A stretch of 64,000 bases of DNA from positions 134,359-198,358 of the forward strand of contig CASEME010000018.1 of the NCBI GenBank assembly GCA_949289125.1, read 5' to 3'. The position numbers were made by a program, and so were the translations under genes. The stretch comes from an uncultured Eubacteriales bacterium (GTDB taxonomy: Bacteria; Bacillota; Clostridia; Christensenellales; CAG-314). Position 1 is the first letter of the stretch. Each line of letters starts with the position of its first letter. Positions 1 to 64,000 of the stretch are shown here, piece by piece. The notes beneath the pieces were generated by a model that was not told the origin of the DNA, did not search any database, and was given only the letters and a program-made list of their open reading frames with translations.

Positions 1-958
1 GATAAACATATAGTGTTTGATTCGACAATGAGCGTCGCACTATTTCTCTTATATGCTCATCAGCAAAGGAAAAACCAAAAACAATTAAAATAGTATTTTC
101 TTTTTCCAAATCATAACTAAGGTTTCTCAATTGTTGATAATAGTGCTGTTCAAATACTGTTTCATGAAATTTCCATTTATTAGGATTAATTATTGCAAGT
201 TTTTTGTAAGATTTATAAAATTTGTCGAATTCACTTTGTTTATCATTATACTTATTCAATTCATTGATTAATTGGTTAATATAATCTTCTTTAACATCTG
301 TTTTTATGTTTAGAATATTATTTTCGAACTCTTTGATTTCATCTTCTTTGAATACTTCGTATATGTTATGTTGAGAGGAAGAATTTACTATAACTTCATC
401 CTTATTGTTCTTTTCCCAATTTACTGATCCATGAACTTTTATAAAATTTATTGTTGGTATTTCTGTTTTATATCTATCAAAATATCCAACTCTTCTTATA
501 TTTAAATTATAATTTTCGGGTTTAATGACCCTTGTGTTAAATCCAACAGCACCATCATTAAAATAACAATCTGCACCTTCAGCCAATATATTGTCAAATG
601 TATGCTCAAAAAATAAATCGTAGTTTGAAGTATAAATATTTATCCTTTTAGGGCGTTCATTACTCTCATTTTTAAGAAAAGAAATAAGTAATTCTATAAA
701 TTTATGATATTTATCAAGAACGCCTTGAGCGGTTTCATTTTTATAAGATTCTTTATCTGACATTTTCTTTATCCAGTGAATCCAATAAAAATAATACAGC
801 ATATTCTTATGTTTTTCACTAATAGAATTATCTGTTACCAAATCTTCGAATGTAACATTTTTGGATAATTTTAATGTATCAAACATACCTGAGCTTGCAC
901 CTGCCCCAATCAAAAAATTCACATTTTTTCCACTTAGATTTTCCAATAAATTTTTCAT
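1..958 (-). CDS. SIR2-like (SIR2_2, ThsA/DSR-type) domain protein; 3' end of gene runs off the window
   Basis: Absent from ORF track (no stop inside window). Manual minus-strand translation from ATG at 958 (GGAG RBS at 964-967): MKNLLENLSGKNVNFLIGAGASSG...IYTSNYDLFFE...IKVHGSVNW...LIVFGFSFADEHI. This is the GAGxS / NYD / HG / GFSFxD motif series of defence-type SIR2 domains. Frame is open to position 1 (at least 319 aa). Confidence 0.7.
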   Translation of the reverse strand, partial: MKNLLENLSGKNVNFLIGAGASSGMFDTLKLSKNVTFEDLVTDNSISEKHKNMLYYFYWIHWIKKMSDKESYKNETAQGVLDKYHKFIELLISFLKNESNERPKRINIYTSNYDLFFEHTFDNILAEGADCYFNDGAVGFNTRVIKPENYNLNIRRVGYFDRYKTEIPTINFIKVHGSVNWEKNNKDEVIVNSSSQHNIYEVFKEDEIKEFENNILNIKTDVKEDYINQLINELNKYNDKQSEFDKFYKSYKKLAIINPNKWKFHETVFEQHYYQQLRNLSYDLEKENTILIVFGFSFADEHIREIVRRSLSNQTLYVY

Positions 959-976
959 TTGCACTCCTTTATATCT

Positions 977-1531
977 TTATTTAAAGCAATCTTCGCCAAG
1001 TTTGTTTTTTATTCGCATTATAACCTTGCCTAATTCTTCTGCAAAATGCGTATCCATACTAGCAACACACGCTTTTCTAGCATATTGCAATGCTGTTTCA
1101 TAATCGTCTATGTCACAATATGCACTTGTAACAGATGTAAGCAGGGCTGGATTCTCTTTAAGACTAGGGAACTTTGCAGATATGTCATTATAAAATTCGA
1201 TTGCATCTTGTGATTTATTAACTTTTCGCATACAAGAAGTTTTCATTGCCGATAGAGTATGCAAGATTACTACACCGTTGGTTGCCTTTGTATAATTGTC
1301 AATAAGCCAATCTAGTAATTGCAATGCGTGTGAATAGTAGCCAGAATCTTTGAGCTTTTTAGTTTGTTCAAGAACTTCTTCATAGGGTACACTATCCAAA
1401 TTTTTAACCCGCTCATCTATGATTTTTGTCATAACATCACCATTGACAAGTATAAACATTGAATCTACCCAATTCTCCTTATAATACCTATATGTTTCAC
1501 CATCTACTATTACTGTTGGAATATTCTTCAT
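977..1531 (-). CDS. hypothetical protein, C-terminal TPR-like helical repeats; first gene of the SIR2 operon
   Basis: 184-aa ORF ending 18 nt upstream of the SIR2 start, same strand. Repeat-like helices (YYSHALQLLDWLIDNY, SQDAIEFYNDISAKF, DDYETALQYARKA). No catalytic motif recognised. Confidence 0.55.
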   Translation of the reverse strand: MKNIPTVIVDGETYRYYKENWVDSMFILVNGDVMTKIIDERVKNLDSVPYEEVLEQTKKLKDSGYYSHALQLLDWLIDNYTKATNGVVILHTLSAMKTSCMRKVNKSQDAIEFYNDISAKFPSLKENPALLTSVTSAYCDIDDYETALQYARKACVASMDTHFAEELGKVIMRIKNKLGEDCFK

Positions 1532-1665
1532 TAGTATCGCTCCTTATGCTGTTAAAATTATAACATAATAAGGATTTAATTGCAATAATTACAATGAACA
1601 GTAAAAAAGGCGATCACTAGTGAAGTGACCGACTTAATTTATATTAGATATTATTAACTAAACAA

Positions 1666-1938
1666 TTAACTTTCTTCTAGTAAAGACAAGCCTATTCTTA
1701 GTCCCAACTTTACACCATTGACAAAGTGGAAGGCTATTTCCTCACATCTGTTGTTGTCGGAGGTTTCTAAAAATTCATCAAACAGTTTCTTTTGTTCGTC
1801 ATTAAGTTGGTTGCACAGTTTTTGATGAAATTCACACTCTTTATTTATAGACTTTTTATGCTCTGGTGTAAATTACATTCTTTTATATTGTTCATTTACG
1901 TTGCCATAAAATAGATCACATAAAATTTTGTCATTCAT
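1666..1938 (-). pseudogene. small helical protein typical of Firmicute mobile elements, interrupted by an in-frame TAA
   Basis: Manual translation from ATG 1938 (AGGAG RBS): MNDKILCDLFYGNVNEQYKRM*FTPEHKKSINKECEFHQKLCNQLNDEQKKLFDEFLETSDNNRCEEIAFHFVNGVKLGLRIGLSLLEES*. The in-frame stop is at 1873-1875. The ..LFYGN...L..EQK.LF.EF...F..G.KLG.R pattern recalls small ICE/phage proteins. Confidence 0.45.
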
Positions 1939-2334
1939 ATTCTTGCTCCTTATTAGTAGTTATCTCAACATCTAATAAGGCTTTTAACACTTGCTTAAAT
2001 CTGTTGTAAATTGTTCCCCCATTTTATTCCATAAATATATCCCTAACAATACGTTACCCAGATGTATTTACCCAATGCTCATTTACACCATTTGAAATAC
2101 CTAATATCCTGTTTGTTTTAAATGCATCATATAAAACATAAAACAAAATTGTTGCGTAATAATATTATTTCAGACATTTAACACTATTTGCTATATCTAA
2201 AACATTAAATGTAAAGAACTAATATGAATAAGCTTTTTATAGTTGCATTATAAACAAACTCTTTAGAATTAGCATAAATTTGTATTTGACATGTTAACTA
2301 AGTGAACCTTATACAGTTGCAATTTACCACAATT

Positions 2335-3528
2335 TTATTCTATAGCTTCCTGTTCTAGCTTGCAGTTGTTTGTTAACATGTATTCTGTTAACTTTACAAA
2401 TTCTGCATCTTTAATATTTTTCAATCGTTTAATATCATTTGCTGTTAGTTTTTTCCAGCTTTTTCTGTTCTCAATTAAAGTATCTATATCCATTTTATAA
2501 GGTGCAAATGCAATACCAGTCTTACTCCTTAGATGCTTTAAAATATTAATTCCACCGGCATCTATATCTCCAAAATGTGAAAAGAATAGATTTTGATTAC
2601 TATTATAAAGTTTTTTTAAAAGCATTCTTTTTGTTTGATTATGAAATCCGCCTAAATACACTACAATGCAATCTTCTTTATCAAAAGTGTAAAATGTTGT
2701 TAAATTTTCTACAGTAATAACCTTTTTAGAGCCTATACTAATAAACTTCAAATCATTTATCATTTTGTCTGACAAACAAATTTCATATCCTAATTGCATC
2801 AAATTTATAACAACATTGTTAATTTCAAAACACACATTCCCTTTCATAATGGCATATGTAGTATTTTTTACAAGATTTTTTTCGCACAGAATTTCACAAA
2901 CTGTTTCCTCACTAAAATCGTCTATGCCACAAGTATCGTCAAATTCATATAAGATTTTTGCTATTTTTGTCTTTAATTTTTCAAACTTCTTAGAATCGCC
3001 AAATGTTTTTACGGAAAAGTCTCTAAATTTTGTTTCTTTATCCAATTTTTGTATTTCTTTTAGTCCAAGCAATATTTCATTTAGTTGATTACTTGAATCA
3101 AAATATGCTTTAGGCATAGCATATTTTTTCATTATCCATTCATTGCAAAATGACACAAAGTTGCCTATAATTCCATCTTTACTTTCTGCATTTAATATTT
3201 GACAAACTTTATTCAAATCATCAGCAGGATTGGATCGTTTGAGAAATTTATACACTTCATTTACATTTTCCACATTAAGTTCTAATGATTTAAAATAATC
3301 ATATCTATCTTTTTCAATTTTGATAAAGCCCCATTGACTGTATTGCGAGAGAATAGCGTCATTACGATCTCTATAATTATATGAGTCCCTACACACATAT
3401 GTTTCTAACTCTTTATCGTTGAGACCAAGTGAGATCTTTATATTTTTTTGACTACCTTTTTTAGACAGTACACTATTCTCATATTTGTCTAATAATCTAT
3501 TTAAAATATTCTTGCCAAAAGTTGACAT
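2335..3528 (-). CDS. jetD: Wadjet JetD (MksG-like, Toprim/DUF2220-type nuclease subunit)
   Basis: 397 aa, last gene of a four-gene operon. C-terminal Toprim-like block VITVENLTTFYTF...VYLGGFHN...FSHFGDIDAGGINIL. Sits 8 nt after jetC. Confidence 0.85.
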   Translation of the reverse strand: MSTFGKNILNRLLDKYENSVLSKKGSQKNIKISLGLNDKELETYVCRDSYNYRDRNDAILSQYSQWGFIKIEKDRYDYFKSLELNVENVNEVYKFLKRSNPADDLNKVCQILNAESKDGIIGNFVSFCNEWIMKKYAMPKAYFDSSNQLNEILLGLKEIQKLDKETKFRDFSVKTFGDSKKFEKLKTKIAKILYEFDDTCGIDDFSEETVCEILCEKNLVKNTTYAIMKGNVCFEINNVVINLMQLGYEICLSDKMINDLKFISIGSKKVITVENLTTFYTFDKEDCIVVYLGGFHNQTKRMLLKKLYNSNQNLFFSHFGDIDAGGINILKHLRSKTGIAFAPYKMDIDTLIENRKSWKKLTANDIKRLKNIKDAEFVKLTEYMLTNNCKLEQEAIE

Positions 3529-3536
3529 TATTGCTC

Positions 3537-6500
3537 CTAAGAAATATATTGTATGAATATACGGTTATTAATTTTTGTCAAACCTACTACTGTGTCCATA
3601 TATTCAGTTAGCGTAGCCATTCTTATAGAAGGAACTACTATACATAACTGAATATCCAATTTTTTGTAAAATTCCATCAACGCATTTATCCTACTTTCGT
3701 CCATGTTGTTGAAGGCTTCATCATAAATTACAGTACAAGCAGAAGTATTTTTATCGCCTAAAATTAGTTGATCAAAACATGTAGCTATTATTACATAAAA
3801 TGGTGTCTGCGTTTCGCCACCACTTTTTTCTTTATTTGTTTTGGAAAAATATGAAACATTATCATACTTATTTGTAGTTTTTATATCAAATTTCATATAA
3901 TTTCTATAATCAAGATAACGATTTAACATCTTTTCCGATTCACTACCTGACTTTTCTATTATAATTCTATCGAAAAGTCTTTTTAAAATATCTTTATCTC
4001 TTTCGTCAAGAACTTCATCAAAAAATGTATTGGCTTCTAAGAGCTTACCTGAGGTAATAATTCGATAATAATCTTTCATCTCGTCATCGTCAGAAGAAGA
4101 ATATACAAATTGATAAACCTCATCATCAATTCCAAATGGATTGTCTTTTAAATTTTTGTTTATAGACTTTAATGTATCCTTTGCGTCCTCAATTCTCTCC
4201 GAAAGTTTTGATAGAAAATCTGTCTTAAATCCGCTTTGGCATCTTTCAAACGCAACATCAGCTCTGGATTTATAATCCAACAAGCTTCTGTTTTTCAACT
4301 TATTATATTCATTGACAAAATCTATTACATTTTCAATTAGAGTTGACATACTTGGAGAATACTTGCTAACATATTCTCTCATTCCCCTTTCTATTTCACT
4401 CTTCATTGCATTATTAGAATTTTGTATTTTTTGACTATCTTCCCAAACTTGTCGTAAATCATATTTTTCTTCTGTTACATAATTTGAACAAAATTTTTCA
4501 TAATCTATTTTATCCAGTTTTTGACAAACCTTTGAATATTCTTCACTTTGTGTTTGATAGTCGACTGTCAATTTTTTAATTTCTTCACCTATAGCACCTT
4601 GATCTCTAACTTTAATTTCTTTTTGATGTTCTTCTTCATTTATCCTATTATTAATATTAAGAAGTTCATTTTCTACATTTTTTAAAGTTTCGCTTATTGT
4701 AAAAATATTATCGTCTTTTTCTACTTCGTCTATTTCGGCTTGCACAACTTCACGTTCGCTCATACAAACATCTTTGGCTTTCCATAAATCTTCTATGTCA
4801 ACAATCTCTTTAATTTTTGAACTTTCAATTACTCTAATTAGCTCTTTAAGATTAATCGTTTCTTTTTCTGCTAATTCTTTTTGAGCTTTTAGATCTTCTA
4901 TTTTACCAAGTAAAATGTTTTTTCTTTTTATTATAGAGTTACTGCCGACATACGGATACTCATATATTTCAGGTTTAATATTCCTTACTGTCCTATTTTT
5001 ATATACCATGCAGGTATCAGTAATCGCTGTTTGATAATTTTTTAATTCACCTACACTATCAACACAAACAACATTACCTAATAGCATATGAGCCACAAAT
5101 CGAGCATATTGATTTGTTATATTTAATTTGTTAAACAGTGTATTTTCATTTGTATCATATTCCTTTGCTCTATCACAACGCACTATACCAACGCCATAAA
5201 TATTCAAGTCAAATTTGAATTTTTCATATACTTCAAGCGCATAGTCATAATAATTAGGTTCAATGATCAAATCAAATCTTTGTGTGTTCAAATATCCTTC
5301 GATAGCATTAGCCCATCGCATATCATTTATCTCAAGATATTCACAAAGAGGGCGGACTTCGACGTCTTTTTGATAGTTCTTAAATAGTTCTCTCTTTGAT
5401 AAATCAATTAAGGTAGTTGTCCTTTTATCGTATGTATTCTTTCCCTTTTCTATTGCCTCTAATTCGTGTTGCCGTTCGTGCAAATTACTTTCTATGCTAG
5501 ATATATCTGCTTCTAATTGCAAAAGACGTCTATATTTCTCATCTTTTAAACTTTGTAAATCTTCTTTGTAACTTCTTACATGTTCTTTAAAAAGCCCAAA
5601 GTTTTTATTTTTGATATCTTCAAAAAATCTATATCTTAACCCCAAGTCTTTGATAATTATATTTTCACTTGAAATTATTTTTTCGACATTATCAATTTTT
5701 TTAGAAATTTCGTTAAGTTTAAGTTCTACGTTAGACAAACACTTTTTCTTTTCTTCAAGTACTTTGTATAATTCATTATTTACCAAGTTTATTCTCTGCG
5801 AAACATAACTTGACCTTTTGTCATCTAATTGCTTCAGTGTTTCTCTGTGAATATTTATTCCAGTGACTAACTTTTCATAATCTTTTTCTTTACTTTTAAT
5901 CTTTTTTTCTAAATCTTTTAAGTGCAAAAGAACTTTTATTGCTTCATAAAATTTCAGACGCTTTGTATTTTCATAGTATTTTTCTGCTTTATCAACAAAT
6001 GTCTCTAAAGTTTGAACTTTCTGTTCTTCTTTATCCAACTGCATTTTTATTTCTCTATAACTTCTTATTTCTTCCATCAATGCATCTATTTCTATGTTAT
6101 TATCTTTAAGGAGAAAGTTATTGACAAAAGTTGACACTTCGTTAATGGGTTTGAATGCAATAGCTTTTCTCAACAATTCTGCATATCTTTCTGGATTATC
6201 CAATTTTAATATATCACGGGCAATTGTTTTACGGCGATCCCTTTGAGAGCCATTAAGTTTAGTATCGGAAAATGCAACTTGTTTGGATTTCAAAATGTTT
6301 TTTAATTCTGAAAAATTAACTATCTTACCTTCTTGGATATAATCATTGTCACATATATGATAATTCTGTACAATGTAAAACTTTACCTTGGGCTTACCAT
6401 CATCAACGATTTCTATGGTCGCACCCAGCACCATTGGGAATTTGTCATTTTCATCTTCGTACTGCAAAGCAATATGAGATATAACATCAGCTGTATTTCT

Positions 6501-6752
6501 TAAAAATTCTTTGCCATCTCCTTCATTGCCTAACTTTCCCCTTACATAAGATTTGAGCGTTCTTTTACCATCGGCATTAGCTGCATTATTGAAACAATTA
6601 TCGTCGCCACCCGAAAGCACAAAATATATTGCATCTGTAAGCGTTGACTTTCCGCAACCATTTTCGCCCGTCAACAAAAAATTACCTTGAACCTCTACAC
6701 TAGTATTGATAAAAAAATGCCAATTAATTAATTTAATCTTCGTCAACTTCAT
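3537..6752 (-). CDS. jetC: Wadjet JetC (SMC/MukB-like ATPase)
   Basis: ~1070 aa. Walker A GENGCGKSTLTDAIYF, long coiled-coil middle, signature-like SGGETQTPFYV, Walker B VIYDEAFNNMDESR. Preferred start is ATG 6752 (GAGGAAG RBS); the ORF track start is 6776. Confidence 0.9.
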   Translation of the reverse strand: MKLTKIKLINWHFFINTSVEVQGNFLLTGENGCGKSTLTDAIYFVLSGGDDNCFNNAANADGKRTLKSYVRGKLGNEGDGKEFLRNTADVISHIALQYEDENDKFPMVLGATIEIVDDGKPKVKFYIVQNYHICDNDYIQEGKIVNFSELKNILKSKQVAFSDTKLNGSQRDRRKTIARDILKLDNPERYAELLRKAIAFKPINEVSTFVNNFLLKDNNIEIDALMEEIRSYREIKMQLDKEEQKVQTLETFVDKAEKYYENTKRLKFYEAIKVLLHLKDLEKKIKSKEKDYEKLVTGINIHRETLKQLDDKRSSYVSQRINLVNNELYKVLEEKKKCLSNVELKLNEISKKIDNVEKIISSENIIIKDLGLRYRFFEDIKNKNFGLFKEHVRSYKEDLQSLKDEKYRRLLQLEADISSIESNLHERQHELEAIEKGKNTYDKRTTTLIDLSKRELFKNYQKDVEVRPLCEYLEINDMRWANAIEGYLNTQRFDLIIEPNYYDYALEVYEKFKFDLNIYGVGIVRCDRAKEYDTNENTLFNKLNITNQYARFVAHMLLGNVVCVDSVGELKNYQTAITDTCMVYKNRTVRNIKPEIYEYPYVGSNSIIKRKNILLGKIEDLKAQKELAEKETINLKELIRVIESSKIKEIVDIEDLWKAKDVCMSEREVVQAEIDEVEKDDNIFTISETLKNVENELLNINNRINEEEHQKEIKVRDQGAIGEEIKKLTVDYQTQSEEYSKVCQKLDKIDYEKFCSNYVTEEKYDLRQVWEDSQKIQNSNNAMKSEIERGMREYVSKYSPSMSTLIENVIDFVNEYNKLKNRSLLDYKSRADVAFERCQSGFKTDFLSKLSERIEDAKDTLKSINKNLKDNPFGIDDEVYQFVYSSSDDDEMKDYYRIITSGKLLEANTFFDEVLDERDKDILKRLFDRIIIEKSGSESEKMLNRYLDYRNYMKFDIKTTNKYDNVSYFSKTNKEKSGGETQTPFYVIIATCFDQLILGDKNTSACTVIYDEAFNNMDESRINALMEFYKKLDIQLCIVVPSIRMATLTEYMDTVVGLTKINNRIFIQYIS

Positions 6753-7386
6753 TATATTCTTCCTCTTCTTTTGCAATATAAGTTTTGAGTTTATTATTTA
6801 TTAGATCTATATCATTTATTTTTACAACCATAGCTACTGTAGGAAAAATCTCTACAACATTATTCACCTCATAATTGTTTTTATCGAAATTAATCAACTT
6901 ATATTTTTTTAAATTACTAAGTGCATCTATGATCTGAGTTTTAGGAATTTTATCCTTATTCTTATAAATACCCGTATCATCTAATGCGGACAAAAGTTCA
7001 TCTATGGTTATTGATATGTTGGTATTTGCATCAATACTTTCTTTGCTTTTCAAATAATAAAACTTTCTCAGCAACACCAAAATAACTGTTTCCATTTTCT
7101 TTAATTTTACCCTGTTACGATCAGTTGTACTTTCAAGATAAAATATCTTGCGCATATCGTCATGCACAAGTTGAAATTCTATCATAGCAAAGTATGCTTG
7201 AATAATTTCTTTCATTGCCAATATAGAATAATAATCATTTTTATCTTCACTTAACTGCCCATAAACAAAGTTATATCCTATTAATTTATTACAGAGCTTG
7301 GCGAATAAATCTTTTTTCGTATCATTTAATGTATGATAAATTTCATTGAATTTTGTACATATTGTATCTTTAGAATGTGCACTCAT
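6733..7386 (-). CDS. jetB: Wadjet JetB (MukE/MksE-like, DUF4194-type)
   Basis: 217 aa with an acidic C-terminus. ATGA overlap with jetA stop, overlaps jetC start. Size and position fit the jetABCD order. Confidence 0.75.
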   Translation of the reverse strand: MSAHSKDTICTKFNEIYHTLNDTKKDLFAKLCNKLIGYNFVYGQLSEDKNDYYSILAMKEIIQAYFAMIEFQLVHDDMRKIFYLESTTDRNRVKLKKMETVILVLLRKFYYLKSKESIDANTNISITIDELLSALDDTGIYKNKDKIPKTQIIDALSNLKKYKLINFDKNNYEVNNVVEIFPTVAMVVKINDIDLINNKLKTYIAKEEEEYNEVDED

Positions 7387-8777
7387 TTCTTTTTCTCCAC
7401 AATGTAATCTGTTATTAATTTGTCCTTACAATAAAATACTTTTTGATTATATGTAATCGAATACGAAACTATTTTATTTTGACTGTATAATCCTGCTAAA
7501 AATACCTTGATTAAATCTTCGCTATCACAAATATTCATTTGCGATGCCGTCATGCTATTCCTTTCTCCTAATTGTTTACTGATAAATTTGTCAATACTTC
7601 TACAATTAAATTTTGTTTCATTAATAAATTTTTCTCTTGATTTTTTTAATTCAACTTCGGCAACAGGATCAATTACATAATCCAGTTGTGATGTTGCATT
7701 TCTTCTTCTAATTCTTGGCGTATATAAAGAATTTTCATCCAATTTACCAAAATCAAATATAGAAAACAAACCCATATCATCAACATAATCGTCACTTTGA
7801 GCAATATTTTTAAGTAGCTCAATAATCTTACCTTCAATATCAACTTCCTCATTTAACAAGAAAGCAATCTTTGACTTTGCAGTCGTTGCATATTTTGTAT
7901 TTCTTTTGTTGAGATTTTCCAAGTTGTCTTCGATATCATTAAACTGATCTAAAACATATCCCAGAGCCTCACGAAAAAAACTCTCTGCTTCTTTTTGATT
8001 TTCTTCATTAACGATTCCATTTTTTTTCTTATTGATATATTCTCCCACCATATTGGAAAAATTATCTCTTTCAAATAGTGATTTTATCTTATCTATAATT
8101 GAATGTTTATATTTAGCAGGATTATCCTTGATTCTTAAATTATCAAAAGTTTTTAAAATTACCTTATCTTGATATTCCACTAAAAATTGATCCAATATTT
8201 CCCTAGGCGTCAAGCTTTCATTTGCCAGTAGCTTTCGAATATATTTTTTTATACTTACATTTAGTCCCCTTAGCCTATCTATCAATTCTTTCGTATTTTT
8301 ATACATCTGCTCTACGATATCAGTGGAGTGAGCAGTTTGAAAATTTTTAAGGGCAGAGTAAATGCTATAAACATAACCTGTATATTCTACAGGTCTTGTA
8401 TCATTTTTTACAATTTCTTCCATTGCATTGAGAATTATAATAGCATTACTATCCATTTGATATGTTGTTTTTAATAGTTTATTATCATTTTCGTCTACTA
8501 CCCAACCATATTTCAAAAAATATCGCAATTTTTTTGATGCAATTGTTTTAATATCAGCACTTTCTATTTCACCACTTTCATCATCATAAATATTTGATGG
8601 GCAATTTTCAAGATAATCCACTAGCCATGAAAGTACCTCATCACGAGGAAACTGTTTCATTTCATTATTCATTTTAAGATTTATTAGGCATAGCAAATCA
8701 TAATTTAATCTTTTATTGATCCCCGTTAAAGGAAGAAAGAATTTCTCATTCACGAATTCAAAAAAATTTGTTGACAT
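7383..8777 (-). CDS. jetA: Wadjet JetA (MukF/MksF-like kleisin, DUF3375-type)
   Basis: ~464 aa, first gene of the operon, size and position as in jetABCD. ORF track start 8783 is a GTG; ATG at 8777 follows a GAGG. Confidence 0.75.
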   Translation of the reverse strand: MSTNFFEFVNEKFFLPLTGINKRLNYDLLCLINLKMNNEMKQFPRDEVLSWLVDYLENCPSNIYDDESGEIESADIKTIASKKLRYFLKYGWVVDENDNKLLKTTYQMDSNAIIILNAMEEIVKNDTRPVEYTGYVYSIYSALKNFQTAHSTDIVEQMYKNTKELIDRLRGLNVSIKKYIRKLLANESLTPREILDQFLVEYQDKVILKTFDNLRIKDNPAKYKHSIIDKIKSLFERDNFSNMVGEYINKKKNGIVNEENQKEAESFFREALGYVLDQFNDIEDNLENLNKRNTKYATTAKSKIAFLLNEEVDIEGKIIELLKNIAQSDDYVDDMGLFSIFDFGKLDENSLYTPRIRRRNATSQLDYVIDPVAEVELKKSREKFINETKFNCRSIDKFISKQLGERNSMTASQMNICDSEDLIKVFLAGLYSQNKIVSYSITYNQKVFYCKDKLITDYIVEKKK

Positions 8778-8950
8778 ATGCACCTCAAAAAAAATAATAC
8801 AATATTAGCCTTTTAATCTTATTACAAAACAATTTATACTTTATAATCCAATGCATTATAAATAGAACTGACAAATATAGATTTAACTTTTGTTTATATT
8901 CAAACTCTATCCTATCAATTCTCTTGGTGATATAAGTGCTTCTATATGTA

Positions 8951-9157
8951 TCACTCATCACTATTCAATCTCCCTACTGATACTTGAGCACCAAAAACAG
9001 CCAAGGCTTGATTAACTTTGTCAAGACGTAAAGTTTTTTTACCTTGTTCTAATTCTCGAACAAAGCGGAGACCAAGTCCTGCGCGTATAGCAAACTCTAC
9101 TTGGGTTAAACCTAAAGCTTTTCTATTTTGTTTTACAAACTCACTTATGTTTTTCAT
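8951..9157 (-). CDS. XRE-family HTH regulator, HipB / y4mF-like
   Basis: 68 aa. LGLTQVEFAIRAGLGLRFVRELEQGKKTLRLDKVNQALAVFG matches the HTH plus the TLRLDKV tail typical of HipB-type regulators. Same strand as jetA and directly upstream of it. No hipA nearby. Confidence 0.85.
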   Translation of the reverse strand: MKNISEFVKQNRKALGLTQVEFAIRAGLGLRFVRELEQGKKTLRLDKVNQALAVFGAQVSVGRLNSDE

Positions 9158-9184
9158 AGCAAAATTCTATAATCCAACTTAAAA

Positions 9185-9300
9185 TTTATACCAATAATTT
9201 ATACCCTTTCGGTGCTTTTGTCAAGCCTTCTATTAATATTATACCCAAACGGGTTTATTTGTTTTACAAATTTTATATTTAGTACCCTAAAGGGTATAAC
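9185..9300. promoter_or_regulatory. operator-like array: three ACCC-N4-GGGT type palindromes with TTATACC flanks
   Basis: 9203-9214 ACCCTTTCGGTG (imperfect). 9243-9254 ACCCAAACGGGT. 9283-9296 TACCCTAAAGGGTA (perfect 14-nt palindrome). TTATACC recurs at 9186, 9198, 9238 and 9349. The array lies in the divergent intergenic region between the XRE gene and the phosphatase gene. Confidence 0.45.
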
Positions 9301-9447
9301 GTTATATTTTTGATATATCTCAATTCTAAAATTGTTACATCGAAAAAACTTATACCAACCAAAATATATTGTATTTTATACTTCAATGCATTAAAATATA
9401 TATTAAACCAAATAGCAAATTTTACTTAAGAGTATAAGGAGTTTTAC

Positions 9448-10221
9448 ATGAGATATTATGTTGTATCTGATATACACGGATTTTACACCGAGCTAATCAC
9501 CACTTTGGAGGAAAAAGGATTTTTTGCAGACACGCAACCTCACAAACTTGTTATATGTGGAGATTTGTTTGACAGAGGCAAGCAAGCACTTCAACTACAA
9601 AAATTCATACTAGATCTAATAGAAAAAGATCAAGTTATCTTAATACGAGGTAATCACGAAGATTTGTTTGTAGACCTTCTTGCAAATTGGGACAAGGCTA
9701 GTTATCTTCATGGCTATCATAATTCCAATGGAACATTAGATACTGTATTGCAATTAACAAATAGTACATTTGTAGAATTATTAGAAAAAAATATTGAAAT
9801 ATTCACAAAAGCTAAAAACTCGCCATTTGTAAATAAAATTTTGCCATTAATGAAAGATTACTTTGAAACAAATAATTATATCTTTGTGCATGGTTGGATA
9901 CCTTGCAATCAAATACAACTATATCCGTATGCTAAAACACATAATAGACTAGTTAATTGGAGAAACGCAACAAAAGAACAATGGGATTTAGCTCGTTGGA
10001 CAAACGGTATGGAAGCAGCACATGATGGTATTATTGAGCACAACAAAACTATTGTTTGTGGACACTGGCACACTTCCTTTGGACATAGTTTTTATGAGAA
10101 AAAATGTAGCGAGTTTGGAGCAGACGCTGACTTTACACCTTATTACTCAAAAGGCATTATTGCTATTGATGCATGCACCGCTTATACCAGAAAAATAAAC
10201 TGCTTAATAATAGAAGATTAA
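9448..10221 (+). CDS. PPP-family metallophosphoesterase (Ser/Thr phosphatase / ApaH-like)
   Basis: 257 aa. Motifs VVSDIHG, CGDLFDRG, RGNHE, VHGW, CGHWH. AGGAG RBS upstream. Confidence 0.85.
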   Translation: MRYYVVSDIHGFYTELITTLEEKGFFADTQPHKLVICGDLFDRGKQALQLQKFILDLIEKDQVILIRGNHEDLFVDLLANWDKASYLHGYHNSNGTLDTVLQLTNSTFVELLEKNIEIFTKAKNSPFVNKILPLMKDYFETNNYIFVHGWIPCNQIQLYPYAKTHNRLVNWRNATKEQWDLARWTNGMEAAHDGIIEHNKTIVCGHWHTSFGHSFYEKKCSEFGADADFTPYYSKGIIAIDACTAYTRKINCLIIED

Positions 10222-10385
10222 AATTGAATAATTTTTCAAAATATTGTAAGTATGTTACAATGAGAATATTAAATTAGATTATTGGAATATTTATCCTTTC
10301 TTAATGAACGTATTGAAGACTTTGTAGTGGTAAAATTTTTGCATAAGCTCCAAAATGGTATTAATAGCATTTAGATTAAATTAAT

Positions 10386-10420
10386 GGCACTATTGTTCTT
10401 ATCAATAGTGCCTATTTGTA
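10386..10420. terminator. bidirectional intrinsic terminator
   Basis: Perfect 10-bp stem GGCACTATTG / CAATAGTGCC with T-rich flank, between convergent genes. Confidence 0.6.
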
Positions 10421-10460
10421 TTAACAAAATAGTTTGTATGCTCAGTTCACATTAAAGACT

Positions 10461-10977
10461 TTACAACACAATTTCGTATTTATAATCCTTCATGATTATA
10501 TCTGTTCCTCTTTTCTTATATGTGCTTTCACCTACAATTTTCCCGCCACATTTTTGAGCCACACGATTGGAAGCAGTATTTCCCTGACTTACATAAATAG
10601 TCACTTTCTCAGCCCCTTGACTACGAGCATAATCTATCATTGCTTGAGCAATTTCAGTCGCATAGCCTTGACACCAAAAATTCTTATGTACGCAATAAGC
10701 AATTATCGTACACCTTTTTGTCATCACTTATCACAAAACTACATGTCCCTACCCGTTCTAGCGAATTCTTAAAAACAGGGATCAAATAGCAACATTCCTC
10801 ATCCTCGCCTAGGCCTTCTAACATCTTCAAATAGTTCTCATCTATATCTTCTTTTGCTTCATCAGGCAAATATTGTCCCATCTCTGGATTGTTCCAGATA
10901 CTATATGCCCACAAAGCATCTTCTTTAGTGTATCCTCTTAATATAAGCCTTGAAGTTTCAATATCATTTATTTTCAT
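10461..10977 (-). pseudogene. GNAT (RimJ/RimL-like) N-acetyltransferase, split by a 1-nt frameshift
   Basis: ORFs 10684-10977 (MKINDIETSRLILRGYTKEDA...) and 10461-10727 (...IAYCVHKNFWCQGYATEIAQAMIDYA...) are the N- and C-halves of one GNAT. Removing one A in GATAATTGC (~10716) restores ...KKVYDIAYCVHKNFW. Confidence 0.8.
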
Positions 10978-11283
10978 AAAATCCTCCGTTAAATTATACT
11001 TTTCGCCATTGCTTCTTTTAGCAAGGTATTCTGTTCCGTTTCTTTATGATACGAATTGTCGCATAGTACGCCATCACAAATATGCTGTGTTCGCTCAATG
11101 CATTATTCAGTTTTTTGTTAGTTTACATAATCTATGTAAATGCTTAATAGCACCTCTATCATTAGAAGTAAGCATTGACAACACTTTTTTCAAAGACATT
11201 TATATTATGACTTGAATGTTTTTAGTAGTCAAGAGAATTATAAAAGTTTTGCATTAGTCACAAATATTTGACAATAATCAAAC

Positions 11284-11518
11284 TAAAAAGTTGCCCCACA
11301 GAGTGAAAAGTAAAGTAAAATGAATAACGAAGTAACTTTGTTACTATGCGATACTTTCTACTTTGTGGGGTCTATATAAATAACATTGAATAACAATTTT
11401 GCGGTCTATAACTCGTGAAAAAATTTGCTGCAGGGATTTTTCTAAAAGGGCAGGTATGCGTTTTAAGAGTGAAAAATAGGGCTATTTTCCGAGTGGGTAC
11501 TTTGCCCATTTATTCTGA
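11284..11518. repeat. copy 1 of a ~235-nt structured non-coding element (direct repeat of 14005-14243)
   Basis: Aligns along its whole length with 14005-14243. Identical blocks include gttactatgcgatactttctactttgtgggg, attgaataacaattttgcggtc and atgcgttttaag. Hairpin CCCCACAGAG...CTTTGTGGGG with inner stem AGTAAC/GTTACT. Confidence 0.8.
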
Positions 11519-11519
11519 C

Positions 11520-11552
11520 AACAAAAAGACAGTAGGCATATTGACCTACTGT
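11520..11552 (-). terminator. intrinsic terminator of the TAC operon
   Basis: Stem GACAGTAGG / CCTACTGTC followed on the minus strand by TTTTT. Lies 17 nt after the chaperone stop. Confidence 0.6.
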
Positions 11553-11568
11553 CTAATATTAATTTCAA

Positions 11569-11988
11569 CTAATTGATATTATTTTGATTATCCACCAATG
11601 CATTTACATCAATTGGGGGCATTATAATCGGCACCATTGCTGGTTGTGTTGTAATAAGTGAAACTTGACTTCTAATGTAAGGGAACATTATTGCAACTGT
11701 GTTTTTCTTCAAAATCTGCTCTGCTGTTGCATCATCAATGTTTTCTGCGTCTAACTTAAAATATCCTACCGTCTGTAAATAAACCCTTAAAGTATCTTCA
11801 TCATTTGTAATAGTTGTATCTATTGTCACTCTTACTTGATTTTTATTATCTTTTTTTTCAGCATATTTTACTGATATACTAGTTTTAAATTCTGTATCTT
11901 TTGTTTTCTTTTTTAATTCATATGACATCTGCGAAAACACTAAATCCTGCATTATTAATTTACTATTTACATTGTTATTTTCTTTCAT
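11569..11988 (-). CDS. SecB-like chaperone (TAC-system chaperone)
   Basis: C-terminal NTVAIMFPYIRSQVSLITTQPAMVPIIMPPIDVNAL matches the SecB hallmark (..LFPY.R..IS.L......PP..L.P.NF.AL). Preferred start ATG 11988 with AAGGTG RBS. Confidence 0.75.
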   Translation of the reverse strand: MKENNNVNSKLIMQDLVFSQMSYELKKKTKDTEFKTSISVKYAEKKDNKNQVRVTIDTTITNDEDTLRVYLQTVGYFKLDAENIDDATAEQILKKNTVAIMFPYIRSQVSLITTQPAMVPIIMPPIDVNALVDNQNNIN

Positions 11989-12002
11989 ATAATTCACCTT
12001 AA

Positions 12003-12392
12003 TTATGAATAACAAACTTCTGTTTTTTTAGGATCAAACGAGTTAGGCACATTACCTAAATAAGTATATCTAAACTTAAAAGCATCGGAAATTTTTTCTA
12101 CGAATTCATCATTGTTAATGAATTCATTAACCACTTCAACATGGTAAACTTTGTCCAAAATGCTTTTATCTTCTCTCATGAGAGTAAGTAATACTGCACT
12201 GCTTCCTTTTATTTTGTTTTTTCCTTGTTCCCATTTTTCAATAGTCTTTTTTGTAACACCCAAAATGTTTGCTAAAGCAATTTGTGTTAAATTATAATAC
12301 TCCCTAAATTCTTTTACATAGCTGGCATCAACATTGACATTTAACCTTTTGACTACTAATTTTTTGGCACTCAATAATCTCTTTATATTCAT
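12003..12392 (-). CDS. HigA/XRE-type antitoxin with C-terminal extension
   Basis: 129 aa. HTH NLTQIALANILGVTKKTIEKWEQGKNKIKGSSAVLLTLM followed by a ~45-aa tail. Start overlaps the toxin stop (TAATG). Confidence 0.8.
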   Translation of the reverse strand: MNIKRLLSAKKLVVKRLNVNVDASYVKEFREYYNLTQIALANILGVTKKTIEKWEQGKNKIKGSSAVLLTLMREDKSILDKVYHVEVVNEFINNDEFVEKISDAFKFRYTYLGNVPNSFDPKKTEVCYS

Positions 12393-12832
12393 TAAAAAGC
12401 CTCCCGTTTACTTATATTATACTCATCTATCAGCTTTTTTAGTTTGTTCATTGCTATTTTAGATATGTTTTCATCTTCACCATGAGCATGTCTGTATATA
12501 TGTAGAATAATTGCTATATTATCTTCACGATCTACCAACGTTATAACTCTGTAACCATTAGATTTACCCTTTTTTCTATAATTATCTTCTGTTCTTATTT
12601 TGCAACATGCAATTTTATAGTTTTCATTACACTGATACAATATAGAGTAAGTTTTTGATTTTCTATTAGCTTCTATCTCCGCTTGAACATTTTGTGCTAT
12701 CCGAATGAGTTCTTTTTCATCTATGTCTTTGCAATCTTTTTTTAAATTGAAAGGAGAATTAAGTAATTGTTCACTTATGTGATCTGGGTCATAAAATACT
12801 TGAAAATTTATTTTATTTGATATATTAATCAC
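12392..12832 (-). CDS. RelE/HigB-superfamily toxin
   Basis: 146 aa. KKGKSNGYRVITLVDREDNIAIILHIYRHAHGEDENIS resembles the K.GKSGGYRVI...I.LL.IY.K core of RelE/HigB toxins. First gene of a three-gene operon. Confidence 0.7.
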   Translation of the reverse strand: MINISNKINFQVFYDPDHISEQLLNSPFNLKKDCKDIDEKELIRIAQNVQAEIEANRKSKTYSILYQCNENYKIACCKIRTEDNYRKKGKSNGYRVITLVDREDNIAIILHIYRHAHGEDENISKIAMNKLKKLIDEYNISKREAF

Positions 12833-12848
12833 TCTCCTTTAATTATTA

Positions 12849-12863
12849 CCCTATTTAATAGGG
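12849..12863. promoter_or_regulatory. perfect palindrome upstream of the toxin gene (candidate antitoxin operator)
   Basis: CCCTATT-T-AATAGGG, 17 nt upstream of the toxin start codon. Confidence 0.4.
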
Positions 12864-13064
12864 CAATAACACTATAACATATCTTAAAAGAAAAGTAAAG
12901 TATTTTTCTCAATTTAGAAATCAATCAATTACAAATACATTTCATATAAAACAATATACTAATTTTAGATAAATTCAATATTGTTGTGCCATGATAGTAA
13001 ATTATAAATTTAATTTCAGCAAATATTTAAGACTTTGTAATCTAGTTCAGTAGCTCGTAATATC

Positions 13065-13535
13065 TTAAATATTCCCTTCGTATCTAGGACGAAAATAATA
13101 ATGCATTATTGCCTCAACTAGCTCAGTTGCCGCTTTGCCTTTGTCCTCTTTAATCAAAATATTTATTCTTTGTGTATTGGTCAAAATCCATTGTTTCACC
13201 GAAATATGATCTAATTGCATACTTTGATCTTTTAACAATGATTTTGCAAAAGTGCTTGGTGCACTGCAATTATAATGATGACTTACATATCTAGCATTTG
13301 ATTTAGGATTAACTTTACCAATTTTCATCACTGTATCGCCAAAGATAAAAAAATACACTGCACCATAACCTTTAGGCAAAGTCCTAGGTTGCACATGTGG
13401 ACAAGACATATCTTCCACATAATAATCACTTTCTGTTATTGGATAACCTAAACTAATAGATATTTCTTCAACAAACTTCATTATTTTAATGATTTTACTT
13501 TTCATCTTTTTACCTTTTAGATTTTTTTTCGTCAA
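13065..13535 (-). CDS. hypothetical protein, possibly GIY-YIG-like nuclease fold
   Basis: 156 aa. GAVYFFIFGDTVMKIGKV...SNARYVSHHYN...STFAKSLL...ATELVEAIMHYYF loosely fits GIY...YIG...R...H...E spacing. Start could be the internal M at 13505. The functional call is weak. Confidence 0.4.
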   Translation of the reverse strand: MTKKNLKGKKMKSKIIKIMKFVEEISISLGYPITESDYYVEDMSCPHVQPRTLPKGYGAVYFFIFGDTVMKIGKVNPKSNARYVSHHYNCSAPSTFAKSLLKDQSMQLDHISVKQWILTNTQRINILIKEDKGKAATELVEAIMHYYFRPRYEGNI

Positions 13536-13592
13536 CTAATTTAAAAATTCTAAACTAGTTATACATACACACTATTTTACAGTACAACAGGA

Positions 13593-13937
13593 TTACCTTT
13601 TCTTCAATTTGTGAGTATTTTCTTTATGCAAATGCCCATGAAAATGTACAGAATTTTGCCTTGACTTATTCTCGCTACTAAAATTGATACTAGTAGTAGT
13701 ATTTTTAACATTCGTTTTAGGTCCATAACGCAGTTCTAAGTACGCTGCATTTTTATCTGCTCGAGCGTTAGCAATTTTTAACTTTAGATTATCACGCTTG
13801 CGATCTTCAAATAATGATGTATTCTCCATTTTGTGTTCCAATTTATTAATTTTTTTACAAGCTTGACGATACTTATCTGCAGTTTTATTTCTGAATATCA
13901 TATTATGAATCATCCTTGTGACTTTATTATAACACAT
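13593..13937 (-). CDS. hypothetical small basic protein
   Basis: 114-aa ORF (possible later start MIHNMIF), lysine/arginine-rich with a His-rich tail HFHGHLHKENTHKLKKR. Lies 57 nt upstream of the 156-aa gene. Confidence 0.4.
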   Translation of the reverse strand: MCYNKVTRMIHNMIFRNKTADKYRQACKKINKLEHKMENTSLFEDRKRDNLKLKIANARADKNAAYLELRYGPKTNVKNTTTSINFSSENKSRQNSVHFHGHLHKENTHKLKKR

Positions 13938-14004
13938 AACTATGACAACTGTTTGACATAATTTTCAATAAAATAATAATTATTTTTATATCAAATATAG
14001 ATAT

Positions 14005-14243
14005 AAAAAGTTTCCCCACAAAGGGGAAAGGTAAGGCAAATTGAGTAACGGAGTGAGGTTGTTACTATGCGATACTTTCTACTTTGTGGGGGTTATAAAA
14101 ATAATATTGAATAACAATTTTGCGGTCCGTAACTCGTGGGGAAATTTGGGGTATGGGATTTTTCTAAAAAGGCAAGTATGCGTTTTAAGGGCGAGAAATA
14201 GGGCTATTTGCCGAGTAGGCATTTTCGCCCATTTTCTTCTGAC
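14005..14243. repeat. copy 2 of the ~235-nt structured non-coding element
   Basis: See copy 1. Hairpin CCCCACAAAG...CTTTGTGGGG (14014-14090) with inner AGTAAC-11nt-GTTACT. Homology to copy 1 ends exactly at ...ctgac (14243). Confidence 0.8.
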
Positions 14244-14281
14244 TCCGTCACTCGCAGGTTCAAATCCTGCTACCCTAGCCA
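14244..14281 (+). other. tRNA 3'-end fragment (T-arm + acceptor 3' strand + discriminator + CCA), att-like
   Basis: tccgtcactc GCAGG TTCAAAT CCTGC TACCCTA G CCA. I could not fold a canonical D-arm or anticodon arm upstream, so this is not an intact tRNA gene. Confidence 0.6.
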
Positions 14282-14318
14282 CAATTCAAGCGACATTTTG
14301 TATGTCGCACACACAAAA

Positions 14319-14347
14319 AGCGTGCAAATTCTGCACGCTTTTTTTTC
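14319..14347 (+). terminator. intrinsic terminator following the tRNA-like end
   Basis: AGCGTGCA-aattc-TGCACGCT followed by T8. Confidence 0.7.
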
Positions 14348-14425
14348 TCCCTTTTTGCTTACCTTCCCTTTTGCTTTAATGAACAGGACACATCAAAATG
14401 ATGTGACACTCGCATTGCTCGCTAT

Positions 14426-14465
14426 TCCGTCACTGCGTTCCTTACAGATCCTGCTGCCATTGCCA
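14426..14465 (+). repeat. decayed second copy of the tRNA 3'-end fragment
   Basis: tccgtcactgcgttccttacagatcctgctgccattgcca versus tccgtcactcgcaggttcaaatcctgctaccctagcca. The first 9 nt, atcctgct and the terminal gcca are shared. Confidence 0.45.
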
Positions 14466-14831
14466 TTTTGAGATGCTTTTTAGCTAATTTAACGCTAAAA
14501 CGCGTCTTTTTAATGATGACTTTCTACCGCCCTACCCAACATTGCAGATTTGTGGAATAAATTGTTGCTATTTTACAGTCATTGATTTTATTTATAATTA
14601 TAATGTTAATTTAGACAATTGACTTCCATGTATGAGCCGTCACCAGCCTTGTAAACTTATAATAGCCCAAATTGAAGCAGACGTTATATATCATGTCATT
14701 TATACTCGCTGACAATATTGCTTGCAATACTTTTATTACTTTCAAAAGTTGGTTTTTTGTAATATTTTCCTCTTATAAAAACTAATGATATTACCATTGT
14801 CTTAGTAACACATTCACCTTTTCTAATAGAT

Positions 14832-15444
14832 ATGAACTATCTTGACGAAATACGTGTAATATGCACCAAAGATGGTAGATGTTACATAAAGAATGACTTT
14901 TCTGCAGTTGATCCAGATGATCAAAATTCATTAAAGCCAATTAAAGAGGCATTAACAGTGCACAACCATATTTTGTTAGATCCAGACAAAAAGGTTGTTT
15001 TTGTAGAAGGAATAACCGATTACAATTATATGACGACCTTTACACAAATCCTAAACAAAAAAAGACATAGTCTTCCTGCCAATTAAAGGCGTAGGTGACA
15101 TAACTGACAGCTCCAATAAAGCTAAACAACAAGAAATTATCAAATAGCTGTTGAAAATAAGAAAAACCAAAATATTGCTAATGTTAGACGGTGATAAGGC
15201 TGGCAAAGATATGGAAAAAGCGTGCGAAGATACCGCATTACCAGCATTCAATCTATCTAAGGTTGATAGCAATTTCAAAACAATAGAAAATTTATTCGAT
15301 AAAGATGATATATCGAAGTTTGGCCTTAAAGAAAAACATGCAGGAACATCATCTTTATTAAAAAGCTTTGAAAAAGAAGATAGCTTTAGCAAAACAACTA
15401 TAGACAACTTCAAAAAACTATTCGATTATATTGATAACAACTAA
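14832..15444 (+). pseudogene. Toprim-domain (OLD / DUF4435-type) nuclease remnant
   Basis: ORFs 14832-15086 (..KKVVFVEGITDYNYM..) and 15151-15444 (..ILLMLDGDKAGKD..) carry the Toprim E and DxD motifs. They are joined only by a +1 shift at the A7 run 15057-15063, plus an in-frame TAG at 15145-15147. No N-terminal ATPase part is present. Confidence 0.6.
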
Positions 15445-15691
15445 CTCTTTAATGCAGCTCAAAGGTTTGTTTTTTGAGCTGCATTTACTATCACATTGAA
15501 AATTTAATTGCACTCTTCACTTCAATGATAATACAACACTATTGTTAGCCACACCACAGTCAACTTGGTGGATAGGCTTTTGCAAACGAAAAGGATTATT
15601 TTTTATTTTTTGCTATACTTATTGATAATCATTACTATTTGTAGTACAATTTGCTATATTTGCAAAAACAATTTTGCAATTTGGAGAACAA

Positions 15692-17062
15692 ATGAAACAT
15701 TTATCAATGGAAGTAAGAGTACCTATTGAAAAAGACAACCCAAGTATTGTGCGTGACGAACAAAAGTGCATAAAATGCGGACAATGCAAACGGGTGTGTA
15801 CCGAACAAATAGGCGTACACAACAGATACACTTTGGAGCAAACAGACAATACTGCGCTGTGCATATCTTGCGGTCAATGCAGCAACGTATGCCCCACTAA
15901 CAGCATAACCGAAAAGTACGAATACGAGCAGTTTGCCAAAGCTATAAGTGACAAAAACAAAATTGTAGTTGTCAACACATCTCCCTCTGTGCGCGTTGCC
16001 TTAGGCGAAGAATTTGGGCTACCTTTAGGTCAATTTGTACAAGGCAAGATGGTTGCACTATTAAAAAAATTGGGTGTCGACTACGTATTGGACACCAACT
16101 TTGCCGCAGACCTAACCATAGTAGAAGAAGCAAGCGAGCTTATTGAACGTATTGTCAACAAAACTGCCCCACTGTCTCAATTTACAAGTTGCTGTCCGGC
16201 ATGGGTGGAATATGCGGAAACTTTTTATCCTGAGATACTGCCCAACTTATCCACAGCAAAAAGTCCTATCGGTATGCAAGGTCCTACAGTCAAAATATAC
16301 TTTGCAAAAAAAATGGGCATAGACCACAAAAAGATATTCAATGTTGCATTGACGCCTTGCACAGCCAAAAAACACGAAATACGCAGAGAAGAAATGTGTG
16401 CTTCTGCAAAATACCACAACAATCCATCGCTTAGAGATATGGATTGTGTAATAACCACGCGCGAATTGGCTATACTTGCCAAACAAAACAACATAGACTT
16501 CAACCAGTTGGAAGATATGCCTTATGATGACCTTATGGGACAAGCATCGGGAGCAGGAGTAATATTCGGCAATACGGGCGGCGTTATGGAGGCTGCTCTG
16601 CGCACTGCCTACGAGTACATTACCAAACAAAAAGCACCGCTAAAAATGCTTAGCCTTACTCCAATAAGAGGTTGCGACGGTATAAGAGAAGCATCTGTAA
16701 ATATTGGAGATATGACACTTAACGTTGCAGTTGTGTACGGTACTGCCAACGCTGCCAAACTACTGCAACTAATCAAAAGCGGACAAAAACAATATCACTT
16801 TGTGGAAGTTATGACTTGCCCCAACGGTTGCATAGGCGGAGGCGGTCAACCCAAAAACATATTGGCTGACAATCAAAACATACGACAACACCGTATGTCG
16901 GCTTTGTACAACAAAGATGCAAGTATGACTGTACGCACCAGCCATGAAAACCCCCAAATTACGCAAGTGTACAAAGAATTTTACGGCAAACCATTGAGCA
17001 AGCTTGCCGAAGAAATGTTGCATACAACATACACTGATAAAAGCGGCAAAATTAAAAAGTAA
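15692..17062 (+). CDS. hydA: [FeFe] hydrogenase, monomeric (2x[4Fe-4S] + H-cluster domain)
   Basis: CIKCGQCKRVC and CISCGQCSNVCP ferredoxin motifs. H-cluster motifs TSCCPAW, TPCTAKKHE, EVMTCPNGCIGGGGQP. Start ATG 15692 after GGAGAA. Confidence 0.9.
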   Translation: MKHLSMEVRVPIEKDNPSIVRDEQKCIKCGQCKRVCTEQIGVHNRYTLEQTDNTALCISCGQCSNVCPTNSITEKYEYEQFAKAISDKNKIVVVNTSPSVRVALGEEFGLPLGQFVQGKMVALLKKLGVDYVLDTNFAADLTIVEEASELIERIVNKTAPLSQFTSCCPAWVEYAETFYPEILPNLSTAKSPIGMQGPTVKIYFAKKMGIDHKKIFNVALTPCTAKKHEIRREEMCASAKYHNNPSLRDMDCVITTRELAILAKQNNIDFNQLEDMPYDDLMGQASGAGVIFGNTGGVMEAALRTAYEYITKQKAPLKMLSLTPIRGCDGIREASVNIGDMTLNVAVVYGTANAAKLLQLIKSGQKQYHFVEVMTCPNGCIGGGGQPKNILADNQNIRQHRMSALYNKDASMTVRTSHENPQITQVYKEFYGKPLSKLAEEMLHTTYTDKSGKIKK

Positions 17063-17100
17063 ATAGCCAACACAAATACCAAACAACTACATACAAAAAG

Positions 17101-17136
17101 AGGCGAAAGCGGAACCAACCGCCTTCGCCTTTTTTA
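17101..17136 (+). terminator. intrinsic terminator after hydA
   Basis: GGCGAAAGCGG...CCGCCTTCGCC followed by T6. Confidence 0.7.
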
Positions 17137-17195
17137 CTATTTTTCGCAATATCAATGTCACTACCGCAATTGTCTTTTTGGCACCCCTTTGTCAC

Positions 17196-18716
17196 CTATC
17201 TTTCGTAATTAAAGATTGTCACAATCTCTTTGAACAGTTTTTCGTTTTCCACTACAATCAAAGCCAGTTTGTCTTTTGCTCGTGTGATATTTTGGTAAAG
17301 CATTTTTTCGTAGAGATAATCGGTTTTGTTGTGCACCCGTGCGCACAATTTGCCCTTTTCGTCATGATAAAAGGCATTGTTCAAAACAACCAAAACTTTG
17401 TCAAACTCCTGCCCTATGACATGGTGAGTATCGTAGTCCATACCATACTCGCCCCAATTGCCTTGCTCGACAGAATTATCCGTATAGTTGATAAACACAT
17501 AGCCACGACTGCGAAAATATTCAATAATACCCAGTGCCTCGATATTATTGCCGGCAAAACACACATTGATATTTTTGTATCTGATGTTGCGAGGTGGCTT
17601 TTTGTTGAGGTCAAATACATATCGCATAAAAAACGCAAGTTCTTTGTTGGTACGGATATGCGTTGTCAATTCGTACTGCGCTGTCAAAGGCAATGCGTTG
17701 ACCTTGTTGAAAATATCGTTGTGTTGTTCTCTCAAAGACAGCGTCTGATTGGGATCCAACGAAATAATACAAGTAATATGTTTGTCTGCAACTATATCGC
17801 ATATTTTTTGCAACTGATTAGCGTATATGCGGTGACACTCGTCAAGTAAAACAAACTTATATTGAGCAATTGTATCCAGACTGTCTTTGACGCTCTCAAT
17901 AGGTACAAGTGAAAAGTTGTCAACCTTATTGTTAAGTTGCTGATAGCCTTGGGGCAACTTGGCACAATGGACAATAAGCGTTGGCGCAAGGCGAGCAAGT
18001 TGCAACGCTATATCGTACAACAAAAGCGTCTTGCCTGTGCCTGCTTCACCCTTGATACAAAAGTATCCGCCCTTGTCCATATCTATCATTGAAAGCAAAT
18101 GGCTTTTTATCTTTTCCTGATGGTCGGTCAAAAAGTATCGTCCTTGCAAAAATGCCTCAGGCATACTGAGCGGAGATATAAGAAATTGCGACGGGCAGAA
18201 AAACCGCTGTATATCCTGCGCAAAAGGCTGGCAGAACTTACCAACAACAGTTGCCAACTCCTCAATACTACTGCTACGCAACACATCGTCCTCGTCCATA
18301 GTAAAACATTTGAGACTATCTGTTACTACAGTAAAAGAATATATCTTTCTGTTGAGCGGCGCAAGGTAATGTCTGTTTTGTCTGAGCTGTTTTTCTATGC
18401 GCTCCAATTCCACCGCCTTACTTTTTAGCTCAATATTGAGCACCTTGCCGTCCACAATTTTCAACAAGTCAAATTCCTTGCCAATCTGAGGGATAATGTA
18501 GTTGTAAAAAAATCCCTCCCACTTAAATATTCCGCACTTGTGCTTGACAAGCGTATTGACAAGCGCCTGCAAAGACTTTATCTCATGCCTTTGACACTTT
18601 ACTACTATGTCACTATTTAAAGCGTCTTTTTCCACGCAATTGTGCATAAGTACAGACTTAAAGGCTTTGACATCGTTTATTCGTGATAGCAAATACAAAT
18701 TGATCGGCTTAATCAT
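17196..18716 (-). CDS. PD-(D/E)xK (NERD-like) nuclease domain fused to SF1/UvrD-like P-loop ATPase (DUF2075-like)
   Basis: N-terminal GKEFDLLKI...VLNIELK (D...ExK). Walker A GEAGTGKTLLL, Walker B FVLLDECHRI, C-terminal TRAKDKLALIV. Preferred start ATG 18716 (GGAG RBS). Confidence 0.55.
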   Translation of the reverse strand: MIKPINLYLLSRINDVKAFKSVLMHNCVEKDALNSDIVVKCQRHEIKSLQALVNTLVKHKCGIFKWEGFFYNYIIPQIGKEFDLLKIVDGKVLNIELKSKAVELERIEKQLRQNRHYLAPLNRKIYSFTVVTDSLKCFTMDEDDVLRSSSIEELATVVGKFCQPFAQDIQRFFCPSQFLISPLSMPEAFLQGRYFLTDHQEKIKSHLLSMIDMDKGGYFCIKGEAGTGKTLLLYDIALQLARLAPTLIVHCAKLPQGYQQLNNKVDNFSLVPIESVKDSLDTIAQYKFVLLDECHRIYANQLQKICDIVADKHITCIISLDPNQTLSLREQHNDIFNKVNALPLTAQYELTTHIRTNKELAFFMRYVFDLNKKPPRNIRYKNINVCFAGNNIEALGIIEYFRSRGYVFINYTDNSVEQGNWGEYGMDYDTHHVIGQEFDKVLVVLNNAFYHDEKGKLCARVHNKTDYLYEKMLYQNITRAKDKLALIVVENEKLFKEIVTIFNYER

Positions 18717-19017
18717 GATAGTACTCCGACAACTGTTGCCATTGAGCTTTGTCAATTGCTCTCACAAAACGTTGCTTGCAATGGACTAATCAATGACAAT
18801 ATTTATATTGATATTGTAGCACAAAAGGCAACGGCAATCAATATGTTGCCTTTATCTATATTATACTTATAAGCTTTGCAACAAATTGGCAAAAATAGTC
18901 AATAATATTACCCACAAAGCTACAACTTTTTTTAAGAAAAAATTAGTACAATAATATACAATTTGCACAAGGGTATGTTATAATAGGTAAATAGTAAACA
19001 AAAGTGAAGTATTTTTT

Positions 19018-20223
19018 GTGGAGAAGTTGATGAAAAAAGACAAGGCAATACGTTGGCACAAGCCAAGACATACATTTTGCTATCACTTAATACGACCTGC
19101 CTTTAAGGCGTTTGCAAAAATAAAATACCATCTTTCGTACGAACGATTGGACAATAGCAAACGTCCCTATCTTATACTATACAATCATCAAACAGCATCC
19201 GATCAATTTTTTGTATACGCTATGTGTCCCAAGACAACGTACTTTGTAGCTACAGAGGACTTGTTTTCTATGGGATTTGTTACCAAATTTTTGACATACA
19301 CATCGGGCATAATACCTATCAAAAAGAACTCAACAGACGCTTCTGCCGTTATGACATGTTGCAGAGTTGCACGCGAAGGCTATTCGGTGGCTATTGCACC
19401 AGAGGGCAACCGTACCTACACGGGTAAAACGGTATATATAACTCCATCCATAGCAAAGATGGTAAAGCTGTTAAAGTTGCCTGTTGCAATAGTCAACTTT
19501 CATGGTGGCTACGGACTTGATCCGCGTTGGGCAATGAAATATCGCAAAGGTAAACTACATGCGCAACTACGCACCATCATTGAACCGCAACAATACAAGG
19601 ATATGAGTGCGGACGAGCTATATACGTATCTCAAACAACTACTTAGTATAGACGAAGTTAACGACGGCAGAGTATACAAAGATATACCTACATCGGCGCA
19701 GTATCTTGAACGAGTACTGTACCGTTGTCCTCAGTGCGGCAGTATTGGTACTCTACAGTCCAAAGGCAGGACATTTACCTGTCAGCATTGCTGTAGTCAC
19801 ACCACTTACCACCCCAATAAGCAGTTTGACAAAACTTTTGTGTTTGCCAATCCGGACCAATGGTGGCAATGGCAAAACGAACAAATACGCCAAACAGACA
19901 TAAACCAAGACAAAGACAAAGCTATAGCAACAGATAGCGATGTAAAAGTGGACAAGGTGTTGCAACCCAAAAAGCAACTCCTTCACAAAAGCACTACTGC
20001 TATACTTTATAAAGACCGTTTGTCTATAGGCGGGCAGTACTATATGTATGATGACATTACTGCTATGGCTGTGTGCGGCCACAACAAATTGTTTGTCTAT
20101 CACAAAGACGCCACAATACAACTAAAAGGCAACAAACGCTTTTGTGCGTTGAAATATACAAACTATTATTATCATTACAAACACACTATGGAGGGAGTAG
20201 AAGATGGATTTCTCGGCTTATGA
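19018..20223 (+). CDS. lysophospholipid (PlsC-family) acyltransferase with C-terminal zinc-ribbon region
   Basis: NHQTASDQ (HX4D) and APEGNRT motifs. CPQCG...CQHCC. The start may be ATG 19030. Confidence 0.75.
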   Translation: MEKLMKKDKAIRWHKPRHTFCYHLIRPAFKAFAKIKYHLSYERLDNSKRPYLILYNHQTASDQFFVYAMCPKTTYFVATEDLFSMGFVTKFLTYTSGIIPIKKNSTDASAVMTCCRVAREGYSVAIAPEGNRTYTGKTVYITPSIAKMVKLLKLPVAIVNFHGGYGLDPRWAMKYRKGKLHAQLRTIIEPQQYKDMSADELYTYLKQLLSIDEVNDGRVYKDIPTSAQYLERVLYRCPQCGSIGTLQSKGRTFTCQHCCSHTTYHPNKQFDKTFVFANPDQWWQWQNEQIRQTDINQDKDKAIATDSDVKVDKVLQPKKQLLHKSTTAILYKDRLSIGGQYYMYDDITAMAVCGHNKLFVYHKDATIQLKGNKRFCALKYTNYYYHYKHTMEGVEDGFLGL

Positions 20224-21715
20224 AGTATGGTCGTTTCTTTTGATACTCGCAGTATTACTCGCAAGTATGTTGTTGGCAAGCGCGCTTATGAGAGCATTTA
20301 AGTTTCTCAGAGAGTCGCTTATCCCCGTATCGGTCTTGGGTGGCATAATACTGCTTATCATATCAACCATACTTTACTTTACGGTGGGAGACTACCTATT
20401 TAATCTCACTTTGTTCAATCCTAATCAGGATACCTACAACGGTATGGAATTGCTGGAGCTTATTACATACCACACATTGGGTATAGGTTTTGTGGCCATG
20501 GGTATGCGCACAAGCAAACGCAAGTTTACCAAACAACGCAATGTGGAAATATTCAACAGCGGCGTTACCACAGTCAACACTTACCTTATTCAAGTAATTG
20601 TAGGTATGATAATTGTAATTATTGCCATGTACGGCTTTAATGTATCGGGACTTATTGAAGCGGCAGGTATATTGCTTGCCTTCGGCTTTGGACAAGGCAC
20701 AGGTCAAGCACTCAACTACGGCAATATATTTGAAAAATCAGGCTTGGAGGGCGGTGGCAACTTTGGTCTTACAATAGCGGCGCTCGGCTTTTTGTCTGCT
20801 TGTATAGGCGGCGTTATTTATCTCAACGTCTTGCGCAGAAAGGGTATAATTAAGGTAGAAGAAAAGAAGGAAGAAGAATTTACTCTTGCAGACTATCAGG
20901 ATGACAACGAAGTTCCTATGGTGTCGTCTATGGACAAATTTACAATACAGCTTGCTTTGGTATTTGGCATATACATCGTATCTTACTTTATTATGATGGG
21001 ACTGTCCGCATTGATACCGAGCTTAGAAGCAGTATTGTTTGGATTCAACTTCTTTATTGCTACACTGCTTACTATCCCTGCAAAAGCCCTTATACATCTT
21101 ATGGAAAGAAAGGGAGTAATTAAGCGCAAAATTGTCAACAACTTTATGATGAACCGTATTGGTGGTTTTTCCTTTGACCTTATGATTGTGTCGGGTATTG
21201 CAGCCATTCAGTTGCCTTTGCTTGCCAACCATTGGGGACTACTACTAATAATGGCATTGGTTGGACTTGTTGCTACGTTTGCCTATGTGTACTTTGTATC
21301 CAAAAAGTTGCACCCCACTTATGTGCACGAACAATTTCTTGTAATGTACGGTATGCTGACAGGTACTGCAAGTACAGGTATAATACTGTTAAGAGAGATT
21401 GACGGTTCTTTCAAAACACCGGCAAGCGAAAACGTAGTTTTTCAGACTTTGCCTGCAATGATATTTGGTTTTCCACTTATGTTGCTTGCGCCCTTTGCAG
21501 CCAAAGGCACCACCGAGGCATTGATTACTTTGGGAATAGCCGTAGGTATATTGGGCGTGTACAATGTGATACTGTTCCGCGACTTTATATTTACGCGGCG
21601 CAAAAAAGCCTTGGCCGTTGCAGACGGCACTGTAGAAGGCACTACTGAAGTAGACCAAGCAGACGTTAGCGATACAAGCGACGGCGGTGACAGCTCGTCT
21701 TCTGACAAACAGTAA
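20204..21715 (+). CDS. sodium/glutamate symporter family (GltS-like) membrane protein
   Basis: 503 aa, polytopic. The N-terminus and the GFGQGTGQA block resemble GltS (GGHGTGAA). Acidic/Ser-rich C-terminal tail. Confidence 0.55.
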   Translation: MDFSAYEVWSFLLILAVLLASMLLASALMRAFKFLRESLIPVSVLGGIILLIISTILYFTVGDYLFNLTLFNPNQDTYNGMELLELITYHTLGIGFVAMGMRTSKRKFTKQRNVEIFNSGVTTVNTYLIQVIVGMIIVIIAMYGFNVSGLIEAAGILLAFGFGQGTGQALNYGNIFEKSGLEGGGNFGLTIAALGFLSACIGGVIYLNVLRRKGIIKVEEKKEEEFTLADYQDDNEVPMVSSMDKFTIQLALVFGIYIVSYFIMMGLSALIPSLEAVLFGFNFFIATLLTIPAKALIHLMERKGVIKRKIVNNFMMNRIGGFSFDLMIVSGIAAIQLPLLANHWGLLLIMALVGLVATFAYVYFVSKKLHPTYVHEQFLVMYGMLTGTASTGIILLREIDGSFKTPASENVVFQTLPAMIFGFPLMLLAPFAAKGTTEALITLGIAVGILGVYNVILFRDFIFTRRKKALAVADGTVEGTTEVDQADVSDTSDGGDSSSSDKQ

Positions 21716-21731
21716 CAATATTAACTAAAAA

Positions 21732-21770
21732 CAACAGCACTCTTGCGTAATGCAAAAGTGCTGTTTTGTT
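21732..21770 (+). terminator. intrinsic terminator
   Basis: ACAGCACT...AGTGCTGT stem followed by TTTTGTT. Confidence 0.65.
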
Positions 21771-21828
21771 GTATAAAGTTATTTAGAATTAAGTTATTAG
21801 TAACATCAATGCTATATAGACGCAGATA

Positions 21829-22365
21829 TTACAACAAAGGCAATGGCGCAAGGTACACGATGTCGGGACGTTTCATAGCCTCGCCTTCTGCAAGCACAAA
21901 GCCCTTGCGGTAGATTGTACCACCGCTCATACGTACCAGCTCTTCCAAACCTCTTAAGCTGTTACCCGTAGATACAACATCGTCCACAATGCCTACCTTT
22001 TTGCCTTTCATAAGCTCAAAGTCGTGACGTGACAAATACAACTTTTGCTTTGCACCCGTGGTGATGCTGGAATCTATCTCCACTTCCACGCCGTCCTGCA
22101 TATACAACTTTTTGGACTTGCGTGCAACTGCATAGTAATGATGACCAAGTTCTCTTGCCATAACGTGCGCAAGTTGCAAGCCTTTACTTTCTGCCGTCAA
22201 CAATACTTCGCAACCCTGCATCAACTTTGCCAACTCTTTGCCGCAGTATTCGGTCATCTCCTGATTGCCGTGCAAGTTGAAAAATGCTATTTTTACACCG
22301 CTCGGTAACGGCAATATGGGCAACTGTGCTTTGTAACCTTTCAAATCTATCTCAAGATAATCCAT
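21829..22365 (-). CDS. phosphoribosyltransferase family protein (purine-salvage type)
   Basis: PRPP-binding motif KKVGIVDDVVSTGNSL. Preferred start MDYLEIDL at 22365 after GAGGAGAG. Confidence 0.7.
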   Translation of the reverse strand: MDYLEIDLKGYKAQLPILPLPSGVKIAFFNLHGNQEMTEYCGKELAKLMQGCEVLLTAESKGLQLAHVMARELGHHYYAVARKSKKLYMQDGVEVEIDSSITTGAKQKLYLSRHDFELMKGKKVGIVDDVVSTGNSLRGLEELVRMSGGTIYRKGFVLAEGEAMKRPDIVYLAPLPLL

Positions 22366-22813
22366 TGTGGTTTCTCTCCTCGGTAAAAAGTATTGTTTTG
22401 TGCAAATACCGACATTGCTCCAAACACGCATATTATTTTACTACAAATGTAGCTATCTGTCAATGTTTTACAAAAAAGTTGCTTTGCCGCATTGTCTAAG
22501 CACGCTTATTAGACAATAATTTTGCACCGCTGTTTTGTAAACTTTGATACTGTAATATATTCTAAATTGACGTCATTGTTTAACAATAATAATGCCTGTT
22601 GAAAAGCGAAATTTTATTTTGTTAGTTTGTTGATAAACGTTTGACAAATATCGACGAGTGTTTTAATATAGGAATATCTTTTTTTCTCAAAAGATTACGT
22701 TATTGGGAGGTACAATATAATGCTGTTGTTTGGCGGTTGTGTTTTTTTACCCAACTTGTGGATAATGACGACTAATACTGCACACTCCTATACTATACAC
22801 CTATAGAATACCC

Positions 22814-22853
22814 AAACCGCCCTTGCGCACAAGCCAAGGGCGGTTTGCATTTT
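22814..22853 (+). terminator. intrinsic terminator inside the leader of the purine permease gene
   Basis: 12-bp stem AAACCGCCCTTG / CAAGGGCGGTTT followed by GCATTTT. Lies 60 nt upstream of the permease start. Confidence 0.6.
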
Positions 22854-22914
22854 GTGGCAGGTGCGTTGGCGTATTGTATGAGAAACAGATAATACTATAT
22901 GGAGGGTAACTTTT

Positions 22915-24456
22915 ATGGCAGACAAAAAAGTCGGACAAGACGAACAAACCACTGTCACCACTCCCGTAGAGGAGCAGGCTACAGAGAGCTCGCAACCCAC
23001 AGCTCCAAGCGGAGAAGCTGTTGCAACTAAGCGTAGCTGGTTGGATCGTACTTTCAAACTTAAGGAGAACGGCACTACCGTCAAGACAGAAGTTATGGCT
23101 GGTATCACTACCTTTATGGCAATGGTATACATACTTATGGTCAATGCAGGTATGTTCAGTGATCCATTTGGTGACGGCACCAACCTTTTGGGCGTAAGCT
23201 ACGGCGCTATTTATATTGCAACTGCACTTTCCGCAATAGTCGGCACTGTGCTTATCGGTTTGTTGGCAAAACTGCCGTTGGCTCAGGCAAGCGGTATGGG
23301 ACTTAACGCTTTCTTCGTATATACTTGCGTCAGCTCACTTGGTTTTACTTATGCTAACGCACTTGTATTTGTTTTGATTGACGGTATCGTATTTGTATTG
23401 CTGACAGTAACCGGTCTTAGAAAGAAAATCTTTACTGCTATTCCTCGTACCGTTCGTATTGCTGTACCTGCTGCAATAGGTTTGTTTATTGCATTTATCG
23501 GTGTACAAAACTGCGACCTTGTTGTATCCGAATCTTCTACCGGTGTTACAATGGGTAGCATGAACTTGCTCGCTCGTCCTTGGTCAGAAGTTATGCCTTT
23601 GGTTGTATCCATACTTGGCGTTGTACTTATTGCAGTAATGTCCAAACTGAAAATAAAGGGTGCTATCCTTTGGGGTATTCTTGGATCAGCTGCACTTTAT
23701 TACTTGCTTGGCTTGACAACCGGTATGTACTGGGGTGAAAAAGCTTTACAAGTTAGTCTGTCCAATCCTCTTGACGCTTTCAAAGATTGGGGTACACAAT
23801 CTGTAGCAAAAGTATTTACTGATGGCTTTGATTTCAGCGCTTATCTCGAAAACAACTCCGTTGCAGGACTTGTACTTGCACTTATCACATCTTCACTTGC
23901 ATTCTGCATGGTTGATATGTTTGACACTTTGGGCACTCTTTACGGTGCTTGCGCAAGAGGCAACCTTCTTACTGCAGAAGGCGAAGTTCCCAACATGAAC
24001 AGAGCAATGCTTGCAGACGCTATCGCTACCTGCACAGGCGCTATCTGCGGTACTTCTACTGTTACTACCTTTGTAGAATCCTCTTCCGGTATTGCAGAAG
24101 GCGGTAAGACAGGTCTTACTTCTATCGTTGTTGCACTTGGTTTCTTGGTTGCAATGTTCTTGACACCTATCGCTCAGTTGATTCCCAACTGCGCTACCGC
24201 TCCCGCTCTTATCTACGTTGGTGTTCTTATGATGAACGGCGTCAAAGAAATCGAGTGGACAGATCCCGAATTTGCTGTACCGTCCTTCCTTACAATCGGC
24301 ATGACAGTATTTACTTACAGCATCAGCTTCGGTATCGGTTTCGGTATTATCTCTCATGTGCTTATCAAAGTTTGCACAGGCAAGGCTAAGGAAGTAAGCG
24401 TTACTACTTACATACTTGCAGCTTTGTTCCTTGCAATGTTCTTTGTAACTCACTAA
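22915..24456 (+). CDS. NCS2-family (AzgA/PbuG-type) adenine/guanine/hypoxanthine permease
   Basis: LDRTFKLKENGTTVKTEVMAGITTFMAMVYILMVN hallmark. 513 aa, polytopic, with a ~35-aa N-terminal extension. Confidence 0.85.
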   Translation: MADKKVGQDEQTTVTTPVEEQATESSQPTAPSGEAVATKRSWLDRTFKLKENGTTVKTEVMAGITTFMAMVYILMVNAGMFSDPFGDGTNLLGVSYGAIYIATALSAIVGTVLIGLLAKLPLAQASGMGLNAFFVYTCVSSLGFTYANALVFVLIDGIVFVLLTVTGLRKKIFTAIPRTVRIAVPAAIGLFIAFIGVQNCDLVVSESSTGVTMGSMNLLARPWSEVMPLVVSILGVVLIAVMSKLKIKGAILWGILGSAALYYLLGLTTGMYWGEKALQVSLSNPLDAFKDWGTQSVAKVFTDGFDFSAYLENNSVAGLVLALITSSLAFCMVDMFDTLGTLYGACARGNLLTAEGEVPNMNRAMLADAIATCTGAICGTSTVTTFVESSSGIAEGGKTGLTSIVVALGFLVAMFLTPIAQLIPNCATAPALIYVGVLMMNGVKEIEWTDPEFAVPSFLTIGMTVFTYSISFGIGFGIISHVLIKVCTGKAKEVSVTTYILAALFLAMFFVTH

Positions 24457-24478
24457 TTGATAGTTGCAATTATACAAA

Positions 24479-24508
24479 AGGCGAACGCTAAATGTGTTCG
24501 CCTTTTTT
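24479..24508 (+). terminator. intrinsic terminator
   Basis: GGCGAAC...GTTCGCC followed by T7. Confidence 0.7.
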
Positions 24509-24559
24509 TGTTACCGACACACCAATACTTCAATATAGACCGCTCAAACTTTTGATAAA

Positions 24560-25471
24560 GTGTACAAACAGGCATACACTAAATATATGCAAATGCGTTA
24601 TACCATAGAAGACAATTACCAAGGCAAGACAGTCAAGCAATATCTTGTAGACAACCTGCACTTATCCCTTACCAACATAATTGCACTCAAAAGCACGACC
24701 AATGGCATTGTGCTCAATGGCAAACAAGTAACGGTAAGGCATATTGTTTGTGCAAAAGATATACTTACCCTAACACTGCCCGACAAAAAATGCAACGTAT
24801 TGCCGAGCAGCAACACAATAGACATAATATACGAGGACAAGTATGTGTATGTAGTGTCAAAGCCTCAAGGATTGCCTACACACCCCGACAGAAAATACAA
24901 GACAGACACGTTGGGCAACCGCATATTGGGCAGTGTGCAGTTTGATAACAATGCACAATTACATATAGTTACTCGCCTCGACAAAGACACACAAGGGCTT
25001 GTATTGGGTGCAAAGGACTGTATTACCAAAAGACTGCTGACAGAAATGTTGGAAAAAGAGCAAATAAAAAAAACTTACATTGCCAAAGTATGGGGACAAC
25101 TTGCACAACAATGCGGCACAATAGACTTGCCACTATCAAGAGACGATAGTACCAACACTACATATCCCGACACTAACGGTAAAACAGCTGTTACACACTA
25201 CAAAGTACTGTTGTGCGACAACGAGTACAGCTTAGTACAGCTGCACCCTATTAGCGGAAGAACGCACCAACTGCGTGCGCACCTCAAAGCAGTAGGTTGT
25301 CCTATAGTTGGCGACAGCATATATGGCAAAGACAAGCCCGAAAAGAGCAAGAGTTTGTGCCTATTGATGTACAGACTGCAATTTACTCACCCATACAGCA
25401 ATCAACAGCTCGATTTTAGGGCAACATTGCCACAATGGGCAAAGGTATTAGAAGACTTAAATATTGACTGA
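24560..25471 (+). CDS. RluA-family pseudouridine synthase (S4 + catalytic domain)
   Basis: VTRLDKDTQGLVL (catalytic Asp motif) and GRTHQLRAHL. The start may be an internal M (24590/24596). Confidence 0.85.
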   Translation: MYKQAYTKYMQMRYTIEDNYQGKTVKQYLVDNLHLSLTNIIALKSTTNGIVLNGKQVTVRHIVCAKDILTLTLPDKKCNVLPSSNTIDIIYEDKYVYVVSKPQGLPTHPDRKYKTDTLGNRILGSVQFDNNAQLHIVTRLDKDTQGLVLGAKDCITKRLLTEMLEKEQIKKTYIAKVWGQLAQQCGTIDLPLSRDDSTNTTYPDTNGKTAVTHYKVLLCDNEYSLVQLHPISGRTHQLRAHLKAVGCPIVGDSIYGKDKPEKSKSLCLLMYRLQFTHPYSNQQLDFRATLPQWAKVLEDLNID

Positions 25472-25506
25472 CAAGTAGCAATATACCAACAACTATCCAA
25501 AACAAA

Positions 25507-25540
25507 AGCGACAGAACACTATTTGTTCTGTCGCTTTTAT
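25507..25540. terminator. bidirectional intrinsic terminator
   Basis: AGCGACAGAAC / GTTCTGTCGCT with A-run and T-run flanks, between convergent genes. Confidence 0.7.
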
Positions 25541-25606
25541 GTTGATTTGTGTTTGATTTAGAGATAAGCGTGTCAATATCTTTTGATACCACGTTGCTGC
25601 TTACAA

Positions 25607-26584
25607 TCAATAGGTCTTAACAAGTTTGGTCGCAAGTTCGTACAGACCGTAGTTGAAACTCTTTCTCTTGGACAAAGCCACAACAATGTCTTCCAAAATA
25701 ATATTACTGTCGCGAACACCTACTACACAGCTCGAACGACCTTCGATAAGTCCCTTAACAGCGTTACGTCCCATACGGATACCCAACAATCTGTCGGAGA
25801 AAGATGCGTCACCGCCACGTTGGAGATGTCCTACTACCATAGAACGGATATTGATATCCATTGCTTGCTTAATATCCTTAGTCATCTGTACAGCACTTCC
25901 TGCGCCCTCTGCAAGCACAATGATATTGTCATACTTGCCGTGGTCAATGTTGTGTTGCAGTCTTTCCAAAACTTCGGACATAGAAAAACGCACTTCGGGC
26001 ACAAGTATAATCTCTGCGCCACTCGTCATACCTGCATACAATGCAATGTCACCGCAGTTGCGTCCCATAACTTCCACTACACAGCTACGGTTGTTGGCAG
26101 TCATTGTGTCACGCAACATTTTTATAGTGCTCATTACTGCATTGACTGCACTGTCAAAGCCCAACGTATAGTCGGTGTATGCCAAGTCGTTGTCTATTGT
26201 GCCGGGGATACCCATTGTCAGCATACCAAACTTTGTTGCCAAAGCCTTAGCACCCTGAAAACTTCCGTCACCGCCTATTACTACAAGACCGTCAATTTTG
26301 TTTGCCTTCAACGTTTCGAACGCCTTGCGTTGACCTTCTTCCGTCTTCATCTCAGGGCAACGTGAAGTTTTGAGCACTGTACCGCCACGATGAATGATGT
26401 CGTCCACGTCCATTGCTTTCATTGTGCGGATATTGCCATCGATAAGACCTTGATAGCCGCCTGTTACGCCACACACTTCAAGTCCTTGTTCCAGACCGTA
26501 TCTTACGACAGAGTATATTGCCGCATTCATACCTTGCGAGTCGCCACCGCTTGTCAATACTGCAATTTTCTTAACTTTGCTCAT
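25607..26584 (-). CDS. pfkA: ATP-dependent 6-phosphofructokinase
   Basis: TSGGDSQGMNAAI, IGGDGS, PGTIDNDL, MGRNCGDIAL, GHLQRGG. Confidence 0.92.
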   Translation of the reverse strand: MSKVKKIAVLTSGGDSQGMNAAIYSVVRYGLEQGLEVCGVTGGYQGLIDGNIRTMKAMDVDDIIHRGGTVLKTSRCPEMKTEEGQRKAFETLKANKIDGLVVIGGDGSFQGAKALATKFGMLTMGIPGTIDNDLAYTDYTLGFDSAVNAVMSTIKMLRDTMTANNRSCVVEVMGRNCGDIALYAGMTSGAEIILVPEVRFSMSEVLERLQHNIDHGKYDNIIVLAEGAGSAVQMTKDIKQAMDINIRSMVVGHLQRGGDASFSDRLLGIRMGRNAVKGLIEGRSSCVVGVRDSNIILEDIVVALSKRKSFNYGLYELATKLVKTY

Positions 26585-26588
26585 TGTG

Positions 26589-28190
26589 TTATTCCCTCTC
26601 TTTGTTATTGTTTATTGTGTCCGAAAGATATGTGTTCAATTCTTCGTAACTGTCCTTTTTCCAACACTTACGCATTGTTATCAGTCGGCTAAATACGTTT
26701 TGATGTTTGTATGCCCTTGTGTTGCACACAAAGCCTTTGTCAATATACTTGGAACATAATTGTTTACTTCTGCTCTTAAAATCGTGATAACTGTCATTTG
26801 TGCCCCAAGCACACTCTGCTAACGCCCACAGTCTGGGCAAAAGATTGAAAAACAACTTGTTGTTGTCTGCAATATACTCCGTCCATACTGCACCTTCTAC
26901 ACCCAATATGTTGTTGCGGTTGTCTTTTTTTACTCCGCGCGGCATCACTTTGTAGCGGTATGTTCGATACAAAGGCGTTGCGGCGTAAGGATAGTCAAAG
27001 TAGACGTTTAGTGCCGACGACATAATGGCTTGTCTACCGCTATTGATTGCCTTAACAGTACTGCCTATTGTAGCTGGCTTCCAATGCTGAACAACAACTG
27101 ACCTGTCCAAAGAGCTGTTGACGCCGTCGTTCCAGCATATTACCTTTTTGCCCTTAGTTTTGAGATGCTCAACAACACCATTGACCAACCAACTTTGCAA
27201 TGCATTGTAATCATTAAGGCGCAATTCGGACAATTTTGCCTGACAACGCTTGCAGTTGCACCATCTGTCTTTGGGCGCTTCGTCACCGCCAAGATGAACA
27301 TACGGACTATCAAACAACTCAGTCACCTCGTCCAAAATGTCGCACACAAACTGCAATGTATTGTCGTTGCCTGCGCACAGAATATCTTTGGATATACCCC
27401 ACTTTTTGCGTACTTCGTAACCTTCGCCGCGACAGCCGTATTCGGGATAAGCGGCAAGCAAAGCCACACAGTGCCCAGGGATATCAATTTCCGGTATTAC
27501 CTCTATACGCAATTTGCGTGCATAGCTTACTATATCTTTAAGCTGAGCTTTGGTAAAATAACCGCCATAAGGCTTGTCGTCCACATAGCGTTGACCGTCT
27601 TTTACAATTTCCGTACCTTGACGGTAAGAGGCAACTTTGTTGATATTTGGGTATTTGTCTATCTCTACACGAAAACCTTGGTCGTCCGACAAATGCAAAT
27701 GCAGTACGTTGAGCTTTACTTCTGCCATAGCGTTCAAAATAGTTTTGACCGTGTTTACATCAAAAAAGTGTCTTGCCACATCGAGGTGCAACGCTCTCCA
27801 CTTGTACTTGGGACTGTCTGCAATGTGGCAGTTGTCACTTTGCAAAATATCAGGCTGGTCGCATGGTTGCAACACTTGCAAAAGCGTCTGTACAGCAGCA
27901 AAACCTCCAATGTCGTTACTTGCAACTACATTGATTTTGTCACCTGCCATATTTGTTTCGTAACCGTCGCCCAAAGCGTTGTCTTTGCTCTCGGGCAAAC
28001 AAAAGTGCACGTCTGCATTTGTGAGTTCTGTGCACATATCTATGTGTACTATGTTGCTACTATTGATATTGTTGACAAAGTATTGTGCACACCCCTGCAA
28101 AGCACTATCTGCATACACCAAACTATCGTTGCGCAAAACAAACTTACCTGTCAGCGCAGTATATCTTAATGGCTTTGGAATTATGTTCAT
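26589..28190 (-). CDS. GH20 beta-N-acetylhexosaminidase
   Basis: HLHLSDDQGFR, EIDIPGH, HLGGDE. Preferred start MNIIPKPL at 28190 (GAGGG RBS). Confidence 0.85.
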   Translation of the reverse strand: MNIIPKPLRYTALTGKFVLRNDSLVYADSALQGCAQYFVNNINSSNIVHIDMCTELTNADVHFCLPESKDNALGDGYETNMAGDKINVVASNDIGGFAAVQTLLQVLQPCDQPDILQSDNCHIADSPKYKWRALHLDVARHFFDVNTVKTILNAMAEVKLNVLHLHLSDDQGFRVEIDKYPNINKVASYRQGTEIVKDGQRYVDDKPYGGYFTKAQLKDIVSYARKLRIEVIPEIDIPGHCVALLAAYPEYGCRGEGYEVRKKWGISKDILCAGNDNTLQFVCDILDEVTELFDSPYVHLGGDEAPKDRWCNCKRCQAKLSELRLNDYNALQSWLVNGVVEHLKTKGKKVICWNDGVNSSLDRSVVVQHWKPATIGSTVKAINSGRQAIMSSALNVYFDYPYAATPLYRTYRYKVMPRGVKKDNRNNILGVEGAVWTEYIADNNKLFFNLLPRLWALAECAWGTNDSYHDFKSRSKQLCSKYIDKGFVCNTRAYKHQNVFSRLITMRKCWKKDSYEELNTYLSDTINNNKERE

Positions 28191-28500
28191 TAGTCCTACC
28201 CTCATAATGACATAAATATATGTAAAAATTTTACCACACTTTGTGCATAATTACAACTATTTCAAAAAAATTGAATAACAAATGCTTGCCTCAACACGGC
28301 AAAATATAGTACACAACACAATTTTTGTTGTCATTTTGTGCAAAAATACAAGTTGTTTTAAGACTAAGTTAAGTGCAATATAGTATCTTGTCCGATATAG
28401 CAGTAACTTTATACAAAATTTGTGTACACACTGCGCCAATCGTTAGTAACAATGAGCAAATTTGTGATATTATAAGCAGGCAAACAATGGAGAAGAGATT

Positions 28501-31119
28501 ATGTTGCAACTCAAAAATATCGTCAAAGATTATGTAGTAAACAAAGAGCTTACCGTACACGCGTTGAAGGGAATAAATATAGACTTTCGTGCAAACGAAT
28601 TTGTGTCCATATTGGGACCTTCTGGTTGCGGCAAAACAACTTTGCTCAACATAATAGGCGGTTTGGATCACTATACGTCGGGAGACATGACCATTGACGG
28701 AATATCCACAAAAGATTATGGCGAAAAACAATGGAACAACTACCGCAACTTGCGCATAGGTTTTGTATTCCAAAGCTACAATCTTATACCCCACCAAAGC
28801 GTAATAGAAAACGTAGAGCTTGCGTTGACTTTGTCGGGTATTAGCAAAGAAGAACGTAGACAACGTGCCAAAAAAGCACTTGAAGAAGTTGGTCTTGCAA
28901 CAGAATTAAATAAGCGTCCCAATCAGCTATCAGGCGGACAGATGCAAAGAGTTGCGCTTGCACGTGCTTTGGTCAACAATCCACAAATTGTACTTGCTGA
29001 CGAACCTACAGGCGCATTGGATAGCACAACGGGCGTACAAGTGATGGAACTACTCAAAAAAGTAGCAAACAATCACCTTGTTATCATGGTAACGCACAAT
29101 GCCGAGCTTGCCGAGCAGTATTCTACACGTATAATTCGCTTAAAAGACGGTGAAGTAGTATCGGACAGCAATCCGTACAGTGCGCCTGCACAACAGGACA
29201 CTGCTACAACAAGCGACGCACTGCCACACACTGCAACACAAGATGACCACAGTCAAACTGTTAAACAACAAAGTGATGCAAAAGTTAAGAAGGACAAAAA
29301 ACAAGACAAAAAGAAAAAGACAAAGGTAAAAATGTCGTGGTTGACTGCCATAGCGTTGTCTTTCCGCAACCTTATGACCAAAAAAGGACGTACATTTATG
29401 ACCAGCTTTGCAGGAAGCATAGGTATAATAGGCGTGGCGCTTGTACTTGCATTGTCCAACGGCTTTAATATGTATATAGCCAACTTGCAGACAGAGACGT
29501 TGTCGGGTTATCCTGTACAGGTATCGCCTATAAGCACAGACCTCGACGCTATGTACGAACAGATGATAAACGGCAACAAGGACGAGTTGCCCAAGTTTCC
29601 CGAAGGGGACAACAATGTGCATGTATATGATAGCACGGCTGTTTTGGGCAATGCAATGCACTACAATCATATCACGCAAGAATATATAGACTACATCAAC
29701 GACTATTACCAAAAAGACCTCGAAAAACCCGAACATCAACGCACGCTCAACAGTATAAGCTACTCTTACCAAAAGAGTCTCAATATCTTTGGCTACGACA
29801 ACGGCAAATACACATCTGTACTGCCTGCTGACGAAAGTGACGATCCGATGAGCGGCATAATGCAATCTTTTATGGGTAGCACCTCTGTGTTTCAGGAAGC
29901 ATTGGACAACAAAGACTACTTGTTGAGCCAATATGACGTACTTTACGGCTCGTATCCGCAAAGTTCGGATGAGTTGGCAATAATTGTAGACAGTCGCAAC
30001 CGCATAAGCACGCAAACATTGCAAGCGTTAGGTATAGACTACACATCAACGGGTGACGATACGTATCAGGATATCTCTTTTGAAGATATGTTGAAAAAAG
30101 AATTTATCCTTGTGTACAATGACGCTTATTACATCAAAGGCACGAACGGTACGGGCAAGACCACTTACACTGAGCTAAAAGACAAAGATGACGCATATAT
30201 ACAGTCTGCAATGCAAACTATCTCTCAAGACGACACAAAGTGCAAAAAGCTGAAGATTGTGGGCGTGTTGCGTATCAACCCCGATGCACCGCTGTCACTG
30301 TACGACACAGGTATACTGTATCTTTCCAGCCTTACACAAGAGTTTATGGCTAACAGCATGCAAAGCGAGATAGCTCAAGCTATGACGGCAACAGAAGGTT
30401 ATGTATATACCCCAGACAAAGACGGAGTGCTTACACTAACCACTATTGAGATGGCAAAATTGAGCTTAGCCTTTACTACAGGTTCTAAGCTCACCGACGA
30501 ACAGACTGTAGAATACTACAAGCAATATGTAGGCGCAAGCGACATACCTTCTTCAATATCTTTCTATCCTACAGACTTTGAAGGCAAAGATGAGCTACTA
30601 AGCTATCTCGACGCATGGAACGACACCGAGCAAGGCAAAGATTTGCCAATATACTACACCGATGCAACTGCCATACTGTCGGCATCTATGGGACAGATGG
30701 TCAACATAATATCCTACGTGCTTGTTGCATTTGCGTCAATCTCGCTTGTTGTGTCAAGCGTTATGATTGGTATCATCACCTATGTATCGGTAATAGAACG
30801 CACCAAAGAAATAGGCGTGTTGCGTAGTTTGGGCGCAAGCAAAAACAATGTTTCCAACATTTTCAACGCAGAAAGTTTGCTGATAGGGTTGACCGCCGGA
30901 CTGATAGGCGTACTTGTAACTTACTTGCTGTGCATACCTATCAATATCATACTTATCAATGTAGCAGGAGGCGCACTGACTACCAACCTTGCAGTACTCA
31001 ATCCGTTGGCAGCATTGTCACTTATTGCAATAAGCTGTCTGTTGACTTTGATAAGTGGCTCTATACCATCACGTATGGCAGCAAAACTCGATCCTGTCAA
31101 GGCCTTGCGCACCGAATAA
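28501..31119 (+). CDS. fused ABC transporter, ATP-binding domain + FtsX/MacB-type permease
   Basis: GPSGCGKTTLLN, LSGGQMQRVALARAL, LADEPTGALD. Lys-rich linker, large extracytoplasmic domain, C-terminal FtsX-type TM bundle. Confidence 0.85.
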   Translation: MLQLKNIVKDYVVNKELTVHALKGINIDFRANEFVSILGPSGCGKTTLLNIIGGLDHYTSGDMTIDGISTKDYGEKQWNNYRNLRIGFVFQSYNLIPHQSVIENVELALTLSGISKEERRQRAKKALEEVGLATELNKRPNQLSGGQMQRVALARALVNNPQIVLADEPTGALDSTTGVQVMELLKKVANNHLVIMVTHNAELAEQYSTRIIRLKDGEVVSDSNPYSAPAQQDTATTSDALPHTATQDDHSQTVKQQSDAKVKKDKKQDKKKKTKVKMSWLTAIALSFRNLMTKKGRTFMTSFAGSIGIIGVALVLALSNGFNMYIANLQTETLSGYPVQVSPISTDLDAMYEQMINGNKDELPKFPEGDNNVHVYDSTAVLGNAMHYNHITQEYIDYINDYYQKDLEKPEHQRTLNSISYSYQKSLNIFGYDNGKYTSVLPADESDDPMSGIMQSFMGSTSVFQEALDNKDYLLSQYDVLYGSYPQSSDELAIIVDSRNRISTQTLQALGIDYTSTGDDTYQDISFEDMLKKEFILVYNDAYYIKGTNGTGKTTYTELKDKDDAYIQSAMQTISQDDTKCKKLKIVGVLRINPDAPLSLYDTGILYLSSLTQEFMANSMQSEIAQAMTATEGYVYTPDKDGVLTLTTIEMAKLSLAFTTGSKLTDEQTVEYYKQYVGASDIPSSISFYPTDFEGKDELLSYLDAWNDTEQGKDLPIYYTDATAILSASMGQMVNIISYVLVAFASISLVVSSVMIGIITYVSVIERTKEIGVLRSLGASKNNVSNIFNAESLLIGLTAGLIGVLVTYLLCIPINIILINVAGGALTTNLAVLNPLAALSLIAISCLLTLISGSIPSRMAAKLDPVKALRTE

Positions 31120-31178
31120 CAAGCAATGTTGCAACAAAAGATTTGCAACAATCAACTATATAATGCTTACAAAAAAAA

Positions 31179-31212
31179 CAGCGAACGTTTAATTAACGTT
31201 CGCCGTTTTGTA
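31179..31212. terminator. bidirectional intrinsic terminator
   Basis: GCGAACGTT / AACGTTCGC with A8 upstream and TTTTG downstream. Confidence 0.7.
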
Positions 31213-31227
31213 TCTATGTTTTGTGAG

Positions 31228-31761
31228 TTATTTGATATAAGGAGCAAAGTCCAAAGTTTTGCCTTGAAGGTCTTTGACATACATCCCCTCTTCATTGAGT
31301 ATTGCATATCCGCTGTCGCACCCTCTCGGCCGTGAAACTGACGGCACATTGACTACCGACAAATCGCAGTAATTGAACAGTCTGCCTGTATGCGTATGTC
31401 CGTATACAAGTACATCGCCATATTGCAATATCGGCGGTATGCGCCTCGTGTTGTACACGTGGCCGTGTGAGAAAAACAAGTTGCGCCCAAAGTGATGCAT
31501 AATGGCTTTGTCCATATAAGACACACCGAGCACACCTTCGTCCTCTGTACTATCATTGTTGCCTTTGATAAGATAAAAGGGACGGGGCATACCTGCAAAA
31601 ATATCTGCTATACGCTTTTTGTCGTCCGCACCCCAACCGAATACGTCGCCGCACATCACAATTTTGTCAGTTTGTTCGTTGTGCACACACTGCACCAACT
31701 GCTGCAATGCTTTTACACTGCCGTGTACATCGGAAAAAACAAGTATCTTCATATAACTCAC
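31228..31761 (-). CDS. YfcE/MJ0936-family metallophosphoesterase
   Basis: VFSDVHGS, MCGDVF, KGNND, SHGH, GHTH. Confidence 0.8.
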   Translation of the reverse strand: MSYMKILVFSDVHGSVKALQQLVQCVHNEQTDKIVMCGDVFGWGADDKKRIADIFAGMPRPFYLIKGNNDSTEDEGVLGVSYMDKAIMHHFGRNLFFSHGHVYNTRRIPPILQYGDVLVYGHTHTGRLFNYCDLSVVNVPSVSRPRGCDSGYAILNEEGMYVKDLQGKTLDFAPYIK

Positions 31762-31840
31762 TTTTGCTAAGCAATATGCTTAGTCACAATGCTTTTGTAT
31801 ATTATCATGTTACACAAACAGCACTGCAATTTGATTTTGA

Positions 31841-33556
31841 TTACTCTTTGTCCTTGGGCGTTGCACTCTTTTTGCGTGTTGTTGTGCTTTTGCTCTTAGT
31901 AGCAGAAGTTGTTTTGCTTTTACTGCCCGATGTGGACTTTTTGGTTGTCGTAGCAGATGACTTTTGGGCAGTAGTTTTTTTTGTGGTCGTCACTGTTACA
32001 GCTTTGCTTTGATTGGGCACTTCTGCAACTGCCGTAGATTGATGTTTTACTTCCACTACAGCTTTGGACGTTTGTTTTACCTCTGCCACATGCGCAGGGT
32101 GTTTTATCGTCACTGCATTGATACCGCACAAACGCTGATACAGTGCCACATACTTTGCACTGCTCTCTTTCCAACTGTAGTCACAACGCATACCAGCCTG
32201 TTGTATATTGTCCCACTCTTGTCTGCGTTCGTAATAGAAGTTGAGCGCACGTCCTACTGTGTACCACAAGTCGTCACCGTTGTAGTTGGCAAAGCTAAAG
32301 CCATTGCCCTCTTTGGTCTGTTCGTTGTAGCTTGTAACGGTATCCTTCAGTCCGCCTGTTTCGCGCACCAAAGGCAAAGTGCCGTACTTCAACGCAATCA
32401 TCTGCGACAATCCGCACGGTTCAAAGCGACTTGGTACCAACAGCAAATCGCATGCCGCATATATTTTGTGTGCCAACTGATTGTTGAAAGTGATATTGGC
32501 AGACATTTTGAGCGGATATTTGGACTGATAGTAACGGAACATATCTTCGTATCTGCTCTCACCCGTACCAAGCACCACAAACTGTACTTCGCAGTTGAGC
32601 ATTTTTTCCATTATATAATCAACAAGGTTCAAACCTTTTTGCTCCACAAGACGGCTTACAAGACCTATCATACACACGTCTGCTTTTTGAGGCAAACCCA
32701 ACTCTTTTTGTAATGCAAGTTTGTTGTCTGTCTTGGCTTGTTTGACGTTGGAGCTGTCGTACTTGTAGGGCAAATCTTCGTCGGTTGACGGATTGTACAC
32801 CGAATAATCTATGCCGTTGAGTATACCTTCCGTTTTGTAAGCATAGCGGTTGATGACGTCGCCCAAATACTCGCTGTATTCGTCTCGCTTAATTTCCTCT
32901 GCGTATGTAGGACTTACCGTTGTCACTGCATCGCTAAACACTATGCCCGACTTCATATAGTTGACAGTACCGTTTTTGAGCACTCTGTCGGGACGGAAAA
33001 ACTGTTCGGGCAATCCTGTGAGGTCTTGCGCCTCGTGTACGTTGAGCCAACCCTGATATTTGAGGTTGTGTATGGTATATACCAACTTAATGTTGCGATA
33101 AAACTCCTGCCAACGATAAAAGGCGTCAAACAACACGGGCAAAATGCCTGTAGACCAATCGTTGGTATGTATAACGTCCACCTTTTCGCCAAGATATCCT
33201 ACCAAGTCAAGACAGGCTTTGGAAAAATAGGTAAAGCGTTCGTTGTCTGCAAAACAGTACAAGCTGTCGCCGCCAAAGTAAAACTCATTGTCCAAAAAGT
33301 AGTAATCTACGCCGTCTTGACTGAGTAAAAACACTCCGCAGTATTGATGACGCCAACTGACGTCCACATAGAAGTAACCAAGATAGGTCATCTGTTGCTG
33401 ATAGCGTTGGGGGATTATCCTTGCGTACTTGGGCATAACTACAGACACTTTGTGTCCGCTTTGCGCAACTGCCTTTGGCAAGGCGCCCAATACATCTCCA
33501 AGTCCACCCGATTTGGCAAAAGGTGCAACTTCTGCACTTACATACATAATATTCAT
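31841..33556 (-). CDS. glgA: glycogen synthase with ~93-aa basic Ser/Thr/Lys-rich C-terminal tail
   Basis: MNIMYVSAEVAPFAKSGGLGDVLGALPKA and a full GT5 core. Start ATG 33556 after AAGGAAGG. The tail contains AEVKQTSKAV / VEVKHQSTAV / AEVPNQSKAV repeats followed by a T/S/K tract. Confidence 0.9.
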   Translation of the reverse strand: MNIMYVSAEVAPFAKSGGLGDVLGALPKAVAQSGHKVSVVMPKYARIIPQRYQQQMTYLGYFYVDVSWRHQYCGVFLLSQDGVDYYFLDNEFYFGGDSLYCFADNERFTYFSKACLDLVGYLGEKVDVIHTNDWSTGILPVLFDAFYRWQEFYRNIKLVYTIHNLKYQGWLNVHEAQDLTGLPEQFFRPDRVLKNGTVNYMKSGIVFSDAVTTVSPTYAEEIKRDEYSEYLGDVINRYAYKTEGILNGIDYSVYNPSTDEDLPYKYDSSNVKQAKTDNKLALQKELGLPQKADVCMIGLVSRLVEQKGLNLVDYIMEKMLNCEVQFVVLGTGESRYEDMFRYYQSKYPLKMSANITFNNQLAHKIYAACDLLLVPSRFEPCGLSQMIALKYGTLPLVRETGGLKDTVTSYNEQTKEGNGFSFANYNGDDLWYTVGRALNFYYERRQEWDNIQQAGMRCDYSWKESSAKYVALYQRLCGINAVTIKHPAHVAEVKQTSKAVVEVKHQSTAVAEVPNQSKAVTVTTTKKTTAQKSSATTTKKSTSGSKSKTTSATKSKSTTTRKKSATPKDKE

Positions 33557-33629
33557 ACAATGTACCTTCCTTGTTGTTATGTATTTACAGTACACCACGC
33601 TTGGCACACTGTCAATAGCCGTGTGCCGT

Positions 33630-34736
33630 CTAAATAGTACGGTGCTTGCCTACCACGATAGGAAAGTCGGGCTGACCGACAAGCGTTTTGCCTTGACGTA
33701 TGTTGCAGTTTTTGTCAAGAATAACTGCGCTCAGTGTTGCGTTGGCAGATATTGTACAATCGGGCATAATGATGCTGTTTTTTACCACTGCACCCTTTTC
33801 CACACTAACGCCACGCGATATAATACTGTTTTCTACAACACCGTCTATCACGCAACCGTCGGCAACAAGACTGCATTTTACTTCTGCATTGGCAAGATAA
33901 CGTGTAGGCACTCGGTCTTTGGACTTTGTAAGTATTCTGTATTCGGACAAAAACAACTGTTTGCGGCAATTATTGTCCAACAAGTCCATACTTGCTTGGT
34001 ACAGACTATCAATATCGTACACAGTGCGCAGATAACCGTCAAAGCACCAGCCGTATATTTTGTAGCGTTTAATATTGCTTTCGATAACGTCTTTGATAAA
34101 GCTCTTTTTGTCGTGCAAACGGCATTGCTCCACTATGTCAATAAGCACTTGCTTGTTGAACACATAGTAGCCTACAATTCTGTTAGTGCACTTTTTGCGG
34201 TCGTTTTTGTACACTACGTCCACAACTTTTTCGTTTTCGTCACAATCGAGATAACTGTCGCGCTCGGTCTTTTCCTTTTCCGATTGGTACACTACAGTAA
34301 TATCTGCACCGCGCGCTATGTGTTGTTGCACAATGTCGTCAAAGCGTATGTTGCATACGTTGTTGGAATCTGCCACAACTACATAGTTTTGTTTGCATCT
34401 GCGCAAATATCCCAATGCGCTGATAAGCAAGGATATGCGTGCATCGCGCGACAAATCCACTTCGGGTGAATAGGGAGGAATAATGAGCAAACCGCCTCTT
34501 TTGCGTGCAAGATCCCAAGGTTTGCCGTTGCCTAAGTGGTTTAATAGCGATTGAAATTTGTGGTCGGTAGCAAGACCTACCGTGTCTATCTCACTGTTTA
34601 CCATAGCGGACAATACAAAGTCCACAAGGCGGTATCTGCCTGCAAAGGGAACAGCGCACGCTGTACGCACTTTTGTAAGTTCGCCCAACTCAGTCTGATT
34701 GTCACATGCCATTATAAGTCCGATTGTGTCTAACAT
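33630..34736 (-). CDS. glgD: glucose-1-phosphate adenylyltransferase regulatory subunit GlgD
   Basis: GlgC paralogue lacking the GGxGxRL motif (..TKVRTACAVPFAGRYRLVDFVLS..). TGATG overlap with glgC. Confidence 0.8.
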   Translation of the reverse strand: MLDTIGLIMACDNQTELGELTKVRTACAVPFAGRYRLVDFVLSAMVNSEIDTVGLATDHKFQSLLNHLGNGKPWDLARKRGGLLIIPPYSPEVDLSRDARISLLISALGYLRRCKQNYVVVADSNNVCNIRFDDIVQQHIARGADITVVYQSEKEKTERDSYLDCDENEKVVDVVYKNDRKKCTNRIVGYYVFNKQVLIDIVEQCRLHDKKSFIKDVIESNIKRYKIYGWCFDGYLRTVYDIDSLYQASMDLLDNNCRKQLFLSEYRILTKSKDRVPTRYLANAEVKCSLVADGCVIDGVVENSIISRGVSVEKGAVVKNSIIMPDCTISANATLSAVILDKNCNIRQGKTLVGQPDFPIVVGKHRTI

Positions 34737-35950
34737 CAGCGTTGTCCTCCTTTTACGTCTTCTATCACCATATTTTCCTTACCTATGTGGCAACGGGCGT
34801 CAATTTTGACACCTGCGCCAATAAGCGTAATGCCGCCCGTACAATATTTGGAACTATAAGTACTGTCGTCCACAAGCCCTACAGTTGCGTATTCGCCAAT
34901 CACACAGTCGTTGGCTATTATTGCATGGCTTAATTTTGCACCTTTACAAATACGTGCACCGCGCATAATTATGCAATCGGTAACCTCTGCACCTTCTTCT
35001 ATAGTTACGCTGTCAAAAATGACGCTGTGATTGACCGTACCGTCTATATAGCAACCTTCTGTTACAAAGCTATTGGTAAGTTTGCAATGCTTGTCCAAAA
35101 AGTGAGGAGCTGCAGACGGACTTTTGTACATTACAGGCCAATCTTCGTTGTACAAGTCCACACTGTCATTGTCCAACAAGTCCATATTGGATTGCCACAA
35201 ACTTTCCACCGTTCCAACGTCTTTCCAATATCCGTCAAAACGATAACCAAACACTGCTTTGCGCTGTTGCAACATCTTGGGAATGATGTTTTTGCCAAAA
35301 TCGTTGTCGGACAACAAATCGTTTTCGTCTGCAATAAGTTCTGCCTTCAACAAATCCCAATTAAAAATATAAATACCCATAGAAGCAGTATTGCTACGAG
35401 GCTCAACAGGTTTTTCTTCAAAGCTAACTACTCGGTCGTTGCTATCTGTTTCCAAAATACCAAAGCGATGTGCTTCTTCCATGGCAACAGGTATCATAGC
35501 AATAGTTGCATCCGCTTGCTTTTGTTTGTGGTGCTCCAACATTTTGCTGTAGTCCATTGTATATATATGGTCGCCCGACAGTATAAGCACATATGTAGGA
35601 TTAAACTTGTCGATAAATTCCATATTTTGGTAAATAGCGTTTGCCGTGCCTTTGTACCACTGTCCGTTGTGTTCGGTCATATAAGGTGGCAAAGTAAATA
35701 CACCGCCGTCCCCTCTGTCCAAGTCCCACGGCTGTCCGCTACCTATATATGTGTTGAGTTCCAACGGTTTGTACTGAGTCAACACACCTACGGTATCTAT
35801 ACCGGACAATGCACAGTTGGTAAGCGGAAAATCGATGATGCGATATTTGCCGCCAAACTGTACTGCAGGCTTGGCTACATCTCTCGTCAGCACGCCCAAT
35901 CGGCTACCCTGTCCGCCTGCAAGAATCATTGCAATTAGTTCTTTCCTCAT
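34736..35950 (-). CDS. glgC: glucose-1-phosphate adenylyltransferase
   Basis: [38 protein letters not shown]. Start ATG 35950 after GAGGGAGG. Confidence 0.9.
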
Positions 35951-36022
35951 TGTTACCTCCCTCTCATACAAAATATTGTGCGAAAATTGTTTTGTTTGTA
36001 TTGTTGTTGCAATGTTTGCAAA

Positions 36023-36322
36023 TCAATCTATATCAATGTGTTCTATGCCCTTTTTGTCACTGCGTTTGTACACCACAAAGCGATTGCCCACGCACAGCAC
36101 AGATTGGCTTTCCAATCTGCTGCACACCTCGTCACACATAGCTCTTGCCGAACAATCACAGCTTTTCAGCGACGCTACTTTTACCAATTCGTTGTGATAA
36201 AGTGCTGTTTGTATCTCTTTTATTACGTTGTCTGTAAGTTCCTCTTTGCCTATTATTACAAGTGGCTTCAAGGTACTTGCCATAGCTTTTAGCTTGCTAC
36301 GCTGTTTGGAAGTAAGTTGCAT
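36023..36322 (-). CDS. yhbY: YhbY/CRS1-type ribosome-assembly RNA-binding protein
   Basis: LTSKQRSKLKAMASTLKPLVIIGKEELTDNVIKEI..HELVKV. Immediately downstream of obg. Confidence 0.8.
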   Translation of the reverse strand: MQLTSKQRSKLKAMASTLKPLVIIGKEELTDNVIKEIQTALYHNELVKVASLKSCDCSARAMCDEVCSRLESQSVLCVGNRFVVYKRSDKKGIEHIDID

Positions 36323-36331
36323 TGTTTTCTC

Positions 36332-37597
36332 CTAATCTACAAAATCAAATTCGATGTCGCCCATTATTACCGTGTCGCCGTCTTTTGCACCGCGTTTGCG
36401 CAACTTGTCAATTACGCCACGTTCTTTCAATACACGCTGAAAATATCTGAAACTGTCGTAGTCGTCTATGTTGACCTTGCGTGCCAAAGCATTGACAAGT
36501 CCGCCTGTCACTTCGTACACGTCCTCGTCCAACACGTCTATATCAAAGCTGTTTTCGTCCTCTTGCTGATAGGTAAACGGTTGATACTCAAGCGGCTTAG
36601 CCGGTGGCAAGGTGTCCAACTGTTGGATAACTTCCTTAAGCAACTGCTCCACACCCTCGTGTATAATAGTTGTCATAGGAATAATTGTATATTTTTTGCC
36701 AAACTTCTTTACAAACTTTTTGTAATTGTCCTCAGCCATAGGCATGTCCATTTTGTTGGCAACTACAATCATAGGCAACTGTTTGAGCTGGTCATCGTAA
36801 CTGTATATCTCGTTGTTGATAAGCTGAAAGTCACTTATGGGATCTCTGCCCTCGCTACCCGATATATCCACAACGTGAATAAGCAATCTTGTACGCTCTA
36901 TGTGACGCAAAAAGGCAAGTCCTAAGCCCTGTCCCTGACTTGCGCCTTCAATAAGTCCGGGTATATCTGCCATAACAAAACTTTTGTCGTAGTAGCTTAC
37001 CACTCCCAAATTGGGTGACAAGGTAGTAAAGTGATAATTGGCAATTTTGGGCTTTGCAGAAGATACTACCGAAAGCAATGTAGACTTGCCCACGTTTGGA
37101 AAACCTACCAAGCCTACATCGGCAATGGTTTTGAGCTCCAAAATTACCGCATGTTCTTCACATTTTACGCCGTGTTCAGCAAAACGAGGCGCTTGTCTGC
37201 GGCTTGTAGCAAAGTGTCTGTTGCCTCGTCCACCTCTACCGCCTTTCAACACAACTTCACGCTGTCCGTCATAAAACATATCAGCAATGACATTTTCCGT
37301 TTCTGCATCACGGATAATTGTACCTTGCGGCACTTTGATAACTATGTCCTCGCCTGCCTTGCCTGTACAGTTTTTCTTGCCTCCGTTTTCGCCGTTGGTG
37401 GCTCTGAAGTGCTTGCTGAAGTGAAACTCGTTGAGCGTATTTTCCGAATTGGTAGCAACAAATACCACATCGCCACCCTTACCGCCGTCACCGCCGTCCG
37501 GTCCGCCGTTGGGTACAAACTTTTCTGTGTGCATAGACGCAGAACCGTTGCCTCCGTCACCTGCTTTGATAAAAATTTTTACTTTGTCTATAAACAT
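36332..37597 (-). CDS. obg: GTPase Obg/CgtA
   Basis: MFIDKVKIFIKAGDGGNGSASMHTEKFVPNGGPDGGDGGKGG, GFPNVGKSTLL, C-terminal OCT domain. Confidence 0.95.
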   Translation of the reverse strand: MFIDKVKIFIKAGDGGNGSASMHTEKFVPNGGPDGGDGGKGGDVVFVATNSENTLNEFHFSKHFRATNGENGGKKNCTGKAGEDIVIKVPQGTIIRDAETENVIADMFYDGQREVVLKGGRGGRGNRHFATSRRQAPRFAEHGVKCEEHAVILELKTIADVGLVGFPNVGKSTLLSVVSSAKPKIANYHFTTLSPNLGVVSYYDKSFVMADIPGLIEGASQGQGLGLAFLRHIERTRLLIHVVDISGSEGRDPISDFQLINNEIYSYDDQLKQLPMIVVANKMDMPMAEDNYKKFVKKFGKKYTIIPMTTIIHEGVEQLLKEVIQQLDTLPPAKPLEYQPFTYQQEDENSFDIDVLDEDVYEVTGGLVNALARKVNIDDYDSFRYFQRVLKERGVIDKLRKRGAKDGDTVIMGDIEFDFVD

Positions 37598-37697
37598 ACT
37601 TCAATACCTTTTGTCTGTATTTGTACTGACAGCTTGTCCGCACTACACAACGAAGTGCACAATGCCGTCATAGTTAATGTGTTCAATAGCTGATATT

Positions 37698-38975
37698 CTA
37701 ATCTGCTTTGTTGGTGCACGATATGCCTAAGTCGTAGGCAATGCTATTAGCAGCGTCCATACCCTGCTTAATTGCATAAGCAACAGTATTGACCGTATTG
37801 ACCACGTCACCGCCTGCATACACCCTATCAATACTTGTGTGCATATCCTTGTCTACGGCAACTCTGCCGTTGATTGATTGCGGTGCTGTATCGCCTGCAA
37901 AGTGCAAGTTGTTGCCTATTGCCACAACTACAAGGTCGCATTGAATATCAAATGTGTTGTTGGTGGCAACTACACCCTTTCTGCCGTCGCTTTGCACCTC
38001 ACTTGGTTGCATACGGCACAATTTAATGCCCGTAACTTTGCCTTGATTGTTCAATATCTCTATAGGCTGAGCAAGATACTCTATATTTAGTCCTTCGTCT
38101 AAGGCAGCTTGCAACTCATCGGGATATGCAGGTATCTCGTTGACTGTCCTGCGATAAACAAGCGTTGTCTTTTGAGAGTGTCTTAGCGCTGTCCTTGCAC
38201 AGTCTATTGCAGAGTTGCCTCCGCCTACTACAACTACGTGTTTTGCACGTTGTACATTTTTGAGATAATCTGCGCCAAACACAACGCCATTGCACTGTTC
38301 GCCCACTATTCCGAGCTTTACATTGCCTTGCAGTCCTGTTGCAAGGTACACTGCGTCAAACTCCTCCAACAACTGCGGCAAAGTGACCATAGTGCCCACT
38401 TCGCACGAAGTAATAAGAGTAACGCCTGTCTGATACAGCATAGCAGTCAACTTGTCCAAAGCGTCTTTTTTGAGTCTGAAGTCGGGTATGCCGTACCGTA
38501 CAACACCACCTGTCAAATGTTGCTTTTCGTACATAGTGACAGCTATGCCCAATTTTCTCAAATTGAGCGCACAAGCAATGCCCGACACGCCCGCACCCAC
38601 TATGGCAACACTTTTGCCACAATCTGTGCCTACAGTCAAAGAGTGCTGATACTGCTCGGTAAGCATACGCTCTACCTGTCCTATTGCTACTGCTCTGTCG
38701 GTAAGACCTTTTAGACAATGTCCCTCACATTGATGGGAGTGCGGACACACCACACCGCATATTGCGCCAAACAACGTACTGTTGCTTAGCAGTCGGTATG
38801 CCTCATATTCTTTGCCGTCCTTAACAAGGCGCATAATCTCGGGTATATCCACTCCCAACGGACAATATTTGACGCATTGCGCATTTTTGCAACAATAACA
38901 ACGCGATGCTTCTTTTATAATGCTGTCATTTACGTCTTGCACTTTTACTATCTCCGTTTGTTTTGTAATACTCAC
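37698..38975 (-). CDS. GltD-like NAD(P)H-dependent FAD/Fe-S oxidoreductase (glutamate synthase small-chain family)
   Basis: N-terminal Cys clusters (CYCCKNAQCVKYCP, CGVVCPHSHQCEGHC). VAIVGAGVSGIACA and VVVVGGGNSAIDCA dinucleotide folds. An alternative GTG start at 38942 follows a GGAGA. Confidence 0.75.
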   Translation of the reverse strand: MSITKQTEIVKVQDVNDSIIKEASRCYCCKNAQCVKYCPLGVDIPEIMRLVKDGKEYEAYRLLSNSTLFGAICGVVCPHSHQCEGHCLKGLTDRAVAIGQVERMLTEQYQHSLTVGTDCGKSVAIVGAGVSGIACALNLRKLGIAVTMYEKQHLTGGVVRYGIPDFRLKKDALDKLTAMLYQTGVTLITSCEVGTMVTLPQLLEEFDAVYLATGLQGNVKLGIVGEQCNGVVFGADYLKNVQRAKHVVVVGGGNSAIDCARTALRHSQKTTLVYRRTVNEIPAYPDELQAALDEGLNIEYLAQPIEILNNQGKVTGIKLCRMQPSEVQSDGRKGVVATNNTFDIQCDLVVVAIGNNLHFAGDTAPQSINGRVAVDKDMHTSIDRVYAGGDVVNTVNTVAYAIKQGMDAANSIAYDLGISCTNKAD

Positions 38976-39579
38976 ACAACCCGCTCAATTCACATTGATG
39001 GCACAACGGGTGTTGCGATTTGCACACATATCTGCCGTGCAACAAAAAATAATGATGACACCTGCTCCACATATCTTTGGGCAAAATGTCCATAAGTTGT
39101 TGTTCCGTACTCTCCACGTTGCTTGCGTGCACTATGCCCAATCGGTTGGTCACCCTGAATACGTGCGTATCTACAGCTATAGCGTCACCGCCAAATGCCA
39201 CTGCGTACACGACATTAGCCGTTTTTCTGCCTACGCCGTCCAAGGTGCGCAGTTGTTCGAGATTGTCGGGCACTATGCCCTCAAAACGCTCTACCAATGA
39301 ACGCGACATATTGTGCAAAAACAACGCTTTGTTGTGATAAAAGCCACAACTGTGTATAAGTTGTTCGATATATGGCAAAGGCAACTCCGCCATTTTTTGC
39401 GGAGTGTCTGCCACAGCAAACAGCGCAGGCGTAACCTGATTGACACGTTTGTCCGTACATTGTGCAGACAGTATTACCGCTACCAACAACTCAAAGGGTG
39501 AGTTGAAATTCAACTCACTCTTGGCATCAGAAAAACGGCGCTGCAATATATCGATAATTTGTGTTGTTCTTTCGTCCAT
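38926..39579 (-). CDS. nth: endonuclease III
   Basis: LVAVILSAQCTDKRVN, LDGVGRKTANVV, VDTHVFRV. C-terminal C-x6-C-x2-C-x5-C cluster. Confidence 0.9.
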   Translation of the reverse strand: MDERTTQIIDILQRRFSDAKSELNFNSPFELLVAVILSAQCTDKRVNQVTPALFAVADTPQKMAELPLPYIEQLIHSCGFYHNKALFLHNMSRSLVERFEGIVPDNLEQLRTLDGVGRKTANVVYAVAFGGDAIAVDTHVFRVTNRLGIVHASNVESTEQQLMDILPKDMWSRCHHYFLLHGRYVCKSQHPLCHQCELSGLCEYYKTNGDSKSARRK

Positions 39580-39705
39580 GCGGCACCTTTTTTGTCTTTT
39601 GTACTTACCGCACAGGCTTGTTGATGCTCAGCACGGCTTATTACTCATAATAATAGTACTATTATATAACAAGTCGTGCCGTTTTTCAATGCTTTTTAAG
39701 AAATT

Positions 39706-39960
39706 TTACCATCTTACAACTACTGTTTTACCACCGCTGTTGCGCACAGAAAAAATTCCTGCAAAGCTCTCAATGTTGGCAAGTTGTTCGCCAAGACGTT
39801 GGGCATCGTACTGACTGATACGCACGGACAATCCGCAGCCTACGTTGGCAGCCCTTGGCGTACTTACAAGCGCGCAGTTGAGTTTCAAATTGCGTTGCAG
39901 ATAGTTGTACACTTTGAGAGAAATGTTGCGTGAACGATATGTTACTATTACATATTCCAT
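39706..39960 (-). CDS. DUF3343-like small protein (putative S/Se-carrier-associated)
   Basis: MEYVIVTYRSRNISLKVYNYLQRNLKLNCALVSTPRAANVGCGLSVRI fits the F.S...A...E..L....I....PTPR....CG..I pattern. Divergent from the cysteine desulfurase gene. Confidence 0.55.
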   Translation of the reverse strand: MEYVIVTYRSRNISLKVYNYLQRNLKLNCALVSTPRAANVGCGLSVRISQYDAQRLGEQLANIESFAGIFSVRNSGGKTVVVRW

Positions 39961-40183
39961 AGTATGACCTCGGCAAAAAATAGTATGTAATATTGCCTTG
40001 CCGTTGTCCATACATTATTATATCACGGCAAATTGCACGGCGATATTGTGGCAAAGAAGATATTCCTCAACCGAATAAGCAGCTCGGTCAGAATATCTTT
40101 GCACCAACTAACGCCGCAATTTATTGTATGCCGACAGTACACACTAATGCCACTTTTTGTGCGCAAAAAGGAGTTGAATAACT

Positions 40184-41329
40184 GTGATTTATTTGGACAA
40201 CGCTGCAACAACACACTACAAACCGCAAAACGTAGTAGATGCAGTGACGCTTGCACTGACAAAGTATTCGTACAATCCTAACAGAGGCAGCAACAAACAA
40301 GCACAACTACTGCAACAGCGCATATACGACACAAGACGTGTAGTATGCGCACTGCTCAACGGATATTCGCCCGACAATACGGTATTTACTGCCAACACAA
40401 CAGCAGCACTGAACCTTGCAATACTTGGCAGAGTGGTAAAAGGCGGACACGTAATTACTACTGCTACCGAACACAATTCGGTGTTGCGACCGCTCAACCA
40501 GCTGTACAGACGTGGACACATACAGCTTACCGTAGTTACTCCCCGTGCAGACGGCAAAATATATGCCGATGACGTGATAAGCTCCATACGTCACAACACT
40601 TACATGACGGTATTTTGCCACACGTCCAACGTGACAGGCACAAAGCAGGATGTGGCAACTTTGTGCAAAGCGGTAAAGTACGCACGTCCGGACATAATTA
40701 CTCTGCTCGATTGTGCACAATCGGTAGGCTACAGCACCATTGATATGAAAAACTTTGCCGCAGATATGGTGGCAATACCTGCACACAAAGGTCTGCACGG
40801 TATGCAAGGTTGCGGAGTACTGTGCTTTAGTGAGTCGGCAAAACCACGCCCAATAACTTTCGGAGGCACGGGCACAGACAGCAACAATCTTCTTCAGCCC
40901 GACACTTTGCCCGACGGATTGGAAGCAGGTACGCTCAACTGTCCGTCCATATTGGCGCTGTATGCCGCTATTGAATGGTGGGCGGACGCGCACAAAAAAT
41001 ATCTGTCCGAGATGTCCAATCAACTTCAACTGCTTATTGACGGACTGCAGACAATCAACGGCGTTAGCGTGTACAGCCAACTCAATCAAAGCGGTATAGT
41101 GGCTTTTAACATAAAAGGTTATGACTCTTCAATAATAGCCGACATACTCAATCAGAAGTACGACATTGCTGTGCGCGGTGGCGTACAATGTGCTCCGCTT
41201 ATGCACAAGTGGTTGGGTACATCAGAACAAGGCGTGGTACGAGTAAGCCTTGGTTGCGACAACACACGTGAGGACTGCTATCAACTGCTTAATGCCGTGC
41301 AAAAGTTGGCAAAACTCAACACGCTATAG
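40184..41329 (+). CDS. class V aminotransferase / cysteine desulfurase
   Basis: GTG start after AAAGGAG. IYLDNAATT, PLP-lysine context IPAHKGLHG, catalytic-Cys loop RGGVQCAP. Confidence 0.85.
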   Translation: MIYLDNAATTHYKPQNVVDAVTLALTKYSYNPNRGSNKQAQLLQQRIYDTRRVVCALLNGYSPDNTVFTANTTAALNLAILGRVVKGGHVITTATEHNSVLRPLNQLYRRGHIQLTVVTPRADGKIYADDVISSIRHNTYMTVFCHTSNVTGTKQDVATLCKAVKYARPDIITLLDCAQSVGYSTIDMKNFAADMVAIPAHKGLHGMQGCGVLCFSESAKPRPITFGGTGTDSNNLLQPDTLPDGLEAGTLNCPSILALYAAIEWWADAHKKYLSEMSNQLQLLIDGLQTINGVSVYSQLNQSGIVAFNIKGYDSSIIADILNQKYDIAVRGGVQCAPLMHKWLGTSEQGVVRVSLGCDNTREDCYQLLNAVQKLAKLNTL

Positions 41330-41465
41330 GCATTGAAACAACGACAACAAAGATACACTACAAAAATAACGCCCTAATTAGTACGCATATCAACGCATAC
41401 TAAAAGGGCGTTTTATATTTTGTGCAAAGCAATGCACTATTGTGTTGATATTAGTTGCAAAACAA

Positions 41466-42089
41466 TTACAAGTGCAACTCGAGCGCACCAAACAGCACAA
41501 CTCCTACTGCCGCCGACAATACTATCATAAGTATGGGGTGCAGTTTTTTGCCTTTTATCTTTATTTTTGACACCACAAACAACAGTACAAAGAATATCAA
41601 CGATACATGGTTGAAGGTGTCAAAAGAGTTGGCGTTGATGTTGGTAAAATCGAGGTCAGGCAAAAATACAGGTATGCCAATGCTGAATACTGCAGACAAA
41701 ACAAGTCCTACTACTATAGGTCTTATACCAAACAATACGCCCTGCACGTACTTGTTGGTGCGGAACTTGTCATACAGCTTGGTAACAATAATAATGATAA
41801 TAAGCGAGGGCAATACTACTGCAAAGGTAGCTACCATAGCCCCCAAAATACTGCCAAACACACCCAAAGAGGTAGAACCGCCCACATTGATACCCACAAA
41901 TGTTGCAAGATTGATTGCAAACGGACCTGGGGTAGACTCGGATATTGCCACAAAGTTGATTAGCTGTTGTTCGGTAAGCCAACCTCTGCTCAACACCACC
42001 TGTTTCACCATAGGAAGCATTGCATAACCGCCACCTATAGTAAACAAACCTATCTTAAAATATTCCCAAAATAACAACAAAAATTCCAT
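41466..42089 (-). CDS. chromate transporter (ChrA) family protein, second half-size subunit
   Basis: MEFLLLFWEYFKIGLFTIGGGYAMLPMV...ESTPGPFAIN. Preferred start at 42089, 4 nt after the upstream stop. Confidence 0.8.
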   Translation of the reverse strand: MEFLLLFWEYFKIGLFTIGGGYAMLPMVKQVVLSRGWLTEQQLINFVAISESTPGPFAINLATFVGINVGGSTSLGVFGSILGAMVATFAVVLPSLIIIIIVTKLYDKFRTNKYVQGVLFGIRPIVVGLVLSAVFSIGIPVFLPDLDFTNINANSFDTFNHVSLIFFVLLFVVSKIKIKGKKLHPILMIVLSAAVGVVLFGALELHL

Positions 42090-42093
42090 ACCG

Positions 42094-42909
42094 CTATCTG
42101 TCCTCCCCGTCTTTGTTGTCGACATCTGAGCGGTCGTGGCTATTGGTGGCAACCTCTTTGTCCCCTTTGTCGCCCGCATCTGCTTTGTCAGCTTTGTCCG
42201 TGACAGACGCATCAGACACTACTGCGTTGGGACTGATATTGGTATCATCTTTGACCACTTGGTCAATATTACCTTCTGCCTCTTTCAACGCTTCTTCGGT
42301 GTTAGCAATATTTTCGCTGAGAGCCGTTTGTGGCAACTCTTTTTGCTGTTTGTTTTTGCTTACTCTCTCTGCTACAAGCGAATATACAAGACCGATGACA
42401 CCACCGCACAAAATGATGTATATTACACTAAACGATGTAAACAGTGCTACGCCAAATGCGGCAATCATCATCACGTAGTCAAACACAGAGCGTTTGAGCT
42501 GTTTGAACATTTTGGTAAAAGCGTTGATAATCAGTACACATACGCTTACCTGTATGCCTGCAAAAGCGGCTTTGTACCACTTGTTGTCCTGAAAAGCGTC
42601 TATCAAAAATGACAGCGCAAAAATAATCAAAAATGAAGGCAACACTACTGCCAAAGTAGCAACGCACGCTCCCAAAATACCGCGCGTGCGGTAGCCTATA
42701 GAAGTTGCCGTATTGACGGCAAGTACTCCTGGAGTGGACTCGGCAATTACCAATATGTCCAACATATCGCTGTCTGTAGCCCATTTTTTGCGTGCCACTA
42801 CTTCTTTTTCGATAATGGCAACCATAGCGTAACCGCCTCCGAACGTAAACATACCTATCTTAAAAAACGTCCAGAATAATTCCCACAAAGTTGTTTTTTT
42901 CATAACCAC
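42094..42909 (-). CDS. chromate transporter (ChrA) family protein, first half-size subunit with acidic C-terminal tail
   Basis: FWTFFKIGMFTFGGGYAMVAII...ESTPGVLAVN, then a ~85-aa D/E/K-rich tail. Confidence 0.8.
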   Translation of the reverse strand: MVMKKTTLWELFWTFFKIGMFTFGGGYAMVAIIEKEVVARKKWATDSDMLDILVIAESTPGVLAVNTATSIGYRTRGILGACVATLAVVLPSFLIIFALSFLIDAFQDNKWYKAAFAGIQVSVCVLIINAFTKMFKQLKRSVFDYVMMIAAFGVALFTSFSVIYIILCGGVIGLVYSLVAERVSKNKQQKELPQTALSENIANTEEALKEAEGNIDQVVKDDTNISPNAVVSDASVTDKADKADAGDKGDKEVATNSHDRSDVDNKDGEDR

Positions 42910-42912
42910 ACC

Positions 42913-43824
42913 TTACAGTTGATAAATTTTGTCTGCTTGTTGTACGATGTCGCGCACCGCATTTGTGTCAAAATCGGGCACATAATCTTCAGTTGCGCTG
43001 TCTGCATCCTGCGAAAAGCCGTTAATAAGCCCTACGTTGAAAAAGTACTCTGTCACAGCCTCATACTCACGCTTGGTAAGTTTTCTGTTGAGAAAAGGGT
43101 ACTTGTCGTCGGTATGAGTGACAAAGTATTGTGCCATAAGGCTTACATAGCACTGCGGATAGTACTTAGCTATCCAATCGAGCACCAATTTGGTGTCTTC
43201 CACACACTGTGGCAACACCAAATGGCGCACTATCACGCCACGCTTCATAATGCCGTTGTCAAACACATCGTTGGGTTGTTGACGTTTCATCTCGCTAATT
43301 GCCGCAGTTGCAACTTCAAAATAGTCGCTTGCTCCGCACATATTGTAAGATAATTGTGAAGAGCAAAATTTGAGGTCGGGCAAATAAATGTCCACAAGTC
43401 CTTGCAATGTTGCTAATTGTTCAACACGCTCGTATGCGTTGGTATTGTACACAACGGGAATATGCAACCTGCTTTTGACAGCGCTCAATGCACTACGAAT
43501 ATTGGGCAAAAAGTGTTGTGGAGTAACAAGATTGATGTTGTTGACGCCCATATCGTTGACATACAGCAACAACTTGGCAAGCTGTTGGTCTGTCACTTCC
43601 ACACCGTTGCCGCTTGCAGAGATGGTATAGTTTTGACAAAACCGACATCTTAAATTGCAACCACCAAAAAATATTGTACCGCTTCCGCAATTAGCAGACA
43701 AAGGCGGTTCTTCCCAATAGTGAGGTGCTACTCGTGCAACGGTGGCATTTTGCCCCGAATGGCAAAAACCGTGGTCAGTATTTCTATCCACATTGCACGC
43801 TCTCGGACACAAATTGCATTTCAT
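42913..43824 (-). CDS. radical SAM protein (PflX-like, PFL-activase homologue)
   Basis: GGCNLRCRFCQNY (CxxxCxxC). Preferred start MKCNLCPRACNVDR at 43824. Confidence 0.75.
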   Translation of the reverse strand: MKCNLCPRACNVDRNTDHGFCHSGQNATVARVAPHYWEEPPLSANCGSGTIFFGGCNLRCRFCQNYTISASGNGVEVTDQQLAKLLLYVNDMGVNNINLVTPQHFLPNIRSALSAVKSRLHIPVVYNTNAYERVEQLATLQGLVDIYLPDLKFCSSQLSYNMCGASDYFEVATAAISEMKRQQPNDVFDNGIMKRGVIVRHLVLPQCVEDTKLVLDWIAKYYPQCYVSLMAQYFVTHTDDKYPFLNRKLTKREYEAVTEYFFNVGLINGFSQDADSATEDYVPDFDTNAVRDIVQQADKIYQL

Positions 43825-44039
43825 TTGACGATTATAGCACAACGATAATTTTGTTACAAACGATTTACAAATAAATAGCTTGCAAAACACATCAAAAACA
43901 CGCTATTTTTTGATTTTCGATCAATTACACCACTCATACTTTTTCAATCGCTTGTACCAATACTTTGTACAAACCTTATTCAAGACTACAGGAAGAACAA
44001 AAAACACGGGGACAAGTACTGTACCTTGCACCCGTGATA

Positions 44040-44378
44040 TAAATAAGAGTACGGTCTGTAAGCCGAGTTCTGTTTGCGATGATTATCTATCTACGATTGT
44101 CGTCGCCGACAACCTCCAGCGAATATGTCGAGATACCGAGCAGGTATTTGTTCTCATTTCTTGCACCGAGTGGGGTTTACATGAACGCAAAGTCGCCAGT
44201 GCGTTTGTGGTCTCTTACACCTCATTTCCACCCTTACAGACAAAAGTCTGCGGTATATTTCTGTTGCACTTTCCTTAGAGTCGCCTCCACAGGGAGTTAC
44301 CCTGCACCCTTGCTCTGCGGTGCTCGGACTTTCCTCGTGAGTTGCCTCCCGCAATCATCCAACCGTCTCTTACCGCAA
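44040..44378 (-). ncRNA. rnpB: RNase P RNA
   Basis: The minus strand reads ...GAGGAAAGTCCGAGCACC..., ...GTAAGGGTGGAAATGAGGTGTAAGAGACC..., ...ACAGAACTCGGCTTACAGACCGTACTCTT. These are the universally conserved CR-I, P10-12 and CR-IV/V blocks. P1 pairing is AAGAGACGGT / ACCGTACTCTT. ORF-track entries here are spurious. Confidence 0.9.
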
Positions 44379-44536
44379 AGATTATAGTACAGTTTGTACA
44401 ACTTGTCAAACAGAGTAGGTACAAAGTATTACACTTTGTCCGCATTTTCAATTTGACATTGCGTTGTTGCAAAGCGGACGAGCTATACACATAAACTATA
44501 AAGACAAAAGTTTATGTGGGAGGTAGTACGTCTATT

Positions 44537-45229
44537 ATGTTTGCTTCACTTTTGCGGTTTTTGAAAAAACTGTTTTTCTTTACCGGATACTTTACCAACA
44601 GCACCTATCCACAACCGCTGTCTTCCCAAGAAGAGCGCAAATATCTTGAAGCTATGCAAAAGGGGGACGCCAACGCAAGAGAAAAACTTATTTATCACAA
44701 TATGCGACTTGTGGCACACATTGCAAAAAAATATTCGTCCTGCAATGACACGGACGACCTTATATCCATAGGCTCTATTGGGCTTATAAAAGGTATAGAA
44801 AGTTATCACAGCGGCAAAGGCACTACACTCGCCACCTACCTTGCGCGGTGTATAGACAATGAGATACTTATGAGCTTACGTTCCAACAAAAAGTACAAAA
44901 ATACCGTGTATTTGCAAGAACAGCTTGGTGTAGACAACGAGGGCAACGAGTACACTTTGTTGGAGATACTCTCTGCAGGAGAAGAAAGCGTGTTTCGCAA
45001 AGTGGAACTGTCTATTTTGAGGCAAAATTTGTTGCGGCTTATGAATTTGCACCTCAATAAGCGTGAAAATCAGATACTTACCATGCGCTTTGGACTCAAC
45101 GGAGATGCACCGCTTACACAGTTGCAAGCAGCAGAAAAATTAAAAATCAGTCGTAGCTACGTGTCACGCATAGAGACCAAAGCATTGTCCAAACTTCGCG
45201 ACAAAATGTCGCCCGAAGATATGCTATAA
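44537..45229 (+). CDS. sigK: sporulation sigma factor SigK (pro-sigma-K, uninterrupted)
   Basis: Pro-sequence plus YPQPLSSQEERKYLEAMQKGDANAREKLIYHNMRLVAHIAKKY and ISIGSIGLIKGIESY closely parallel B. subtilis pro-sigma-K (FPQPLSSSEEKKYL...). The ORF could start at GTG 44516. Confidence 0.85.
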   Translation: MFASLLRFLKKLFFFTGYFTNSTYPQPLSSQEERKYLEAMQKGDANAREKLIYHNMRLVAHIAKKYSSCNDTDDLISIGSIGLIKGIESYHSGKGTTLATYLARCIDNEILMSLRSNKKYKNTVYLQEQLGVDNEGNEYTLLEILSAGEESVFRKVELSILRQNLLRLMNLHLNKRENQILTMRFGLNGDAPLTQLQAAEKLKISRSYVSRIETKALSKLRDKMSPEDML

Positions 45230-45252
45230 ACTTGCGCAAATGCGGCTATTTG

Positions 45253-45717
45253 TTAAACTGCAAGCCTACGTATACGCTTTTTCGCCTTAAGCTGTGTGTA
45301 TGTCGGACACGCTATTACACGCATGGCACGTTGCTTGCGCAAATGCGCTTTTTTGTAAGCAATGACAGACAGCACAGTCTGCCACACGCCAACCGCCAAT
45401 AGATACACCGCAAAGCAAAAGCGCAACACATTGTTGCGTGCAGAGGACGCCAACAATGCGCCCATCGTGCCGACAATCATAGTAGGGATAATACAAGGCA
45501 ACAACACTTTGCCTTGTATAAGTCCGTGCTTTTTGTGAATAATAACAGCAATTATTGACATTGGCAAAAAGGACAACAGGTTGATAGCCTGTATAATTTT
45601 TTGTTCTATATCAAGCATAGACAGCAACGGTACAAGCAACGTACCGCCACCCATACCCATACCGCCTGCCACACCACCAACTATTCCAAACAACAACGCC
45701 CACAAATTGGTATTCAT
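45253..45717 (-). CDS. TauE/SafE-family anion exporter, half-size protein
   Basis: GGVAGGMGMGGGTLLVPLL motif, 4 predicted TM helices, basic tail. Confidence 0.7.
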   Translation of the reverse strand: MNTNLWALLFGIVGGVAGGMGMGGGTLLVPLLSMLDIEQKIIQAINLLSFLPMSIIAVIIHKKHGLIQGKVLLPCIIPTMIVGTMGALLASSARNNVLRFCFAVYLLAVGVWQTVLSVIAYKKAHLRKQRAMRVIACPTYTQLKAKKRIRRLAV

Positions 45718-45736
45718 CTATTTCCTCTCCAATCAT

Positions 45737-46099
45737 TTACAGCGCAAGCAGCATTTTTACTCCGCCTGCAATCAAAAACAGCCCAAAAATAAGTTTGACC
45801 GCATTACCGTTGAGCTTATTGAGTAGTAATGCACCAAAGGTACCGCCTATTGCTACGCCCAACGCCGCCAACCCTAAAGTTGCATATGGCAACGAATTTT
45901 TAAGCATATACACCAAAGAGCTGACAGCAGTAACAGGCAAAATAATTGCTATAGCAGTAGCCTGCGCCTTTTTTTGGGGCAAGGCAAACACGGTAAGTAG
46001 CAGCATCACCGTCAACACTCCGCCACCACCGCCCAAAAATCCGTTTATCCACCCAGAAACAGCAGAGAGCAGTATTGTTACGACTATTTTTTTATTCAT
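45737..46099 (-). CDS. TauE/SafE-family anion exporter, half-size protein
   Basis: GFLGGGGGVLTVMLL motif, 4 predicted TM helices. Lies 19 nt upstream of its partner. Confidence 0.7.
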   Translation of the reverse strand: MNKKIVVTILLSAVSGWINGFLGGGGGVLTVMLLLTVFALPQKKAQATAIAIILPVTAVSSLVYMLKNSLPYATLGLAALGVAIGGTFGALLLNKLNGNAVKLIFGLFLIAGGVKMLLAL

Positions 46100-46225
46100 T
46101 TTTCACCCTATTACATCTCAAAAAACAGTGCAATTTGATTGCCTTTTTGTTTAGTTTGTATTAAAATGTCTATATGTATGTACCTCTGCATACGATAATA
46201 ATTTTTATTAAAGGTATAAGAGAAA

Positions 46226-48721
46226 ATGAGCAAACAAAAACAATCAAATGTTGCAACACAGACACGCAAACCTATCAACAAAAATGCGTTGATAATATCT
46301 ATAGTTTGTGTTGTTACGGCTTTGGTAATTGCGGTATCTTTGATTATAGCTTTGTGGCCCGCACCTGCGGACAAGACCATTGCCGACCTCGACAATCCTA
46401 CAATCGAAACGTCCGATTCCACCATCAAAAATGGTGACTTCAGCTATGTTGGCGAAGAGGCTACGCTGTATCCCAAGTCTGCGCAGGATTGGAGCAAATA
46501 CACTTGGCAAGAGCCTACCAATTCCACCACTCAATACTACAAAGAGATATTGTCCAATACAAACACTCTTATGGGTATTGTGGACACCAACGATTGGGAC
46601 AAAGTAAGTAGCGACCTATCCAAGTACGGAATAACTATTGACAACCCCGGAATACCTGTACAGGACGCCAAAGACAGCAATGTGTATATGATACACAACA
46701 GAGAGCAGTACTCTGCAAGTATTTATTCGAGAAGTTTTTCCGTTGCGGCATCCACATCAGTCAAAATATCCGTATACCTCAAAACTGTAAATGTTGACGG
46801 CGCAGGTGCTTTTGTTATGGTAAAACAAAACTCCAACAACGCTGTAGAAACATCTTCGAGCAACACTCAGTATTGGTATATGCACAAAGGTATCAAAGAC
46901 GCTGGCGTAACGGGCACTACCGAATGGCAAAAGTATGACTTTTATTTCTTCAATCAGACGTCATCGTCCAAAACATTGTACATCAACGTTGGTCTTGGCA
47001 ATATCTATGACAACACCACCGCAACAGGTACTTTGTTTATTGACGAAATAACTTACGAAACAGTTACTGCCAACGACTATCGTCTGCACAAAGATGACGG
47101 CAACAGTGCTTACACTGCAGAAAAAGAGAGTGAGGACAACCCCTCTACAGTTGCTACATTGAGTGGCAGTGATCCCGGCAATGTTACTGCAGATGCTGTT
47201 ACTGCAGGTCAATACCTTACAGAATACACCTACTCACCTTTCCTCAATGATGCTGACAACCTTATTAAAGTAAGCAACAACGGTACTTACAGCGGACAAG
47301 TTGCTGTAAAGAGTAGCAATATTACTGTTGATGGCCCTTCCACCAATACACACTTGCATATCAGCTTGTGGGTAAGAGTAATAAGCGAAAACAACTCTGT
47401 ATTGCCCAATGCCAACATTTATCTGTATGAACAAGGCAACACTACCGAGCTTTCGAGTTTTACAGCTGTACGTACATCTGTAGAGATAGAGACAGACGAC
47501 AACAATGGTTGGTTGCAATACCACTTCTATGTAAGACCTGCACAAGGCAACAAAACACTGTACTTGCTTATAAGTTTGGGTGACAAAAACGGTTATGTCA
47601 ATACAGACGCTATACCCAACGGCACAATGTACGTAAGTTACCCTGTTGTAGAAGAGATTACTCGTGACGAATACTCCTCCGCTACATCAGGCACATATGT
47701 AAATACTGTAGACTTGGGCAACACCTATACAAGTAGCGATGCATTCTTTGATACGTTTGACTCCTACACCAACAACAGCAGCACTACAGGTTTGCTTACA
47801 CCCTCGGGCTGGACTCCTGTATATGCAGGCGCAGTAGAACTTACCAAAAACGGCAAAGACGACATTACAGTCAACGACTCTTACAACAGTGTAACATCTG
47901 GTATAGAGCGTGACAGTGCAGTTGCTCCCACTAACGACAAAGAAGAAAAAGCAGTACTCAAAATTACCAACAACGTAAGTACGGCATTTGGATATATGTC
48001 CTCTGACATTTCCCTGTCGGCTAACACAGTGTACCTTATCTCTGTACTTGGTCGCAGCGACGGCACTGCAAAACCCTCTGTGTACCTTATGGACTACGAT
48101 GAGGACAACAACGTATCTATGTCTTACGCTTTGTCCACCATCAACAACAAAGTTGACGACGATAAGTTTAACAACCTTGAACAGACAGGTTGGACAAGAT
48201 ACTACTTTATAGTAGCAACAGGCGACACAGCAAAGACTGTAAGATTGGTATTGTTTAACGGTGCTATGGACGCAACAGGAAGTGACACTTCCAAACAATC
48301 TTCGGGTACAGTTTACTTTGACCAAGCATGGGCAAAGAGCATAGGCACTTACAAACGTGACAACACAGCAGAACAGTTGTACACAAAGGACGACAACGGT
48401 GAATGGATACTTGACGAAGAATTGGCAAAGGAAATGACATACACCGTTACTGCTGGCTATGACGAGTTGGATACACTTATTGCAGACCTTCAGAACGAAG
48501 ACGGCACATACAAGTTTGACAACATTCAAATAGTAGACAACAGACTTACCGATATTGCAACACCTACAGAGGAAGAGGACGGAGACACTGATGGCGATAC
48601 CACAACGCCTACCAACAATGTAGATGCAGGCTTGATAGTAAGTATAGTAATAAGCTCACTGTTGCTTGCTGCTGTAATAATAGTTGTACTTGTAAAATTT
48701 GTATTCCGCAGAAGAGGCTAA
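46226..48721 (+). CDS. large surface protein with N- and C-terminal membrane anchors and three CBM/jelly-roll-like modules
   Basis: 831 aa. N-terminal TM (ALIISIVCVVTALVIAVSLIIAL) and C-terminal TM plus RRRG. Three modules each end LFIDEITYE / MYVSYPVVEEIT / VYFDQAWAKSI. Confidence 0.6.
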   Translation: MSKQKQSNVATQTRKPINKNALIISIVCVVTALVIAVSLIIALWPAPADKTIADLDNPTIETSDSTIKNGDFSYVGEEATLYPKSAQDWSKYTWQEPTNSTTQYYKEILSNTNTLMGIVDTNDWDKVSSDLSKYGITIDNPGIPVQDAKDSNVYMIHNREQYSASIYSRSFSVAASTSVKISVYLKTVNVDGAGAFVMVKQNSNNAVETSSSNTQYWYMHKGIKDAGVTGTTEWQKYDFYFFNQTSSSKTLYINVGLGNIYDNTTATGTLFIDEITYETVTANDYRLHKDDGNSAYTAEKESEDNPSTVATLSGSDPGNVTADAVTAGQYLTEYTYSPFLNDADNLIKVSNNGTYSGQVAVKSSNITVDGPSTNTHLHISLWVRVISENNSVLPNANIYLYEQGNTTELSSFTAVRTSVEIETDDNNGWLQYHFYVRPAQGNKTLYLLISLGDKNGYVNTDAIPNGTMYVSYPVVEEITRDEYSSATSGTYVNTVDLGNTYTSSDAFFDTFDSYTNNSSTTGLLTPSGWTPVYAGAVELTKNGKDDITVNDSYNSVTSGIERDSAVAPTNDKEEKAVLKITNNVSTAFGYMSSDISLSANTVYLISVLGRSDGTAKPSVYLMDYDEDNNVSMSYALSTINNKVDDDKFNNLEQTGWTRYYFIVATGDTAKTVRLVLFNGAMDATGSDTSKQSSGTVYFDQAWAKSIGTYKRDNTAEQLYTKDDNGEWILDEELAKEMTYTVTAGYDELDTLIADLQNEDGTYKFDNIQIVDNRLTDIATPTEEEDGDTDGDTTTPTNNVDAGLIVSIVISSLLLAAVIIVVLVKFVFRRRG

Positions 48722-48740
48722 AATACAAACAACCAATTAA

Positions 48741-48776
48741 AGAGGAGAATGCATAAAGCATTTTCCTCTTTTTTTT
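48741..48776 (+). terminator. intrinsic terminator
   Basis: AGAGGAGAATGC / GCATTTTCCTCT followed by T7. Confidence 0.7.
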
Positions 48777-48902
48777 GTTGCAAAGCACATTTTGTGTGAC
48801 ACTATCAACTTTTTGCAACAATATTGCAATGTTTGACCTACCCGATGTTGACAAAAGTTGTAATTTGCTTATAATAATATCGAGACTATTAAGGAGACAC
48901 CA

Positions 48903-49964
48903 ATGAGTAAAAAACTAAAGATAACATTGATTGTTGTAGCGGCAGTATTGCTTGCCTTGATAATAACGGTAATTTCGTGCGTTGCCTATGCAAAAGGAGT
49001 CACAAAAGACACGCAACAGCCTGATGAATTTTATTCCAAATGGATGAGCTATGTAAGCAGTACCACGCTTGTAAAAGACATGGTGATACCGGGCTCACAC
49101 GACGCAGGTAGCTACACAATGTCCTATGTGGCAAAGACGCAAGATCACTCTGTATACGAGCAACTAAAGCGCGGAGTGAGATACCTTGATTTGAGAGTAG
49201 AAAAAGCCAAGGACGGCACATTGTATATATATCACGGCTCAGTACGTGGGGTAGAATTGGACGTGGTGCTTGACGATGTCAAACAGTTTTTGAGTAGATA
49301 CAAAACAGAAACGGTCATTTTGGACTTTCAGCACTTCAAAGGACAAAGTCAAGATGATGTAGTAACAGCGCTCACATCCAAGATGTCCTATTCGACCAAC
49401 TTTGTAAACAACTGGAACAACACTACTACGGACGCCGAATATATAGACAGCTTAAAACTTAGTATGGCAAGAGGCAAGTGTATAATTTTTTGGGGTAGCG
49501 ACAGTGACGACAACCTCGACAAGTCCTACATCTTTAAGCGCAACGACGACAACGGCGACAGATTGTTCAGCGCATTGCAATCTTACTATACACCGTCTTA
49601 CAACAAAGGTAGTTCTTCCAACTACATTGCCAATGGTCTACCCACTTATATAGAAAAGTACAAAGCCAACCCTGTAGGTTTGTTTGTATTGCAAGGTCAG
49701 CTTACCGACGGACTGTATATATTTGGACCACGTTTCCGCGAACGTCAGCATAGCGACAATATGAACGCTTATACTCAGTCACTTGCCCAAAGTGAAGATT
49801 TGGAGTATATCAACATTATTATGCGTGACTTTATTACCGGTGAAAAATGTGCAATTATTTTGCAACTCAATCTTGCCAAAGGTTTGGTAACCAATGCAAA
49901 TATCAACACCTTTACACAAGGTTTGTCGCAATATTTGCCCGAGCTTGCTACAGACACACAATAG
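48903..49964 (+). CDS. membrane-anchored PI-PLC X-domain-like phosphodiesterase
   Basis: N-terminal TM. IPGSHDAGSY, RYLDLRV, IYHG motifs of PLC-like phosphodiesterases. Confidence 0.7.
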   Translation: MSKKLKITLIVVAAVLLALIITVISCVAYAKGVTKDTQQPDEFYSKWMSYVSSTTLVKDMVIPGSHDAGSYTMSYVAKTQDHSVYEQLKRGVRYLDLRVEKAKDGTLYIYHGSVRGVELDVVLDDVKQFLSRYKTETVILDFQHFKGQSQDDVVTALTSKMSYSTNFVNNWNNTTTDAEYIDSLKLSMARGKCIIFWGSDSDDNLDKSYIFKRNDDNGDRLFSALQSYYTPSYNKGSSSNYIANGLPTYIEKYKANPVGLFVLQGQLTDGLYIFGPRFRERQHSDNMNAYTQSLAQSEDLEYINIIMRDFITGEKCAIILQLNLAKGLVTNANINTFTQGLSQYLPELATDTQ

Positions 49965-49991
49965 CATCACAACAAATTGAAATACAAAACA

Positions 49992-50028
49992 AACAGAGCG
50001 TATGCACACATTGCATACGCTCTGTTTA
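49992..50028. terminator. bidirectional intrinsic terminator
   Basis: ACAGAGCGTATGCA / TGCATACGCTCTGT with A-rich and T-rich flanks. Confidence 0.7.
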
Positions 50029-50079
50029 TTCTTGCTAAAGTTAGATTATTGATTGAAAAGACTACACAGTCAAACAATG

Positions 50080-50595
50080 TTAGCGCAACAATACGCTACC
50101 TGTCTTTAGTAGTACTTCTTCCGCGACATTTTGCGATGTTTTACCATCGGTAGATACATCAACGTCTGCATACAGTTTGTATATATTGTCTCGTTCAGCA
50201 ACAAAGACAGTCAAACTTGCCAAATCTTTGGTGCGGTGCAAAGGTCGGTAATCTGTACTGTTTTTTAGTCGCAACTGCACTTGAGGTGCACTTGTACGCA
50301 ACCACACTATTACCGAATTGCGTTTGAGAAGTCGCATTGCACTGTCACTCAGAGGCACGCCTCCACCGCATGACACTACACAGTTGTCCAAAGGCAGAGT
50401 ACCAACAATTTGCTTTTCTGCGTCTCTTAGTGCTTGCTGCCCGCTGCAATCAATCAGTTCACCTGCAGACATACCGCACTGCTGTTCCACCAACTCGTCA
50501 GTATCAAAGTGCTGAACATTGAGACTTTGGGCAATAAGTTTTCCCACGCTTGTTTTGTAACTGCAAGCAAAGCCAATAAGTACAAGCCGCCTCAT
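50080..50595 (-). CDS. aroK: shikimate kinase (non-canonical P-loop)
   Basis: MRRLVLIGFACSYKTSVGKLIAQSL...FDTDELVEQ...GGGV. ATGA overlap with aroQ stop. The ORF-track N-terminal extension is rejected. Confidence 0.8.
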   Translation of the reverse strand: MRRLVLIGFACSYKTSVGKLIAQSLNVQHFDTDELVEQQCGMSAGELIDCSGQQALRDAEKQIVGTLPLDNCVVSCGGGVPLSDSAMRLLKRNSVIVWLRTSAPQVQLRLKNSTDYRPLHRTKDLASLTVFVAERDNIYKLYADVDVSTDGKTSQNVAEEVLLKTGSVLLR

Positions 50596-51029
50596 TTGGT
50601 TTTCTCCTCTATATGCTTTGCCAATATGTCTATTGCCTTGTAATAGCTGTTGACTCCTTGACCATAGCAGTTGTCTATAGTAACATCTTGCAATACGTTG
50701 ACCTTGCGAAAGTCCTCGCGCGCGGTGATATCGGATAAGTGCGCCTGCACAACGGGCACATCGAGGCACTCTATGCAATCTCTCAAAGACAAACCATAGT
50801 GAGTAAGCGCGCCCGCATTGAGCACTACGCCATCACAATCTGTGTTGTACAAAATATCTATCAAAGTACCTTCGCTGTTGCTTTGTCTGCACTCAACTTG
50901 CATGTTAAGTTGAGCTGCATACTGCTCGCAACAACTTTCCAACTGTTTCAAAGTGATTGTACCGTATATATCGGGATTGCGCTTGCCCAATCGATTGAGA
51001 TTGGGACCGTTGAGTATAAGTATTTTCAT
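50592..51029 (-). CDS. aroQ: type II 3-dehydroquinate dehydratase
   Basis: MKILILNGPNLNRLGKRNPDIYG...HLSDITAREDFR. Confidence 0.9.
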   Translation of the reverse strand: MKILILNGPNLNRLGKRNPDIYGTITLKQLESCCEQYAAQLNMQVECRQSNSEGTLIDILYNTDCDGVVLNAGALTHYGLSLRDCIECLDVPVVQAHLSDITAREDFRKVNVLQDVTIDNCYGQGVNSYYKAIDILAKHIEEKTK

Positions 51030-53017
51030 TGTTTCACCTTTTGCACAAAAGTTTGCATGCAATCTCCTGCTTTGACACCCGTCCACAATTCAAAACTTGC
51101 CACCGCCTGCCAATACAGCATTGGCAAGCCATCTACAGTTTGTATACCCATTGCTTGCGCTCTGTCAAGCAAGATACTGCGTTGTTTGTAATTTACCGAA
51201 AAGACAAACTGCACCTCATCGGACAGCAGTATCTGGCGTTCGTACTCACACACTGGTATGCAACTGACCACGCCGTCAAAGTGAGACAACTTGTAATCTA
51301 TACCAAACTGCAACTCCAACTGTTTGGCTTTACTTATAGTGCGGTTGATTATATTGACGCGCGCACCTTTGTTGAGCAACTGTTGTACGGCAACTACTGC
51401 TGTACCGCCTGCGCCCACAACAAGTATATTTTTGTCACATACGTCTATGCCGTTATCTTCCAACGCTTTTATAAGACCGTATCCGTCGGTAGTACAAGGC
51501 TCAATGCCCTTGCCTATGGTATTGACCGATGGACACTTAGCACCCAAAGCAACAGCCATACGCTGTTTGAAAGGCATAGTTACGTTGACGCCGTCATATT
51601 GCTTGACAATATTGATTAGTTGACTGTCGGGAGTATCGCTACTTTGTGGCAACAGGTTGTACGACATATTGACATTGGCGCTTTGTGCCAACATACACAT
51701 AAGCAAAGGGGATTTGCTTGTTACTATATCGTCGCCAAGCAGTGCACATTTGTAATACTTTGCTGACAGTATTTGCAAAAAGTTAGGCGTAGACACAGCT
51801 ATACATTGGTCGTCATCCACTATCACACTACCGCGCATAACCGATGCCACAACGCCACACATTGCTATGCGATGGTCGTGATAACTGTTGATATAAACGC
51901 ACCCCACAGGCAGATTGCTTGAGCCTGTTACTTGTAGATTGCCCTCTAAATAGGTACACTGTCGTCCCAACGCTGTACACAATTCAATGATAGCCGCCAC
52001 TCGGTCACTTTCCTTGTGACGCAACTCGTCCACACCGCAAAATACACTTGTACCGTCTACATAACATGCTAAAGTGGCAAGCAATGGCAACTCGTCTATG
52101 CACGCGGCACTTTGCTGTCTGTTTGTTGTAAGAGGTTGCAACTTACCACGGCAAGACAAACTGATATTTCCCCTCAATTCGCCGCACACGTTTGCAACAG
52201 CCGATGTCTGCACATCCATACCACTGCGTTTTAGCACCTGCAAAAAGCCTGTGCGTGTAGCGTTGAGACCGACATTGGATATATTAACTTTAGTTTTCAA
52301 AGCCACAATGCTCAAAAATGCCGCAGTAGATAAGTCCTGCGGTACATCTATTGTGCCACCACACGGGCGACTTGGGCATACAGTTGTTGTGTTGTGACAA
52401 ACTTCAACTTTGCAGTCAAGATACTGCATCATTAGTTCTGTATGATTGCGTGTAGCGATATTTTCTACAATGGTAGTTTGTCCTTGCGCAAACAATGCGG
52501 CAAGCATAATGGCACTTTTTACCTGAGCAGAAGGCACTTGTTGCACATAGTTGATACCGTACAATGTGCCACGTGTTTTTCGCACTTCCATCAACATACC
52601 TTGTTGTGTGCGTATATCTGCACCCATTTGTCTTAATGGCGCTACCACCCTGTCCATAGGACGAGTACTAAGCGAGCTGTCCCCCACAAATACCGCATCA
52701 ATGTTAAGCCCGCACACCAACCCTGCAAGCAATCTTGCCGTTGTGCCACTATTGCCACATTGAAGAGTAACTTTGGTGTTGGGTAGTTGTGCTATCGGCG
52801 TTACGGTAATTGTGTGGGCATTGACCTCAAAATGTGCGCCAAGTGCACTAAGACAACGCATTGTGGACATTGTATCGTCATTGATAGCGGCATTGACTAT
52901 TGTCAGCTTGTCTTTGGCAATACTACCAAGTATCAATGCTCTGTGCGTTATCGATTTGTCGCCAAAAGCCTCGTTGTTGTTGACTACAAATTGTCCGTCT
53001 ATTCTCAGCATTGCCAC
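51026..53017 (-). CDS. aroA: bifunctional EPSP synthase (AroA, ~415 aa) fused to shikimate dehydrogenase (AroE, ~245 aa)
   Basis: N-terminal part: GDKSITHRALILGSIA, LQCGNSGTTARLLAGL, RHKESDRV. C-terminal part: TSKSPLLMCM, NVTMPFKQ, NTI, TDGYGL, VVGAGGTAVVA, DGLPMLYWQAVASFELWTG. A single uninterrupted 663-aa ORF. Confidence 0.85.
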   Translation of the reverse strand: MAMLRIDGQFVVNNNEAFGDKSITHRALILGSIAKDKLTIVNAAINDDTMSTMRCLSALGAHFEVNAHTITVTPIAQLPNTKVTLQCGNSGTTARLLAGLVCGLNIDAVFVGDSSLSTRPMDRVVAPLRQMGADIRTQQGMLMEVRKTRGTLYGINYVQQVPSAQVKSAIMLAALFAQGQTTIVENIATRNHTELMMQYLDCKVEVCHNTTTVCPSRPCGGTIDVPQDLSTAAFLSIVALKTKVNISNVGLNATRTGFLQVLKRSGMDVQTSAVANVCGELRGNISLSCRGKLQPLTTNRQQSAACIDELPLLATLACYVDGTSVFCGVDELRHKESDRVAAIIELCTALGRQCTYLEGNLQVTGSSNLPVGCVYINSYHDHRIAMCGVVASVMRGSVIVDDDQCIAVSTPNFLQILSAKYYKCALLGDDIVTSKSPLLMCMLAQSANVNMSYNLLPQSSDTPDSQLINIVKQYDGVNVTMPFKQRMAVALGAKCPSVNTIGKGIEPCTTDGYGLIKALEDNGIDVCDKNILVVGAGGTAVVAVQQLLNKGARVNIINRTISKAKQLELQFGIDYKLSHFDGVVSCIPVCEYERQILLSDEVQFVFSVNYKQRSILLDRAQAMGIQTVDGLPMLYWQAVASFELWTGVKAGDCMQTFVQKVKQ

Positions 53018-53928
53018 AACTCCGCAAGTTTATCTTTGTCTATTGCTGTTTCGCATACTTCAAAATTGTCTTTTGGCAAACAAAAGCTGATGCCCGATTT
53101 GCCATTTTTCTTATCTTGCAACATAAGCGGTATATATTGGCACAAATTGTAACTTACACAGGGTAATTGCAATTTGGTTGACATCATATCCACATACTGT
53201 TTAGATGCCAAACCCAACTTTTGTGCAAGCTGAAGTTCCACTGCAAGCCCGTATTCTACCGCTATGCCGTGCGGTATATCATTGTCAAGTTCGAGTGCGT
53301 GTGCCACCGTATGCCCGAGATTGAGTTTGCGACGTACACCGCAATCGTATCTGTCCTCGAATACCAACTGTTCTTTGTACTGAGCGCACGCCTTTATCAA
53401 TTTGTCATTGAAGGTACCGTCGCATTGTTGGTATAGTCTAAATATATCTGACGACAACATTGCATATTTTTTTATCTCTCCCCAACCTTCCTGCAACTGT
53501 TGAGTAGGTAAAGTACGTAAAAAAGACGTATCTATCAACGTGTCACCACTGACAAAAGTACCCACTGCGTTTTTTACTCCGCACATATTGACAGCAGTTT
53601 TGCCACCTATGGCACTGTCCACCATAGCAAGCAATGTAGTAGGCACATACAAAATATTGAGACCACGTTTGTAGATAGACGCTACAAAACCCACAACGTC
53701 GCCCACACAGCCGCCACCCAACGCTACTATTGTATCGCTTTTGACTGCGTTGGCTTGAAGCAGCCATTGACAAAGTTGCTCAACACTTGCAAAACTTTTG
53801 CATTGCTCACCGTGTGGCAATACAAACACGTTGTTGCCACAAATACTGTATAATTGTGCAATATTGTCGTCTGTCACAACAAAACTATTGCTATATTGAG
53901 CCAAATCAAATTTGCCAAATGCAATCAC
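53005..53928 (-). CDS. aroB: 3-dehydroquinate synthase (short form)
   Basis: ALGGGCVGDVVGFVASIYKRGLNILYVPTTLLAMVDSAIGGKTAVN, GHTVAHALE. Confidence 0.85.
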   Translation of the reverse strand: MIAFGKFDLAQYSNSFVVTDDNIAQLYSICGNNVFVLPHGEQCKSFASVEQLCQWLLQANAVKSDTIVALGGGCVGDVVGFVASIYKRGLNILYVPTTLLAMVDSAIGGKTAVNMCGVKNAVGTFVSGDTLIDTSFLRTLPTQQLQEGWGEIKKYAMLSSDIFRLYQQCDGTFNDKLIKACAQYKEQLVFEDRYDCGVRRKLNLGHTVAHALELDNDIPHGIAVEYGLAVELQLAQKLGLASKQYVDMMSTKLQLPCVSYNLCQYIPLMLQDKKNGKSGISFCLPKDNFEVCETAIDKDKLAELWQC

Positions 53929-53972
53929 AACATTGCTCCTTTTGCAAGGTATCCTTTGCTTAGACTGTTAGT

Positions 53973-55046
53973 TTAATTTTCTTTAACTGCAAGATTGCGT
54001 ATTTTGCCCTCTTGCATCATAGTATCGAGCAACACGTATGCCAACATATTGTCGCCTATTATGCCTACAGTGGGCACAACGGTTACGTCGGCACGCTCAT
54101 AATGCGCGTCCGTCTGTTGGTGAGTCACTATGTCCACGCTTTGTACTCCCTTTACTGTGGGTACAGGTTTGACTGTAATATACACCACAATGCGATTGCC
54201 GTTGGACATACCACCCACTATACCGCCACAACGATTGGTGACGTACACTATGTCACCCTGTTGATTGACTGCCAACTCGTCGGCAACATCACGTCCGTTA
54301 GCACCTGCGTAGTGCTTGCCGTAGCCTATCTCCACCGCTTTGACTGCAGGTATAGACATCATTGCGCCCGCTATAATGCCGTCCAAGCGGTAATTGTAGG
54401 GGAAGGGTTGTCCTATACCGACGGGCACGCCGTCCGCCACAACTACACTTACACCGCCCAAACTATCACCGTTTTGACGCGCTTTGTCTACAAGTTGCTT
54501 CATTGCAACATTGGCTTTGGCGTCACAACAACGCAAGTCGGCAAAGTCTTGCCTGCCTGCACACTCTGCACTGTACTCCACATTGCTTACAACATTGCCT
54601 ATACGTTGCGTGTAGCTGTATGTCTGAATGCCATAATGCGCCAATATCTGCTTGCACACAGTACCCAACACCACATAACAAAGGCTGTTTCTGCCACTTG
54701 CTACTTCGTTGAGACTGCGTAGGTCTATAGTACCGTATTTGATACTACCCACCAAGTCCACATGTCCGCTACGCACGGCAGTAAAATTGTCTTTGTGCGA
54801 GTGTTTTCTGTTGGGCACAAAAAACTGTATTTTGTCTGTAGTTGTGCCGTTGTTCAAGCCTTCAAGTTGAACAACGTCCTCTTCGGTAAATTGTCTGTTG
54901 CTTCTGCCATATCCGCTCTTGCGTACTGCAAGCGCACGATTGATGCCATTGACATCTATAGGGTATCCCGTTGGCAAACCGCATATTGTCCCCCAATATC
55001 CTTCGCCGTGCGATTTGCCCTCAAACTGATAGGTAATGCCTTTCAT
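53973..55046 (-). CDS. aroC: chorismate synthase
   Basis: MKGITYQFEGKSHGEGYWGTICGLPTGYPID...RKSGYGRSNRQ. Start chosen at 55046. Confidence 0.9.
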   Translation of the reverse strand: MKGITYQFEGKSHGEGYWGTICGLPTGYPIDVNGINRALAVRKSGYGRSNRQFTEEDVVQLEGLNNGTTTDKIQFFVPNRKHSHKDNFTAVRSGHVDLVGSIKYGTIDLRSLNEVASGRNSLCYVVLGTVCKQILAHYGIQTYSYTQRIGNVVSNVEYSAECAGRQDFADLRCCDAKANVAMKQLVDKARQNGDSLGGVSVVVADGVPVGIGQPFPYNYRLDGIIAGAMMSIPAVKAVEIGYGKHYAGANGRDVADELAVNQQGDIVYVTNRCGGIVGGMSNGNRIVVYITVKPVPTVKGVQSVDIVTHQQTDAHYERADVTVVPTVGIIGDNMLAYVLLDTMMQEGKIRNLAVKEN

Positions 55047-55062
55047 ACCAAGCACCTCCCCA

Positions 55063-56193
55063 TCAAGTTGCATTAGCCCACGATTGGGGCATCTGCCTGT
55101 TGTTCAAAAACCACTGCGAATCTTTGAGCAAAGTGTTGTTAGCAGAACAATCTACCTGTATTTCACTGTTTGCCGACGATATTATGCGTATATTACCGTT
55201 AAAGGACGTATATTCGCCCTTATCATAATCTATACATAGCGACGTCACATACACCTTGTCCGTATACGGTGCTATGCGGTCTATAGTCTGCTGATTGGGG
55301 AAAGTATTGGTATCGCTGTACTCTGTAGAGCCTGCATTGCAAGTAACACACACAATATCGGGCTTAATGACGCTAAGCAATATTTCCGTTGTTGCTGTTT
55401 GCGAACCGTGGTGACCTGCCTTAAACAAATCAACTTCGGGCAAATCATTGCTTTCTACAAGAGATTGCTCACCGTTTTCTTCAAGGTCACCCGTAAACAG
55501 AAAATGTCGTGAGCCCTGATTGAGCAGAAAGCATACTGAATAGTCATTTTCGTTGCTCGTTTTTATTTCATAATACTTTTGATACAAAAATTGCAACTCC
55601 ACGCCCTCAGACAGTTGATATGTACGAGATGCACCGTCCTCATTGTTATAGCACTGCAAAGCGTTGTAATGCGTTGCACCAGCCTCTATCTCTTTGTCAC
55701 GCTGTTCTACATATCTATTGTACACCTGCGTATCTTTGTTGGTGCGCGGAAAGTCAATTATCACTTCGCATTCATACAACTCAAACAAACTTTTGTTGGT
55801 ATTGTCACCTGCCCAAGCCGCTATGTGGTCCTGATCGGCGTGAGTGATGATTACGTATTCCAATACACCGTCTGTGCAATAGTCGTTAACATAGTTGGCT
55901 ATGGTATTGACGCTGTTGGTGCGCGAACCGCCGTCCACCAAAATATCTGTATCGCCTGCTTTGATATAGATACAATCGCCGTTATATTTGTTGCCCAATT
56001 CTAAAAAGTGTATAGACAACTCGCCCGACACAACAGGTGCAGGCTTTTCCGTTGGACGTAAAAAGCTATCAAACCAACTTTGATAAAAGCCAAAAACAAT
56101 TATGCCTATTATCACAAGTATGGCAATTATCAATAACAAATTGAATGCTGCGCTACGATGCCTTGATGAAGTTTTGCGTCTGCCTCTTGCCAT
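55063..56193 (-). CDS. membrane-anchored MBL-fold hydrolase (ComEC C-terminal-domain-like)
   Basis: N-terminal TM. VIITHADQDHI (HxHxDH variant) and AGHHGS. Confidence 0.75.
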   Translation of the reverse strand: MARGRRKTSSRHRSAAFNLLLIIAILVIIGIIVFGFYQSWFDSFLRPTEKPAPVVSGELSIHFLELGNKYNGDCIYIKAGDTDILVDGGSRTNSVNTIANYVNDYCTDGVLEYVIITHADQDHIAAWAGDNTNKSLFELYECEVIIDFPRTNKDTQVYNRYVEQRDKEIEAGATHYNALQCYNNEDGASRTYQLSEGVELQFLYQKYYEIKTSNENDYSVCFLLNQGSRHFLFTGDLEENGEQSLVESNDLPEVDLFKAGHHGSQTATTEILLSVIKPDIVCVTCNAGSTEYSDTNTFPNQQTIDRIAPYTDKVYVTSLCIDYDKGEYTSFNGNIRIISSANSEIQVDCSANNTLLKDSQWFLNNRQMPQSWANAT

Positions 56194-56220
56194 AATCTAC
56201 CTCTCTTACGTTATTTGTTG

Positions 56221-57051
56221 CTATTTCAACAACGCGTCTATCTCATCTAATTTGTTGATAGTAGCTCTGTATCCCTCGTCTATCATCTCGTCTATCTGTT
56301 TGATAGTACTGTTGGAAAATATGCGTAGTTCTGGTTCGATAATAATATCGCTGTTTATCTGCCCTTTGTACGCAGTAGCTTTCATAAGTATACGCCAAGT
56401 AGCAGACATTCTGCTCCAAAACTTGTTGCGCTCCGTACCTTCTCCTCTTGTATGATTGAGATCTACAGATATTACCTTGTCCGCTCCCATACGGCGCACT
56501 ACGTCTGCCGGTATGTTGTTAAGCACTCCACCGTCCACAAGCCGCATATTGCCAATCTCCACAGGGGTAAATATTGCCGGCACTGCGCAACTTGCCGATA
56601 CTGCTTTGGCAACGTCGCCGCTATTGAGCACTACCTCATTGCCACTAATAAGATCGACAGCAACACATGCAAAAGGTATCTGCATCTGCTCAAAAGTCAA
56701 ACCGTTGAGCAGACGCTGAGCAATCTTCTCTATATTGCCAGAGCTGTTGTTTATTTTGAGCAGTCGGGCAGTAATAAGATCTCTGTCTTTTACGGTAAGT
56801 GAAAACTCTCTCATCTCTTCCCAACTGTAACCGGCACAGTATGCCGCACCCATTATGCTACCCACGCTTGTACCTGCGACGTAGTCAAAATGCAAACCGT
56901 GCTCTGCAAAAGCGCGCATAACACCAATGTGGGCAAAGCCTCTTGCGCCACCGCCAGAAAGTGCCAAACCCATTTTGTACTTGTTGGCTGTTTTTTTGAA
57001 ATTATATGTTTTGAACTGAGGCGTCTTAGCCTTTCTTCTAAAAATTCCCAT
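56221..57051 (-). CDS. patatin-like phospholipase
   Basis: LALSGGGARGFAHIGV, GTSVGS (GxSxG), VDGGVLNNIP. Confidence 0.85.
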   Translation of the reverse strand: MGIFRRKAKTPQFKTYNFKKTANKYKMGLALSGGGARGFAHIGVMRAFAEHGLHFDYVAGTSVGSIMGAAYCAGYSWEEMREFSLTVKDRDLITARLLKINNSSGNIEKIAQRLLNGLTFEQMQIPFACVAVDLISGNEVVLNSGDVAKAVSASCAVPAIFTPVEIGNMRLVDGGVLNNIPADVVRRMGADKVISVDLNHTRGEGTERNKFWSRMSATWRILMKATAYKGQINSDIIIEPELRIFSNSTIKQIDEMIDEGYRATINKLDEIDALLK

Positions 57052-57202
57052 GTGATTATTATACACCAAACACGGCAGTATTGCAATACCATAGGCGTTA
57101 TACACTCAAAAAGTACTGCACAATAATTTTTGCATTGCTTGTATACCATTCAACAACACCGTACAATGTGCATATCAAAAAAGTGTTGTTTCAATTTTGC
57201 AA

Positions 57203-57237
57203 CAAAAAAGATGCGGCAACTACACTGTCACCGCATC
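57203..57237 (-). terminator. intrinsic terminator of the perR-rd-rbr operon
   Basis: GATGCGG...CCGCATC, followed on the minus strand by T6. Confidence 0.6.
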
Positions 57238-57258
57238 GTAAAAATTGTAAATCTATTA

Positions 57259-57801
57259 TTATTTTTTGAAGTAACGGTTGTACAAACCAAGGAATGCTTT
57301 GCCGTGACGAGCCTCATCGCGAGCCATCTCGTGAACGGTATCGTGGATAGCGTCCAAACCAAGTTCCTTAGCACGTTTTGCAAGGTCTGTCTTGCCCATT
57401 GTTGCGCCGTTTTCTGCTTCAATACGCATCAAAAGGTTTTTAGCTGTGCTGTCGGTAACTACTTCGCCCAACAACTCTGCAAACTTAGCTGCGTGTTCAG
57501 CTTCTTCCAAAGCTGCTTTTTCCCAGTAAAGACCAATTTCGGGATAGCCTTCACGGTGAGCAACGCGTGCCATAGCAAGATACATACCAACCTCTGTGCA
57601 TTCGCCGTTGAAGTTCATTCTCAAGTCGTCCAAAATATCTTGACGAACGCCTTGTGCTACACCTACAGTGTGCTCAGCAGCCCAGCTCATATCGCCGCTT
57701 TGCTTAACAAACTTGGACTTGGGAGCCTTACATTGAGGGCACTTCTCGGGTGCTTCGTTTCCTTCGTGAACATATCCGCATACAGAACATACAAATTTCA
57801 T
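57259..57801 (-). CDS. rbr: reverse rubrerythrin (N-terminal rubredoxin-like domain + C-terminal diiron ferritin-like domain)
   Basis: [27 protein letters not shown], then ExxH motifs EEAEHAAKF and DEARHGKAF. Confidence 0.9.
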
Positions 57802-57894
57802 AATAGTTTTTTCTCCTTAATAGTAATTTTTTTGCTTAACAATAAATATATCACAATGGTATTATACCTTGTGTAGTAAGCTTTATTAGTAACC

Positions 57895-58008
57895 TTAGTC
57901 CTCTACTTTTTCAAATTGGCTGCTGTCTACACCGCAAAGAGGACAAACCTCGGGTGCTGTTTCACCTTCGTGAACATATCCGCATACTGTACATACCCAT
58001 TTTGCCAT
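57895..58008 (-). CDS. 37-aa stand-alone rubredoxin-like CxxC...CxxC protein (below ORF-track cutoff)
   Basis: Manual translation: [45 protein letters not shown] 9 nt upstream. Paralogous to the N-terminus of the downstream rubrerythrin. Confidence 0.6.
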   Translation of the reverse strand: MAKWVCTVCGYVHEGETAPEVCPLCGVDSSQFEKVED

Positions 58009-58036
58009 AAAAGATTACCTCCAAAAAATTTTTATA

Positions 58037-58390
58037 TCAGCGGCAGTTTTTGCACTTACCGTAGATTACTATTTCTACGCTGTCCACCTCAAAGTCTTGT
58101 GTATTGATGTGCACTTCTGCGTTGTCAGCGTCCGATATTGCACCACAACAAGTACACACAAGGTGCGAGTGCGGATGTACATCGGCATCATAGTGTTCGC
58201 GGTCTCCGTTGACAGATACACGCTTTACTTTGCCTAACGCACACAACTCGGACAAATTGCGATACACAGTACCTCGACTTATACAAGGCATAACTTTGCG
58301 CACCTCGTTGTACACCCAATTAGCATCGGGATGTATACGGGTGGAACACAATGCCTCATATACTGACTCTCGCTGTCTGGAATACCTCAT
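58037..58390 (-). CDS. perR: Fur-family peroxide-stress regulator (PerR-like)
   Basis: RQRESVYEAL...ISRGTVYRNLSEL...HPHSHLVCTCCG...CKNC. Confidence 0.85.
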   Translation of the reverse strand: MRYSRQRESVYEALCSTRIHPDANWVYNEVRKVMPCISRGTVYRNLSELCALGKVKRVSVNGDREHYDADVHPHSHLVCTCCGAISDADNAEVHINTQDFEVDSVEIVIYGKCKNCR

Positions 58391-58402
58391 ATCGCTCCTA
58401 AA

Positions 58403-58417
58403 TAGTAATGATTACTA
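58403..58417. promoter_or_regulatory. Fur/PerR-box-like 7-1-7 palindrome upstream of perR
   Basis: TAGTAAT-G-ATTACTA, 13 nt upstream of the perR start. Compare the Per box TTATAATnATTATAA. Confidence 0.55.
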
Positions 58418-58536
58418 CATATAATATAGCAGTGTTGAGTACACTTGTCAACAAATTTTACATACATTTTTTCATAAAACAGTTGAAAAAAAATGGCTAA
58501 TAATTTACAATCATATATATTTATAGGAGTACACTT

Positions 58537-59289
58537 TTGAACACACAACAGTTGTTGTCGCACATGCGACGCGCAATAAACGATTACAATATGATACAAA
58601 GCGGTGACAAAATAGCTGTAGGCGTATCTGGCGGCAAGGACAGTATGGTATTGCTGTATTTGTTAAAAGCCTTTCAACGCTTTAGCGACAAGCCGTTTGA
58701 ACTGATGGGCGTAACTATAGATATGGGATTTGACAAAAATTTATTTACTCCCGTACAAAAATTTTGCGACCAAAACAACATACACTATGTTGTCGAACAC
58801 ACAGACATAGCCGAGATAGTATTTGACATACGCAAAGAAAGCAATCCATGCAGTCTTTGTAGCAAAATGCGCCGAGGCGCACTCAACTCTGTGTTGCAAA
58901 GATATGGTTACAACAAATTAGCTCTTGGCCATCACAAAAACGATGTTGTAGAAACATTTCTTTTGAGTCTTGTATACGAAGGACGGCTAAACACCTTTCA
59001 ACCCAAATCGTATATGAGTCGCTCACAAATTACTCTCATACGTCCGCTTGTCTATCTCGAAGAACGCGAAATGGCAAACCTTGTAAGCACTTTGCCCGTA
59101 GTTACCAACCCTTGCCCTGCCGACAAACATTCGGAAAGACAAACTATGAAAGAGGTGATTGCAGACCTCAGAAAACGCTACCCTGATGTAGAACAACGCT
59201 TTGCCCGTGCTATTATGCACCCCGAACGATACAACTTGTGGGACAAAACACAGCAAGATGCACCGCTCGACAACGGCTACAATGCATAA
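58537..59289 (+). CDS. ttcA: TtcA-family PP-loop tRNA 2-thiocytidine synthase-like protein
   Basis: TTG start after AGGAG. VGVSGGKDSMVLL (SGGxDS), CSLCSKMRRG, NPCPAD. Confidence 0.8.
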   Translation: MNTQQLLSHMRRAINDYNMIQSGDKIAVGVSGGKDSMVLLYLLKAFQRFSDKPFELMGVTIDMGFDKNLFTPVQKFCDQNNIHYVVEHTDIAEIVFDIRKESNPCSLCSKMRRGALNSVLQRYGYNKLALGHHKNDVVETFLLSLVYEGRLNTFQPKSYMSRSQITLIRPLVYLEEREMANLVSTLPVVTNPCPADKHSERQTMKEVIADLRKRYPDVEQRFARAIMHPERYNLWDKTQQDAPLDNGYNA

Positions 59290-59307
59290 TACACTAATAC
59301 AAAAAAC

Positions 59308-59350
59308 AAACTCTGAACAGGCTAAATACACCTATTCAGAGTTTTATTTT
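59308..59350. terminator. bidirectional intrinsic terminator
   Basis: AAACTCTGAA / TTCAGAGTTT with A-run and T-run flanks. Confidence 0.65.
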
Positions 59351-59356
59351 TAGTTA

Positions 59357-60619
59357 CTATGCAGCTTCTTTGGTAGTAGTATTTGGTCGCCTCAACAAAA
59401 AGTCCATATAGTTGGCAAACACATCAGCTTTTACTTTGATACTTGTAGCCACTGTATAATTATCTTTGTCTGCACCCACCAATCGTATATCGCTTACCAC
59501 TACTGTCTTGTCCTTGCCGTACAAAGAGTCTTCAAACTTAGCTTTGATAGAACCCAAAGCCACCTCGTCACCTTCGATAACGCCGTTGAGCGTTCCTATT
59601 TGGTCGAGCTGTGCACTTGCCGTACCATCGTAGTTTTTGTGTTGTGCCGACATACCGCTTATATCCAAAACTTTGGGCGTTATTGTGCCATTGAGCTTAC
59701 TGTTTTGTGTGTCTATCACATAATTGCAAGCGTCCTCACCCTCAAGTGTAATGCGTTGCAAATCCACTGCTTTTTGCTTGCCTACGTTTTTGTCTGTAAA
59801 GTGCAAAGACTGCACGTTGACATACACCTCGTCACCTTCTTTGACGCCTTTCAAAGTTAGCTGATATCCGCTTATATTGTCCGTACCGTCATACGTCTTA
59901 ACTATCGGTCTGTCGCAGTGCACAGTGATAGGCAATGGCAATACGCTAAGTGTACCTGTAATTACTTCCACGTCATAACCATCGCACACTATCTCACCTT
60001 TGGGCTCGAGCACATAGTTGCCCACCTTTTGGTGAGGTATTGACACTACAGCTACGTCGCCTTGAGGACACTGTCCGCCATAACCGTCTATATAGCCTTT
60101 GATACTGTAAGTGACTTGCGGTTGCTCATCGCCATAATAACAAGACGCATTGGGCACTACTACGCTAAGAAGGGGACGTTTTACTTTGACATTCATCACT
60201 TGCGTATAGCCTGTACCCACATTGACACGCACATTGTAGTTGCCCGTATGCATTGGAGCTATGTCTATGGCAATCTGCCGTCCCTTAGAATAACGCCCTG
60301 TATATACACGCTTGTTTTCCACATACCAACTTACTTGTGCGCCCTCTTTCACTTCGACATCTCCCAACTGCAAAGTAAGCCGTTGTTGCTCACCCACACG
60401 CATTGTTGAGTTACCCTCTATCTTACCTATATAGGTAACGTTGGCATTGACAAAGTAACGCAAAGCCAACATAAGGCTTAGTGCGATTACCGTTGCTATC
60501 AATATACCGATAAGCAACTTTTGAGCTGTGCGCCTATCGGCTTGTTGTATAGTCTGCGCTTGCTCAGTTGTAGCAGACTTCTTGCTCTTAGTCGTATGCT
60601 CACTTTCTTTTTTTGCCAT
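59357..60619 (-). CDS. membrane-anchored surface protein with MBG/YDG-type repeat domains
   Basis: N-terminal TM after a basic leader. Repeated K.YDGT...L.G...GD.V motifs (VKTYDGTDNIS, HKNYDGTASAQL) and ...DNYTV. Confidence 0.6.
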   Translation of the reverse strand: MAKKESEHTTKSKKSATTEQAQTIQQADRRTAQKLLIGILIATVIALSLMLALRYFVNANVTYIGKIEGNSTMRVGEQQRLTLQLGDVEVKEGAQVSWYVENKRVYTGRYSKGRQIAIDIAPMHTGNYNVRVNVGTGYTQVMNVKVKRPLLSVVVPNASCYYGDEQPQVTYSIKGYIDGYGGQCPQGDVAVVSIPHQKVGNYVLEPKGEIVCDGYDVEVITGTLSVLPLPITVHCDRPIVKTYDGTDNISGYQLTLKGVKEGDEVYVNVQSLHFTDKNVGKQKAVDLQRITLEGEDACNYVIDTQNSKLNGTITPKVLDISGMSAQHKNYDGTASAQLDQIGTLNGVIEGDEVALGSIKAKFEDSLYGKDKTVVVSDIRLVGADKDNYTVATSIKVKADVFANYMDFLLRRPNTTTKEAA

Positions 60620-60754
60620 AAATACACCTCCGTGTATCTATAGCTTGCGTAAACCAACCAATATTATACCCACTACAGTACCACGCGCTTTGGAAAATTG
60701 ACTGCAACATATTGTGTTTAATATACTATTAACATCAACCGCAATATTAACAAA

Positions 60755-60786
60755 CAAAAAAACAACACGCTAATTGTAGCGTGTTG
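60755..60786 (-). terminator. intrinsic terminator after the TetR gene
   Basis: CAACACGCTA / TAGCGTGTTG, followed on the minus strand by T8. Confidence 0.65.
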
Positions 60787-60806
60787 CAATGTTACAAATA
60801 TAAAAC

Positions 60807-61433
60807 TTATTCTGCCTTGTCTTCATCGGTTGCGGGCAATGCTACTTCTTCGTCTGTAAAGTGGTCGTATCTCATCTTCATTTGACCGAAGAAGAAGGTT
60901 ATCAATTCGCGCGAATAGCGTGCTTGCATCTCTGCAGTCTGACCGTTGTTGAGAATTTTGAACAATGCAGTTAAAAAACTCTCTGCTATTGCATCATAAA
61001 AGTCGGGGTTACTAATTTTGTTGTCTATCTCAGGAAAAGCCTCTTTCATCATTTTCCTAATCTTGCCCGATATTACTTCCACTATATATTTGATAAATGC
61101 ATCATAATGTACAGTCTTGCCCTTGCGGATAATCAGTATCTCGTCGCTGTATTGCATAAGAAAACTAACCAACGATTCCGATACTTCTTTCATTGTACGA
61201 CCTTTGAAAACAAACTCCTTTTCTATAGTTTGCTTTACGCTGTCAATAAAAGGATTGATGACAGCAAAATACAATGACTCCTTATTGGTAAAGTAACGAT
61301 AAATGTTACCCAAAGAAATCTCGGCATTGTCGGCTATGTTACGAATTGATGCATCGGCATAACCGTATTGCTTAAACTCCTCTACGGCCGCTGCCAATAT
61401 TCGTTCTCTGACTTCCTTTTTCAAGTACTGCAT
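60807..61433 (-). CDS. TetR/AcrR-family transcriptional regulator
   Basis: RERILAAAVEEFKQYGYADASIRNIADNAEISLGNIYRYFTNKESL. Start at 61433 after GAGGAG. Confidence 0.85.
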   Translation of the reverse strand: MQYLKKEVRERILAAAVEEFKQYGYADASIRNIADNAEISLGNIYRYFTNKESLYFAVINPFIDSVKQTIEKEFVFKGRTMKEVSESLVSFLMQYSDEILIIRKGKTVHYDAFIKYIVEVISGKIRKMMKEAFPEIDNKISNPDFYDAIAESFLTALFKILNNGQTAEMQARYSRELITFFFGQMKMRYDHFTDEEVALPATDEDKAE

Positions 61434-61525
61434 AAGTTGCTCCTCGTGTACTATTGTAGCACAGTGAACAACGAAAAGCAAGTACTTTTTTGAAGCACGA
61501 GCTATAAATATATTTTATGTTTATT

Positions 61526-62257
61526 TTAGTATGCACACTCCAACAACATTTTGTCTGCCAACAAAGCTATAAATTCGCCATTTGTAGGCTTTTCTTGTGA
61601 GGAGTATACTTTGACGCCAAACAACGAATTGATATTTTCTATTTTGCCTCTGTTCCAAGCTACTTCTATAGCATGACGTATAGCACGTTCGACTTTGCTG
61701 GATGTTGTGTCAAACTTGCTTGCAATAGTAGGATACAGACTTTTGGTAATAGAGTTGATTATCGGCGGATTGTCCACTGCCAATTTGATGCCCTCTCTCA
61801 AAAATTGATAGCCCTTAATATGCGCAGGTATGCCCACGCTTACAAATATATTGCTTATGCGCTCGTCCAAAGTCTTTTCGGATACGCTTTTGCGACGTAC
61901 CATACGAGCGTTGTTGGCAACAGCTTTGTTTGCCGCTTGATAAATACGCTGTTCGAGCACACCATACTCTACAGGCTTTACAAGATAATAAGACGCACCA
62001 AGCTCCAACGCTTTTATTATAAACACTTCGCTCTTAAGCTCCGTAGCCACAATAAATTTTACATTGGACACGCTCTCAAGCAATGCAAAGCCGTCTGCGC
62101 CCGACATCACCAATTCTGTCACCACTACATCGGGCTTGTATTGCTCTATACATTGACGTGCGCCTGTGCCGTCTGTACTGAACACTATTTCAAAATCCGC
62201 ATTTTTGCGCAACTGCTCTTCACTTTCCGATTGACATACCAAACCTACTTTTATCAT
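61526..62257 (-). CDS. spo0A: Spo0A (sporulation master regulator) with atypical receiver domain
   Basis: C-terminal signature GIPAHIKGYQFLREGI...ITKSLYPTIASKFDTTSSKVERAIRHAIEVAWNRG...KPTNGEFIALLADK. Start ATG 62257 after GGAGGCG. The receiver has CQ for the DD pair and E48 for the phospho-acceptor Asp. Confidence 0.9.
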   Translation of the reverse strand: MIKVGLVCQSESEEQLRKNADFEIVFSTDGTGARQCIEQYKPDVVVTELVMSGADGFALLESVSNVKFIVATELKSEVFIIKALELGASYYLVKPVEYGVLEQRIYQAANKAVANNARMVRRKSVSEKTLDERISNIFVSVGIPAHIKGYQFLREGIKLAVDNPPIINSITKSLYPTIASKFDTTSSKVERAIRHAIEVAWNRGKIENINSLFGVKVYSSQEKPTNGEFIALLADKMLLECAY

Positions 62258-62340
62258 ATCCGCCTCCGTTAATTGTAAAAAGAGTATATCATACTTTTGA
62301 ATGAAAATAAAATACTTTTGTGCAAAAATATTTGTATTTT

Positions 62341-62357
62341 TGTCTAAAAGTGTCGAA
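62341..62357 (+). promoter_or_regulatory. 0A-box-like motifs between spo0A and spoIIID
   Basis: TGTCTAA-aag-TGTCGAA. TGTCGAA (62351-62357) is the core Spo0A box, ~95 nt upstream of the spo0A start. Confidence 0.4.
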
Positions 62358-62555
62358 CGCACCCAAAATTTGTTTTGACATAAAGAATTGCCACGTTTAT
62401 GCGGCGCAAAACGCAAAAATTGAAGTAAATTGTATATGTTGAGGTGTGTATTGCAGTTATTTAATTGCTTTTTGTATCTATGTTTGCCTTACACTACGCA
62501 TATTTACAAAAATCGACAATATATTATAACAACACATATTCTCAAGGGGAGTAAA

Positions 62556-62825
62556 ATGAAACAATACATACGGGCACGCATTATTGAAGTGGCAGATTAT
62601 ATTATTGCCACTCGTTGCACCGTGCGTCAAGCCGGCAAAAAGTTTTGCCTGTCCAAGTCCACCGTGCACAAAGACATGCAACAACGTCTGCCCGAAGTAG
62701 ACAGAGAAAAATGGCAAACGGTCAACAACGTGTTGGAAAATAATCTCAGTCAACGTCATTTGCGCGGCGGTATAGCCACCAAACGCAAGTACCAAAAGCA
62801 ACGAATGTTGAACACCTCCGTTTGA
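62556..62825 (+). CDS. spoIIID: stage III sporulation protein D
   Basis: MKQYIRARIIEVADYIIATRCTVRQAGKKFCLSKSTVHKDMQQRLPEVD...SQRHLRGGIATKRKYQ parallels B. subtilis SpoIIID. Start after GGGGAG. Confidence 0.9.
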   Translation: MKQYIRARIIEVADYIIATRCTVRQAGKKFCLSKSTVHKDMQQRLPEVDREKWQTVNNVLENNLSQRHLRGGIATKRKYQKQRMLNTSV

Positions 62826-62834
62826 CAAAAAGCA

Positions 62835-62868
62835 AGTGCCGCACATTATTTGTGCGGCACTATTGTTT
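62835..62868 (+). terminator. intrinsic terminator after spoIIID
   Basis: AGTGCCGCACA / TGTGCGGCACT followed by a T-rich tail. Confidence 0.6.
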
Positions 62869-62883
62869 GTATGTATTGTGTTG

Positions 62884-63846
62884 CTACATAAGGTCGTCGT
62901 CATTGTAAAGCTTTACCATACATTGCGAATCGTCTCTCAATCCTTTGCCCACCACATTGAGCAGACTTACTAAACCATCTGCCGAGCGGTGACGTTGACG
63001 CCTTTCGTGCTCTTTCAAAAATATCTCGTTTGCTTTTTGCTGTAGACTTTGTTTGTCCACGTTGCCTTCAAACAACATATCGCATATTTCTTTGCCATAC
63101 TGATATGACAAATTTAGCATTTCGTCTACGTACTGCTCGTCAAAATTGAAGTGATCCTTTTTGAAGTCGTTGCATATACCAAGGTCAAGCTCAACTACCG
63201 GTATGTCGGTAGTAAATTCCTTGCGATAGTCGTATCGTGAGTCAAAATGCAAAACAAATATCAAGTCGGGCTTTTGCTGTTCATCAGTTTTTAATAACGG
63301 ATAAAGAGGTATATTGTCTATCGCACCGCCGTCTATAGCAAGTCGCTTGTTGAGAATATCAGGACGTATACGTAAAAACGGAAAGTTGGTACCTGCATTC
63401 ATATACCTTTTCCAATACGGTACATATCGACCGCACAGCCCAAAGTATTTCACTGCAAAAAACGGTATGAAACTTACGGGAAAATATACGGGCACTTTCA
63501 ACACATCGTCTATTGCCAAAAACGAATTGACCATATCGGCAAGCAAGTTTTTGACACACACCTGCCACAACAACTCTCGTTTTTTGCTAATTTTTATATT
63601 TCTATAAATATACTCGAGTGCGTTGAGTTTGCCTGTCGATAATGCGTATGCTGTATACATACCCATAGACGAGCCTGACAAACGTACAAACTGACTTATA
63701 TCTACGTATTCGAGCAGCGCCTTGGTAAAGCCTATCTGATAAGCACATTTGCTTATCCCGCCCGAATACGCTATGGCTATTTTGAGACCTCTTGCATTAT
63801 TTTTTTTGTGTCCACAGCCGCAACCTCCTCTACAATGTCTGCCTGT
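62884..63846 (-). CDS. patatin-like phospholipase whose conserved N-terminus has no in-frame start (needs frame change at A8 tract)
   Basis: This frame reads ...RGLKIAIAYSGGISKCAYQIGF...LSGSSMG (GxSxG)...IDGGAIDNIP. It is open from 63846, but the first canonical start (TTG 63681) lies after the SGG oxyanion motif. The upstream ORF 63777-63995 is in the -1-related frame. Confidence 0.7.
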   Translation of the reverse strand, partial: TGRHCRGGCGCGHKKNNARGLKIAIAYSGGISKCAYQIGFTKALLEYVDISQFVRLSGSSMGMYTAYALSTGKLNALEYIYRNIKISKKRELLWQVCVKNLLADMVNSFLAIDDVLKVPVYFPVSFIPFFAVKYFGLCGRYVPYWKRYMNAGTNFPFLRIRPDILNKRLAIDGGAIDNIPLYPLLKTDEQQKPDLIFVLHFDSRYDYRKEFTTDIPVVELDLGICNDFKKDHFNFDEQYVDEMLNLSYQYGKEICDMLFEGNVDKQSLQQKANEIFLKEHERRQRHRSADGLVSLLNVVGKGLRDDSQCMVKLYNDDDLM

Positions 63847-64000
63847 TCAGCCGTACCCATATTCTCCTTGTTGTCGTTTTGTGCATCGTACGTACTGTTA
63901 TCGGCAGTTGATGGTATTTCCAACCCTTTAACTATTTCACTGCGTTGCAGTTCTGTCTCACGTATCCAACTGTCAAGTGCTTTGACATTGGACACAAACA
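63777..64000 (-). CDS. acidic N-terminal ORF, probably the 5' part of the patatin gene; may continue beyond the window
   Basis: 72-aa ORF (GTG-initiated in the track, no stop upstream within the window) ending just past the A8 run at 63800-63807. Confidence 0.4.
   Translation of the reverse strand, partial: FVSNVKALDSWIRETELQRSEIVKGLEIPSTADNSTYDAQNDNKENMGTAEQADIVEEVAAVDTKKIMQEVSK

Follow-up and report, generated by a model that had tools for sequence, protein, structure and literature searches.

Receiver domains bind Mg2+ through an Asp–Asp pair and are docked by kinases mainly at helix α1, and in Spo0A a further Asp is the phosphorylation site of the sporulation phosphorelay. Canonical Spo0A (as in B. 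subtilis, G. stearothermophilus and C. difficile; PDB 1qmp, 1dz3, 1lq1, 1fc3) has both the acidic pair and the acceptor Asp, carries an 0A box upstream of its own gene and is usually encoded in a spoIVB–spo0A neighbourhood. Sad67 of B. subtilis is a laboratory allele in which a receiver mutation, i.e. an in-frame deletion in the α3 region, was engineered or selected in a phosphorelay organism. In sad67 strains, phosphorylation-independent active Spo0A switches on early sporulation genes, with sporulation then requiring both the level of the protein and a second permissive signal (PMC4689505). According to current reviews, all endospore formers activate Spo0A via phosphorylation of the conserved Asp (PMC11210211).

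Atypical receivers are also known outside the Spo0A family. ChxR of Chlamydia trachomatis, an atypical member of the OmpR/PhoB family, carries a Glu in place of the acceptor Asp, and its dimerisation, DNA binding and activation of transcription do not require phosphorylation (PMC3960148; PMC4395418). RitR, FrzS, HP1043/HsrA, GlnR, BldM and WhiI also belong to these Asp-less or pseudo-receivers, with BldM and WhiI being developmental regulators of Streptomyces that work as atypical regulators (PMC4125116), but none of the characterised ones has a Spo0A_C output domain. A full-text literature search found no description of a Spo0A pseudo-receiver, the sole trace being S6 Table of a 2015 census, where Asp-less Spo0A-type proteins are given as a count (7 of 391) without discussion.

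The gene analysed here lies in a window of 64,000 nucleotides (on contig CASEME010000018.1) from an uncultured Eubacteriales bacterium. Its product shares the two-domain architecture and the receiver fold of canonical Spo0A, and an 0A box is found upstream of the gene, whereas the acidic pair and the acceptor Asp are all three replaced; the spoIVB–spo0A neighbourhood is not seen, the conserved neighbour being a TetR-family gene instead. Unlike the Sad67 mutation, these replacements of active-site residues are natural and clade-wide. In its acceptor Glu the protein resembles ChxR, which differs from Spo0A, however, in the family of its output domain and in its biology. Overall, we consider it probable, though well short of assured, that the gene is the spo0A orthologue of an uncultured lineage of gut Clostridia, that its receiver is a conserved pseudo-receiver and that the protein is naturally independent of phosphorylation, its activity depending on a partner or on how strongly it is expressed. 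The textbook phosphorylation trigger thus probably does not operate here. If true, a Spo0A that occurs naturally, is strongly conserved and is unable to use Asp chemistry would depart from this rule and would provide a minimal system for studying a sporulation decision that is taken by the level or the partner of a regulator rather than by a kinase.

Gene product and receiver active site

The spo0A coding sequence (61526–62257, minus strand) specifies 243 amino acids plus a stop codon, begins with ATG at 62257–62255 and is preceded by a conserved GGAGG ribosome-binding site (62263–62267, minus strand). A TTG start at 62416, which would give 296 amino acids, was rejected, since nothing in the extension resembles a receiver and orthologues begin at MIK or VIK behind the conserved ribosome-binding site. 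The identification as Spo0A, originally made from the C-terminus, is borne out by profiles and solved structures alike. The Spo0A_C DNA-binding/effector domain (residues 134–236; 61550–61858, minus strand) covers positions 1–103 of the 104 in Pfam profile PF08769 (E = 6.8e-40) and is aligned by phmmer with 1lq1 and 1fc3 at an E of about 1e-38, with the stretch VERAIRHAIEVAW being identical and the recognition-helix sequence of canonical Spo0A kept. Foldseek matches the same domain to solved Spo0A structures, including the Spo0A-C/DNA complex 1lq1, with TM-scores of 0.87–0.93 and 57% identity. The entire product also passes the equivalog cut-off of NCBIfam TIGR02875 (spore_0_A) with 222.3 bits versus 200, a margin which is small because the first 13 receiver residues remain unaligned.

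The pseudo-receiver domain (residues 1–110; 61928–62257, minus strand) is recognised by Pfam Response_reg PF00072 over residues 14–105 (E = 2.8e-12; 47.2 bits versus a cut-off of 30.2). An AlphaFold2 model of the protein (mean pLDDT 88.6, with receiver blocks averaging 92–97) has five β–α units, i.e. a (βα)5 fold, and Foldseek superimposes this domain on phosphorylated Spo0A-N (1qmp) with TM-scores of 0.83–0.86 and 28–29% identity. Relative to canonical Spo0A, the alignments show helix α1 to be shorter by 3 residues and the α3–β4 loop by 5–6, while the α4–β5–α5 region is kept.

Three of the receiver's five active-site residues are replaced, namely both members of the Asp–Asp pair and the acceptor Asp. 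In a MAFFT alignment of the window protein with 120 homologues and B. subtilis Spo0A (the latter as an approximate sequence), Cys8–Gln9 (codons at 62231–62236, minus strand) stand at the position of the Mg2+-binding Asp10–Asp11, and Glu48 (GAA at 62114–62116, minus strand) stands at that of the phospho-acceptor, Asp56 in B. subtilis. In the HMMER alignment to the Spo0A receiver 1dz3/1qmp, 'pdvvvtElvm' falls on 'PDILLLDIIM', which therefore puts Glu48 at the acceptor Asp, and the same residue occupies this position in the alignment to 5wq0. Thr72 (62042–62044, minus strand), at the end of β4, and Lys94 (61976–61978, minus strand), just after β5, represent the conserved Thr/Ser and Lys of receivers, and Tyr91 is retained as well. 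The AlphaFold2 model has β1 at residues 2–7, β3 at 44–47, β4 at 67–72 and β5 at 88–93; Cys8–Gln9 are thus the first two residues after β1 and Glu48 is the first after β3, and together with Thr72 and Lys94 they are predicted to lie at the C-terminal ends of the strands, where receivers have their active site. All of the residue assignments made in the initial annotation—Cys–Gln for the acidic pair, Glu for the acceptor, Thr and Lys retained—therefore stand, and neither HMMER nor MAFFT nor the model offered a better alignment with an Asp at the acceptor position.

By sequence criteria, the window protein classifies as a pseudo-receiver and as an aspartate-less receiver (ALR). With the Mg2+-binding carboxylates gone at Cys8–Gln9 and Glu48 in place of the acceptor, canonical His-to-Asp phosphotransfer should, from what is known of receiver chemistry, be unable to operate.

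Conservation across a clade of gut Clostridia

A survey of relatives for the Cys–Gln/Glu pattern, suggested along with the original observation, strengthens the case for phosphorylation independence: none of 134 related sequences, 47 of which come from species-representative gut metagenome-assembled genomes (MAGs), has the acidic pair. This clade, known among the members surveyed from MAGs only, includes Candidatus Limihabitans and Candidatus Fimimonas, the latter being placed by GTDB in the Christensenellales family CAG-314. Positions 8–9 follow the pattern [G/C/E/S/A][Q/N], i.e. Cys8 is not conserved and is Gly in most members, while position 9 is an amide in most (Gln alone in 89%); the conserved Lys is kept in 95%. 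At the acceptor position, Glu occurs in 109 of 134 members and Asp in the other 25, which are pseudo-receivers but not ALRs. Asp and Glu have switched several times on the tree, also among close relatives, and the window protein (C-Q-E) has a relative of 77% identity, P0002, with C-Q-D. The residues in the pocket are coupled, Gly8 going with Glu48 rather than Asp48 (83 versus 3) and Glu8 with Asp48 rather than Glu48 (14 versus 5).

Both domains are under purifying selection, with a median ω of 0.09 for the receiver and an ω of 0.03 for the effector domain, as estimated from the 28 of 1128 pairs with a usable dS between 0.05 and 1.5, the remaining pairs being saturated. A receiver that is under such selection and has kept its fold must therefore still have a role. 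The term 'degenerate', by which the domain had been described, is misleading, since this variant is conserved and subject to purifying selection. What defines the variant, moreover, is that the acidic pair has been lost and not that Asp became Glu; the nearest relative, P0002, has Asp.

Promoter of spo0A and sporulation context

The 0A box TGTCGAA (TTCGACA on the spo0A strand) is located at 62351–62357 on the plus strand, i.e. antisense to spo0A, 100 nt upstream of the start codon. Such a box is present at −86 to −121 in 36 of 48 loci, with a density of 2.9 per kb versus a background of 0.23 per kb, and its spacing to the −10 element is fixed across the clade loci. This element, a putative extended −10 of spo0A (TGATATACT, 62283–62291, minus strand; clade consensus TGnTAnAAT), stands out as a conserved block when the loci are aligned, with a match to TGnTAn[A/C][A/C]T in 40 of 48 loci, and may well have promoter activity. 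The canonical relatives L058 and L059, as well as L060 with its acceptor Glu, likewise carry the box upstream of spo0A; it is therefore older than the loss of the acidic pair in the clade and has been kept thereafter. Within the window, by comparison, TGTCGAA is not enriched (6 occurrences versus 6.8 expected) and the extended TTTGTCGAAA has 0 occurrences, so the box would be meaningful only through its conservation across species. The earlier suggestion that it is compatible with autoregulation draws its support from this comparison, the window by itself carrying no signal. With a canonical 0A box fixed upstream of a σA-type extended −10, Spo0A most likely autoregulates, and the conserved box supports the view that both DNA binding and autoregulation of spo0A have been retained.

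Is it still sporulation that this regulator controls? The divergent neighbour of spo0A in the window is spoIIID (62553–62825, plus strand; Pfam SpoIIID, E = 6.1e-32), and sigK, encoding a sporulation sigma factor, is found at 44516–45229 on the plus strand (NCBIfam NF004471 SigK, 292.3 bits versus a cut-off of 252). The gene caller sets the sigK start 21 nt further downstream, for a product of 230 amino acids. The presence of SigK and SpoIIID in the window would suggest that the regulon is still that of sporulation. It is also conceivable, though in our judgement unlikely, that the lineage no longer sporulates and that Spo0A, SigK and SpoIIID are remnants or have been re-used for another programme, of stationary phase or of colonisation; in that case the pseudo-receiver would reflect a relaxed need for the phosphorelay input to sporulation rather than a novel route into it. 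This would fit with the small genomes of Ca. Fimimonas (1.3–1.4 Mb) and with a machine-learning study in which most Christensenellales MAGs came out as non-sporulating (PMC12536801). Moreover, spoIIID adjoins spo0A only in the sub-branch of the window (the window, L008 and L050), and in the annotated pseudo-receiver loci no sporulation gene beyond spoIIID in these three was seen near spo0A, whereas SipL and SpoIIR adjoin it in the canonical L058; a tblastn search of the clade loci with SipL, SpoIIR, SigK and SpoIIID recovered SpoIIID only, in L008 and L050. Loss of sporulation is, however, argued against by strong purifying selection on both domains of Spo0A, by the conservation of the 0A box and by intact sigK and spoIIID in the window, both of which are specific to late mother-cell development. 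It also concerns the output of the system and as such would be compatible with phosphorylation independence.

Mode of activation, TetR neighbour and orthology

Phosphorylation could still control this Spo0A by non-canonical chemistry at position 48 or at another residue, with Gln9 and backbone carbonyls binding the metal, or else by Ser/Thr/Tyr/Cys modification, but we hold this to be improbable. It would fit with the retention of Thr72, Lys94 and Tyr91, with the prevalent amide at position 9 and with the acceptor Asp in 25 members, many of which have Glu at position 8. The ALR paper also mentions other modifications as a possibility at residues that replace the acceptor (PMC4395418). Members with Glu8-Gln9-Asp48, in which two carboxylates and an amide are left, may still bind metal weakly and be phosphorylated. 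In the window protein and most of the clade, however, both metal-binding carboxylates are missing, and the same paper knows of no bacterial signalling by glutamyl phosphate (PMC4395418). In addition, switching between Asp and Glu among close relatives is unexpected of a catalytic nucleophile, Cys8 is not conserved (Gly in most members), and helix α1, the main surface at which kinases dock on receivers, is shortened.

For the phosphorylation-independent Spo0A that we favour, the following mode of action can be proposed. Without phosphate, the receiver most likely holds the protein in, or lets it reach, a state competent for dimerisation and DNA binding; position 48 may, with its acidic side chain pairing with Thr72 and Lys94, provide a built-in partial phosphomimic; and the near-canonical C-terminal domain would bind DNA, with Spo0A autoregulating through the 0A box. 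Activation of the regulon would then be decided by the amount of Spo0A, by a partner or by a ligand, and not by a kinase or phosphorelay. A strict scan for an H-box plus a G2-box, which has little power in the 906 kb of largely syntenic loci that it covered, returned 0 kinase-like ORFs. With respect to the phosphomimic, Glu is the commonest acceptor substitution in Asp-less receivers and can act in this partial manner (PMC4395418; PMC12632262). Against the proposed mode of action, the ALR paper states that B. subtilis Spo0A is not activated by the Asp-to-Glu change alone (PMC4395418). Caution about the phosphomimic comes from ChxR, where DNA binding in vitro persisted after the Glu had been changed to Asp or Ala (PMC4395418), such that Glu may not be the activating feature. 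As for phosphorylation independence itself, the cautious suggestion of the initial annotation is supported, having come through the alignment, codon and gene-order checks, and the Sad67 allele is a precedent for it (PMC4689505).

Which partner might be involved? The TetR-family gene next to spo0A (60807–61433, minus strand; Pfam TetR_N, E = 1.9e-14) adjoins it in 47 of 47 full-length clade loci as well as in the canonical relative L059, and has −35 and extended −10 elements of its own (TGTGCTACAAT at 61453–61463). Its best NCBIfam match, RefZ, reaches 46.8 bits versus a cut-off of 180 and is confined to the HTH region, and its PDB matches are generic TetR proteins, i.e. neither search assigns it to a specific TetR family. 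By its adjacency, this regulator is a candidate functional partner of spo0A and, more speculatively, given that it is invariably adjacent, a candidate input. An input that was born together with the pseudo-receiver can be ruled out, as canonical L059 already has the order spo0A-tetR-YDG; because of this presence in L059, the linkage to tetR is older than the pseudo-receiver and did not originate as a substitute input.

The order spo0A-tetR-YDG is common to the canonical L059 (D-D...D), the deep pseudo-receiver branch L062 and the clade, and this speaks for an orthologue over a side copy. That sporulation is run by another, canonical spo0A in the same genome, with the window copy being an accessory regulator, is very improbable. 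What might speak for it is that unusual Spo0A_C architectures are known among metagenomic proteins and that the contigs of the genomes were scanned with a pattern specific for the pseudo-receiver. Nevertheless, the same scan with this pattern returned one locus from each of 49 assemblies, the window protein lies above the Spo0A equivalog cut-off, its gene order is that of canonical L059, and the clade branches from within canonical Spo0A on the tree instead of forming a paralogue branch of its own. An artefact of sequencing or assembly, or a decaying pseudogene, is effectively refuted by an intact reading frame, a residue pattern conserved across the clade, an ω far below 1 and an identical 243-amino-acid protein on 7 independently assembled contigs (the 6 listed coming from 6 different samples), which means that the codons at the altered residues are not read errors.

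A more far-reaching scenario, which we offer tentatively and regard as rather unlikely, is that this clade of gut Clostridia starts endospore formation entirely without phosphotransfer, using a constitutively competent pseudo-receiver in a purely transcriptional switch, in which a positive autoregulatory loop through the 0A box would be gated by the adjacent TetR regulator sensing a small molecule, and that the same or similar solutions arose repeatedly. Genome-based predictors of sporulation take the presence of spo0A as a marker, with the type of receiver unchecked (PMC12536801). This is of practical relevance, since among the 45 diverse metagenomic Spo0A representatives closest to the window protein, 9 have no acceptor Asp, a count that would also fit with a repeated origin.

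A Spo0A protein with an altered receiver pocket

The spo0A open reading frame of the window (61526-62257, minus strand; 243 codons) begins with an ATG start codon, with a GGAGG ahead of it. The initial annotation had recognized a Spo0A effector domain in its product, and profile and structure searches bear this out: Pfam Spo0A_C matches residues 134-236 (E = 6.8e-40), TIGR02875, the NCBIfam Spo0A equivalog, is passed (222.3 bits; cut-off, 200), and in a phmmer search against solved structures the C-terminal half matches Spo0A-C of B. subtilis and G. stearothermophilus (1lq1, 1fc3; E about 1e-38), including an identical VERAIRHAIEVAW stretch. The N-terminal half matches Pfam Response_reg at residues 14-105 (E = 2.8e-12) and, again in phmmer, the Spo0A receivers 1dz3/1qmp and 5wq0. 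Here, 'pdvvvtElvm' lies opposite 'PDILLLDIIM', which puts Glu48 at the phospho-acceptor site. In a MAFFT alignment that includes 120 homologues and B. subtilis Spo0A (its C-terminal part being consistent with the alignment to 1lq1), Cys8-Gln9 stand opposite Asp10-Asp11 of B. subtilis Spo0A, and Thr72 and Lys94 opposite the conserved Thr and Lys. The substitution of the Asp-Asp pair and of the acceptor Asp as well as the retention of Thr and Lys had all been read from the sequence beforehand and hold in these alignments, with the coordinates of the three altered codons being exact. Judged by its residues, the protein is a pseudo-receiver and, by current definition, also an aspartate-less receiver (ALR).

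An AlphaFold2 model built from 56 sequences (mean pLDDT 88.6) features five beta-alpha units, with positions 8-9, 48, 72 and 94 at the C-terminal ends of beta1, beta3, beta4 and beta5, i.e. at the ends of the strands that form the active site of receivers. In Foldseek comparisons, the receiver model resembles phosphorylated Spo0A-N (1qmp; TM 0.83-0.86, identity 28-29%) and the effector model resembles 1lq1 and 1fc3 (TM 0.87-0.93, identity 57%). Compared to canonical Spo0A, helix alpha1, the chief docking surface for kinase and phosphotransferase helices, is three residues shorter, and the alpha3-beta4 loop is shorter by 5-6 residues. The receiver had been termed 'degenerate', which does not fit its pattern of substitution: the receiver has a median omega of 0.09 and the effector one of 0.03 (Nei-Gojobori, 28 pairs with unsaturated dS), so this domain is a conserved variant rather than a decaying one.

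Distribution and residue pattern of the clade

The same 243-aa protein occurs on at least seven contigs (six of them from six different samples, with neighbours alike), and the receiver variant is neither an error nor a one-off. A search of 5.8 billion proteins found about 100 clusters without the acidic pair, all at 59-77% identity, with remoter matches being canonical (D/E-D/E...D). A scan for a pseudo-receiver-specific motif, with each GTDB species represented by a single genome, yielded 49 loci, all in gut metagenome-assembled genomes (sheep, goat, deer, rabbit, chicken, mouse and human) and including Candidatus Fimimonas and Ca. Limihabitans. No cultured isolates were found among the clade members; all those found are metagenome-assembled genomes or metagenomic contigs. 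In a neighbour-joining tree, the pseudo-receiver sequences form a single clade (n=134), which is nested within canonical Spo0A sequences from related, uncultured Clostridia.

When this clade was surveyed for the CQ/E pattern, as the initial annotation had proposed, the acidic pair was absent throughout, with the acceptor position being Glu (n=109) or Asp (n=25) and having changed several times on the tree. The window protein is C-Q-E and its nearest relative P0002, 77% identical, is C-Q-D. Position 8 holds one of five residues (G, C, E, S or A), and position 9 almost invariably carries an amide side chain, Gln in 89% of sequences and Asn in those of the deep branch. Gly8 pairs with Glu48 (83 to 3) and Glu8 with Asp48 (14 to 5) which, in phylogenetically non-independent counts, suggests that these residues are sterically or electrostatically coupled and that the pocket remains important. 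In beta4-alpha4 and beta5-alpha5, many positions (L74, E77, F79, A83, G87, Y90, Y91, K94, P95, L101 and R104) are common to the clade and its canonical relatives; G5, Q9, F26, R34, E73, K75 and V78 are found in the clade only.

According to a 2024 minireview, Spo0A is activated by phosphorylation of the conserved Asp in all endospore formers (PMC11210211), and we found no description of a Spo0A pseudo-receiver in the literature, where the sole trace is S6 Table of a 2015 ALR census, which counts seven of 391 Response_reg~Spo0A_C proteins as ALRs and makes no comment on them. When 1.84 billion representatives were searched with the C-domain, 481 proteins matched at E <= 1e-30. Among the 45 listed representatives whose receiver is near-complete, nine lack the acceptor Asp (E and G three times each, Q, N and S once each), so Asp-less Spo0A is recurrent in metagenomic Clostridia, in a sample biased to relatives of the query. 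Independent losses were seen in other Spo0A lineages (loci L054 and L055, proteins P0137, P0175, P0180, P0211, P0247 and P0257); some keep the acidic pair (G-D-D...Gln in L055 and P0137), and in others the acceptor position is occupied by Gly, Asn or Ser. Metagenomic proteins with 2-4 tandem Spo0A_C domains also turned up (P0121-P0125, P0127, P0134, P0141, P0143 and others), most of those read lacking a receiver and P0134 having a receiver-like N-terminus. We know of no description of this architecture.

Ca. Fimimonas is GTDB genus CAG-1435 (family CAG-314, order Christensenellales) with a genome of 1.3-1.4 Mb (PMC8035907). NCBI taxonomy has it in Myxococcaceae, with related genomes titled 'Corallococcus sp.'; these genomes encode Spo0A, and spoIIID adjoins spo0A in one of them (L008). 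The Myxococcaceae placement looks like a taxonomy error.

Promoter and neighbourhood of spo0A

A TGTCGAA 0A box lies at 62351-62357 (TTCGACA on the spo0A strand). Its proposed compatibility with autoregulation gains support from its conserved position and not from the window alone, in which TGTCGAA is not enriched (6 found vs 6.8 expected). Upstream of spo0A, 36/48 loci have the strict box in the same orientation at 86-121 nt from the start codon (extended form TTTTCGACAAA). Its density reaches 2.9 per kb within the 300 nt preceding spo0A, compared with 0.23 per kb across 829 kb of background. A conserved extended -10 element (TGnTAnAAT) occurs in 40 loci; when upstream sequences are anchored on it gap-free, the end of the box falls 53 nt ahead of the -10 hexamer in most of these loci. 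Several species carry extra CGACA repeats in helical phase. At L015 and L021, five tandem 11-nt CGACAAAAAA repeats with 0A-box cores in helical phase directly precede the extended -10 element. Since the same box is found upstream of spo0A in the canonical relatives L058 and L059 and in L060 (acceptor Glu), it is an inherited 0A box kept after the loss of the active-site residues. This supports autoregulation, with 0A-box binding that we infer to be retained.

A TetR-family gene adjoins spo0A in 47/47 full-length clade loci. It usually follows spo0A on the same strand, 80-160 nt downstream, and lies upstream in divergent orientation in one sub-branch; adjacency survives inverted gene order, and the gene is still there in the deep branch (34-36% identity). 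In the window (60807-61433, minus strand), it has its own near-consensus promoter with -35 and extended -10 elements. A 420-aa YDG and MBG domain protein (59357-60619, minus strand) accompanies spo0A-tetR in the window, L008, L052/L062 and L059. The spo0A-tetR-YDG order common to canonical (D-D...D) L059 and deep-branch L062 speaks for the pseudo-receiver gene being orthologous to canonical spo0A by position, and its occurrence in L059 shows that the TetR linkage is older than the active-site loss. Canonical L058 has SipL, SpoIIR and Veg beside spo0A, without a TetR gene. In the window, spoIIID lies upstream of spo0A in divergent orientation, an arrangement confined to its own sub-branch, and the window also contains sigK (44516-45229; NF004471, 292 bits vs a cut-off of 252). 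A CAAAAATGAAAA motif recurs right after the spo0A stop codon at many loci.

Possible control of activity, and other features of the window

Overall, the Mg2+-binding and phosphate-accepting residues are replaced and the fold and switch residues retained, with a conserved DNA-binding domain and cis-element and a receiver constrained by selection. Judging from established receiver chemistry (PMC12632262), His-to-Asp phosphotransfer should not be possible. The acidic residue 48 would most likely stabilize an active-like state together with Thr72 and Lys94, and either Spo0A abundance, under positive autoregulation, or a partner or ligand would then govern activity. There are precedents: the sad67 form of B. 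subtilis Spo0A, which is independent of phosphorylation, switches on early sporulation genes and supports sporulation given a second permissive signal (PMC4689505), and ChxR and similar Glu-bearing atypical regulators are active without phosphate (PMC3960148, PMC4395418). Asp-to-Glu by itself fails to activate B. subtilis Spo0A, and changing the Glu of ChxR to Asp or Ala does not abolish DNA binding in vitro (PMC4395418). Clade members with Glu8-Gln9-Asp48 might retain weak phosphorylation. As most metagenome-assembled Christensenellales genomes are classed as non-sporulating by a published predictor (PMC12536801), the output in some members may be other than sporulation.

Elsewhere in the window, an 831-aa open reading frame (46226-48721, plus strand) is annotated as a gene in public assemblies and has no Pfam match on record. 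PADLOC detected a complete type I Wadjet (JetABCD) anti-plasmid operon (2335-8783, minus strand), consisting of JetA (7383-8783; 251 bits), JetB (6733-7386; 135 bits), JetC (3537-6776; 805 bits) and JetD (2335-3528; 316 bits).
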